Positions 1 to 64,000 of a DNA stretch of 64,000 nucleotides are shown here, piece after piece. The translations under genes were made by a program, and so were the position numbers. This DNA comes from the human T2T-CHM13v2.0 reference genome, Homo sapiens. Position 1 is the stretch's first letter, and each line of letters begins with the position of its first letter. The notes under the pieces are model-generated. The model was not told the DNA's origin. It did not search any database and saw only the letters and a program-made list of their open reading frames with translations. The DNA is taken from positions 44,096,001-44,160,000 of the forward strand of contig CP068257.2 in assembly GCA_009914755.4 (NCBI GenBank). Direction: 5' to 3'.

Positions 1-484
1 TAGGAAATTATCAGCAGAGAAAGAGAGCATGGCTATGGACTGGGTGGGCTCATCTAGGGGAGAGGAGCAGAGGTCCAGGCCCAACACCCAGGGGCCTGTG
101 GCTGGAGCCCAGAAGAGACTGGTGTGGTTGGAACTCCAGGTGGGGCTTGCTCCACTCTATCCTGGGTGCTCATGCCCCAGATCTCTGTGTGCTCAAGGAG
201 CGTTGGCAGCATCCTGACCCGCCCTGCTCACATGCCCCATCCCTGCTTTCCCCTGTCAGTGGGTTGCAGGCCCATGATCCCGCCAGGCCTGTCCATCTGT
301 CCCTGTGTCGCAGACAGTGCCAACCTTCCCTGATGTTTGTGTCTCCCGCCTGAGGCCTGCCTGTGTTTCCAGTGTCTTCCACCACGGCATTCAGGATGTG
401 GAGGACAGTGACCCGCGTGTGGCTCCCATGGCTGGCCTGGCTGGTCTGGAAAGCATGCGTTCTGCTTTCCTGGCCAGATCGTCT

Positions 485-1075
485 TTTCATGTGCTTATTT
501 GCCATCTGTATATTTTCTTTGAAGTACCTGATCAAATATTTTGCTCATTTTAAAAACTGGGTTGTTTATTTTCTTATTGAGCTTTGAGAATTTTTTCTGT
601 ATATATTCTGGATACAGTCTTTTATGGGGTATGTGTTTTGCAAATATTTTCTCTCAGTCTGTAGCCTGACTTTTCATTTTTATAACAGTGACTTGAAGAT
701 GAAAAGTTTTAAAATTTGGTAACCTCCAACATCAGTTTTTTCTTTTGTAGTTCATGCCTTTTGTATCATGCTTAAGAATTCTTTGTTAAATTGAAGGTCT
801 TTAAGATTTTATCTTATTCATTCTTCTATAAGCTTTATAGTTTTGACTATTACATTTAAGTCTATGATCCATTTTGAATTAACTCTATATTGGATGCAAA
901 GAAAATGTCAAGGTTCTTATTTTTCTTGTTTTTAAAAATACAATGTCCAGTTGTTCCAGCACCATTTCTTGAAAAGATTATCTGTTCCTCATTAAGTTGC
1001 CTGGGAAGCTTTGTCAAAATCACTTGTTCATATGTGTGTGTTTTCAGGATATCTGGGATTTGTTTTAATACAGTG
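485..1075 (-). mobile_element. LINE-1 fragment (ORF2 C-terminal / 3' region), antisense
   Basis: The reverse strand reads as L1. The stretch 'ttgccatctgtatat..ctttg..aaatgtct..tt..tcctttgccca', 'ttctggata..agtc..ttatg..tttgcaaatattttctc' and 'ccagcaccatttcttgaaaag' match the well-known antisense L1 ORF2 C-terminal consensus. Confidence 0.7.
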
Positions 1076-1599
1076 TGCTAAGACATGAGACATAGAAATG
1101 ACTGTCATGAAGGAAGAAAGTGTTTGTACCCACAGCTCCCTGGAAGCAGGAGCACGGCTGCCAGGCAGGGCCACATGGGAAGCACCGGGTAGGTCAAGAG
1201 GCAGAGAGAGCAAGGGGACAATGTGGGCAGGGAAAGCCTCACTGTGGTCTCCACAGGAGGAATGGGTGAGGCAGGGGGAGCAGGCTTAGGAGTGGCACTT
1301 TGAATCATTTCAGCAGGCCCTTGGGTGTAGGGTCTGTCCCTAGTTGTCTGGTGCCTGGCCTTGGGTGATTGGGGCAGGTGGGGAGTGGCCCCATGTGAGA
1401 GGAGGTGGTTGGGGTGTGGGCTCTGGATTGGTGGGTTTGTATTTGAAAGGTACACTCCAGGATGGGTTGTTTGCTATTTCTAGGAATTGGCTAACGCTGG
1501 GAGGGCAGTCCCTCCAGGTCAGCAAGCCCTGGATGTCAAAGCATCAGACACAGAAAAGGAAAAACATGGTTAATACTGTGTGCAGACTATTTCTGGACT

Positions 1600-2560
1600 G
1601 TATTCTATTCCATGGGTCAATTTATTTATCTTTATAACTAGCTTTATAATAAATCTTGAAATCGGGCAGTATAAGCCCTCCCATTTTGTTCTCTTTTTCA
1701 AAGTTCTTTGGCTGGTTTATTTCCTCGGTATCTTCATACAAATTCTAGAATTAGATTAGTTCAGCTTTTGGTTGGGGTTGCACTGAATTGATAGATCACT
1801 TGTGGAGGTTGGTATCTTGTTAAAGGAAGTGCTTGGAGGGTACGGTCTAACTTTGTTCCTGAATTTAGGGGTAAACATTCAGTTTTCACCCTTGTGTATA
1901 CTGCTAGCTGTATGTTTCAACTGGAGGTCCTTTATCAGGTTCAGAAAGAGTCCTTAAATTCCCAGGTTGCTGAGGATTTTTATCATGAGTTAATACTGAA
2001 TTTTGTCAAATGTTGTCTCTGTATCTATTGAGATGATCATATGGTGTTTCTTTTTTGTTTATATGGTGAATTACATTGATAGCTTTAAAAAACAATAGTA
2101 AGCCAGTTGCATTTCTGGGTTAAAACCCACTTTATCTGCATGTATTTATTTTATATTGTTGGATTTTTATATGCTAAAATTTAAGAATTTTGGCATCTAT
2201 ATTTCTGAGGAATATTGATGTCTTTTCTTATGTGTATTTTTCTGATTTTTTATCATGTTAATGCTTGCCTTATAGAATGAATTGGGAAGTATTCTCTCAT
2301 CTTCAGTTTTCTAGATGAGTTAGTAAGAAATTGATATTATTTCTTCCTTGTATATTTTATTTTATAGAATTCACCTGCAAAGTCATCTCGGTCAGCACTT
2401 TTCTTTGTGGGAAGGTTTTATCTTGAATGCAGTTTCTTTGGTATGTATATAGGATTATTTAATTCTCCTTAAGTGAGTTTTGATTATTTGATTCTTGTAA
2501 GAACTTGCTCCATCTAAGTTAGCAGATTTACTGACATGCAGTAGTTCATAGCATCCGCTT
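1600..2560 (-). mobile_element. LINE-1 fragment (ORF2 region), antisense; continuation of the element at 485-1075 after a ~520-bp non-L1 interruption
   Basis: 'cttgaaatcgggcagtataagccctcc..ttgttctctttttcaaag..ttggctggtt' matches antisense L1 ('cttgaaatcgggaagtgtga..ctccaactttgttcttctttttcaagattgttttggcta'). Later L1 ORF2 antisense motifs follow ('gatgatcatatggtgtttcttt', 'ttacattgatagctt'). Confidence 0.65.
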
Positions 2561-2580
2561 ATTGTATTTATTTATTTATT

Positions 2581-3500
2581 GAGGTGAAATTCACTTAAAA
2601 TGCAATTAAAGTGCACTTAAAATGCAATTAAAGTACACCAAATTAAAGTGTACAATTTGGTGCATTCAGAATGTTGTACAACCAGTACCCAGTTTCAAGA
2701 CTTTTTCAAAACTTTTTTGTTACCACGAAGGAATACCTCCCACCCATTAAGTAATCACTCCTGGTCTCCCCCTGTCCTTATGCCCTGGAAACCACTAACC
2801 TGCTTTTTGTCTCTATGGACTTGCCTGTTCTAGATATTTCATCTGAAGAAATAATGCAATATATAACCTTTTACGTCTGGGTTCTTTCACTTAGCCCCGC
2901 TTGGAGGTTCATCTGTAACACGTGCTGTACTTCATTCCTTTTGATGTCTGCAGAATACTCCACTGATGCCTGTACCAGATGTGTTTATCCATTCATTTGC
3001 TGATGGACATTTGGGTTGTTTCCCCGTGTTGGCTATTATGAATAGCACTGTTATGAACAAGTATCTGCTTACATGTGTATTTTTAATTCTTTTGGGTCTG
3101 TACCTAGGAGGGAAGTTGCTGTCCTATGGTGATTCTATGTTTAACTTTTTGAGGAACTGCCAGACTGTTTTCCACCCTAGCAGCACCATTTTTCATTTCC
3201 ACCAGCGATGTATGAGGTTGCCTGTTTCTCCAGGTCCTCACCAACACTTCTGTTAGACTTTTTTGATTATAGCCATTCTGGTGTGAAGTGGTATCACATT
3301 GTGGTTTGACCTAATTGTCTTCATAATATCTTTTGTGTCTGTATAATGTTCTATTTCTCATTCTTGATATTGGTAATTTGGGCCTTCTACCTTTTTTCTT
3401 GGTCAGTGCAACTAGATATTTATCAATATTATGTGCCTTATTAAAGAACCAACTTTCGGTTTTATTAATTTTCTGTATTTTTTACTTCTATTTATATATT
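2581..3500 (-). mobile_element. Old LINE-1 (L1M-type) 3' end, antisense
   Basis: It starts with the typical antisense 3'-end motif 'gaggtgaaattcac..aaagtgtacaatttggtg..gttgtacaaccagtacccag'. This is followed by 'ctgctttttgtctctatggacttgcctgttctagatatttcat', 'catccattcatttgctgatggacatttgggttgtttcc', 'ggctattatgaatagcactgttatgaacaa' and 'gaggaactgccagactgttttccac'. All are hallmark L1M 3'-end blocks. Confidence 0.85.
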
Positions 3501-3517
3501 TTTAGAGACAGAGGCTT

Positions 3518-3725
3518 GCTCTGTAACCTTGAACTTCTTGGCTCACGTGATCTTCCTGCCTCTGCCTCTCAAGTAGCTAGGATTACAGGGATGTTCCACC
3601 ATCTACCATGCCTGGTTAATGTAAAAAAATTTTTTTGTAGAGAGTAGGTCTTGCTATGTTGCCCAGGCTGGTCTCAAACTCCTGGCTTCAAGTGATCTTC
3701 CCACTTTAGTCTCCTGAAGCAAGTA
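3518..3725 (-). mobile_element. Alu fragment (old, AluJ/FLAM-like), antisense
   Basis: 'gagacagaggcttgctctgt', 'cctgcctctgcctctcaagtagctaggattacagg' and 'gttgcccaggctggtctcaaactcctgg..caagtgatcttcc' form a diverged antisense Alu core. Confidence 0.75.
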
Positions 3726-3729
3726 TTTT

Positions 3730-6340
3730 TAAAATGGCTTTTCAGCTTATAGATTTTTATTCTTTATTTCCTTTCTTCTGCTTGTTTTGCTCTGTTTTAG
3801 TAAGCTTAGGTAATGGATTTGAGACCTTTTATTTCCCTAATATAATCATTTAGTGCTGTTGATTTCCCTCTTGGTACTGCTTTTACTGCCTCCCACATAT
3901 TTTGATATGTAGTGTTTTCATTTTTATTCAGGTCAAAATGCTTTCTTATTTCCATTGTGTTTTTTCTTTGACCCATATGTTATTTAGACATGTGCTGTTT
4001 ATTTTCCAAGTATTTGGAAAACTTCCCAAATACTTTTTTGTTCCTGTTTTCTAATTTAATTGATTTCTAATTTAATTCCATTGTGGTCAGGAAACATTTT
4101 TTTTATTCCTTTACAGTTTTATTGAAATTTAAAAAAAATTTTCAGAATATTACCTTTGAAAATATCTCATGACCACTTGAAAAGAAGGCATATTCTGTTA
4201 TAATTGTGTGGAGTGTTCTATAAATGTCAGTTAAATAATGTTGGATGATAATGTTATTTGAGTCTCCTATATCCCGTACTGATCTTCTGTGTAGGTTTTT
4301 ACAAAATCAGTTATTGAAAGAGAAGTGTAGAAAGCTTCCATTATAATTGTGGATTTATCTATTTGGTGGGGGGTTGCTTTATATATTTTTAAGCTCTTTA
4401 TTAGGTGTGTGAACGTTTAGGGTTATTATTTTCTCTTGATAAACTGACCCCTTAATTATTATATAATGTCCTTATTTACTTGTGGTAATATTATGTACCC
4501 TGAAATCTACTTTTTCTGATATTAAGATAGTCACTCCACCTTTTTTTTATTAGAGTTAACATGTCACATTTTTTCCCATCCTTTTTCTTTTAACCTCTGT
4601 GTATGTTTATATTTAAAGTGGGTTTCTTACAAATAGCTTATAGCGTGGTCTTGTTTTTTTATCAAGTCTTAAAAGGTACATTTTAATTGGGATGTTGAGA
4701 CCATTCATATTTAATGTGATTATTGATATGGTTGGGTATAAATCTGTCATTTTGCTGTTGGATTTCTATTTTTCCCACTTGTTATTAGAGTCCCCTTTTT
4801 TCTCTCATTCTCCTTTATTTTGGATTGAGTACTTTCTATGATCAGTTTTATTACCTTTACTAGCTTTGTTGCCCACACAATGGGTGGGTTCAATTGCTTG
4901 GCCACCAATAGTACAATGAGCTCAACCAAGGAGGATTTAACAAGGGAATCTAAAATTGCAGCAAGTAAGGAGGACACCAGGGATAAATCTCCAAAGCAAC
5001 GCCTCCCTGAACAACGCTGAAAACACCGTTTTTAGGCTCGTTAGCTGAATCATTGTGTGTAGAAGGTACAGTCAAGGCAGCACAGGCACAGTTGTCAGTC
5101 ATGCTTCTACATACATCACAGGTATACAAGATGGCAAATAAGCTCTTCTCTGGGCGGAGTTTTTAGTGTGGTAATGAGGAGAGTTTGCCAAAGTTCATCT
5201 CCAACTGAGGCCTCTCTGGATCTAACTGGCTTTTGTTTCACCAGCACTGGGCTTCTTCCTGGAACTTTTCTTAAACAACAACTCAAGATGCAACAGTTAA
5301 AGTGGATACTTTTTACAGTATATGCCTGAAAACCTGAGGACATTGGGTTGCAGCTTATTAGCTTTATCTCTGTGTTTTCAGAGGTTGCTTTAGGATTTGT
5401 TGTATATTTCCTTAAGCTACCATAGTCATCTGCAAGTAATATCATACCAGTTCACATATAATGTAAGAACATTACCAAAGTATACCCTCTCACTTCTGGC
5501 TATTACATTATGCCCTTATCTCCTCACTTCGATATTGTCATAAGCCCCACAATGCATTGCCTTTTTTTTTTTCTTTTGCTTTACATAGTCTATTATCTTT
5601 GAAAGCAATCTTAAAAAATTAAGAACAAAAGGCTTTTATATTTTACATATTTTCTGTTTCAATGGTTTTCACTTCTTTTTGTAGATCCAGATTTCCTTCT
5701 GGTATTATTTTCCTTTTGTATTTTGTACTTCTTTTAATATTATTTGCAGTTCAGGTATGTTGGATAATGAATTATTTTAGCTTTTGTTTGTTAGAAAAAA
5801 TCTTCTTTTTACTTTTATATTTGAAAGTTATTTTTACTATGTATAGTATTCCAGGTTGGTAGCCTTTTCTTTCATTACTTTAGAGATAGAATTCAATTGG
5901 CTCCTGACTTGCACTGTTTCTGAAAAGTTCTCTGTTCACCCTGTCTGTGCTTGTCTCTTTGTACATAGTTTCCTATTTTAAAAAATTAATTATATTGTGT
6001 ATATCTAAGGTACACAATATAATGTTATAAAATACAGATAATAAAAAGGTTCCTGTAGTGAAGCAAATTAACATACCCATCATCTCACATAGGTACCCAG
6101 TTTTGATTTGTTTTGTTTTTCTGTGGCAAGAGCAGCAAATGAGTAGATTTTAGCTGCTCTTGCCATAATGTTTCTTTTTTACTGGCTGCCTTTACGATTT
6201 TTTTTTTTTTTACATAATTTGATTATGACGTGCCTTGGTTTAGTTTAATGTTATTTATTTATTTATTTATTTGTGGTTGGGGATTGTTGACCTTTCTGAA
6301 TCTATGTATGGGCTTAAATTTTCATCCATTTTTGAAAACT
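3730..6340 (-). mobile_element. LINE-1-derived sequence (probable continuation of the 2581-3500 element into ORF2/ORF1), antisense; low resolution
   Basis: The block is AT-rich with scattered antisense L1-like motifs. These include 'gtcatctgcaagtaatatcata' (compare L1 'catgtcatctgcaaacag') and 'ttgagaccattcatatttaatgtgattattgatatggttgggt' (the L1 ORF2 N-terminal region, antisense). It is in the right order and orientation after the 3' end at 2581-3500. Divergence is too high for a confident call. Confidence 0.45.
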
Positions 6341-6348
6341 TTTTGTAA

Positions 6349-6625
6349 TTTTTTTTGTCTGTTTTAGAGACAAGGCCTCGTTCTGTCACCCAGGCTGGAG
6401 TGCAGTGATGCAATCACAGTTCAGAGTAGACTTGAATTCCTGGGCTCAGGTAATCCTCCAACCTCAGCCTCCTGAGTAGCTGGACTACAGGTGTGTGCCA
6501 CCATGCCTGGCTGATTTTAAAAATGTTTTTGTATAGATGGAGTCTCACTGTGTTGTCCAGGCTGGTCTCAAACTCCTGGGCTCTCAGAGTGCTGGGATTA
6601 CAGGCTTGAGCCACTCTGCCCTGCC
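6349..6625 (-). mobile_element. Alu (AluJ/old AluS-like), antisense
   Basis: Poly-T at the left ('ttttttttgtctgttttagagacaaggcctcgttctgtcacccaggctggagtgcagtg') runs to '..gggattacaggcttgagccactctgccctgcc'. The dimeric Alu structure is present. Confidence 0.9.
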
Positions 6626-6892
6626 TTTTGTCATTATTTTTTAAAATATGTTTTTGGCTTGTCCCATCCCCTGCTTCTGGGTCTCCAATTACACATATAT
6701 TTTTGTCTTTTGGGAGTAGAGAATCTTTATCTGTGTTTTATTTTAGGTAGTTTCTGTCTGCACAGATTATTCTGTCTGTACATTGACTGATCTTTTCTTT
6801 TGTGGTCTAATATGGTGTTAATCCCAGTCAGTATATTTTTTTAAATCTCAGATGTATTTTTCATCTCTGCATGCTTGATTTGTGTGTTTTAA

Positions 6893-7559
<667 letters not shown>

Positions 7560-10227
7560 TATAATAGCTGTTTTAATGTCTTTGTGTACTAATGATCTCT
7601 GTGTGTATAATTTCTGAGTTTGTATCTTACTGATCAACCAATCTCATTATGAGATATATTTTTGTGCTTCTTTGCATGCCTCGTCAGTTTTGGACGGATG
7701 AAAGACATCGTAAACTTTGTATTGTTGGACTCTGCATTCTTTTAAAATATTTTGAACTATGTTTTGGAATGCATTTAAGTTACTTGGAAAGTTCAGATTT
7801 TTTGGCAGCTTGTTGCTGACTTTGTTAAGCATTGCCTAGTGTAGTACCCCAGCTTAGTCTGCTGCCAGTGCAGTCATTTGAGTGCTCAGTGTGGTGTCCC
7901 CTGTACTGCAAGGCTCCTGCAGCCTAGTTGTTGGGAGTAGGAACTCTTCCCAGATCTGTGTGAGCCATAGCTATTGTCTGTACTTTTTCTTTTCATTGGT
8001 TCTTCCCCCGACCTCCTGTAGTCCACTCACTCACATGTGCCCATCCATGTCCAGGCAGAGACTAGAGAATCCACCACAGACCTCTGGGATGTTTCTCTGT
8101 GCAGGGCATTCCTTTCTGGTACTCTGCCCTCTAATTCTAGCTTTTGCCTCCTGTGCTGTGGGGTCCTGAGTGCAGTGCATCCTGATGAGACGGTGCTGCA
8201 GGCCCAGCCCACCGACTTCCAGAGATGTCAGTTGCATCTCTCCCCTTTCCTCTCTGCCTTTGCCTCCCTGAATTCTCAACTCCGTTTCCAACTCCCCTGG
8301 CCTTGCCTGGGTTCCCCCTTCCTGTGCTGTGGCCCAGGCACTCTCCCCAGGCTGTAGGCTGCAGCAATTGTAGGATGCAACCCATTTGCTTCCCTTCTCT
8401 GGGGATCGTTGTCCTGTGCTGCCTGCTGCTCCATGTCTGAACACCCTCGTCTCATATCTTTTGTCTGACTTTTAAGTGAGGTGGGAGAGTCACCCCAGTC
8501 TCACTCTTTCTCTGTCACAGCTGACCATGGTCCAGGCTTTCTTATGTTTCTGTAGTCTTTGGACATCACTGGACAGAGGCCGGCTGTCTGTCTGTAGGAG
8601 TCTCTGCGCGGTGTTCACCTGCTAATTCAGTCTGCACAGGGAGAACCCTTGGCCTGTGGTCCAGGTGAAGGCCCTTCAGGGTGGAGCCGAGACTGTGGGT
8701 GTTCTGGGCTGTCCCGTCCCGTATACTCTCCCTGTGTTCTTACCTTCCCCTATAGATTCAGAGGGATTTGAGAATCAGCTGTGCCCCAGACGTCAGTCAG
8801 GCCGAGGACTGTGGGTCAAGGTTCAGGGACCCTGGGGTTCTGAGTCTTTATCAGTGTCGTGTATGTTCCAGACTCAGTTTAGAATTGAATCACTTTTTAT
8901 GGAATTCTTTCTCTGGGAAACTGTCTTTGACCTTCCCAATAACTGATTTATAAACATGTCTTTTTAATAGATGACTTTGGTTTGATAAAATTTGGTATCT
9001 AAGGTGATAGATTGTGATTTCTGTCTCTCTTTGGAAAGCCTATGATTTCCAATTTTAATTGTTTTTTCCTTCAACTGTTTACAGGACTGTCTACGAGAGA
9101 GAAGCTCCCCACGTGGTTCCGTGTAAGTAGTGCTTCTTATGATGCTGTCACAGGCGATATTTTTAGACTAAACGACTCTTTCGGTGTCAGCAGAGTTGAA
9201 AGTCTTGCTCTCAAGGGAAGCTGTGTGTCTCTGCTGACCCTCTGGATCCTGGTTTTATGTCTCATGGGGAACCTGCCTCAGGTCACACTACTGCCAAGAG
9301 CATGTAGTGTGAGTGACACGCGTTTTCCCTTCTTGCTTCTGTGGAACCAAAATTTTAAAAGAGGCAGTTTCCTCCCTCTCTGGTAACCTTTCTCCACAGT
9401 TAACCTGACCATGTAGACCAGCAGGAGCTGGAGGGCCAGTTGTTAGTGCACTTGGAGCCTACTGCACGAGCCTACCGCACAAGCCTACCGCACGCCTTTG
9501 TTCTTGTGCCAACAGTGCCCACTGCCCGGTAGTGCCTGTGTGTGCGGTGGCCATGATGGCACCACAATGTCTGAAGCCACACAGTGCATGGGTGACATCT
9601 GTGGAAAGGACCTGGCACCGGCCAGCACACAGAGGCACTCACCTGTCTCACACAATGCACTGTGGTCCCAATTCTAGTTTTGTAAAACTACCTTGAGATG
9701 ACTCCTTTTAAAATTATCCTTAAGATGTCTTTCTTTTTCTAAAGCTTATTAAAGGTCATTTTCAAAACGTTTTCAGCAGGAACTTGGTGTATATTTGCAG
9801 TTCTGCATGGAAAACTAATGTAGTCATGATGGCTGCTGATGCTGATGAAGTAGTACCAGCCAGCCTGATTTCATAACTTCCATAGAATCACTCCCTTCTT
9901 CCTCCCAGTGCCCCTTTGAGATAGGGATTGTTATTCCCTGAGGCTTGGCGAGGTGAAGTAACTCACTCAGGTTATCTTGGTGCCAGTGGTGGGGCTGGGA
10001 TTTGAGCCAAGTCTTCCAACTTCACAATAGCAGAGTAAGAAGAGCTGCCTTGTTGATGGGACGTGGGTCGGAGCTCCCAGTGTGTCTTGCCTTCCTGGTG
10101 TGCTTGATGGCAGCCCTGGGCTGCTGTGAGGTCCTGAGCACAGTGCATCCTGAGGAGACAGTGCTGCGGGCCCCGCCTACTAACTTCCAGAGATGTCAGC
10201 TGCAGCAGGGCAGCGCCCTGGTTAGAG

Positions 10228-10335
10228 AGACGGCATGGGGAGTTGGCAGGGGGAGGCCCTCGGAGAGATGGCATGGGGAGTTGGCAGGGGGAGGCTCTCG
10301 GAGAGATGGCATGGAGGGGTTGGGGCCTGTGCTCC
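10228..10335. repeat. 38-bp tandem duplication (~2.7 copies)
   Basis: 'gagagacggcatggggagttggcagggggaggccctcg' / 'gagagatggcatggggagttggcagggggaggctctcg' / 'gagagatggcatggaggggttggggcctg' can be read directly as a tandem array. Confidence 0.85.
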
Positions 10336-11884
10336 TAGGTGCTTAGGCTTGCAGGTGACTGGAATCCTGACTAATATCATAAGAGGAGAGTTCTTACTAA
10401 CAAATTACTTGAACAAAGACTTTGTTTGTTCCTTCATTCGTTCAGCACATGTTTACAGTGTGCCTGTGATGTCCCAGGCGCACTGCCAGAATCCTGACAT
10501 CCTTGTGGGGGGATCGAAAACATAAATCTAGTCAGTGAGTTCATCCTGTGGCATGTCAGGGGGTGACAGTGGCTGTGGAGGAAACAGGGAAGGGCAGGGT
10601 GTGGGAGTCCTGGTGCTGTGTGAATAGGCCGTCAGGTCAGCCCTGAGACACGGGGCATCTGCGCGAGTCTTGCTGGAGGTGCACGTGTGAGCCCCTTGGT
10701 GCAGGAGGTGAGGAGCTGCAGGGCCAAGGGGGTTTGGAGCAGAAGCTCGGGTCTGACATGCCTGGTGCATCCATGGGGCAGTGAGGAGGCTGCGGGGCAG
10801 GAGGTGAGAGTGCCGCGGGTTAGGAGGTGAGAGTGCAGCTGGGGCACATCAGGGGTCTCACAGGTCATCCCGAGGCTGCTCTCAGTCCACGTGGCGTCGG
10901 GGCTGAGAGGAGCCCACAGCAGGGTGGGTGTGGGAGCAGGGAGCCAGCCAGTCTCTTCTCTGTGCTAGGTTATTGTTGTGGCTTTAGCTAAAGCTGCTGT
11001 AATACCTGTTTCTTAGAGGAATCCAAATCCCTGTTGCCTTGGGGCCAACTTTGTAATCTTACAAATCTGGATCTAATTTTCACCAAACTCTCAAGGGAAG
11101 AGCCTCTGGGACTCAGACAGATAAACAACACCTGTTATGTGCTGTTCCCATTTTCTCTTCGACTTTGGTGTTGTCCAAATTCTTCTGAGCCTAACTGTAG
11201 GCTCTTCAGACCCAGCCTACAGTTCTGGAAATAAACCAGCGTGCTGGGGTGGGGCGAGCCCGACCATGCAAGCCATGCCCCGGCAGCCAGGCTGAGAGGC
11301 AGAGCAAGCAGTGCAGGTGGACCCATCGCCTGCCAGCATGTGGGTTCTGGAGGCTGCAGCAGGCAGATTCTGGAAATTCCCTGAGGCCTTCGTTCAGTAC
11401 AGACAGGGAACTTTTATAGGTACCTGTGGCCTCTTCTGCTGGTGGGAATGGAGGTGCCATGAGCACTGAGCTGGTTGGAACAGAAGGGCTCTCCTCTCGT
11501 GGGCTGTGTCGAGTGAGTCCTGCAGCTTCTCGCTGTGAGATTCTGGGGTGCCATGATGAAGCAGAGCGGAGCTCATCTGAGTGGATGTTTCCCAGGGGAG
11601 CCAGTAGTTTTGGAAGCACTTGGTTTTTCCATTCCCATGTCTTGGAGGACTCTTCCCCCTTCCTGAGAGAGAGCGATGAATGTAGGCCTCCATGGAGAAG
11701 CACAGGTGCCTTCCCTGGGCTGTGTGTGGTCCGTGCAGACCTCTCAGGTCCACTTCATTTTGCAGGTAAGGACCCATCTCCCATAGCTGGTTAGTGCCAG
11801 AGCCCACTCCTAGCCCCATGTAGGGGCTGTTTTTCAGCTACAGCAAGATCAGGAAATAAGAAGTAGTAATGAATACTTCATTGA

Positions 11885-12246
<362 letters not shown>

Positions 12247-12374
12247 TAGAGTTTTTTGCTTTCCGTAAGATAACAATTTTCCTTATAGAACTGAAAAATA
12301 TGAAAAACAATTTAAAAATTCACCTATGCTTAGCCTTAGTGCAGAGAGCAGCTGAAGGGTATCAGGGGATTGTC

Positions 12375-13560
12375 CTCACCCCTTCCTGTCCATGGCCCCC
12401 TGGGTAGCCCCCCCATCTTCATCAGCCCACCCCTTCCTGTCCATTGTCTTCTGCGTGGCCCCTCCCATCTTCATCAGCCCACCCCTTCTTGTCCATGGTC
12501 CTCTGGGTGGCTCCCCCATCTTCATCAGCCCACCCCTTCCTGTCCACGGTCCTCTGGGTAGCCCCCCCATCTTCATCAGCCCACCCCTTCCTGTCCACGA
12601 TCCTCTGGGTGGCCCCCCCATCTTCATCAGCCCACCCCTTCCTGTCCACGGTCCTCTGGGTAGCCCCCCCATCTTCAGCCCACCCCTTCCTGTCCACGGT
12701 CCTCTGGGTGGCCCCACCATCTTCATCAGCCCACCCCTTCCTGTCCACGGTCCTCTGGGTAGCCCCCCATCTTCATCAGCCCACCCCTTCCTGTCCGCGG
12801 TCCTCTGGGTGGCCCCCCCATCTTCATCAGCCCACCCCTTCCTGTCCATTGTCCTCTGGGTGGCCCTCCCCCATCTTCATCAGCCCACCCCTTCCTGCCC
12901 ATTGTCCTCTGGGTGGCACCCCCCATCTTCATCAGCCCACCCCTTCCTGTCCATGGCCCCCTGGATGGCCCCCCCATCTTCATCAGCCCATCCCTTCCTG
13001 TGCATTGTCCTCTGGGTGGCCCCTCCCATCTTCATCAGCCCACCCCTTCCTGTCCATGGTCCTCTGGGTAGCCCCCCCATCTTCATCAGCCCACCCCTTC
13101 CTGTCCACGGTCCTCTGGGTAGCCCCCCCATCTTCATCAGCCCACCACTTCCTGTTTGTCCATGGCCCCCTGGATGGCCCCCCCATCTTCATCAGCCCAC
13201 CACTTCCTGTTTGTCCATGGCCTCCTGGGTGGCCCCCCGATCTTCAGCCCACCCCTTCCCGTCCATGGTCTTCTGGGTGGCCCCTCCCTTCTTCATCAGC
13301 CCATCCTTCCTGTCCATTGTCCTCTGGGTGCCCCCCCGCCATCTTCATCAGCCCACCCCTTCCTGTCCATTGTCCTCTGGGTGGCCCCTCCCATCTTCAT
13401 CAGCCCACCCCTTCCTGTCCATTGTCCTCTGGGTGGCCCCCCCATCTTCATCAGCCCACCCTTCCTGTCCATTGTGCTCTGGGTGGACCCCCCATCTTCA
13501 TCAGCCCACCCCTTCCTGCCCATGGCCCTCTGGGTGGCCTCCCCATCTTCATCAGCCCAC
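12375..13560. repeat. GC-rich minisatellite/VNTR, 51-52-bp unit x ~23
   Basis: The unit is 'CATCTTCATCAGCCCACCCCTTCCTGTCCA(C/T)GGTCCTCTGGGT(A/G)GCCCCCC'. I measured the period as 52, then 51, from successive 'catcttc' positions (12414, 12466, 12517). Variants include ccacgg/ccatgg/ccattg/ccgcgg and gtagccccccc/gtggcccctccc. A partial copy 'cctcaccccttcctgtccatggccccctgggtagccccccc' starts the array. Confidence 0.95.
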
Positions 13561-14323
13561 AGCACCTGGTGCTGCATTGTAGTCACTGTCACACACACTC
13601 TCTTCGCTTTGCCTCTGTGTCCTCCCAGTGTCCATGTGGTAGAACAAGATCACAGCATTGATGGAGACCACATAGCTGTGCAGACTAGTCTCGTCTAATT
13701 TCACAGCCAAGGGCTTGGATCCACCCTCACTTGCCTAGTCCCAGCAGCACCCCCTTGAAGAATTGCTTTTGCCTGAGTCCATTCTGTTCTGTCTGCTTCC
13801 CCTTCCTCAGATCTCTGATCTAATCAGATGTGAGTCTCAGCTGGCGTCTATGCCTCAGTTAAGGAGAAGAGAGTTGCTTCTCTGCCCCATCCTCCGACCC
13901 AAGGGGCTAAGTCGCGTTTCCTCCCTTGGCCTTTCCTGCCCCTCAAGTGCAAGGAGCCCTCGCTGTTAGCTCAGGACAAGCCCACCCTCTTGTTTCCTCA
14001 GGGACTTGCCCCGCTGTGTGGTCTGTGGTGCCATCTCTCTGCGTGCCCGCCTCACTGGCAGGTCACTTCTGTTAGCATCCGGGATGACTTAGTAGCTCCC
14101 ATGTTAAAATTAAAAAAAATTATTCCCTTGATCCTTGATTTTCAGCCAGATTGGCAAATTGATTTCACAGTGACCTCTGCTTCCTCTTAAAAGCCCACTA
14201 AAATGACAGGCAAGATGTTTTTAAAGGGCAAAAGTCACCAAGAAATTGAGAAAGAAGATGACAGAACTTTGAAAGTTGGAAGGCAAATGGTCAGAGCAGA
14301 TCTGAACCTAGAAAGCTGAGAGG

Positions 14324-14555
14324 TGCGTGTGTGTGTGCATGTGAGTGTGTGTGTGGTGTGTGTAGTGTGTGTGTGTGTGTGTGTGTGAAGTGTGTGTGCA
14401 TGTGTATTTACCCACACAGGTCTGTGTGTACACATGCGTGTGTGTATGTGTGTGCAGGTGAGTGTGTATATAGGTGTGCACGCATGCGTGTGTGTGTGGA
14501 AGGTGTGTGCATGTGTGTGTGGTATGTGTGCATCTGTTATATGTGTGTGTGTTGA
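14324..14555. repeat. Compound (TG)n / GTGTGCATG-type low-complexity tract
   Basis: 'gtgcgtgtgtgtgtgcatgtgagtgtgtgtgtggtgtgtgtagtgtgtgtgtgtgtgtgtgtgaagtgtgtgtgcatgtg...' is purine/pyrimidine alternating. It produces Cys/Val/His-rich pseudo-ORFs on both strands. Confidence 0.95.
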
Positions 14556-17360
14556 GGGGACTGAGAAGTGAGTTTCTTGTGTTGCAGACAGTGCCCCCAC
14601 GTCTTGGGAATGGCGTTACTGTGCAGCTGAACATGGGGAGGCAGTAGAGATACGGTTGACATAGGAAAGCTGTGGAAAGCTTGTCTGAGAAGGAGTCAGC
14701 CTCTCAGCCCTCTCCTACCCAGTCTGGTTCCTCCCTGGAAGGTGACTTGGGAGCCTGCCCTGCGGTGGGGGACTGTCCTAAACGGAAAGCAGGGCACGGG
14801 ATGGCTTCACTCCAGCTCCTCCTTATTTGGCCCCAGAGCACTGGGAACCTAGGAACAGACACAGGAGGGAGGGAAAGGAGCCACTTGGTGGGTGAGGAAG
14901 CTGGACGCTGGGGCCCTGGGGCGTGGCTCCAAGAAGGGCTGGAGGGTGATGTCGGGATGAGTGGGTCTGCAGTGGTCGGCCCCATGGCTAGGAGTTTGGA
15001 AAGAAATCAACCTAAGTTCATAGAACACCAAAGAAAGCAGTGGGGAGGCCCTTATTCACTGTGAGAAGCAGAAACATTGTGCAAGAAGGGAGCTGCAGCA
15101 TCAGGTGTGGGTACCAGGTGCACAGCCAGCGAGGGGAGTCCTGGAAAGTGGGGAGGAGGGCGAGGTAGGGGCTCAGGAGAGTCAGTGCTCATCTTTTATA
15201 GCAGGAAGCTAACAGCTGATACATAAAGTTGTAAGATCAAGAATAGCAATACAAACTCAGTAATTAGAAATATGGAGATAAAGAAATGCCAAAAGAGGCT
15301 AAGAGCTCAGGGAAGGATTGTGATGTAGGGGGCAAGGGAGGGGTAGGGCCACTGCTTTTCATAAGCTTTATCGAATTATTTGCTTTTAAAAACTGTGTAT
15401 ATTTATAGTTTTATTAAAAATAAAAAATTTTAAAGGTTATATGGCAAATATTATTTTATAAAAAATTGATGAACCTCAGGCCCTGAGCTCCCTTGCTTGC
15501 CCTGCTCCTGCCAGGGCAGACTTCCACTGCCCTTGCCCTCTGGTCCTCTCCACTTCAGAGGCCCGGCCTCTGGCTTGGTGAATCTGAGGCAGATCTTTCT
15601 CCTCAGGTTGCTTGAGCTCTGCAGCGTTAGGCCTGGTGAGCGCCTCTTGCCCAGTGCCCTGGGGGCGGTGGGGAAATTCCAGTCCAGACTGTCTGCCTCA
15701 GGCATTCAGTACACACTTTCGTGCCCTGCTTTTTAACTGAATAGTATTCTGCAAAGTGTTCGACCTTACCTAGTTTGAGAACATTATTTTTAGAAGGTTG
15801 CATGGTTTCCCATGTTGTGGATCTAGGTATCATTTATTGGATTATTCCCTTTTTGTTTATTTTTTCTGATTTTCCACTAATATCCATAATACGAGGTAAA
15901 CACCCTTGTGCATAAATCCACAGCAGCTTCCTCTCTTTTGTAGGCAGTGTTCACACCTACAGAATTCCTGGGTCAGAGGACATGGACATTTAAAAGAGGC
16001 ATAATGTGTAATTGCCAGGTTGATCTCAAAAGTGCAAGTTTGTACTTGAACAAGGCTGTACCAGAGTGCCTGTGCTGTTGTATCCTGACACACCAGGTAC
16101 TGCATACGTCTCCATCTCGAAATGCAGAAGCACACTGAACACACATGGCTTAGCTCTTTAACAATAATGTCGTTTTCCCCCATGCTCATAAGCATTCTTG
16201 CATTATTGAAGATACTCTGCTTTTATGTCTGTGGGAGGAATTTTCCCCAGTTGAGTCGTGCACTTTTTCATCTGATCTGTAGCATTTTGGGTAGCTCGCT
16301 CAGTATTTTCCGTTGTGATGTTGTCTCTTATTGTGTTTACATTTAGAAAATCCTTTTCTTGGGATTTAATTAGGTGTATGTTCTTAGGTGAAGATCTAAG
16401 TTATTTTTTCTTATATTAGAAACACCATTTATTCAAAATACTTCATTTTTCTAATGATTCATGCTGCAACTTTTTATGTATGTGTACCACATATGAAAAT
16501 ATTGTGTATTTTAGTGTCTGTTTCTGAATTCTCTAATTGACCTCTTTGTTCTAGTGCTGGTACACTGTTTTAATTATTTTAGTTTCACGATATATTTCCA
16601 TATCTGATAAAGGTAACCAATATTTCAAAAAATATTTTGGTTATTCTTGGCTACCTACTTTCTAAATGAACTTTAGAATGATTTTCAAGTTTAAAAAGTT
16701 AATCATATTGAGGTTTCTTTTCAAATGGATCAGATCTATAATTTAAATTATAAACAGCTGACATTTTAACAATATTTAAATAGTTTCCTATATAGAAAGG
16801 GAATCTGTCTTTCCATTTATTCTGTTATTAGCCTTCAGTTACATTTCATAGCTTTCTTGCTGTAGGTTTTATCTTTCAAATTTTTTTCCAACTAATTTGT
16901 GTTATTTGGTTATTGTAATTGGGATTTTTCCCATTGCATTTATCAAATATTTAACATTATATAGGAAAACTATCAGTTTTTATATATTTGAATGTGGTCA
17001 CATGTTAAAATGGTTTTATTTGCAAAAGGGTTTTCAGGTGAAATTTGACTTATTTTTACCTTGACCCAACATTCACCATGAAGTATGCTCCCTGTAGCTC
17101 TCTGGTATATATTCTTCATTAAGCTACAGAAGTTTTCTTTTATTGCTATTTATTAAGTTACGTGTTTTTTAAAATCAAAAAAGTTGCATTTCACTAAATG
17201 TGTTCATTGCTACTATTTAGGTGGTTGTATGATTCCTGCTTTTGTCTCTCAATGGAGTGAATTCTGTTCCTGACATTCCAAGTGTTGATTCTTGGAATAA
17301 ACCCCGTTAGGCCATAGCTCTTCCAATTATAATATGCTCCCAGTATCTTATTGGGACTAG

Positions 17361-17504
17361 AATAAGGGTTAATAATAGGGTTAGGGCTAGAGTTAAGGCT
17401 AGCATAAGGGTTGGAGTTACCGTTAGTGTTCGAGTTATTGTAAAGGTTAGGATTAGGGTTACTGTTAGGGTTATCGTGAGGGTTATGGCTAGGGTGATAG
17501 TGCT
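17361..17504. repeat. Degenerate telomere-like hexamer array (TTAGGG-derived, ~24 units)
   Basis: There is a 6-bp periodicity with 'GGTT' in nearly every unit and several exact AGGGTT hexamers, a rotation of TTAGGG. Examples are 'aagggtt aataat agggtt agggct agagtt aaggct agcata agggtt ggagtt accgtt agtgtt cgagtt ... aggatt agggtt actgtt agggtt atcgtg agggtt atggct agggtg'. Confidence 0.7.
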
Positions 17505-17865
17505 CTATAAGGTTCTTTTTTTTCTAATTTTTATATGATTTTGGCAATAAATGATAGCTTGCTTTCATAACATGATTTGAGAATTGTCCCATGTTTTTCT
17601 ATCCTTTAAATAACAAATTTTTCTGTCTTCTGTTTAGAAATGCAAATGTTATCAGCCTTCGATAGAATTCTACCTTTAATAGAATTCGTCTATCAAAGCT
17701 GCTAAGCCTGGAGCCTATTTTGGAGACTGATTTTTTAGTGTCTATATAATTTCTACCATGGTTATTGATTTTATACACATTTTCTTATACACCAATGGTT
17801 TTTGCTTAGGAAACAGTCAGTTTTAAGCAAGTTTTTAGGTATATAGGTAAAAATGTGTATATGTT

Positions 17866-17912
17866 TTATATATATATATATACATATGTATGTATATAAC
17901 ATATATATGTTG
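17866..17912. repeat. (TA)n/(TATG) microsatellite
   Basis: 'tatatatatatatatacatatgtatgtatataacatatatatg'. Confidence 0.9.
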
Positions 17913-17972
17913 TGCTCGTCATTTTTCAGTCTTTAAAAATTTTTAACTTAATTTAATTTTTCTTTTTATTAT

Positions 17973-18247
17973 TTTTTTAGAGACAGAGCCACACTCTGTT
18001 GGATGTTGATCCCAGCTCACCGCAGCCTTGAACTCCTGGGCTCAAGCGATCCTTCCACCTCAGTCTCCCACGTAGCTGGGACTACAGGCATGTGCCAACG
18101 CATCCAGCTAATTTTTAAAATTTTTTTAGGCACTGGGGTCTTGCTTAGATGCTCAGGCTAGTCTCAAACTCCTTGGCCTCAAGTGATCTTCCTGCCACGT
18201 CCTCTCAAAGTGCTAGGATTACAGGTGTAGGCCACCATGCCGGGCCT
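17973..18247 (-). mobile_element. Alu (AluJ-like, diverged), antisense
   Basis: 'tttttttagagacagagccacactctgttggatgttgatcccagctcaccgcagccttgaactcctgggctcaagcgatcc' runs to '..ctaggattacaggtgtaggccaccatgccgggcc'. Confidence 0.88.
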
Positions 18248-19640
18248 AGTTTTTCAGTCATTTTATCTGTTACTGTGTTCCCTTTATTTCTAGTACTTAC
18301 TTCAGCATTTTAGTCACATTTGTCTAATTTTTTCTCCAAAATAGCTTTCATTTATATTGATCATTTATAATTTTACTATTAATTTCTCATTTTAGCATAC
18401 ATTATAATTATAATTCTCTTTTTCTTCAAGTTAATGCTATTATTTTAATAGTTTCCTGAGTGCTTCTTTGAACATTTTCATTTATTTTCTGACTAATGCA
18501 TTTGACTCTCAGTCTTCTAAGACACTTTTAACTCTGTTCTACTGGCTTTATATGTACTGACCTGTTGTCCCTCATGTTTTTATTATTTAATTTAAAAGAT
18601 TAATTTCTTGGTAGTCCTGTCTAGGAGGACTATTCTTTTGTTGTTAAGTTTCTACTTTTTAAGTATCATGTTTGCCCTGTGTGGGTCAGAGAGGGACTGG
18701 GCCCTTTGTGACTGTGGGTGTTTTGTAGGAGATGGCTGTGGGGCTTGGGGATGGAAGAGTGGCACCCACTGTAGGCATGTCACAGGCTGTCACGGAGCAG
18801 CAGGGTACAGTGTGAGCAGTGGAGAAGGTGCCCAGAGGGACCCCATGGGGTTGTATGCTGCCTGTGGTCCTGGGAGATGGAGTGATCGCTCTGGAAGAAA
18901 AACATTCTGGAGTTTGTGGGGAGCAGACAGACTTCTGTGTGAGACCCATAGGAGACATGCCATGGAGGCTTTTGGAATCCTGGCTCACAGCTGAGGGGAC
19001 GGTGTGGGGCATACAGAGAGCCACGTGCCAAGAGGAAGAGTTGAACCCAGGGGAAAGGGTAAGCTGTGGAAATACAGAGCTTCCCAGACCCACCAGCTTT
19101 ATTTAATAAGGTCAGATGCTCTCGTTGACATCAGCGTTCCTGGATGGGAGGGCTGGGCTCTGTGAGGCCCTCCCCGGCCTGGACTCTGGGTGGCCTGCCA
19201 TTCTCGATGTGTGGTTTCTGTCTCTTGCTATGTTGTCATGACTGCAGAGTTGGAAGGAACCCAGGTGCACCTCGTGTGTTCTAGCCTGTGGATGCAACAG
19301 GGGACAACTTCATTTTAAGAACTGGAGGCCCAAGTTATGCTGACGTGTATCATGGTATCTGAGACCAGGTGTGTCTAACATGTGCCAGGTGACCCTCTCT
19401 GCAGAGGAGCTGGGCAATGCATTCTCCCGCTGGGCAGCCTTGGGCTCAGCCAAAGCTCTGTCTTCACGGAGAAAGGGAGGAAGGGACAGGGGAAGAGCTT
19501 CTGCCTCCATAGGCGAGGATGAGGACATAGGAGGCACTGAATAGTGGCCAGGAGAGGAGTGAGTGAGGACCTGGGGGTCACCCACACTTCAGAGTGAGGC
19601 GCACTTGCAAGAGTGTTGGCATCGTGTGAAGGCAGACAGT

Positions 19641-20915
19641 GCCACACGGTGTTGTGTCAGCATCGCTGTGTCAGTCCATTGACGTAGCGCCACACGGTGT
19701 TGTGTCAGCATCGCTGTGTCAGTCCATTGACGTAGCGCACACGGTGTTGTGTCAGCATCGCTGTCAGTCCATTGACGTAGCGCACACGGTGTTGTGTCAG
19801 CATCGCCGTGTCAGTCCACTGACGTAGCGCACACGGTGTTGTCAGCATCGCTGTGTCAGTCCATTGACGTAGCGCACACGGTGTTGTGTCAGCATCGCTG
19901 TCAGTCCATTGACGTAGCGCCACACGGTGTTGTCAGCATCACTGTGTCAGTCCATTGACGTAGCGCACACGGTGTTGTCAGCATCGCCGTGTCAGTCCAT
20001 TGACGTAGCGCACACGGTGTTGTCAGCATCGCCGTGTCAGTCCATTGACGTAGCGCACACGGTGTTGTCAGCATCGCCGTGTCAGTCCATTGACGTAGCG
20101 CACACGGTGTTGTCAGCATCGCCGTGTCAGTCCATTGACGTAGCGCACACGGTGTTGTCAGCATCGCCGTGTCAGTCCATTGACGTAGCGCACACGGTGT
20201 TGTCAGCATCGCCGTGTCAGTCCATTGACGTAGCGCACACGGTGGTGTCAGCATCGCCGTGTCAGTCCATTGACGTAGCGCACACGGTGGTGTCAGCATC
20301 GCCGTGTCAGTCCATTGACGTAGCGCACACGGTGGTGTCAGCATCGCCGTGTCAGTCCATTGACGTAGCGCACACGGTGGTGTCAGCATCGCCGTGTCAG
20401 TCCATTGACGTAGCGCACACGGTGGTGTCAGCATCGCCGTGTCAGTCCATTGACGTAGCGCACACGGTGGTGTCAGCATCGCCGTGTCAGTCCATTGACG
20501 TAGCGCCACATGGTGGTGTCAGCATCGCCGTGTCAGTCCACTGACGTAGCGCACACGGTGTGGTGTCAGCATCGCCGTGTCAGTCCACTGACGTAGCGCA
20601 CACGGTGTTGTGTCAGCATCGCCGTGTCAGTCCACTGACGTAGCGCACACGGTGTTGTGTCAGCATCGCCGTGTCAGTCCACTGACGTAGCTCACACGGT
20701 GTTGTGTCAGCATCGCCGTGTCAGTCCACTGACGTAGCTCACACGGTGTTGTGTCAGCATCGCCGTGTCAGTCCATTGACGTAGCTCACACGGTGTTGTG
20801 TCAGCATCGCCGTGTCAGTCCATTGACGTAGCGCCACACGGTGTTGTCAGCATCGCTGTGTCAGTCCATTGACGTAGCGCACACGGTGTTGTCAGCATCG
20901 CTGTGTCAGTCCATT
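19641..20915. repeat. CpG-rich minisatellite/VNTR, 45-bp unit (43-48-bp variants) x ~28
   Basis: The unit is 'TCCATTGACGTAGCGCACACGGTGTTGTCAGCATCGCCGTGTCAG'. Each 60-bp sequence line shifts the pattern by 15, giving a period of 45. There are 4-5 CpG per unit, and the motif TGACGTAG sits in every unit. Variants are distributed in blocks: GTGTTGT about 19930-20220; GTGGTGT about 20220-20520; the 47-bp GTGTTGTGT plus CCACTGACG variant about 20520-20800; TpG-decayed units at both ends. Confidence 0.96.
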
Positions 20916-20920
20916 TTCAT

Positions 20921-21260
20921 ACTGTTATGAAGAGATACCCGAGACTGGGTAATTTATAAAGAAAAAGAGGTTTAGGGGACTCAGTTCCACATGGCTGGGG
21001 AGGCCTCACAATCATGGCCAAAGACAAAGGAGGATCAAAGGTGCATCTTACATGGTGGCAGGCAAGAGAGCATGTGCGAGGGAACTGCCTTTTTATAAAA
21101 CCATCAGTCTGGTGAGATTTATTCACTACCATGAGAACATGAGAAAAACCCACCCCCATGATTCAATTACCTCCCACTGGGTACCTCCCACGACACGTGG
21201 GGATTATGGGAGCTACAATTCAAAATGAGATTTGGGTGCAGACACAGGCAAGCCATATCA
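20921..21260 (-). mobile_element. THE1/MST-like ERVL-MaLR solo LTR, antisense
   Basis: The reverse complement reads 'tgatatgg..tgcctgtgtc..cacccaaatctcattttgaattgtagctcccataatccccacgtgtcgtgggagg.acccagtgggaggtaattgaatcatggggg...ccatgattgtgaggcctccccagccatgtggaactgagtcccctaaacctctttttctttataaattacccagtctcgggtatctcttcataacagt'. That is the THE1 LTR consensus from end to end (TG...CAGT). Confidence 0.88.
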
Positions 21261-34228: not shown

Positions 34229-34691
34229 ACTAAAAGCATTTCTAAAGGACCTATTTCAGGAGGAGAGAAGGTTGTCTTCTATGGAAAGTCCGAGCTCTAA
34301 GAAGGCATTATAAACAAAGTTGTATGCATGTGAGTAAATTGAACAGGCTTGAGGCAGATGTCTCCTGGGCTAAACCACAAATGGTAGAACTAAAATAATT
34401 GACTCCAAGGTCATGTCAGCAGGAAGGGAATGGAATTAAAGAGTTTTAAGGTCCTGGGATTGCGTGGGTAGAGTGTGGGGACATTAGGCTTTGATAAGTT
34501 ATGTAATTAAGTTTAGAGTAAAAAGAAAAAAATGTATAATGGGGAGAAAAATCCAAAAGAAGGCAAAAGAGGATAGTTGAACACAGAAAGATGAGAAAAG
34601 TAGAAAACACAACATAAAATAGTAAATAAATCCAGACATATTGGAAATGTCTAAAATATTGATGGGCTAGATGATTTAAAAGTTCCATTGA

Positions 34692-35111
<420 letters not shown>

Positions 35112-36374
35112 TCACTCTGAAGACTTATTTCTTCAGCCCGGGGAATTCTATTCTGTCGCCTTTTTGAATGCTGTTTTCTTTCTTTCCGCTCCATGGTCAT
35201 TCCTTCTGGACCTCTTTGGATCTGTTACTGTCTCTTTTTCCCGTCACCTGCATTCTGGAGAGTGCCTTGGCTTCATCTTCTCACTGTCTCTTTGCTCGCA
35301 AGCTGTGTCCATTTTACTCCTAGGTTCACATATTAGGTTTTTATTTTGACAACATTTTTCCTTCTCAGGGTGTCCACTTGCCTCTCTTGCCTGGACAGAG
35401 CATGTGACGGTCACCTTGGACGTGTAAACTAGCGCTTGCCACTTGCTTTGTATGTTCTCAGATGACCGTCCCTCCTTCCAGTCTGGCGTCTCTCTTTCAT
35501 CACATTGGCTTTCCTCAAATACTGTTTCTTTGTTACTCAGTGAGGTTTGTGTTTCCAGAATGCCTCTTGGCCTTTCTGTGGGTGTGGTTGGTCTCTGGTG
35601 AGGACAGTAGGTGAGCCGCGGGATGCTTGTCCTGTGGACGTGAGTGTCCTGGGCCTTGAGGGTGCAGTGACTACCTGAGGCGCTGGCCCTCCCTTCCCCT
35701 CTCTGCCAGCCTTGACCTGGAGCAGACACCACCACTGCCACCGCAACCAGGGAGGATGTCGGAAGGCCCAGCTGCCCAGCGCAGCTCCCGTTATCCTGAT
35801 GGCATCTTGTAACTGGTCTCTCTCTGTGCAACTCTTCCGTGGAATGCACTGTCATTCCTGACACAGGCTCGTGCATTGTGTATTCTGTTTTCGTTGCAAT
35901 TGTTTCTCCATCAATTTCATCTGCCTCCTTTATTTTCTATTGCTGTGTAACCAATGCAAAACTGAGTGGGTTAAAACAACAAATATGTATTATCTAAGAG
36001 ATTTTATGAGTCCAGAATTCAGGGGTACCTTTCGTGGGTGGGTCTGGCTTGGGGTCTCTTTTGAGGCTGCACATCAGCTGGACAGCCCACTTCCAGGGTG
36101 CTCTCACAGGGCAAGGGCAGGAGGCCTCAGCCCAGCACCTTGCGGCCTCCCCACAGGGCTGCGTGCGTGTCTGTGGGATTGCCATTCACTTTTCCTGAGC
36201 AGGCGATTGGAGAGAGAGAGAGAGAGAGCAAGGAGGGGTCACGGGGCCTGCATGTCCCAGTCTCGGGTGTTACACCCTGTCCCTTCTGCCACACTATGTT
36301 CTTTCCATGTGCGTTACCAAGTCAGTCCTGTCTTAAGGGAGGGTAATTGTGCTTCACCTTTTTCTTTTCTTTTC

Positions 36375-36381
<7 letters not shown>

Positions 36382-36410
<29 letters not shown>

Positions 36411-36685
36411 AGACAGAGTCTCACTCTGTCACCCAGGCTGGAGTGCAGTGGCATGATCTTGGCTCAACCTTGCAACTTCTGCCTCCTGGGTTTGGGCGAT
36501 TCTCCTGAGTAGCTGGGATTACAGGCGCCCACCAGCACACCCGGCTAACTTTTTTGTATTTTATTATTTTTAGTAGAGGCAGGGTTTCTCAGTGTTGGCC
36601 CGGCTGGTCTCCTGACCTCAAGTGATCTACCTGCCCCAGCCTCCCAAACTGCCGGGATTACAGGCGTGAGCCACCACGCCCGGCC
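36382..36685 (-). mobile_element. Alu (AluS-like), antisense, 28-nt poly-T
   Basis: 't(28)gagacagagtctcactctgtcacccaggctggagtgcagtggcatgatcttggctcaaccttgcaacttctgcctcctgggtttgggcgattctcc' runs to '..gggattacaggcgtgagccaccacgcccggcc'. Confidence 0.93.
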
Positions 36686-36989
36686 TGTGCTCTGCCTTTT
36701 TAAGAGAGATGTATCCAACAATCTGTGGGCATTTTCTCAAACCACCTCACTCTCATTGAGGACTTCTTGGATTTTCCACGTTCGCCTTGTAGGTAAGGCC
36801 AGCAGCAACCCTTCCAGGGGGTCATGTGAGCCATGGCTTTTCTGTCTCATCACTTTTGTGGTTACTTTCATTGCCTTTTCTTTTAGGATAGGTTTTCTCT
36901 AGGTAATTTAACTTAAAGGGACAGTAAGTATCCACATCTTCCTTGCTGCTTGCTTAGGATTGAGGTTGACACATACCTCTTAGAAGGCC

Positions 36990-37770
36990 GGACGTTTGGT
37001 CACCGGAGCAGCAGTGCTCGGCGACTCTCCGGAGGTGCCCCCTCTGGCTTTCCGCTCGGTCAGCTGAGCCGCACAAGCAGCAGTGGCGCTGCCCCTACAT
37101 GGGGCATGCTTTGCAGGGCTGAGGTTTTGCAGTTCCCACCATTGAGGGCTGTAACATTTCTCTATTTCTGGCTTAGAATGTGTGTAGGATGATAATTATT
37201 TATTCAGCATTCATTCCGCTCACGCTGTGCTCCGACCACACACCAGGCTCTGCGTGCGGTGCTGGCACAGTCTCAGGACTCCGCTTCTCAGCTGTAGGGC
37301 TCAGGGTGCAGTGGAGAAGGCGCGAAGGGGCTGCCCGCGGATGGATTTGTTCCCTTGGCCTTTCACTGTTGCTCCTCTCACTCTCTTCTCCTAAACTCGG
37401 CGTAGAGGAGCATCCTCAGGAGAAACAGGAAGAGGCAAAGTTCACTGCAAAGTTTTTTTTGGGTTGAACGCCTGTAGGATAAGAATAGCAGAGGGCACCC
37501 CCAGATGAGATGCGGCCGTGGTCGAGCATCAGGATCGTCTGCCTGCGCCCACCAGTGTGGTCCGGGAGCAGGGAGGTGGCAGAGCCAGGGCCGCGCCCTC
37601 CCCGCGGGTCTCCCGTGCTGCTCGCTGGCGGTTGGTTTCATCAGTGCCCTGGCGAGTGTCGCTGGTTGCACGTGGGCACTGCCCACACAGAGCGAATTCT
37701 CAGGCAGGCCCCCTTCCTCTCTCTCCCCGGAAGCTGCTTCATGGCACTCCCTCCCTTTGCCCTTGGCCGT
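36990..37770. promoter_or_regulatory. Candidate weak CpG island (possible unmethylated promoter/5' exon region)
   Basis: By eye I count about 45 CpG in about 800 bp at roughly 58% GC, an observed/expected ratio near 0.65. Clusters include 'ccggacgtttggtcaccggagcagcagtgctcggcgactctccggagg', 'gaaggcgcgaaggggctgcccgcggatgg' and 'gccgcgccctccccgcgggtctcccgtgctgctcgctggcgg'. The segment lies between two Alus. No exon can be defined. Confidence 0.35.
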
Positions 37771-38010
37771 GGGAACCTCTAGGTTGATCACTGGGTCATT
37801 GGATCTGCTTTTAGTTAGCCTTGATTTTTGTCTGCATTAAACAATTAAATGAGCTTCTAATAATACGGTGTTTTGAATGTCATGCATGGCTTTTCCTGTT
37901 GAAACATCTGCAGAAAAAAAATAGCTTTATTATTTGTGAGTGAAGCTGTCTAGCTCCTCCCTTTTGTTCTTAGTGAGATAATTGCTTTTGTAATACAAAG
38001 TTTCTCATTC

Positions 38011-38323
<313 letters not shown>

Positions 38324-40948
38324 AGTAATACAAAGTTTCTTGAATTCAACAATTGTGCTATAGCAAAACAAGCTGGCTGTGTATTAGTTAACCCGCCAAG
38401 TGAGGGGTGCTGCATGTTCTGACCCTATTTCTGACCACTTCCGTTAACCCTGCTGCCCACCATGGAGCCTCTCTCAGAAACTTCAGCTGCAGGCTGAAGG
38501 CAGGGGGCTTGCAGAGAAGCTTTTGCTGCAGTTTTCTGGACGGTGGGCAGGCAGCTGTGCTTAGGAGTACACCTGGGGTACATGGAGTCAGCCAGCTCAA
38601 GAGTGTTTTCAAGCTTTTAATTTAAAACAAATCACAGAATGTAAAAAATAGCTTTATAATGTTAGTTTTCCATTTACCACATTCTAGCAAGGGAAAGAGT
38701 GGTGCCATCGTCTGTGTGCTTGCTAAGTGATAATTATAAGCGTGGAGACAGATGTGCGCTTCCTGGGAACGGGCTGGGGCTATGCCGGAGAAGCTTTGCT
38801 CTTGGAAGGGGGGAGGTCTGGGAGTTTGGCTGCAGAGCCTTGGAGCTGGACAGGAAGGATCAGTGGTCGAGGCCCCGGGTGGGCCATGGGGCCTGGGCCA
38901 GCCTGTGGCGAGACGTGGACTTGCTGCTGTCCATGTGTGAGTACAGCCCATAGAATGGACACCTGCTGGTGTGTGTGCAGAGGGCATGGGTGTGCCTGAA
39001 ACAGCATGGTGCAGGGTCAGTGGGCAGCTGCTGAGTTGGGGATGGTGCCCTTTAGGGGAAGGTGGGGGTAGACAGAGAGGCATGAGCAGATATCCCTGTG
39101 GACTTGGGTGACTGGGCACCAGGGTGACCCTCCAGGGGTGCCAGGATATCTGTGCTGAGAGGAGAGGGTGGCCAGGCTGGGGCCTGGGAAACCCTTCCCA
39201 CAGCACCATCTGCATCATCAGGTTGGGGCGGGCATTGGCCAGATGAAAACAGGTGAGGTAATCAGATTTTTTGTTTCATAAAAATTATGGTCCTGAAGTG
39301 AAGTTGGTAGAAACAACAAGTTAAATAGGAGGACAGCTCAAATAGAGAAAACCCCTCAGTCACACCAAGTCAGCAGCTACAGTGAGGAGCTGCGAATGTG
39401 CTCTCCCGGCGGGCTGGGCCTGCCAGACCCCAGGGTGCGCGCTGCCCCTCCCCGTGGGGCTCCTGGGACTGGTGAGGGCACCGAGGACAGTGCCATGCTG
39501 GTCCTGGGAGGGTTTGCCAGCGCGGCTCTTCCATTGTCTGCCTTCCTGAGGGGTCGGGGGCTTGTCTCCTGGCTCCTGCCTCCTGGATGGTCCCTAGGAG
39601 TCCCCTCATGTCCAGACATCGGCTTCAGTTTAGGGCTATGGGGACTTCCACAGGGACGACTGTTCTCTGGAGTAACTGTGGATGATGTTGATAAGAAAAT
39701 ACAGAAACAAGTCATTCCTCCTGAATAAGCACTGGCGATGTGCTTCCTTCATGTTCCTGAGAACGGGGAAGGCTCAAATTTTGTTCAGTCTCATAATTGT
39801 GCTGAAAAATAATGTATTCAAGTGGACGCCTTCAGAAGTCTCCCGGAGCCTGGAAGGATGAGTGCAGTAACGTTAATGGTCAGTGATGTTGGATGTGGGC
39901 TACTGTGCCTTTTAAATGTGGAAATGTTGGCACAGTTAAAGCAGCATTTTCTCCCATGGTCTTGTCTCCTGTGGGACTGACGTGGGTCCGTACAACATCG
40001 TCATCCACGGCTTCACAGTCCCAGGCTGAGGATGTAGGGAGCAGCGGCATTGACCAGCCATCCTTAGTGAGGCGCCTGCCCTGCAGACTGGCCGCTGGAG
40101 TGGCTGGCCACGCTTTGATGTGTTGCTGTGCCTCACATGACTTTCTCCTCCTCAGATACCACCAGCGATGGACCGGATTGTGCCCCCAAGTTCACGTGTT
40201 GAAGCCCAAACCCCTAGTATGACTGCTTTTGGAGTCGGGGCCCTTGGGAGGTGATTAAGGTTACTGAGGTCATAAGGGTGGGCCCGAATTTGAGAGGACT
40301 ATGGCCTTGTAAGAGGAGGAAGGGATGCGAGAGCTGTCTCTCTCTCTGCACCCATGTGAGGACACAGCAGGGAGGCAGCCATCTGCAAAACCGAGGAAGA
40401 ACACCGGCACCAGATTCCAACCCAGCCAGCACCCTGATCTCCATTTCCAGCTTCCGTGGAAGCCCCCAGTCTGTGGTGTTCTGTTATGGCAGCTGAGCAG
40501 ATGAAAGCACTTTTTACCTCACGGTTACACTTTTGGGAAAGCAGCCTGCAGTTGGCCTGTGTGAGCACAGGCCCCAGCAGATGCCCACAGATGTCCCCGT
40601 CACTCATTGGTCATTGAAAAGACTGGAGGGAAGAGGCCGATTTCCTCTCAACAGGAAAGGTGTGTAGCTGCCAGGACTCTGCCTATCCTGAGAGTCTCCT
40701 TTCTCCCTTAGGGCTTCATAGCCAGTTAACTTGTGCATTATTTAGAGCTTTTTCTTTCTTTCTTTAAAAAAAGAAAAAACCAAATGAGAAAGCCAACACA
40801 ATCAACAACAACAACAAGAGTGGTATCATTACAGTCTGTCAGACACTGACTAGAAACATGTTCACTTTCACACACACACTCACTCACTAACACAGTACTC
40901 AGTTTTGACCCTGACAGCAGCTCTGTGAGGGGTCACTCCCCTCCCCCC

Positions 40949-41530
40949 TTTTAATTGAGGCATAATTCACATAACATAAACTGTGCCGTTTTCAAGTGTA
41001 TAAGTCAGTGGCATTGAGCACAGTCTTCATGCTACGCAGCCACCACGTCTGCCTACTTCCAGAACATTCTCACCCCCCCAAAGTAAAGCCCTGTGCCCGT
41101 TAAGCAGTCCCTCCCAATCCCCCCTTTCCCCAGCCCCTGGCAGCCACTAGTCTAATTTCTGTCTACAGATTTGCCCATGCTGGGTATTTAATATAAATGG
41201 AACCACACAGCGTCTGGCTTCTTTCACTTGCATCCTGTTTTTGAGGTTTATCTGCATCATCGTAGCATGTGTCAGAATTTCATTCCTTTTTATGGCTGAA
41301 TCATGTTCTGTTGTATGAATATACCACATCCACTTATTGATTAGTGACATTGGTTTTTTTCCTGCTCTTCGGCTATTGTGAATAGTACCACCATGAACAT
41401 TCTTTTACAAGTTTTTGTTTGACACCTCTTTTCAGTTCCTTAGGAGTGGACCTGGGGGACACGTAGAGACTCTGTGTTAACTGACTGAGGAACCACCAGA
41501 CCGTTTTCCACAGCAGCCGCACTGCACTGT
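40949..41530 (-). mobile_element. Old LINE-1 (L1M-type) 3' end, antisense
   Basis: 'gaggcataattcacataacataaactgtgccgttttcaagtgtataagtcagtggcattgagcacagtcttcatgctacgcagccaccac', 'cagcccctggcagccactagtctaatttctgtctacagatttgcccatgctgggtatttaatataaatggaaccacacagcgtctggcttctttcacttgcat', 'ttcattcctttttatggctgaatcatgttctgttgtatgaatataccacat' and 'ggctattgtgaatagtaccaccatgaacattc' are all L1 3'-end antisense blocks. Confidence 0.88.
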
Positions 41531-41535
41531 TTTGC

Positions 41536-41660
41536 CTTCTTGAGGTGGCACTTTTTTATCCCCATTTTAAGAAATGGGGCATGGGGAGGTAAAAGGACTT
41601 GCTCAGGATAGGACAGACCTTCGTGGTGAGGCAGCTCTGTGCTGGCCAGTCGGGAGGCCA
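41536..41660 (-). mobile_element. MIR (SINE) core fragment
   Basis: 'tccccattttaagaaatggggcatggggaggtaaaaggacttgctcaggataggacag' resembles the MIR core in reverse orientation, 'ccccattttacagatgaggaaactgaggcacagagaggttaagtaacttgcccaaggtcacacag'. Confidence 0.4.
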
Positions 41661-42564
41661 TGGCAGGGTCTCTGCTCCTGCTCCGGTGCTCATGTCAGGC
41701 CCCAGGCCCCTGCAGGTGGTGCCCTAGAGGGCACTGACAGGCTCTCAGAGAGGAGGGGGCCTGTGCTGGTCCTGAGCAGGCAGAGGGAGGGCTGTTAGAG
41801 GGGCAGGCAGTGTGAGCAAGGGCACAGATCCTGCTGTTGTTTAGTGAACTCTAGCAGGTTTGTTTTTGCTTGATTGTTTGAGAAGGATGCCTGTAGTTTT
41901 AGGACCAGTGTCACTACCCACGTTGGCCACAGGCCATGGTGCCAGTGTCCTTGCTGCCACGATGCACCAGCTTCTGTCTTGCAGGTGGCTGGCTGCTTCC
42001 CTCCCAGCTGCACTGGGGCACACACTGTGGGGCAGTTGCCTTCTCACCCTTTGGTGGGGAGAGCCTGGGCTGTGGGGTGCCTCTGTGTGTGGCCGTGTGG
42101 TGCCTGCTGAGGCCTAGCCCTGCGTGGGCCTTTGCTGATGCTCCCTGCGTGGGTGGCAGTGAGCCACCCTCACGTTTCTCAGCGAAAGCACTTGGACAAG
42201 ATGAAGGTTTCCAGCACTGCGAGACTCTCACGTCTGTTATATTGTGTTATACTTGGCTGTGGTTTTGCTTACAGTAAATTCCTGAAGGCGTTTCTGTTGC
42301 TCAGTGGAAATCACTGGCAGAATTCTTGTTACTGAGCATCAGACTGTGGGGCACCGTCATGGTGTCTTAGGGGTGTCAAAGCAGATGCATTTGAGGGGAG
42401 ATGTATTCACATTTTCCAGTATATCATTACCACATTCTTGTGTGATAGCTTCCTGGTAATTCAACTTGATTTAGTGTAGTACAGCAGCACAACTTTTCCT
42501 TTCTGAGTTGTGGAGATTTAAATTTGTTGAGCAAAGGAAACACTGAAGAGGACTCAGAACACTC

Positions 42565-42625
42565 CAGTTGAGTGCACACACTGCATGAAGCTGATGGCTC
42601 TGCCTCCTGCTACTTTTACCCCATT
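42565..42625. repeat. Left copy of a ~60-bp inverted repeat pair (partner at 44575-44640)
   Basis: 'cagaacactccagttgagtgcacacactgcatgaagctgatggctctgcctcctgctacttt' is about 93% identical to the reverse complement of 44575-44640. The six-frame track shows the same peptides on opposite strands: 'MHTLHEADGSASCYF' (+ at 42572, - at 44398) and 'KVAGGRAISFMQCVH' (- at 42554, + at 44578). Confidence 0.85.
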
Positions 42626-44574
42626 GCACTGGTGTGCTTTGCCCTCCCCATGGTGGCAGCAGGCTTTCCCAGGGCGCCATCTGCAGTTGGAGGCCTGGCT
42701 GAGGACGTGCTGTGCCTGCCCTGTGAGCAGGGAGCCAGGCACCCCTGGCCTGCAGTGCTATCGTCCCCTCGTCTCCACGACAGGCACCTCTGCCTGTTCC
42801 GTCTGACTCGGGGATGCCAGAGCTCCAAGGCGCAATCAGGGCATGATGACCGATGGCAGGAGGTGAGCACGTGTCAGGACTTCCAGGAGGACGGTGTCTC
42901 TGCTTCTCTGTTCAGGGCTGTTTGGGGATTGTTACCAGAAGTAAGGTTCAGGCTTTGTGTGGCACTGGCTACAGACTGCATTGCCTGTGCTGACTTAGCT
43001 CAGCCTCAGCCCCTCTTTCATTTGTTTCTCCACTGAATCCTTGTCTTCTTGCATTCACTGGGCATTGGCTAAGGCCCAGCTCAGTTCCAGGGCCCCACAA
43101 GACACTGTGGGTGGCATGAGATGGGTGGGTTTTCCCACAGTGCTCTCTCATGGTTATTCTGTTATTTGAATTGAGTGTACACAGGTTTCTACAGTTGAGG
43201 GAGTGTTGGACGACCCATTCCTCAGGGTAAAACTCGCCCTCCCAAACCTGTCCCTGAGTGCAGGTGACAGTGCGTGCTCACCATTAGAAGACGCGGGTGC
43301 TCACGCAGGGCTGTCTGCTGCCTGTGCTGGGACTGTGGGCGCATCGCCTGTGCGTGCAGCTGGAGCACCTGCGTCTCTGAAATGAAAGGGATCTTCAAAT
43401 GGGCGGCCCCTACTGTGCTTTGTTCAGTTTAATTCTTAGAACCGCCTATCCAGGCCGGTCTTGTGTTCCCCCTACAGAGGAGAGAACTGGTGTCTGGACC
43501 TTTTAGGTGCCTTCTCTGAAACTCTGGGTTGGCGTGCAGGCCAGCCTGCCTCTGCCCCACCCATGGTTGCAGGTTCTCTCTGGGGTCCTAAAGTCCTGCA
43601 TTTCTGCCTTGCCAGGTCTTCACTCTGGCTGGCCGTCTCTCGTAGGCAGGCCTCTGGAGTGTAACTAGTGTGTGATATTCAGGGAGGGAAAATGGGCCGC
43701 TCGTTTCACAAGTGATAGAAATGTGACGTGACATATTTCAGAGAAAGCTTAACAGTACGGCAGCTCTGTGACTCAGCCCAGCAGAAACTGCATCTCTTGT
43801 TAGGAAAAATACACTTTATTATTGAGTCTGTGGGAAGACAAAATGGAAGAAGAACTTTTCTGGACATTGTTTAGCCTGCAGGAGGTTTTGTTTAGCCCTG
43901 AGGCACACAGTGGGCCGTGGAGATGGTAGTGCTCACCACCACAGGACATGGTGAACGCCGGGGGGTTGGCAGGTGGCGGCCTCGTGTTGGACATGGTGCA
44001 TAATCGACGGCGACCCGGCCTCCCTCCTTGTGTCCGTCTGAACGGCGCCCCTGAACTCCGCCGAAGGGGCGCCTCCTCTCCCCTGAAGTCAAATTAGCGA
44101 ACAGAAGATTAAGAATATGGAAAGTAAATGAAATTTTGATCATTTCTTCTCATGATTACAGTTCCTCTAGACTTTATCTAAAGCTATTTTGAAGCCAAAT
44201 ATAATTTTTTATTCATATTTCCTTTTCTTTTTAGACTATCGTTTTACAATTTTTAATCTCTTGTTTCATTGAGTTTTTCTTTTCCTTCTTGTCTCTGAAA
44301 GCACATAGCAGGCCATTGACTAAAATAACCTGTTTCTTTTTGTGCATATTTCTGAACATGCATTCTTCTACCTTCTGCTGTGTTGTTGTGTTTTTCTTCA
44401 TGTGGCAGAGATTTTTTTATGGCTTCTGTGTTTCTTTCTTTCTGTTTGCTGCTCCCTGAAGGAGAAGTCAGTGCTGGTCTTGCCTTCTTCCCAGCGTGCA
44501 TGTATGGACATTTTCTGCTGTGAGCCCTCATTTTTCACCGGGATCTCCTTTAAGGTTATTCGGACCCTGAGCTG

Positions 44575-44640
44575 GATGTGAAAGTAGCAGGAGGCAGAGC
44601 CATCAGCTTCATGCAATGTGTGCACACCAGTTCTGGGTCC
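44575..44640. repeat. Right copy of the ~60-bp inverted repeat pair
   Basis: 'gtgaaagtagcaggaggcagagccatcagcttcatgcaatgtgtgcacaccagttctgg' is the reverse complement of 'ccagaactggtgtgcacacattgcatgaagctgatggctctgcctcctgctactttcac'. Confidence 0.85.
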
Positions 44641-45339
44641 CCCCCAGCCTTGTGGGGTGCTGAAAGGGGGCTTGGTGGCCTCTGGTCCCATGTGGCACCC
44701 TGTGTGGCTGGGGCCAGCCTCTGCAGCCATGTATCCCCAGCATCTCCCTCACCCACTGCCTCCATGGCACACTGCTTTTCAGGAAGGGCAGGAGAGGGGC
44801 CTCTAGAACCCGCTGCCCATGCCGTCACATGGGAGCTTGCGGAGGGCCCTGCATCTGTGCTTTCCAGTGGTTTGTTTTCCTGATTTCTTCAATCAATTCA
44901 GTGGAAATTTGGGAAAGATGGAGTGTAAACATGTGTGCCTGAATCACCTGTCTCCCTTAGCCAGTCCTCATGTCCTGGCCGGAAGGCCTGCTCTTCCTTC
45001 CCCCTGGCTCAGCCAGGGGTCTGCATTGCTGTCCATTGATAGAATTGTTGGTGCTTTATGATCCAGCTGCTCTTGTTGCCTTGAACCAGGATTTGAATAT
45101 TGTAACATTAAGTTTTTTGCATGTTTATGTCCAGTAGATTATGTATTTTGAGACTAGACAGTGGGCTAATTAATATTCCACACGGGGTCCCATGGGACGC
45201 ATGTTCATGATGAGGTCACTAAAGTTCTGTCTCAAGCACATGGTGGGCGTTCAGTAAAGACTTAGAGATTTCGGTTGACCAGACATTTAGCATTAATTAG
45301 CAGTTTAGTGTGGTGGGTGACTGAAAAGTAAATGTAAGC

Positions 45340-45870
45340 TTTGAGCATTTTCAGAGCATCATTTTGTCTAAAATTAATCAGTATATTTCACCGTCTTAAC
45401 AAACTAAAAACGAAAAACAGTATCATTTTAGAATATGCAGTGAGATCATTTGACAAAATGCAACACTCCTTTCAGATACAAACGTTCAAGAAACTGACAA
45501 TAGAAGGAATCTTCCTCAGATGCATGGTATTTATGAAAAATCTAGAGCTAACCTCGTATTTGATGGCGCAAGACTGAATACTTTCCCCTAAGATGAGGAG
45601 TAAGGCAAGGAAACCTGCTCTCATCTCTTCTATTCAGTATTTTACTGGAGGTTCTAGCAAGTTCAATAGTCAAGAAAGAGGCATTGGAATTGAAAAAGAA
45701 GAAGTAAAACTGTCTTTCCTCTCAGTCAGCATGTTTGACCCTATAGTACCTACTGCAGAATCAAAACAAAGCTCCTGAACTAATGAGTAAGTTTATCAAG
45801 GCTGCAGGATGTAAGATCAGCATACAAAAATCAATTGTATATCTGTATACCAGCAACAAATAATTAAATA
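45340..45870 (+). mobile_element. Old LINE-1 (L1M-type) ORF2 (RT region) fragment, sense; left half of an element split by the nested L1 at 45880-53495
   Basis: Translation gives '..NKLKTKNSIILEYAVRSFDKMQHSFQIQTFKKLTIEGIFL..' and '..KPALISSIQYFTGGSSKFNSQERGIGIEKEEVKLSFLSVSMF'. This parallels L1 ORF2p '[33 protein letters not shown]...[45 protein letters not shown]'. The same element resumes at 53500. Confidence 0.8.
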
Positions 45871-47420
45871 TTAAAGTAAATTATTAGTTTTTTGTTAACC
45901 TATTTATTTAATTATACAAATTTATGGGACACGTGAAATTTTGTTACATGTGTATAATGTGTAGTGATCAAGTCAGGATATTTAAGGTGTCCATCACCTG
46001 AATACAATATAGTTTTGTTAAATACATTCACCCTACTCTGATATTATTGGGTTTATTCCATCTATCTTACTGAAGGTTTGTAATCCACTTCCTTTCCTCT
46101 TCATCCTCTCCCCTAACCCCCATTCACCCTTCCTAGTCTCTAGTATTTATCTTTCCATTGTGTACCTCCATGTGATCAAATTTTTTAGCTTCTACATATA
46201 GGTGAGAACATAAGATATTTGTCTTTTTGTGCCTGGCTTATTTCACTTAAGGTAATGACTTTGAGTTCCATCCTTGTTGCTGCAACTGACATGGTTTTAT
46301 TCTTTTTTAAGGCTGCATAGTATTCCTTTGTGTATATATACTACATCTTCTCTATCCATTCACCCTTTGATCAATACTTAGGTTGATTCCATATCTTATT
46401 ATTGTGAATAGTACTGCAATAAACATAGGAGTGCAGGTACTACTTTGATATACTGATTTTATTTCCTTTGGGTAGATACCCAGTAGTGGGATTGCTTGAT
46501 TTAATGGTAATTTTATTTTTAGTTTTTTTGAAAAATCTCTGTACTGTTTTCCATAGTGGCTGTACTCGTTTACATTCCCACCAATGATATATAAGTATTT
46601 TCTTTTTCCTGCATCCTCACCAACACCTGTTATTTTTTTATTATGGCCATTCTATTTTTAATAACAGCCATTCTGAATGGTTCAAGATGACATCTCATTG
46701 TGGTTTTGATTTGCGTTTCTCTGGTGATTAATTATGTTGAACATTTTTTTCACATACTTCTTGGCTGTTTGTGTGTCTTCTTTTAAGAAATGTCTATTAA
46801 GGTCCTTTGTTCACTTTTTAGTGGGACTATTTGTTTTTTTCCCTTTTGATTGAGTTCCCTTTATATTCTGGATGTTAGTCCTCTGTCAGAAGAATAATTT
46901 GCAAATATTTTCTCCCTATTCAACAGGTTGTCTTTTCACTCTGCTGATTGTTTTCTTTGCTGTGCAGAAGCTTTTTAATTTAATATAGTTCCATTTGTCT
47001 ATTTTTGTTTTTGTTGCCTATGCTTTTGCGGTCTTAGTCATAAATTCTTTGCCTAGACCAATGTCCGGGAGAGTTTTCCCTAGGTTTTCTTCTAGTATTT
47101 TTATAGTTCCATGTCTTACATTTAAGTATTTTTATAGTTTCAGGTCTTACAGTTAAGTATTTTTATAGTTTCAGGTCTTACATTTTAAGTATTTAATCCA
47201 TTTTGAATTGATTTTTGTGTATGGTGAGAGATAAGGTCGAATTTTATTCTTCTGCATGTGGCTATCCAATTTTTTCCACCACCGTTTATTGAAGAGGGTG
47301 TCCTTTTCCCCCAGTGTAAGTTCTTGTCAGCTTTGTTGAAGATTATGTTGAACATTTTTTCACATACTTCTTGGCTGTTTGTGTGTCTTCTTTTAAGAAA
47401 TGTCTATTCATGTCCTTTGT

Positions 47421-47738
47421 TCACTTTTTAATGGGACTATTAAACCAGAAGCTTTGTGGTTTTATTTCTGGGTTCTCTATTCTGCTCCAGTGATCTCTGT
47501 GTCTATTTTTATATAAGTGCCATACTGTTCTGGTTACTGTACCCTTGTTATATATTTTGAAGTCAGATAATGTAATGCCTCCAGCTTTGTTCTTTTTGCT
47601 CAGGATTGCTTTAGCTATTTGTGCCCTTTTTTGGTTCCATATGGATTTTAGAATTTTTTTTTCTAATTCTGTGAATGAGGTTGGTATTTTGATAGGGCTT
47701 GCATTGAATCTGTAGATTGCTTTGGGCAATATGGTCAT
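47421..47738 (-). pseudogene. L1 ORF2p C-terminal remnant (inside nested L1)
   Basis: The 105-aa ORF '[95 protein letters not shown]' parallels the L1 ORF2p segment '[97 protein letters not shown]'. Stop codons truncate it on both sides. Confidence 0.85.
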
Positions 47739-48024
47739 TTTAATGATATTAATTCTTCGTATCCACGAACATGGGATGCTTTTCCATTTGTGTCATCTTC
47801 AATTTCTTTCATCAGCACTTTGTAGTTTTCCTTATAGAAATCTTTCCTTTCCTTGGTTAAATTTATTCCTAGGTATTTTGTGTAGCTGTTGTAAATGTGA
47901 TTGTCTTCTTGATTTCTTTCTTGACTAGATCACTATTGGTGTGTGGAAATGCTGCTGATTTTGTATGTTGATTTTGTATCCTGCAACTTACTGAATTCAT
48001 TTATCACATCTAAAAGTTTTATGG

Positions 48025-48314
48025 GGCCGGGCGTGGTGGCTCACACCTGTAATCCTAGCACTTTGGGAAGCTGAAGTGGGCAGATCACAAGGTCAAGAGA
48101 TTGAGATCATCCTGGCCAACATGGTGAAACTCCATATCTACTAAAAAAAAATGCAAAAATTAGCTGGGCGTGGTGGTGCGTGCCTGTAATCCCAGCTACT
48201 CGGGAGGCTGAGGCAGGAGAGTCCCTTGAACCTGTGAACCGAGATTGCGCCACTGCACTCCAGCCTGGCGACAGAGCAAGACTCCATCTCAAAAAAAAAA
48301 AAAAGAAAAAAAAG
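48025..48314 (+). mobile_element. Alu (AluS/Y-like), sense, inserted into the nested L1
   Basis: 'ggccgggcgtggtggctcacacctgtaatcctagcactttgggaagctgaagtgggcagatcacaaggtcaagagattgagatcatcctggccaacatggtgaaactccatatctactaaaaaaaaatgcaaaaattagctgggcgtggtggtgcgtgcctgtaatcccagctactcgggaggctgaggcaggagagtcccttgaacctgtgaaccgagattgcgccactgcactccagcctggcgacagagcaagactccatctc' plus an A-rich tail. Confidence 0.95.
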
Positions 48315-49324
48315 TCTTTTTGGTGGAGACTTTAGTTTTTTCTGGATAAAATTATATCATCAGCAAAGAAGGACAATTTGACTTCCTCTTTTTCAACTTG
48401 GTTTCCTTTTATTTATTTCTCTTTCCTGGCTGCTCTGGCTAGGACTTCCAGTATTATGTTGAATAGGAGTGGTGAAAGTACGTATCTTTATCTTCTTCTA
48501 ATTCTTAGAGAGAACACTCTTAGCTTTTCTCTAGTATTATGTTGGTTGTGGCTTTGTCATATATGGCTTCATTATTTTGAGGTATGTTACCACTATGCTT
48601 AGTTTGTTGAGAGTTTTTATCATGAGGAGATGTTGAATTTTATCAAATGCATTTTTGCATTTATTGAGATGGCCATATGGTTTTTATCACTCACTCTGTT
48701 ATGTGATATATCATGTTTATTGATTTCTGTATGTTAAACCATACTTGTATTCCTGGTATAAATCTCACTTGATTATGGTGTATTATTTTTCTGATGTGCT
48801 GTTGGATTTGGTTTGCTAACATTTTGTTGAGCATTATTGTGTCTGTGTTCATCAGGGATATTGGCCTGTAGTTTTATTTTGTTGTATTCTTGTCTGGTTT
48901 TGGTGTCAGGGTAATGCTGCCCTTGTAGAATGAATTAGGAAGATTTCCCTTCTCTTTGATATTTTGGAGTAGTTTCTGGAGGATTAGTATTAGTTTTTCT
49001 TTGTACTTTTGGTAGAATTCTGCTGTGAATTCACCTGGACCTGGACTTTTCTGTATTGGGAGGCTTTTACTACTGATTCAGTCTCACTATTCCTTATTAG
49101 TCTGTTCAGGATTTTTATTTCCTCCTGACTCAGTCTTGGCAGGTTGTATACTTCCAGGAGTTTATCCATTTCTTCCAGGTTTTCTAGTTTGTGAGTATAT
49201 AGCTTTTTTTTTTTATAATAGTCTCTGATGATCTTTTGTATTTCTGTGGTATCAGTTTAATTAATGCCTCCTTATTCATTTCTGATTTTGTTTTCTTTGG
49301 TTCTTCTCTCTTCTTTTTTATTTA

Positions 49325-49620
49325 AAAAAATTTTTAGAAACAGGGTCTCACTCTGTTACCCAGGCTGGAGTGCAGTGGCATGATCACAGCTCACTGCAGC
49401 CTCAAACCCCTGGGTCAAGCAGTCCACCAGCCTCAGCTTCCCAAGTAGCTAGGACTACAGATGGGTACCACCACTCCTGGCTAACTTTTTAAATTTTTCT
49501 TTAGAGATAAGGTCTTGCTATGTTGCCCAGACTGGTCTTGAACTCCTGGCCTTAAGCAGTCTTCCCACACTGCAGCTCTCAAAGTGCTGGGATTATAGGC
49601 ATGAACCACTGTGCCCAGCC
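49325..49620 (-). mobile_element. Alu (AluJ-like), antisense, inserted into the nested L1
   Basis: 'tttttagaaacagggtctcactctgttacccaggctggagtgcagtggcatgatcacagctcactgcagcctcaaacccctgggtcaagcagtcc' runs to '..gggattataggcatgaaccactgtgcccagcc'. Confidence 0.9.
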
Positions 49621-50513
49621 TTCTTCTTTTCTTGGTTAGTCTAGCTAGTGGTTTATCAATTTTGTTTATCTTTTTGAAAAGCCAAGTTTTTGTTTCATTC
49701 ATCCTTTGTATTATTTTTCTGGTCTGTATGCCATTTAGTTCTCCTCTGATTTTTATTATTTCTTCTCTTCTGCTAATTTGGGGTTCAGTTTGTTTTTGCA
49801 CTTCCAGTTCCTTGAGATGCATTATTAGACTGTTAATTTGTAAGCTGTCTGCTTTTTTCAGGTAGGCATTTATTGCTATAAAATTCCCTCTTAGCTCTGC
49901 TTTTGCTGTATCACACAGGTTTTCGTATGTTGTGTTATTTTCATTTGTTTCAAGGATTTTTTTTATTTTCATTTTTTCTTTATTGACCCAGGAACATACT
50001 GAATTTCCATCTATTTGTGTAGTTTCCAAAGTTCCTGTTGGTATTGATTTCTGGTTTTATTCTGTTGTGGTCTAAGAAGATAGTTGATATATGATTTTTA
50101 AAAATTTTTTGAGACTTGTTTTGTAGTCTGTCCTGGAGAATGTTCCTTTCATGTGCTGATGAAAATGAATATTCTGAAGTTGTTGGGTAGAGTGTTCTGT
50201 AAATGTCTGTTAGGTCTATTTGGTCTGAAGTCCAATTTAAATCTAATGTTTCTTTGTTGATTTTCTCTCTAGAGTGAAAATCACTCTCTGAGAGTGGGGT
50301 GTTGAAGTCCCCCACTGTTTTTGTACTTGAGTCTCTCTCTCTCCCACTGTTTTTGTACTTGAGTCTCTCTTTCTCTCTCTCTCTCTCTCTCTGTCTGTCT
50401 CCCTCTTTAGATCTAGTAATGTTTGCTTTATGAATCTTGATGCTCTGGTGTTGGGTATATATATATATATTTAGAATTGTTATATCCTCTTCCTGGATTG
50501 ATCCATTTATCAT
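49481..50513 (-). pseudogene. L1 ORF2p N-terminal (endonuclease domain and following region) remnant, frame-shifted
   Basis: Two overlapping ORFs in different frames, 49481-50029 and 49980-50513, together parallel L1 ORF2p 'KGSIQQEELTILNIYAPNTGAPRFIKQVL..GDFNTPLSTLDRSTRQKVNKDTQELNSALHQADLIDIYRTLHPKSTEYTFFSAPHHTYSKIDHIVGSK...[118 protein letters not shown]'. A frameshift lies near 50000. Confidence 0.88.
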
Positions 50514-51044
50514 TATTTAATGACTTTGTCTTTTACCTTTCTTGACTTAAAGTCTATTTTATCTGATATAACTGTAGCTTCTGGTCACTTTTGGTTTCCA
50601 ATTTGTACAAAATATTTTTTTCCATCCCTTTAATTTCGGTTCATATGTGTCTTTACTGACAAGGCTAGTTTCTCGTAAGCAGCATTTAGTTGGATCATGT
50701 TTTTAAAATATATTCAGCCGTTCTGTTTCTGGAGCATTTAACCTGTTTGCATTTGAGGCGATTATATGACAGGTTTGTTTCTGTCGTATGGTTGTTTTCT
50801 TGCTTTATGTATTCTTTGTTTCTTTTTCTCTTATTAATTTGGGTGGATTTTTCTAGTGGTACCATTTAAGCCATTTCTGTTCCTTCTTTGTGTGATGCTT
50901 TACCACTGAGTTATGTTTTCATGTATTTTCATGTTGGTAAATGTCATCTTTGTACTTCCAGGTTTAGGACTCCCTTGAGCATTTCGTGTAGGGATGATGT
51001 AGTGGTAACAAATTCCCTCAGCATTTGCTTGTCTTGAAAGGACT

Positions 51045-52008
51045 TTATTTACAAAGCATAATTTTGCTGGATATAGTCTTCTTGGATGGCAGGTTTTTTT
51101 GTTTTTTGTTTTTTTCCCCCATTACTTTGAATATATCATCCCATTCTCTTCTGGCCTGTAAGGTTTCTGCCCAGAAATTTGCTGTCAGTCTGAAGGGATT
51201 TCCTTTATAGATGACTAGATGCTTTTCTCTTGATGTTTTTAGGATTTGCTCTTTATCTTTGGCTTTAGAGATTTTGACATAATATGCTACAGAGAAGACC
51301 TTTTTGCATTGCGTCTGCCTGGGAATCACTGAACATTCTTTATCTAAATGTCTAAATCTTCTGCTAGACTTGAAAAGTTTTCATCTATTATTTCATTAAA
51401 TAGGTTTTCTAGTTCTGCCTTTATCTCTTCACCCTTGGGGATACTGATATTTAGAATATTCTATCACTTTATGTTGTTCCAAATGTCATAAAGGATTTCC
51501 ATATTCTTTTTTATCTTTATTTTTATCTGACTGGATTATTTCCAAGGACTTGTCTTCAAGTACAGAGATTCTTTCTTCTGCCTGATTTAGCCTATTGTTG
51601 AAGCTTTCAAATGTATTTTGTATCTCCTTCAATGAATCTTCAGTTCTAGAATTTGTTTTTTTTTTAAGTATTTGTCCCTTTCATAAATTTCCCATTTATA
51701 TAATGAATTCTTTTTCTGATTTCTTTGTATTATTTTTCAGAATTCTCTTGTATCTCACTGAGCTTCCTTAAAATCAATATTTTGAATTCTTTATTTGGGA
51801 TTTCAAAAATTTCTTTTTGATTAAGATCTATTATTGATGGAGAATTATTGTGTTCCTTTGGGGAGGGCCTTTTTTTTTTTTTTGGTTTCTCATGTTTCTT
51901 GTGTTCATACTTTGATGTCTGTTCTGCACTTCTAGTATAATAGTTGCTTCTTCCTATTTTTGAATTCACTTCATAGGGAGGACTTTTTCCTGAAGATGAA
52001 TCTGTCAT
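51045..52008 (-). pseudogene. L1 ORF1p remnants (two ORF pieces, interrupted)
   Basis: 51045-51329 translates to '..HLVIYKGNPFRLTANFWAETLQARREWDDIFKVMGEKN..' (compare L1 ORF1p 'RVTLKGKPIRLTADLSAETLQARREWGPIFNILKEKNFQPRISYPAKLSF'). 51730-52008 is a Lys/Glu-rich N-terminal coiled-coil-like piece. Confidence 0.8.
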
Positions 52009-53499
52009 GTTGGTTGGGATATTCTGGGTTTGATTCTGGGTGCATGCAGTAGTGAAGTCTCTGTATGATATCTTTGTCTGTAAACAGCATTGGTGGTGTC
52101 TGTGATTTCTTCAGTAGGTTAGGGTGCAGTTAGTAGTGGAGCTGTGCTGAAGTTGTGCTGGGGACTGGGATGCCAGGTGAGCCAGACTTAAGGCCCCACT
52201 AGAGGCAGCATTGGATTGAGCGTGCCCATCTTTATGTCCCAGGGTGGCATATCCTGGCACCTATGCTGGTGGTTACCAGTAGGCCGATTATTGGGCCTCC
52301 ATGTGTCTTGCTTGGATACTGGTAATAGCAGCAGTGGACCAAGCTGGTGGGTGGGTTCTTGCGCCCCTGGGAAACTGGCATGGGCGATGACAATAGCAGT
52401 GGTGGGATGATACTCTGGGTCCTAGGCAATGTACATTTATGTTGGTGGTGGCTGTGATGAGCAGGGAGGGCCAGTCGTCAGATCCACAGGTGGTACTTGC
52501 AGGTAGGTGCCAGCTGAGGTGATAGCAGCTGGGAGATGAGACCCAAACTCAAGCCCCTGGAAGGAGTGCTAAGGCACCCACAATGGTGGATTGGGTTGGG
52601 CAATGCCTGGGACCCTGGGCTACATGCTCTGTCTTGGAATAGGGTAAGAGGGTGAAATTGGGCTGGGTGGGCTTGTGTTCAAGCAAGACCCCCCAGTAGT
52701 GAGGGCAGGTACCAGCTTTGGTTGGCAGGGGTGGGTCGATCCTCAGGCCCCAGGTGGAGTGCTGGGTGAAGAGTGGGAGCAGCTGCACTGATCCCTGCCA
52801 CTGGAGCAGGTGGGTCCATCCTTGGTGGCCAAAGCCTGGGTTGATGGATAGGGAATGCACACCCCTCTCAGCTCCCAGTCCCCACAGGGCTTGCCCCCCA
52901 GCCCTGGTGGCAGTAGGCTGTGCCTCACTTGGTTCTTATCCTCAGCTGTGGGAGCACTCCCAGCTTGTTCCCCAGTCCCAGCAGCGACAGCCTGAGTTTC
53001 CATAATGCCTCAGTAGCTGTTGGGCCCTAGGACATCACGCAGTCTGCCAAAGGCTAGGTTTGAAAATGGTGCCTTGCTGTAGCCACTGAGGTCTCAGGGA
53101 GTTGTAGGACCCAGCATGAGCTCCCTCCCTGAAGCAGCTCTGTCCCACAGTCTCCTGGCATCTCCTGATGTTATTTTCAGGGCTGGCGAGGGTTGAGGGA
53201 GTCTCCCATGGCCAGAATTGCATGATTTCTTGGTGGGGATGTGGGCCACTGGAAGTTTCTCACTCAGCCTTTCCTTGTGTTGGGAAGTCACTCTTGGCTC
53301 CTGACCAATCCCAGCCAGGCAGGCTCCCCCTCTTCCTTTTCCTTAACTCGCTTTTGGTATTTCCTGTTACTTCTCTGTTGAATTCACATTCTCTCTTGGG
53401 TAATGTATTCAGAAAGTGACTGTACATTCTTTTGGTTCTTCAAAGTGGAGGAGGTGGGCATAAATTGCATCTCGTCATCCATCTTGAAGCTCCTCTCCA

Positions 53500-54060
53500 T
53501 GAAAAAAATATTATTTTTAATAACATTAGAAATCTAAGTTGGACAAGAGATGTTCAACACTTGAACACGTAAAACTACAAAATATTGCCAACAGAAATTG
53601 TTGAAGATAAATACATTGAGAGATATACCATGTTCGTTGTTAAGATGACTCAATATTGTTAAGATGTTAATTCTCCCCATGTTGATCTATAGAATCAATG
53701 AACTCCCAATCAAAGTCCCAGAAGGCTTTTCATAGACATTTGACTATAACAGTACTTGGTTTTATGACTTATTATAGGCTGCAATAGTCAATGCAGTGTG
53801 GTATTGCTGTTAAGATAGACAAGTAGATCAGTGGATCAGAATAGAAAGTCTGGAAATAGGCCTGCACAAACGTGGCCAATTAATTTTCAACAACAGCGCC
53901 CAGGCAAATTAGTGGGAAAAGGCATAGCTTTTTAAACAAATGGTCCTGGAATAATTGTATATCCATGTGAAAAAAAAATCCTATACTTTTTGTCATTTAT
54001 AAAAATTACAGTAGATCAGGAATTTCAATCTCTAAAACTCAAAAATATATAATTTCTTGG
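53500..54060 (+). mobile_element. Old LINE-1 (L1M) ORF2 C-terminal region, sense; continuation of 45340-45870 after the nested L1
   Basis: Translation gives '..LNKWSWNNCISM.KKNPILFVIYKNYSRSGISISKTQKYIISWRK', which parallels L1 ORF2p '[49 protein letters not shown]'. Confidence 0.8.
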
Positions 54061-54061
54061 A

Positions 54062-55045
54062 GAAAACGTGAGGCGTTCTTTGTGACCGTGTGATCTTGCG
54101 TGAGGCAATGTTTTCCTAGTTATGACTTTCAAAGCATTCGTCTCAAAATACACACATTTATACACTGGGCTTCATAAAATTAAAAAATTTCTGCTCTTCA
54201 AGATACACTGTTGTGATTTTTTCCTCTGATTTGATATTGAAGTCTCTCTCTGGAAAGAGGTTATAAATTCTAGTTATGATCTGATGGGGCTCCAAGGTCA
54301 TAGATGTTTACAGTATACTTTAATGGGATTCTTCTTTATCCTGACAGGCAGTCTAATGCCTACTTAGGCACCTGGTCCAACCTGTGACGAGGTGTCCCTT
54401 TCACGTGAAACTTGTTTATGCTGGCTGATGTCCTTGTGGCCCTTGTCTGACTGTGTCTAGTTTATTCTTGCCAGGGTGGCCACTCTCTAAGAGAGGCCTG
54501 ATCAGGACAGGAGAGTTGGGTCTGGGTGTGTGGCTCGGGTGAAACACACAGGAGACAGCACAGCAGAGCATGAAGCAATGGAAGCATTTGTATTAAGTAA
54601 TATGATCTCAGAGAGAAGAGGACAGCCATGCAGGGCCAGTAGGCAGTGGAAAGCCATGTGGGACATGTGCACTCAACCAGCAGGTGGGGAGCAAGAGAGA
54701 GAGAGAGCCAGGGACCGATGCGCCAACACTTTTATTGGAGTCTAGGGCATTACTCAAGCTGGTTTCCTGCAGGGAATTTTAGTTTGTGGGTTTAGATCAA
54801 GCAGCCACAAGCTCCGTGGGATCACACTGACTGAGAAGGTGTCAGTGGGGTACATCTGGGCAGTCATTTGGGCTGTGGGGGTAAGTGGGGGAATCAAGTA
54901 GGTTGTGTCTAGCTGTCCCACAGGAAGGTGATCACCAGGAGGCTGTGGTGTAAGGCAGATATCTGATCAACCACCTTGAGGACCCGGGAGGAGGTAGAGA
55001 ACTGGAAAGTTTGTCAAGGATGACCAAGCCCTGCTCCTGGTATAA
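54062..55045. mobile_element. Unclassified ~1-kb insertion inside the old L1 (possibly LTR/ERV-derived or another interspersed repeat)
   Basis: L1 ORF2 homology stops at 54060 ('..ttcttggag') and resumes at about 55045. About 150 bp of L1 is missing relative to the consensus. The intervening sequence, 'aaaacgtgaggcgttctttgtgaccgtgtgatcttgcgtgagg ... ccctgctcctggtataagaaag', has no L1 or Alu similarity. It includes a (GA)n run and the segment 'ggaccgatgcgccaacacttttattggagtctagg'. I cannot assign a family from memory. Confidence 0.3.
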
Positions 55046-55985
55046 GAAAGTCCAACCTATATTCAGAATGGATTCTGAGGCAACATAATATTATAAAAAT
55101 TCACTACATTCTCTTACATGGGTAAGAGAATGGAAAAACAAGCCACAGACTGGGAAAAACATTTGCAAATCACATATCTAATGTATCTAACATGTGTAAA
55201 GAACTCTTAAAATGCAGTACTAAGGAAATAAAGAACAAACAAAAATGGCTGCAAGATTTGAACATCCATTTCACAAACGAAGACATGTGACTGGCATATA
55301 AGTACATAAATAGATGCTCAGCGTCATTGTCATCAAGGAAATGTGAATGAGAACCACGATGAGAAACCACTCGGTGTAACTGACCATACTAAGTATGGGC
55401 AAGGATGGGAAGCATCTTTCATATACTGTTGGTGGGAATGGGAAATGGTACAGTTACTTTGGAAACATTTTGGCAATCAAACCAAGAGCTTATTAAATAC
55501 GTACCTACCAACATCCCACTAGAAGGTATTTCCCCAAGAGGAGTGAAAGCATATTTCCATACACCTTTGAACAGGAACATCTGTAGCAATTTGTTCATAT
55601 TGCAAATGTCTATCCATACTTGAATGGCTATACAAATTGTTGTACATCTATATAATGGAATACTGAGTGAAGTGTATCCATATAGGTGTGTACATATGTT
55701 AAAACATTTCAATTTGCATATTTACAATATGTACATTTTATTATATGTCAGTTACCTGGCAACCACTCACTTGCCTTCTGACGCTACAGAATTTACTTTC
55801 ACTGAAAGTTTATATAAATGGAAATGCACAATATATATACTTACGATTTTTGGTCTGGCTATTCTTACTCATCATAACTCTCAAGATTCGTCAGTGCCGT
55901 TATGTGTATCAGTAGTTCATTCAGTATTCCATTATATATCTCAAAGCTGATTTTTTTTTCCCCCAAAGAAAGCAGCATTCCTTTT
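55045..55985 (+). mobile_element. Old LINE-1 (L1M) ORF2 C-terminus + 3' end, sense
   Basis: '..acagactgggaaaaacatttgcaaatcacatatctaat' translates to 'TDWEKIFANHIS', as in L1 'QPTEWEKIFANHISDKGLIS'. Further on, 'CSASLSSRKCE' parallels '[26 protein letters not shown]', and 'tgttggtgggaatgggaaatggtacagttactttggaaacattttggc' parallels 'tgttggtgggagtgtaaattagttcaaccattgtggaag'. The 3'-end tract 'ttcattcagtattccattatatatct...gatttttttttcc' follows. Confidence 0.85.
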
Positions 55986-55994
55986 TGGAGCAAG

Positions 55995-56700
55995 ATAACA
56001 TTGTCCATAGTCTCAATTATTTTTTAACCATGATGTTCAGTACTCAGTAAAAAATTTTGAAGCATGCTAAAACAAGAACAGTAAGTGAAAGACGAGATAA
56101 AAACGTGAGAAATAGACCCAGAGATGATTTGTATAATTGCATTACCAGATAAGAACTTTGAAATATCTAAGATTAGTATGTTTTTTAAAAAAGAGAAACA
56201 GACAGAAAAATATATGAAAAGATGGAGAATTTCAAGTGGAATCATCTATAATAAGAATCAAATGGACATTTTAGAATTGAAACATATAGGATCTGAAATT
56301 AATAATTTACTAGACGTGCCTAACAGAAGACTGAACACAGTAGAAAACAGGCACAGTGCATTGGGAGGCAGTTCAGTGCAGTCAGTCTGTGTTGAAGCAC
56401 AACAGAAAAAAGGATGGAGTCATTCAAGGTAGAATGCAAGAGGCCTGCAGGATGGAGTCAATGGTCAAATGTCATGTAATGAGCATCCCAGGAAGTAGGG
56501 GATCAGAAAAATATTTGAAGACATAAAGATCAGAGATTTTTCTAAAGCATCAAAAGACATTTATATTCAAATTCATGAAACAGCCTACCCTGAAATGAAC
56601 AAATTAAAAAAGCAAGCAAACAAGCAAGCAAACTTTTCACATCTGGGCATATCATTATTTGTTGCAAACCAAAGACAAAAAAAATCTTAAAAGCAACCAG
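55995..56700 (+). mobile_element. Old LINE-1 ORF1-region fragment, sense (separate 5' piece)
   Basis: Translation gives 'KNQMDILELKHIGSEINNLLDVPNRRLNTVENRHSALGG...' and '...KIFEDIKIRDFSKASKDIYIQIHETAYPEMNKLKKQ'. This parallels L1 ORF1p '..LFEEIIAENFPNLGKETDIQIQEAQRVPNKINPKR'. Confidence 0.6.
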
Positions 56701-58232
56701 ATTTTAAAATGGTCCATTGCTCTCCAAGGAGCCCAGCCGGCATACGGCACAATCTCGTGGTGGGCACAGCATACACTTCTCTGTGAGGCATGTCGCTGAG
56801 TGGAACTGCTGTGTCGCAGGTTACACGGAGCTTCAGCTTTGCTGACTGATGCCATTCTGGCTTTCTCATGTAGTTTGTACTCCCACTAGCAGAATACAGA
56901 CTGATCTCATATAATGACCATTCAGGCAACCACTTTCCTCCATAATTGCTCTTCAAAAGCTATACCAAGTTTTGGAAAGCAACATCTTCCCCCTTTCTCG
57001 CCCAGATAATGACATTTTTGCCCAAAAATATGCTAAATAAACTATATGGAGTAATATTGCAGAAATATGGTTTTGGTTTTAATTTGTAAATCTTAATTTA
57101 CAATCCGTCACTAATGAGGCTGAGCATCTTTCCATGTGCGATTGGCCATTTGGAGCTCCTCTTTCATGAAGTGCTTTTCTTGGTTTTCAGCCATTTTTCT
57201 ATTGATGTCTGTGTTATGTATCAGGGATGATCAGGCTGGTCCGAGTTGTTTTCACCACAATTTTCATGGTAGAAAAAAGTGTAGCAAAGTATACAAAAAT
57301 CTTTAGAGAAAGAAATGATATTCTCAACAGTACATTTGCAACCTGTAAGAACTTGGGAAAAGTAATTCTCACAAGCATTGTTGAAAGAGCTCCTGGAGAT
57401 AGAACCAGAGGCCAAAAGAGGAATGGAGAAGGGGGGAAGGTCACAGAGAGTGGCGGTGGCCTCCCAGAGGCACAGCGCACAGCGGAGTGAGAAGTTAGGG
57501 TGAGGACGGGATTTTAACGTTGCAAGCTTCACAAGGTAGCCATGGTGATGGAGGAGGTCAGTGCACGGCCTGAGCTGCAGAGGCCAGGGCTGGAAAGATG
57601 GCCCTGTGCTCTTGGGGCCAACTGATGAGCTAGTAGGGATTTAAGAACATAGTTCAGTGATTACCAGTAAAAGAACCAAAACCAGCTGGATAACCTACTC
57701 ACGCCAGCAGTGGTGAGGGTGTGAAGATGGCAGTTTCCTCCTCACCCTTGGGGAGCCATCAGTTATTCTCCTTCCTGGACCAGGCCGTGAGCAGGACTTT
57801 CACACACACAAAGCACGGAATTCAGTGAGCATAGAAAAGAACTCAGACTCACTGAAAATGGTTGCAGTTTTATAGTTTTAAAACAGTAAAATGATGAGGT
57901 AACATTTTTGTGCTTTTCAGTTTGTCAAAGGTTAAAACATTGGAGAGTGAATAGTGTAAGCAGTGGTGTGAAAGAGCCCCTTGTCTACCTTGACAGGGAT
58001 GTAATTTGCAGAGTCCAGTGTGGAGAAGATTCTGGCTAACACCTCTGAAATAAAAAATGTACAATATTTCACTTTTTGTGCCAAGGTAGCTCTGAATGTG
58101 CTGATTCAAAAAAAATTTAAGGTGTTTTGATTGTAAAGAATAACATGGCAGGTATAGAAAAGGCATGAACATTTCACTCCTACCTGTGTAGAAAATTCCT
58201 GGATGGACCACCAGGGAATGTTAATAGTGACA

Positions 58233-60013
58233 GCTCTACCTCTACCTCTACCTCTACCTCTACCTCTACCTCTACCTCTACCTCTACCGCTACCGCTACC
58301 CCTACCTCCTACCTCCTACCTCCTACCTCCTACCTCCTACCTCCTACCTCCTACCTCTACCCTCTTTCCACTGTCTCCCTCTGATGCCGAGCCGAAGCTG
58401 GACTGTACTGCTGCCATCTCGGCTCACTGCAACCTCCCTGCCTGATTCTCCTGCCTCAGCCTGCCGAGTGCCTGCAATTGCAGGCGCGCGCCGCCACGCC
58501 TGACTGGTTTTCGTATTTTTTGGGTGGAGACGGGGTTTCGCTGTGTTGGCCAGGCTGGTCTCCAGCTCCTGACCGCGAGTGATCCGCCAGCCTCGGCCTC
58601 CCGAGGTGCCGGGATTGCAGACGGAGTCTCCTTCACTCAGTGCTCAATGGTGCCCGGGCTGGAGTGCAGTGGCATGATCTCGGCTCGCTACAGCATCCAC
58701 CTCCCAGCAGCCTGCCTTGGCCTCCCAAAGTGCCGAGATTGCAGCCTCTGCCCGGCCGCCACCCCGTCTGGGAAGTGATGAGTGTCTCTGCCTGGCCGCC
58801 CATCGTCTGGGATGTGAGGAGCCCCTCTGCCTGGCTGCCCAGTCTGGAAAGTGAGGAGCGTCTCTGCCCGGCCGCCATCCCATCTAGGAAGTGAGGAGCG
58901 TCTCTGCCCGGCCGCCCATCATCTGAGATGTGGGGAGCGCCTCTGCCCTGTCGCCCCGTCCGGGATGTGAGGAGCATCTCTGCCCGGCCGCCCCGTCTGA
59001 AAAGTGAGGAGACCCTCTGCCTGGCAACCGCCCTGTCTGAGAAGTGAGGATCCCCTCCGCCCAGCAGCCACCCCGTCTGAGAAGTGAGGAGCCCCTCCGC
59101 CCGGCAGCCACCCCGTCTGGGAAGTGAGGAGCATCTCCGCCCGGCAGCCACCCCGTCCAGGAGGGAGATGTGGGGGTCAGCCCCCCGCCCGGCCAGCCGC
59201 CCCGTCCGGGAGGGAGGTGGGGGGGTCAGCCCCCCGCCCGGCCAGCCGCCCCATCCGGGAGGTGAGGGGCGCCTCTGCCCGGCCACCCCTACTGGGAAGT
59301 GAGGAGCCCCTCTGCCCGGCCAGCCGCCCCGTCTGGGAGGAGGTGGGGGGGTCAGCCCCCCGCCTGGCCAGCCGCCCCGTCCGGGAGGGAGGGGGGGTCA
59401 GCCCCCCGCCCGGCCAGCCGCCCCATCCGGGAGGTGAGGGGCGCCTCTGCCCGGCCGCCCCTACTGGGAAGTGAGGAGCCCCTCTGCCCGGCCACCACCC
59501 CGTCTGGGAGGTGTACCCAACAGCTCATTGAGAATGGGCCATGATGACAGTGGTGGTTTTGTGGAATAGAAAAGGGGGAAAGGTGGGGAAAAGATTGAGA
59601 AATCGGATGGTTGCCGTGTCTGTGTAGAAAGAGGTAGACATGGGAGACTTTTCATTTTGTTCTGTACTAAGAAAAATTCTTCTGCCTTGGGATCCTGTTG
59701 ATCTGTGACCTTACCCCCAACCCTGTGCTCTCTGAAACATGTGCTGTGTCCACTCAGGGTTAAATGGATTAAGGGCGGTGCAAGATGTGCTTTGTTAAAC
59801 AGACGCTTGAAGGCAGCATGCTCGTTAAGAGTCATCACCACTCCCTAATCTCAAGTACCCAGGGACACAAACACTGCGGAAGGCCGCAGGGTCCTCTGCC
59901 TAGGAAAACCAGAGACCTTTGTTCACTTGTTTATCTGCTGACCTTCCCTCCACTATTGTCCTGTGACCCTGCCAAATCCCCCTCTGCGAGAAACACCCAA
60001 GAATGATCAATAA

Positions 60014-60045
<32 letters not shown>

Positions 60046-60096
60046 TATCAAAGTAAAAAGTTTCCAAAAAAAATAAAAAGTTTCAAAAAAAAAAAA
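58233..60096 (+). mobile_element. SVA retrotransposon, complete: 5' hexamer-like tract, Alu-like region, GC-rich VNTR, SINE-R, AATAAA and A-rich tail. Flanked by an 11-bp target-site duplication
   Basis: 58233-58370 is (CTCTAC)n followed by (CTACCTC)n. 58371-58760 is the Alu-like region, 'ctctttccactgtctccctctgatgccgagccgaagctggactgtactgctgccatctcggctcactgcaacctccctgcctgattctcctgcctcagcctgccgagtgcctgc(g/a)attgcaggcgcgcgccgccacgcctgactggttttcgtattttt..'. 58760-59510 is the VNTR, with repeated 'ctctgcc(c/t)ggc(c/a)gcc..cgtctgggaagtgaggagc' units. 59510-60012 is the SINE-R, 'gggccatgatgacagtggtggttttgtggaatagaaaagggggaaaggtggggaaaagattgagaaatcggatggttgccgtgtctgtgtagaaagaggtagacatgggagacttttcattttgttctgtactaag...cctgccaaatccccctctgcgagaaacacccaagaatgatcaataaa'. 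An (AAAT)n/A-rich tail runs to 60096. The TSD is 'AATAGTGACAG' at 58222-58232 and 60098-60108. Confidence 0.95.
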
Positions 60097-60148
60097 TAGT
60101 GACAGTGAGCTCTGCATAACAGGAGAGAGTCTTGTTTTCCATTGTTGA

Positions 60149-60476
<328 letters not shown>

Positions 60477-61135
60477 TAAGTATCATTTTGAAGAGTTATG
60501 AAAACCACCTAAGCCACAAATAATTTTAAGTCATTATTGTTAGTAAGAGAATTACATATATTGCTACGTTCGTTCCAACTCATGGTATGTTCCTGTTGTT
60601 TAGTAATTGGGAAACCTGAGACATGATGTGAAGTAATTCACCTGCAATTTGGGGGTGCCTGCACAGCAGGAATGTTCTGGCACCATGACTGCTCCTAGGA
60701 ACACAGAATAATAGTCATTAAAATGCTGTAAATAGCAGTGTGTCCTGAATTCACCCACACCCTCTGAAGAAATTATTAGAACCTGTCTCCTGCCTCCTTC
60801 CATGAGAGTCCGTGGGTCCCCTAGCGGCGTGCAGCCTGCTGGGATGGAAAGGGCCCGTGCTGCAACTCTGCATAAAGAATTTCCAGCTGTTGACCCTTCC
60901 CAACTGCTTCCCTCTCTGAGCCTGATCCTCATCTATAAAAATCATAATAGTGCCTGCTTTTTAATCTGGTAAATACTAGGTATATTGTAATAAGCCTGAA
61001 CGTTCTTGGAAATCATAAAATGCTTGAAAATAGTTTCGCCTCCTTTTTAAGATTTTGCATGTGTTCATAATCAGTGCCTGTTTCTGGAACGTAATTCATT
61101 AGGATAACAGCTGGATCTTGACGTTTCATCTGAGT

Positions 61136-61441
61136 TTCGTTTTGTTTGAGACAGGGTCTTGCTCTGTTGCCCAGGCTGGAGTGCAATGGCGTGATCATAG
61201 CTCACTGCATCCTCAACTTCCTGGGCCCAAGTGATCCTTCCACCCCAGCCTCCTGAGTAGCTGGGACTACAGGCGCGTGTCACCACACCTGGCTAATTTT
61301 TTTTTTTTTTTAAATAGAGACTAGGTCTCCCTGTGTTGCCCATGCTGGTCTCAAACTCCAGACCAGCCGTAGCTCAAGTGATCCTTCCGCCCTGGCCCCC
61401 CACAGTGCTGGGATTACAGGTGTAAGCCGCTGTGCCTGGCC
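61136..61441 (-). mobile_element. Alu (AluJ-like), antisense
   Basis: 'tttgtttgagacagggtcttgctctgttgcccaggctggagtgcaatggcgtgatcatagctcactgcatcctcaacttcctgggcccaagtgatccttccaccccagcctcctgagtagctgggactacaggcgcgtgtcaccacacctggctaattttttttttttttaaatagagactaggtctccctgtgttgcccatgctggtctcaaactcc' runs to '..gggattacaggtgtaagccgctgtgcctggcc'. Confidence 0.9.
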
Positions 61442-63045
61442 TCATCCGAGTTTTTTGGAAGTGTTTCCTTGCTGCCTAAATTATATGGTGGGGCCTCCAG
61501 GGAACAAAGCGAGTCCCCCTGCTTGGGCCCTGGTGGTCACTGGCATTCCTGCCCACACAGCAGTGGGGGACATCCCAGGCTAGGGCTAATGGCTGTCCAC
61601 AGGGTAGGGCCTTGCTTCTCCGTCACTTTGCTCCACTAGACAGTAGAGTTTGGTTGGGGTCTGTAGCATGCCAGGCACCTTTGACGCTTCACAAATGTGT
61701 TACCAGATTTTTAAAAAGGTATTTCTGCTATAACTGAGGATGTGGACTGTTGCAACAGGAAAAGTTGAAAGCCTTACTAAAGAGATCAGGCTTTGAGGTA
61801 TAGCTCAGGTAATGCTACCTGCAAGTAAAGGGTAACTTTTTAGCAGACTATAGCAAAGGCGGGGAGAGACTGGGGAGACCTACGGGGGAAGATGGGGGCA
61901 CCTACAGTTGCAAGGTGGGCACCAGTTGTCAGGAGTTGACAGGAGGGCATAGCCAGGAACAGCTGGTGTCTCCTTACTGGGACATGCTGTGACCTGTAGA
62001 ATCGTGTCTGACCATTTCTGGAGGATGCAGTACTGAATTCAAGTAACAAGGTGTCCTGTGAACCCCCCACAGTCAGATGGGTGAGGGATGGGGAGGGTCA
62101 CGCAGGGTGTGGGCGGCGTGCCTGGCATGGGTCCTGCCAAGTTCGTCAGGTAACGTGATACTTCTCCCTTGCTTTTTGGTAGATGGACAGTGTGTCACCC
62201 TCGGGGAGCAGGTGGGCTGGCAGGACAGGCGGCCCCAGGCCGGGAGAAGGAGACACTCCCAGGTACTCTCGTCTACCCCTGCTGGTGACCTGCCTGCCCG
62301 GCCCCGTTCTGTTCCAGATGATGGCTCACCTGTGACCCTGCCTGCCCTGCCCAGCTTCGCCCCCATGTCTGCCTGTCCCCAACCTCAGTGCTGTCGGCTG
62401 ACCTACCTCAGCCCACGCCCTGCCCTCTTTTTTCCCACCCCACGGGGCCGATCCTGACTTCTGGTTGCTCCCTTTGCTTGACCGTTCTCTTGAGGTTCTT
62501 AACCCTGAACTGCACCCGACTCCCATTGACCTCACTCACTGTGGGCCGCCACGAGGGCCCCTCAGAGACGATGCTAACGGCCTCTCAGATGCTGACCTGC
62601 TTCATGTCTATTTCCTTTTACAGGGTAATTTGTAGTGGAATGAGAAAAAAAAGTTGTATTTCTTAAACAACATGATCTGGAGTATGTGGTGACTGTCAAC
62701 TTTTCATCTATGCAGAATGTTAATGACTCACCAGTCACAGGGCAGTTCTCCTCAGGTTAGAAACACAGTGGAGCTAATGACACATTTCAGAATTAGAAAT
62801 GGTTTTAGCAATAATTCTAAATGAGGCTGGAAGAATTGAATTGCTGTCCAGATCCAACAGACTTATTCAGCCAACAGTAACCAAATACATGCTCTGTGCC
62901 CTGCTCTGTCCTGGGCTTAGAACACAGTGAGTGCACATCAATGGCTGTGTCCCCAGAGCTGGCCGTCCTGTGTGTACTTCATACCTGAGAAAATGAGATG
63001 GCATGCTCAGCAGATCAAGGAAGGGGGCATGAAGCAGAGGTCAGG

Positions 63046-63345
63046 AGTGAATGTGTGTGCACACGTGCGTGTGCATGTGTGTGTCTGCACATGCAAATGT
63101 GCATGCATGTTTGTGCATACATAGTGTGTGCACGTGTGTGTGTGATTGCATGTATGTGTGTGATTGTGCACGTAGTGTACCCGCATGTGTGCGAGGGTGA
63201 GTGTGTGCATGTGAGTTCATGTGTGCATGAGTGGGTGCATGTGTACATGTGCTTGTGTGCCTATGAGTGCACGAGTGTGTGCATGTGTTTGTGATCGTGT
63301 CTTTTCATGTGTGTATGTGTACACGTGTGCATACATACATGCAGT
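63046..63345. repeat. Imperfect (TG)n/(GTGCATG)-type low-complexity tract (~300 bp)
   Basis: 'gtgtgtgcacacgtgcgtgtgcatgtgtgtgtctgcacatgcaaatgtgcatgcatgtttgtgcatacatagtgtgtgcacgtgtgtgtgtgattgcatgtatgtgtgtgattgtgcacg...' yields Cys/Val/His/Thr-rich pseudo-ORFs on both strands. Confidence 0.9.
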
Positions 63346-63740
63346 TGGGGGTTGCCAGTGTTCAATAGGGCCGTCAAGGTTGGCCTTATTAAGAAGGTGA
63401 TGTTAAAGGAAAGATGAGGGTGTGAGCCATGGATGAGGAGCAATCCGGGCAGAGGAGTCCCCAGCACGAAGGCTTTAAGGTGGAGGACAACCCGGGGCCA
63501 GTGTGGCCGGAGCAGAGCGAGCAAGGGAGAGCATCAGGGGCTGAGTTCCAGGAGGTGAGGAGCAGGTCATTTGTGGTCCTGTGGCGTCCTAAGAGCTTTT
63601 GCTCTGAGTGGGAGCCAGTGCTTCTTGTCTTAAGCAGAGGTGGGACATGCCAGTGCTTCTTGTCTTAAGCAGGGGAGGGACCTGGGCCGAGTTAGGTTCT
63701 CGCCAAATCGCTCTGGTGTCTGGGTAGAGAATAGTCTCTC

Positions 63741-64000
<260 letters not shown>

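What the first reader, a model, noticed from the sequence alone, without database searches (positions are those of the whole stretch)
12375..13560. 1.2-kb GC-rich 52-bp minisatellite immediately downstream of an AluY, generating 400-aa proline-rich phantom ORFs
About 23 copies of a 51-52-bp unit, 'CATCTTCATCAGCCCACCCCTTCCTGTCCAYGGTCCTCTGGGTRGCCCCCC', are seen directly. Positional variants include CACGG/CATGG/CATTG/CGCGG and GTAG/GTGG, plus C-tract length changes, so this is a multi-allelic MVR-type array. The unit has no stop codon in any + frame. The six-frame track therefore shows 396- and 405-aa Pro/Ser/Leu-rich ORFs on + (12392-13582, 12444-13661) and several Gly/Arg/Trp-rich ORFs on the minus strand. 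Because 52 is not divisible by 3, the apparent protein repeat is a 3-unit, 52-aa super-period cycling through frames. That argues for a non-coding VNTR over a mucin or PRP-like exon. Together with the second minisatellite 6 kb away and the telomere-like tract at 17.4 kb, it points to a minisatellite-rich, recombinationally active region. Such regions are classically subtelomeric in human.
Basis: partly seen in the sequence, partly recalled or inferred. Interest (0 to 1): 0.55.

Follow-up and report, generated by a model that had tools for sequence, protein, structure and literature searches.

The report
Ordinary non-coding 51-bp human minisatellite
This is a real but ordinary 1.2-kb GC-rich minisatellite (about 23 copies of a 51-bp unit) in primate non-coding DNA, and the long 'proline-rich ORFs' across it are a by-product of its base composition, not a gene.

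Summary
The array is real. TRF finds it at 12377-13560 with period 51, 23.1 copies, 89% matches and score 1772.

One correction matters. The modal and consensus unit is 51 bp (17 codons), not 52. Runs of 51-bp units therefore hold one frame, and there is no regular 3-unit super-period. Frames change irregularly at the 11 of 22 units whose length is not a multiple of 3.

The non-coding conclusion still holds:
- The consensus is stop-free in 5 of 6 frames by composition alone.
- Substitutions show no codon-position or synonymous bias in any frame.
- No protein or Pfam family matches any frame on either strand.
- CpG is strongly depleted (observed/expected 0.13).

The AluY is a separate insertion with its own target-site duplication. 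It lies on the opposite strand, 130 bp from the array.

The G-rich (minus) strand carries only long-loop G4 motifs. There is no exact PRDM9 13-mer, and the match to the Jeffreys core is 9 of 10.

Allele-length polymorphism and a subtelomeric location could not be tested, because no human genome or population resource was reachable.

Verdict: a known kind of element, of low interest.

The parts
12377..13560 (+). Minisatellite array of 22 full units plus two partial end units. Consensus: CATCTTCATCAGCCCACCCCTTCCTGTCCATGGTCCTCTGGGTGGCCCCCC (51 bp). The C-rich strand is the + strand.
   Evidence: TRF gives period 51, 23.1 copies, 89% matches, score 1772. The unit table and alignment show 93.5% mean identity to the consensus. 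GC is 63.5%, C is 47% of the + strand, and CpG observed/expected is 0.13. The boundaries are sharp and share the phase CAC. The flanks hold no decayed copies.
12517..12818 (+). Block of six units carrying the CpG variant (CACGG, or CGCGG in the last) that alternate GTAG/GTGG. This is a local dimeric (about 102-bp) higher-order repeat.
   Evidence: Shown in the unit alignment. TRF scores period 103 equal to period 51. Within the block, lag-2 identity is 0.946 against 0.933 for lag 1. Across the array, neighbouring units are more alike than in shuffled order, p=0.017.
13129..13238 (+). Two adjacent 55-bp variant units that share a TGTT insertion and a CCAC change. This marks a recent local duplication inside the array.
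   Evidence: Unit alignment.
12392..13582 (+). Phantom ORF of 396 aa.
   Evidence: Listed. No Pfam family. Explained by the stop-free consensus.
12444..13661 (+). Phantom ORF of 405 aa that passes through all three + frame peptides.
   Evidence: Listed. No protein relative at E<=1e-3. No Pfam family.
11948..12246 (-). AluY-like element with its poly(A) tail, seen as poly-T on +, and the target-site duplication TAGAGTTTTTT. It is an independent insertion whose 5' end faces the array across 130 bp.
   Evidence: blastn gives 92.2% to AluY and 89.0% to AluSx, with both consensi recalled from memory. The duplication is shown.

Best explanation
This is a non-coding, GC-rich, strand-asymmetric minisatellite: 51-bp unit, about 23 copies, 1.18 kb, in hominid DNA that is either intronic or intergenic.

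Shown:
- It is a head-to-tail array with sharp ends, and both ends fall at the same phase of the unit.
- Its variant units occur in blocks: a dimeric GTAG/GTGG block, a pair of 55-bp units, and runs of CATTG units.
- Its long ORFs follow from a unit that lacks stop codons in 5 of 6 frames.

Inferred:
- A roughly 51-bp segment was duplicated at a short CAC microhomology.
- The array then grew and turned over by replication slippage, unequal sister-chromatid exchange and gene conversion. These processes amplify local blocks of variant units.
- Methylated CpGs decayed over time (CACGG to CATGG).
- The array has no sequence-specific function. It probably varies in copy number between haplotypes, as long GC-rich arrays usually do.
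For: - Array statistics, and 18 unit matches in the window against 0 in shuffles.
- Unit lengths: 11 of 22 are not a multiple of 3.
- The consensus is open in 5 of 6 frames.
- No codon-position or synonymous bias in any of the six frames.
- No protein relative for + strand translations or minus-strand translations, and no Pfam family above cut-off.
- CpG observed/expected is 0.13, and 7 of the 12 CpGs sit at the single variable CAYGG site.
- Neighbouring units are more alike than in random order, p=0.017, and there is a dimer block and a duplicated 55-bp pair.
- The flanks carry no unit-like sequence, and both ends fall at the CAC phase.
- The unit has no relative elsewhere in the window, including the SVA VNTR, the Alus and the 45-bp array.
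- No Rfam family overlaps it.
- None of about 70 large ORFs across the window has a protein relative, consistent with non-coding surroundings.
Against: - Nothing in the sequence contradicts this reading.
- Copy-number polymorphism, the defining population property of a VNTR, was not observable. The unit was absent from the metagenome and prokaryote-genome collections, and no human assemblies were reachable.
- Units differ by about 6.5% from the consensus and the array is CpG-depleted. It is therefore not freshly homogenised and could be relatively stable.
- Transcription and a regulatory role could not be tested.
Confidence: 0.9

Rival explanations
1. The array is a coding tandem-repeat exon, such as a proline-rich or mucin-like protein with a 17-aa repeat.
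For: The modal unit is 51 bp = 17 codons. Five of six frames of the consensus are open. ORFs of 396 and 405 aa span the array, and six consecutive units keep one frame.
Against: - Half the units (11 of 22) shift the frame, so no single peptide repeat persists.
- There is no synonymous or third-position bias in any frame.
- No homologue among 5.8 billion protein clusters for either strand, and no Pfam family.
- The ORFs end within 22-100 bp of the array edge.
- CpG is depleted, as in bulk methylated non-coding DNA.
- The frames yield Trp/Cys/His/Phe-containing peptides, not Ser/Thr/Pro mucin-type ones.
Confidence: 0.02
2. The array is a cis-regulatory VNTR: a length-dependent set of binding sites, or a structure-forming G4/i-motif tract, that modulates expression or methylation of a nearby gene.
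For: - 15 G4 motifs with loops of 12 nt or less lie on the minus strand of the array, against 8 in the rest of the window on that strand.
- The array is GC-rich and strand-asymmetric.
- Many human VNTRs are associated with expression of nearby genes (abstract of PMC8096271, seen).
Against: - Only 1 G4 motif has all loops of 7 nt or less. The usual motif needs an 11-nt loop. Only G4s with loops of 3 nt or less destabilised minisatellites in the yeast assays (PMC6614823).
- Single strands form no notable hairpin, with z-scores from +0.96 to -2.2.
- The array is CpG-poor and not island-like.
- No promoter or gene could be identified near it.
Confidence: 0.07
3. The array is the internal tandem-repeat region of a transposable element or a dispersed satellite family, not a single-locus minisatellite.
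For: Many human minisatellites arise inside or beside dispersed repeats. An Alu lies 130 bp away, and AT-rich, possibly L1-derived, sequence adjoins it.
Against: - The unit has no similarity to the SVA VNTR, the Alus or anything else in the 64-kb window.
- The Alu has its own target-site duplication and is separate.
- The flanks show no unit-like sequence.
- This was not testable against Dfam or RepeatMasker.
Confidence: 0.05

Closest known systems
Classical GC-rich human minisatellites (VNTRs) such as MS205, MS32, the HRAS1 VNTR, CEB1 and CEB25
   Same: Unit of tens of bp (51), array of about 1 kb, more than 60% GC, strong purine/pyrimidine strand asymmetry, and interspersed variant repeats usable for an MVR map. 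Local blocks of variants imply unequal exchange or conversion. A second long array lies nearby.
   Different: No evidence here of hypervariability. Units are about 6.5% diverged from the consensus and CpG-decayed. The Jeffreys core GGGCAGGANG is matched exactly twice and with one mismatch in most other units, 18 hits at one mismatch or fewer (GGACAGGAAG; core recalled from memory). Chromosomal position is unknown.
G-quadruplex-forming unstable minisatellites (CEB1, 39 nt; CEB25, 52 nt)
   Same: Similar unit length to CEB25. The G-rich strand has G-runs (G7, G4, G3) that give one long-loop G4 motif per unit junction, 15 in the array.
   Different: The G4 motif needs an 11-nt loop, and only 1 motif has all loops of 7 nt or less. 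CEB1-type instability required loops of 3 nt or less (PMC6614823). The unit sequence is unrelated to the CEB25 motif as I recall it.
Coding VNTRs (MUC1 60 bp, MUC2 69 bp, PER3 54 bp, DRD4 48 bp)
   Same: The modal unit length is a multiple of 3, and long open frames cross the array.
   Different: Half the units break the frame. There is no selective signature and no homologous protein.

Membership tests
Minisatellite / VNTR | Head-to-tail tandem array with a unit of about 10-100 bp | tested here: met
   TRF period 51, 23.1 copies, 89% matches. Unit table.
Minisatellite / VNTR | More repetition than chance would give | tested here: met
   18 matches of a 26-mer at up to 3 mismatches, against 0 in 100 shuffles. 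TRF score 1772.
Minisatellite / VNTR | Interspersed variant repeat units (an MVR structure) | tested here: met
   28 distinct substitutions plus indel variants, arranged in blocks.
Minisatellite / VNTR | Copy number varies between alleles in the population | not testable with these tools
   No human assemblies were reachable. The unit is absent from metagenome contigs and genome contigs.
Classical hypervariable (Jeffreys-type) minisatellite | Shares the GGGCAGGANG core | tested here: inconclusive
   2 exact matches and 18 at one mismatch or fewer on the minus strand (GGACAGGAAG). The 16-nt core is not matched, with the best hit at 3 mismatches. The core was recalled from memory.
Subtelomeric minisatellite cluster | Lies in the terminal 5-10% of a chromosome arm | not testable with these tools
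   The locus could not be placed. No protein, Rfam or literature anchor was found. The only indirect hints are a second array longer than 1 kb at 19643-20915 and a degenerate TTAGGG-like tract.
G4-driven unstable minisatellite (CEB1 type) | A short-loop (3 nt or less) G4 motif in each unit | tested here: not met
   1 motif with loops of 7 nt or less and 15 with loops of 12 nt or less. The typical central loop is 11 nt. The criterion comes from PMC6614823.
PRDM9-motif recombination hotspot | Exact CCNCCNTNNCCNC 13-mer | tested here: not met
   0 exact matches and 7 with one mismatch in the array. The motif was recalled from memory.
Coding tandem repeat (mucin- or PRP-like exon) | All unit lengths are multiples of 3, so one frame is kept | tested here: not met
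   11 of 22 units are not a multiple of 3.
Coding tandem repeat (mucin- or PRP-like exon) | Purifying-selection signature (synonymous or third-position excess) | tested here: not met
   6-9 of 28 substitutions are synonymous in each frame, against 20-29% expected. Codon positions are hit 9/10/9 times.
Coding tandem repeat (mucin- or PRP-like exon) | Homologous proteins or a domain family exist | tested here: not met
   No hit at E<=1e-3 for either strand. No Pfam family above cut-off.
TE-internal VNTR (for example SVA) | Unit related to a TE consensus, or array embedded in a TE | tested here: inconclusive
   No similarity to the SVA VNTR, the Alus or any other window sequence. No Dfam or RepeatMasker library was available.

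The most novel reading that the evidence does not exclude
The array might be a functional, length-polymorphic regulatory VNTR, possibly a lineage-specific expansion. Its G-rich/C-rich strands (long-loop G4 or i-motif) or repeated binding sites would tune a host gene, perhaps jointly with the CpG-rich 45-bp array 6 kb downstream. Nothing found here supports this. It is simply not excluded.
Probability: 0.07. Interest if true: 0.35.

Novelty: already known. Interest (0 to 1): 0.08.

Why it matters
It matters little biologically. GC-rich minisatellites are a long-known, exhaustively catalogued class: TRF lists 353,460 minisatellites in the human genome, 85,222 of them above 50% GC (PMC3486850).

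The practical value is as a caution. Stop-free, C-rich repeat units generate 400-aa ORFs in several frames that should not be called as genes. A period divisible by 3 is not evidence for coding, and a period not divisible by 3 is not needed as evidence against it.

If the array proved highly polymorphic, it would be one more VNTR marker or a candidate expression-associated VNTR.

Tried and rejected
1. Placing the locus through proteins. Three searches of the 5.8-billion-cluster collection gave no hit at all. They used the 405-aa ORF and two concatenations of about 70 large stop-to-stop ORFs from the whole window, including minus-strand array ORFs and the 45-bp array ORFs.

2. Finding the unit elsewhere. 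An exact 26-mer scan of metagenome contigs and genome contigs gave 0 hits. For this reason allele comparison and encoding-contig look-ups were not pursued.

3. Literature.
- Full-text search for six unit-derived 14-19-mers from both arrays and both strands found only an irrelevant salmon MHC paper.
- Searches of the supplements of one VNTR catalogue paper (PMC8096271) and of the Piazza 2012 minisatellite tables found no occurrence; a second catalogue paper (PMC11701250) had no supplement text held, so it could not be searched.
- A '51-bp VNTR' search found no candidate locus.

4. Rfam over the whole window gave only an SRP/Alu-like hit at 34070-34227.

5. Hairpin or cruciform potential of the unit was not notable.

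6. Exact PRDM9 13-mer and chi motif: absent.

7. Self-BLAST for segmental duplications found only two short matches of 83-101 bp.

8. I rejected the idea that the Alu seeded the array. The Alu has its own target-site duplication and lies 130 bp away.

Full report
OBSERVATION

Reading 11900-14000 and running TRF on the whole window confirm one tandem array at 12377-13560. TRF gives period 51 (scored equally as a 103-bp dimer), 23.1 copies, 89% matches, 4% indels and score 1772.

Splitting the array at the conserved TCTTCA anchor gives 22 full units and two partial end units. Full-unit lengths are 51 (x10), 52 (x5), 50 (x2), 55 (x2), and 48, 49 and 53 (once each).

The MAFFT consensus is CATCTTCATCAGCCCACCCCTTCCTGTCCATGGTCCTCTGGGTGGCCCCCC, 51 nt. 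Units are on average 93.5% identical to it.

A 26-nt piece of the unit matches 18 times at up to 3 mismatches, all within the array, against 0 in 100 dinucleotide-preserving shuffles. The ORFs at 12392-13582 (396 aa) and 12444-13661 (405 aa) and several minus-strand ORFs are as stated.

The array is 63.5% GC. C makes up 47% of the + strand and G 16%.

CORRECTIONS TO THE OBSERVATION

1. The period is 51 = 17 codons, not 52. The claimed regular '3-unit, 52-aa super-period' does not exist. Across the first six units, the 405-aa ORF repeats one peptide (SSSAHPFLSTVLWVAPP) in a single frame. It then switches frame irregularly wherever a unit of 50, 52, 53, 55 or 49 bp occurs.

2. The Alu occupies 11968-12246 on the minus strand, with its poly(A) seen as poly-T at 11948-11967. 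It is 92.2% identical to an AluY consensus and 89.0% to AluSx; both consensi were recalled from memory. It is bounded by its own target-site duplication, TAGAGTTTTTT, and ends 130 bp before the array. It is an independent neighbour, not part of the array.

CODING OR NOT

The consensus unit in tandem has no stop codon in five of six frames. Long ORFs are therefore expected from composition alone.

Against coding:
- 11 of 22 units have a length that is not a multiple of 3.
- The 28 distinct substitutions fall 9/10/9 on the three codon positions. In each of the six frames, 6-9 of 28 are synonymous, which matches the 20-29% expected for random substitutions.
- The 405-aa ORF contains all three + frame peptides, yet it has no relative at E<=1e-3 among 5.8 billion protein clusters. 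The minus-strand array ORFs have none either.
- Pfam gives nothing above cut-off.
- CpG is strongly depleted: 12 observed against 92 expected, a ratio of 0.13. Seven of the 12 CpGs sit at the single variable site CA[C/T]GG, as expected for decay of methylated CpG.

Its stated reason (52 is not divisible by 3) does not.

ANATOMY AND LIKELY HISTORY

The array begins at ...tgtcct|CACCCCTTCC and ends at ...CAGCCCAC|agcacc. Both ends fall at the same phase of the unit, sharing CAC. The 200-bp flanks contain no decayed unit copies, with local alignment scores inside the shuffle range.

Variant units are not randomly ordered:
- Units at 12517-12818 carry the CpG variant and alternate GTAG/GTGG, forming a dimeric sub-repeat.
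- Two adjacent 55-bp units at 13129-13238 share a TGTT insertion.
- CATTG units form runs at 12819-12923 and 13288-13492.
- Identity at lags 1-2 exceeds that of shuffled unit orders (0.889 against 0.877, p=0.017).

This pattern is expected from replication slippage, unequal exchange and conversion that amplify local blocks. That mechanism is inferred from the pattern and from established knowledge of minisatellites. It was not observed directly.

The unit has no relative elsewhere in the window, including the SVA VNTR, the Alus and the 45-bp array. It is absent from the metagenome and prokaryote-genome collections.

STRUCTURE AND RECOMBINATION MOTIFS

On the G-rich (minus) strand there are 15 non-overlapping G4 motifs when loops of up to 12 nt are allowed. 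Only 1 remains with loops of 7 nt or less. The typical motif is GGGGTGGG-CTGATGAAGAT-GGGGGGG, with an 11-nt loop.

In the yeast minisatellite assays, only G4s with loops of 3 nt or less caused G4-dependent instability (PMC6614823). A CEB1-like mechanism is therefore unlikely here.

Single strands fold no better than shuffles, with z-scores of +0.96, -0.10, -0.31 and -2.2. The only structure is a 6-bp stem per unit.

There is no exact PRDM9 13-mer (CCNCCNTNNCCNC), and 7 sites have one mismatch. The Jeffreys core GGGCAGGANG is matched exactly twice and with one mismatch in most other units (18 hits at one mismatch or fewer), as GGACAGGAAG. The 16-nt core is not matched. All these motifs were recalled from memory.

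CONTEXT

The window is hominid DNA. It holds many Alus, L1 ORF fragments and a complete SVA with a target-site duplication.

About 70 stop-to-stop ORFs of 88 aa or more (all but five of them at least 100 aa), taken outside the Alus, SVA, L1-like ORFs and the AT-rich 46-52.5 kb block, have no protein relative. Rfam finds only an SRP/Alu-like hit. No exon, and so no gene name, could be obtained, and the locus could not be placed.

Literature and supplement searches for the unit sequence found nothing; one further paper had no supplement text held.

On the subtelomere claim:
- The window does hold a second array longer than 1 kb at 19643-20915 (45-bp unit, 27.8 copies, 96% matches).
- GC-rich minisatellites are enriched in the terminal 5-10% of chromosome arms (PMC3486850). 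That is a statistical tendency.
- The window is only 44% GC and has no large internal duplications.
- The 'telomere-like' tract has just 3 exact TTAGGG in 145 bp.

The claim can be neither supported nor refuted here.

COMPARISON AND VERDICT

The element meets the structural definition of a GC-rich minisatellite. It fails every test for a coding repeat, for a short-loop G4 minisatellite and for an exact PRDM9 motif. Population polymorphism and chromosomal position could not be tested.

It belongs to a long-known, exhaustively catalogued class: 353,460 TRF minisatellites in the human genome, 85,222 of them above 50% GC (PMC3486850). Interest is low.

The most novel reading still open is a regulatory, length-dependent VNTR. 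It has no positive support here.

Noticed in passing
window 19643-20915: The second minisatellite (45-47-bp unit, 27.8 copies, 96% matches) is CpG-rich. It has 125 CpGs with observed/expected 1.18 and is the only CpG-island-like stretch in the 64-kb window, in sharp contrast with the CpG-depleted 51-bp array (0.13). Unit lengths form two blocks, 45 bp x15 and 47 bp x8. Its 202- and 205-aa ORFs have no protein relative or Pfam family. It may be a young array or one unmethylated in the germline, and so a candidate methylation-variable VNTR.
   Followed up: partly
window 58236-60094: A complete SVA retrotransposon lies on the + strand. It has a variant hexamer array (CTCTAC/CTCCTAC, 58234-58361), an Alu-like region, a VNTR at 58745-59513, an AATA/poly(A) tail and an 11-bp target-site duplication, AATAGTGACAG. 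This marks the window as hominid.
   Followed up: partly
window 17365-17502: The 'telomere-like' tract is a highly degenerate hexamer repeat, with only 3 exact TTAGGG in 145 bp and TRF matches of 65-80%. It lies next to an L1 ORF2-like fragment read on the minus strand. It is weak evidence for anything telomeric.
   Followed up: partly
whole window: The + strand shows T>A in nearly every 2-kb bin and G>C in most. 13 of 17 distinct Alu loci among the blastn hits are on the minus strand, and the L1 ORF fragments at 49.4-50.5 kb are also on the minus strand. This is a weak hint that the window lies inside a transcription unit read on the + strand, such as a large intron. No exon was found.
   Followed up: partly
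window 14323-14553 and 63098-63288: Long, impure (GT)n / GTGTGCAT-type microsatellite tracts. The first lies 760 bp downstream of the 51-bp array.
   Followed up: no
window 8154-8236 vs 10122-10204; 46731-46831 vs 47342-47441: Short dispersed duplicates of 83 bp at 87% identity and 101 bp at 96% identity. They are probably copies of unclassified interspersed repeats. A 38-bp x2.6 G-rich mini-array also lies at 10225-10323.
   Followed up: no

What the first reader, a model, noticed from the sequence alone, without database searches (positions are those of the whole stretch)
17361..17504. Degenerate interstitial telomere-like (TTAGGG)n tract
About 24 consecutive hexamers follow the pattern nnGGTT or nGGGTT. 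Several are exact AGGGTT units, which are TTAGGG read in another phase, for example '..agggtt agggct agagtt aaggct .. aggatt agggtt actgtt agggtt atcgtg agggtt ..'. The six-base register is maintained for about 145 bp despite heavy substitution. This is how old interstitial telomeric sequences and subtelomeric TTAGGG-like islands look. The tract lies between two large GC-rich minisatellites, which is consistent with a subtelomeric location. It could alternatively be a relic of telomerase-mediated break repair or an ancient fusion or insertion. Interstitial telomeric sequences are known fragile and recombinogenic sites.
Basis: partly seen in the sequence, partly recalled or inferred. Interest (0 to 1): 0.5.

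Follow-up and report, generated by a model that had tools for sequence, protein, structure and literature searches.

The report
Decayed telomere-like repeat inside old L1
The telomere-like tract is real, but it is a short, heavily mutated TTAGGG array sitting inside a dead ancient LINE-1 element, most likely an old scar of telomerase-assisted break repair, which is an ordinary and already described kind of genomic relic.

Summary
From 17365 to 17502, 23 hexamers keep one register. Lag-6 autocorrelation gives z=6.5, and no other stretch of the 64 kb comes close.

The tract lies inside an AT-rich, very old, minus-strand L1 ORF2 (reverse transcriptase) remnant, with L1 homology on both sides. About 142 nt of one-orientation AACCCT-like repeat replace about 41 nt of L1, a net gain of about 101 nt. 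Human ORF2p and three other L1 copies in the window have nothing at that site.

The array also has a 12-bp superperiod (p=0.005), so it grew partly by slippage after units had mutated.

Best reading (about 0.6): an ancient short interstitial telomeric sequence inserted at a break within an L1, then decayed to 1.48 mismatches per unit. Main rival (about 0.27): a hexamer/dodecamer minisatellite born in place from L1's own AACCCT-like seeds.

Local anatomy does not support a fusion relic or a subtelomeric island. Chromosomal position could not be tested. There are only two TRF half-sites, no fold and no TERC fragment, so no function is expected. Interest is low.

The parts
17365..17502 (+). Degenerate telomere-like array. 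It has 23 hexamers in one register, with the G-strand (AGGGTT = TTAGGG) on the + strand and AACCCT on the L1 sense (minus) strand. Six units are exact.
Evidence: Lag-6 autocorrelation z is 6.5. Per-position mismatches for A G G G T T are 2 9 11 3 4 5.
17354..17495 (.). Block that is better explained by cyclic AACCCT than by L1 in a three-state alignment (L1 / repeat / L1). It is 142 nt long and replaces about 41 nt of L1 (28 nt at J = -4), a net gain of about 101 nt.
   Evidence: The block stays essentially single under all four switching penalties tried. At the most permissive one (J = -3) only a 5-nt L1 segment (17376-17372) appears inside it.
17455..17502 (+). Sub-array of four 12-mers: AGGGTT-ACTGTT / AGGGTT-ATCGTG / AGGGTT-ATGGCT / AGGGTG-ATAGTG. 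This is evidence for dimer-level slippage duplication. The last copy overlaps sequence that also aligns to L1 (…CCAATATCCC…).
   Evidence: TRF finds period 12 (17453-17495, 80% matches) and period 24 (17455-17502, 79%). The repeat finder gives spacings 12,12,12,18,24,12,12,12. Even-lag unit identity exceeds odd-lag identity at p=0.005.
17496..17613 (-). L1 ORF2 remnant upstream of the tract in L1 sense. It corresponds to human ORF2p residues about 495-534 (…LPNSFYEASI.LIPKP…KKENFRPIS).
   Evidence: tblastn with the PDB ORF2p sequence gives q16-55 at 17613-17491. The nhmmer L1 DNA profile hits 17607-17494 with E 0.017.
16358..17353 (-). L1 ORF2 remnant downstream of the tract in L1 sense. It corresponds to ORF2p about 565-962 (GFIPGMQGWFN… to …WCW…), with an internal deletion and many stops and frameshifts.
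   Evidence: Collinear tblastn chain of 133 bits against shuffled-query mean 55, sd 14.5, max 91, with 0 of 200 reaching it. nhmmer hits 17311-17085 with E 3.5e-5.
12377..13560 (.). Context only: 51-bp minisatellite, 23 copies, GC 0.64, CpG o/e 0.13.
19643..20915 (.). Context only: 45-bp minisatellite, 27.8 copies, 96% matches, GC 0.58, CpG o/e 1.18.

Best explanation
The tract is an ancient short interstitial telomeric sequence (ITS).

Proposed history:
1. A double-strand break occurred inside an already inserted, inactive L1 element, in the part of ORF2 that encodes …[18 protein letters not shown]…
2. The break was healed by adding a head-to-tail run of TTAGGG repeats, by the telomerase-mediated route described for primate and rodent ITSs. 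A few tens of L1 bases were lost at the break.
3. The array then decayed neutrally to about 25% divergence.
4. Along the way it was partly remodelled by slippage that duplicated already-mutated two-unit (12-bp) blocks.

Today it is an inert relic with no expected function.

Shown: the periodic telomere-like array, its single orientation, its position inside an L1 ORF2 remnant, the net gain of about 101 nt, its absence from other L1 copies, and the 12-bp superstructure.

Inferred: telomerase as the source, one-step insertion, and great age.
For: (1) The consensus of the 23 units is exactly AGGGTT at every position, and 6 units are perfect. The match to (TTAGGG)n is about 13 sd above shuffles.

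(2) The array is one continuous block in one orientation, embedded in L1 ORF2. L1 homology on both flanks is supported by a collinear protein chain (z 5.4, 0 of 200 shuffles) and by a DNA profile built from three other L1 copies in the window (E 3.5e-5 and 0.017).

(3) Relative to L1, the block replaces about 41 nt (28 nt at the J=-4 setting) and adds a net of about 101 nt. With permissive switching penalties no L1-derived middle segment is recovered inside it, apart from a 5-nt blip at J=-3.

(4) Human ORF2p (PDB 8c8j/8uw3) has nothing inserted at this site. Neither do the L1 copies at 49017 and 33096, and the copy at 2352 has only small indels. The array is therefore a property of this locus, not of L1.

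(5) Literature. ITSs appear in one step in pre-existing sequence, often with deletion of flanking bases. Sixteen ITSs shared by human and chimpanzee lie inside repetitive elements. Older ITSs carry more mismatches. ITS arrays show VNTR-type length change (PMC2246262; PMC7215372).

(6) From my own knowledge, long hexanucleotide arrays of other motifs are rare in hominoid DNA. That raises the prior that a run of about 20 TTAGGG units came from telomerase.
Against: No orthologous empty site could be examined, so one-step insertion is not shown.

Divergence is 1.48 mismatches per unit. That is five times the 0.29 of 'old' catalogued ITSs and above the catalogue cut-off of fewer than 1 per unit. 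The array is therefore either very old or was never a pure array.

The 12-bp superperiod (p=0.005) shows that not all units descend independently from a pure hexamer array.

L1 itself carries two AACCCT-like hexamers at this site, ATCCCT and AATCCT, 24 nt apart and in the same hexamer phase. These could have seeded growth in place.

Mismatches are unevenly placed within the unit (chi-square p=0.048). There is no register-breaking indel despite 34 substitutions.

The junctions are too decayed to score microhomology.
Confidence: 0.6

Rival explanations
1. A hexamer/dodecamer minisatellite born in place. L1's own sequence at this site (…ATATCCCTGATGAACATAGATGCAAAAATCCTCAAC…) supplied AACCCT-like seeds. 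A point change and replication slippage then produced and expanded a 6/12-bp array. On this view the resemblance to the telomere repeat is a by-product of the seed, and telomerase played no part.
For: There is a significant 12-bp superperiod, with three local groups of near-identical 12-mers sharing derived variants: TAGAATAAGGGT/TAATAATAGGGT, TAGGGCTAGAGT/TAAGGCTAGCAT, and four copies of TAGGGTTAynGT.

The rightmost 12-mer overlaps sequence that aligns to L1 …CCAATATCCC…. An exact AATCCT unit is present at 17449-17454.

L1 has ATCCCT and AATCCT 24 nt apart in the same hexamer phase.

The lack of register-breaking indels fits an array kept in phase by unit-wise slippage.
Against: The array consensus is AACCCT. 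It is not ATCCCT or AATCCT, and it is not the intervening L1 hexamers GATGAA/CATAGA/TGCAAA.

No L1-derived segment is recovered inside the block when switching is cheap, apart from a 5-nt blip at the most permissive penalty, so the 28-41 L1 bases look lost rather than spread apart.

The literature contrasts ITS birth (one step) with classical microsatellite birth (PMC2246262).

From my own knowledge, de novo hexamer arrays of about 20 units are rare.
Confidence: 0.27
2. A subtelomeric-type degenerate TTAGGG island, or the relic of an ancient telomere-telomere fusion or chromosome end.
For: The units are degenerate. The neighbourhood is rich in GC-rich minisatellites, which from general knowledge are commoner towards chromosome ends. 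Chromosomal position could not be checked.
Against: The array has a single orientation, is only about 140 bp long, and has no second telomere-like stretch anywhere in 64 kb.

The same L1 ORF2 continues on both sides in the same orientation and order. The tract therefore does not separate two sequence blocks, as a fusion point or duplicon boundary would.

Subtelomeric ITSs are described as blocks lying immediately next to the true telomere and mixed with other repeats (PMC7215372).
Confidence: 0.05
3. The array is an inherited feature of one L1 subfamily, present in the master element. It would then be found at the same ORF2 position in many paralogous copies.
For: The subfamily of this very old L1 could not be determined here, and no copies of the same subfamily were available for comparison.
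Against: The site lies in the reverse-transcriptase fingers region, which is continuous in human ORF2p and in three other L1 copies in the window, both old and younger.

A replacement of this size, about 47 codons in place of about 14 and out of frame (net +101 nt), would be expected to destroy the enzyme. That last step is inference.
Confidence: 0.03
4. A chance low-complexity stretch, or a coding (Asn-X)n repeat on the minus strand.
For: The minus-strand frame AAC-CCT stays open for about 108 codons and reads N-P/N-X.
Against: The periodicity and the telomere match far exceed every shuffle. The open frame is a trivial result of the repeat. It is bounded by stops within L1 debris and has no start codon, since ORF listing finds no ORF there. 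There is no Pfam or PDB match.
Confidence: 0.01

Closest known systems
Short interstitial telomeric sequences (short ITSs) inserted at double-strand breaks, including those lying inside repetitive elements (Nergadze et al. 2007, PMC2246262; Santagostino et al. 2020, PMC7215372)
   Same: It is a head-to-tail TTAGGG-like run of a few tens of units in one orientation, lying inside pre-existing unrelated sequence, here an L1. Host bases are apparently lost at the site. Mismatches increase with age. There is evidence of later unit-number change.
   Different: It is much more decayed: 1.48 mismatches per unit, against 0.29 for 'old' ITSs and the catalogue limit of fewer than 1. It carries a 12-bp higher-order pattern. 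One-step insertion is not shown because no empty orthologous site was available.
Subtelomeric ITSs, which are degenerate TTAGGG-like blocks next to telomeres (PMC6410037; PMC7215372)
   Same: It consists of degenerate units in tandem orientation, and the surrounding region is rich in minisatellites.
   Different: It is short and solitary, and it lies within a single L1 rather than among subtelomeric repeat blocks. Its position relative to the telomere is unknown.
Fusion ITS at human 2q13 (PMC6410037; PMC7215372)
   Same: It consists of degenerate telomeric hexamers at an internal site.
   Different: There is no head-to-head arrangement. The same element flanks both sides.
Classical microsatellites and minisatellites born inside transposable elements by mutation plus slippage
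   Same: It has a 12-bp superperiod, locally copied variant dimers, a register kept by unit-wise changes, and AACCCT-like seeds in the host L1.
   Different: The consensus is exactly the telomere hexamer rather than the host seed sequence. The host bases between the seeds are not recognisable inside the array.

Membership tests
Short ITS (as catalogued by Nergadze 2007 and Santagostino 2020) | At least four TTAGGG units in tandem | tested here: met
   There are 23 units in register, 6 of them exact. The longest near-perfect run is 2 units, ATAGGGTTAGGG.
Short ITS (as catalogued by Nergadze 2007 and Santagostino 2020) | Fewer than one mismatch per unit | tested here: not met
   The tract has 34 mismatches in 23 units, or 1.48 per unit. 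The criterion is quoted. The locus would fail the catalogue filter. This is a threshold on preservation, not on origin.
Short ITS (as catalogued by Nergadze 2007 and Santagostino 2020) | Inserted in one step into pre-existing, unrelated sequence, shown by an empty orthologous locus or by the consensus of the host repeat | tested here: inconclusive
   Using L1 ORF2 as the host reference, the block replaces about 41 nt and adds a net of about 101 nt, and it is absent from other L1 copies. One step versus gradual growth cannot be told apart without orthologs.
Short ITS (as catalogued by Nergadze 2007 and Santagostino 2020) | Internal (non-terminal) chromosomal position | not testable with these tools
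   No hominoid reference genome is available here. Exact 24-mer scans of the metagenome and GTDB collections found nothing.
TERC-ITS (telomeric repeats flanked by retrotranscribed telomerase RNA) | A fragment of TERC adjoining the repeats | tested here: not met
   An Rfam scan of 16000-19000 at E<=1 found no telomerase RNA match. The only hits were an Alu/SRP match and weak mir-297 matches in a TA-rich stretch. The flanks align to L1.
Subtelomeric ITS | Lies immediately next to the true telomere, mixed with other subtelomeric repeats | not testable with these tools
   The position is unknown. Locally the tract is solitary and inside an L1.
Fusion ITS | Head-to-head (inverted) telomeric arrays | tested here: not met
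   All units have the G-strand on the + strand. A both-strand scan finds no CCCTAA-oriented array nearby.
LINE-1 (host element) | Collinear homology to ORF2 reverse transcriptase | tested here: met
   The collinear tblastn chain scores 133 bits against shuffled queries of 55±14.5, with 0 of 200 reaching it. nhmmer gives E 3.5e-5 and 0.017 on the two flanks. The raw translation alone gave no Pfam or PDB hit.

The most novel reading that the evidence does not exclude
The tract could be a telomerase healing scar older than the eutherian radiation whose decay is position-specific. The 5' and middle G of each GGG are changed in 9 and 11 of 23 units, to T, A and C. The 3' G and the TTA positions are nearly intact, with 2 to 5 changes each. 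That pattern would be a germline record of the known tendency of oxidative damage to localise at the 5' side of G-runs (PMC12795821 abstract), preserved in a neutral telomere-like array that never lost its hexamer register.
Probability: 0.08. Interest if true: 0.35.

Novelty: new member of a known kind. Interest (0 to 1): 0.12.

Why it matters
It matters little. If the main reading is right, this is one more example, unusually old and decayed, of telomeric repeats used to patch a chromosome break. It lies below the preservation threshold of published ITS catalogues.

Its practical value is as a caution in two ways. Degenerate telomere-like tracts near minisatellites need not mark chromosome ends or fusions. 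And the host transposon can serve as the 'empty site' reference when orthologs are unavailable.

A tract this decayed, with two intact TRF half-sites, is unlikely to bind shelterin or to behave as a fragile site.

Tried and rejected
- Raw minus-strand translation across the region against PDB sequences and Pfam gave no meaningful hit. The L1 remnant is too broken for that route. L1 identity was instead established with a collinear-chain test and a DNA profile. A first chain test with default tblastn word size was too insensitive (z 1.3) and was replaced.
- blastn (word 7) of 16000-18000 against the rest of the window found only simple-repeat and poly-T matches, not other L1 copies.
- Exact 24-mer TTAGGGTTACTGTTAGGGTTATCG was absent from JGI metagenome contigs and from GTDB genome contigs. 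No orthologous or contaminant copy could be fetched.
- I looked for ORFs across the tract that a gene caller might have recorded in other species, to reach orthologs through the protein collections. None has a start codon, so I ran no further search on this.
- I looked for exons or genes to place the window on a chromosome. ORFs of 110 aa or more are repeat-derived or have no recognisable features, so the location remains undetermined.
- TERC fragment next to the repeats: none.
- Hairpin or other single-strand structure on either strand: none, z about 0.
- Retention of L1 sequence in the middle of the tract: not recovered even with cheap state switching, apart from a 5-nt blip at J=-3.
- Coding (Asn-X)n repeat: rejected.

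Full report
**1.
Written as AGGGTT units, 23 consecutive hexamers from 17365 to 17502 keep one register, and six are exact. The 144 bp match an ungapped (TTAGGG)n template at 105 positions (73%). In 2000 dinucleotide-preserving shuffles the mean is 55.0, sd 3.7 and maximum 69. In a both-strand scan of the whole 64-kb window (mean 45.6, sd 4.4), every top-scoring frame overlaps this tract.

Autocorrelation is 0.551 at lag 6 against 0.292±0.040 (z 6.5). It is higher still at lag 12 (0.621, z 8.2). No shuffle reaches the observed value at lags 6, 12, 18, 24 or 30.

The two flanking GC-rich minisatellites exist: 12377-13560, a 51-bp unit x23, and 19643-20915, a 45-bp unit x28.

**2. Fine structure.**
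There are 34 mismatches in 23 units, which is 1.48 per unit or 24.6% per site. The majority base at every position gives exactly AGGGTT. The mismatches are unevenly placed. For A G G G T T the counts are 2, 9, 11, 3, 4 and 5 (chi-square p=0.048), so the pattern reads A-n-n-G-T-T.

The array is not a simple star-like decay of hexamers. Units two or four apart are more alike than units one, three or five apart (p=0.005 when unit order is permuted). TRF reports periods of 12, 18 and 24. An independent repeat finder returns spacings of 12,12,12,18,24,12,12,12.

Three local groups of 12-mers share derived variants, most clearly 17455-17502 (AGGGTT-AYNGTK x4). Part of the array therefore grew by slippage of already-mutated dimers. 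This also explains some of the positional unevenness.

No register-breaking indel has occurred. CpG is not depleted in the tract (3 observed, 3.5 expected), unlike the flanks (11 observed, 42 expected), but the numbers are too small to interpret.

**3. Context: the tract lies inside a very old L1.**
The 2 kb around it are 31-32% GC. On the minus strand the translation recalls L1 ORF2. To test this I took the human ORF2p sequence as printed from PDB entries 8c8j and 8uw3 (residues 480-982) and searched the window with it.

Several other L1 fragments were found. At the focal site there is a collinear, same-strand series of weak matches:
- ORF2p about 499-534 at 17602-17495
- ORF2p about 565-595 at 17304-17218
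- ORF2p about 797-824 at 16821-16735
- ORF2p about 870-937 at 16616-16419
- ORF2p about 939-962 at 16429-16358

The chain score is 133 bits. For 200 shuffled queries the mean is 55, sd 14.5 and maximum 91 (z 5.4). The reversed query gives 36.

Independently, I built a DNA profile from three other L1 copies in the window (49017-48532, 2352-1885 and 33096-32770). It hits the minus strand at 17607-17494 (E 0.017) and at 17311-17085 (E 3.5e-5), that is, on both sides of the tract. An Alu (Rfam SRP-like match at 17978-18108) and a (TA)n run interrupt the same L1 further right.

**4. Relation of the tract to L1.**
The tract falls in the ORF2 stretch …[29 protein letters not shown]…GFIP. Human ORF2p is continuous there. 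The L1 copies at 49017 and 33096 have no insertion there, and the copy at 2352 has only small indels. The array is therefore specific to this locus and is not an L1 feature.

A three-state alignment (L1, cyclic AACCCT, L1) assigns 17495-17354 (142 nt) to the repeat. L1 stops at …CCAATATC and resumes at CAAACCAAATCC…, so 41 L1 bases are skipped and the net gain is about 101 nt.

When switching between states is made cheap, the tract remains essentially one block. L1 resumes at reference position 134 rather than 148 when J=-4, and a 5-nt L1 segment appears inside the block at J=-3. No meaningful L1-derived middle segment reappears.

The edges are blurred. L1's own …ATATCCCT… looks like a telomeric unit, so the outermost one or two 'units' on the right are probably L1 sequence.

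**5. Most likely origin and mechanism (confidence about 0.6).**
A break inside a dead L1 was healed by adding a one-orientation run of TTAGGG repeats, with loss of a few tens of host bases. This is the mechanism documented for primate and rodent short ITSs. Those ITSs appear in one step in pre-existing sequence, deletion of flanks is the commonest mode, 16 ITSs shared by human and chimpanzee lie inside repetitive elements, and mismatches accumulate with age (PMC2246262). ITS arrays also show VNTR-type length change (PMC7215372), which would account for the copied 12-mers.

At 1.48 mismatches per unit the tract is five times more decayed than 'old' catalogued ITSs (0.29). It lies outside the catalogue limit of fewer than 1 per unit. 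Taken at face value, the Jukes-Cantor distance of about 0.30 implies an age of the order of 10^8 years. That is compatible with the barely recognisable host L1. The age is my inference and copied units confound it.

Telomerase involvement and one-step insertion are inferred, not shown.

**6. Rival explanations.**
- (a) Birth in place from L1's own seeds (about 0.27). L1 has ATCCCT and AATCCT 24 nt apart in one hexamer phase. The 12-bp superstructure and the perfect register fit slippage. Against this, the consensus is the telomere hexamer and not the seeds or the intervening L1 hexamers, and the L1 bases between the seeds are not recognisable within the array.
- (b) Subtelomeric island or fusion relic (about 0.05). 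The array has one orientation, is about 140 bp long, is solitary in 64 kb, and has the same L1 on both sides. Position was not testable.
- (c) A feature of an L1 subfamily (about 0.03). Other copies argue against it, and the size and frame of the change (net +101 nt in the RT fingers region) make it unlikely.
- (d) Chance or a coding repeat (about 0.01). Excluded by the statistics and by the lack of any ORF.

**7. Function.**
None is expected. Only two YTAGGGTTR half-sites survive, at 17453 and 17465. The whole window holds three, against 2.45 expected by chance. Reported TRF1/TRF2 occupancy of ITSs depends on conservation and length (PMC6410037). Neither strand folds better than shuffles. No TERC fragment or other Rfam family adjoins the tract.

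**8. What could not be done.**
No hominoid reference or other mammalian genomes were available. Distance to the chromosome end, presence in other primates and the L1 subfamily are therefore untested. Exact-match scans of the metagenome and prokaryote genome collections found nothing.

**9. Verdict.**
The tract is a decayed telomere-like array, most likely an old ITS inside an L1. The subtelomeric and fusion framing finds no local support. It is a new, very degenerate member of a known kind, and interest is low.

Noticed in passing
window 19643-20915: A 45-bp minisatellite with 27.8 copies and 96% matches. It carries 125 CpGs (CpG o/e 1.18, GC 0.58), so it is a very homogeneous, CpG-island-like VNTR. 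The 51-bp minisatellite at 12377-13560 is a contrast, with CpG o/e 0.13.
   Followed up: partly
window 58234-60043 (+): An SVA-like composite element. It has CTCTAC/CTCCTAC hexamers, a GC-rich 37-49-bp VNTR at 58745-59513, and a tail reading …AAGAATGATCAATAAAAAAATAAATAAAT. I recognised it as SVA from memory. If correct, the window is from a hominoid.
   Followed up: partly
window 17365-17502: Within the tract, the 5' and middle G of GGG are changed in 9 and 11 of 23 units, while the 3' G is changed in 3. There is no register-breaking indel despite 34 substitutions. The unevenness is marginal (p=0.048) and is partly due to copied 12-mers. A link to preferential oxidation at the 5' side of G-runs (PMC12795821) is speculative.
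   Followed up: partly
window 821-2352, 29914-33096, 47078-50513 (all minus); 45371-45860 and 53543-53976 (+): These are other L1 ORF2 fragments of various ages. The copy at 47078-50513 is the best preserved (about 50% amino-acid identity to human ORF2p), has open reading frames at 49481-50029 and 49980-50513, and contains an Alu.
   Followed up: partly
window 6974-7559: TRF reports a 314-bp 'tandem repeat' with 1.9 copies and 83% matches. By its consensus it is two adjacent Alu-type elements, not a minisatellite.
   Followed up: no
window 14323-14553 and 63098-63312: These are long, impure (GT)n / GTGTGCAT-type arrays.
   Followed up: no
window 17853-17910: A (TA)n / TATG-rich palindromic stretch gives weak mir-297-like Rfam matches on both strands (25.6 bits against a gathering score of 90). 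This is a low-complexity artefact.
   Followed up: no
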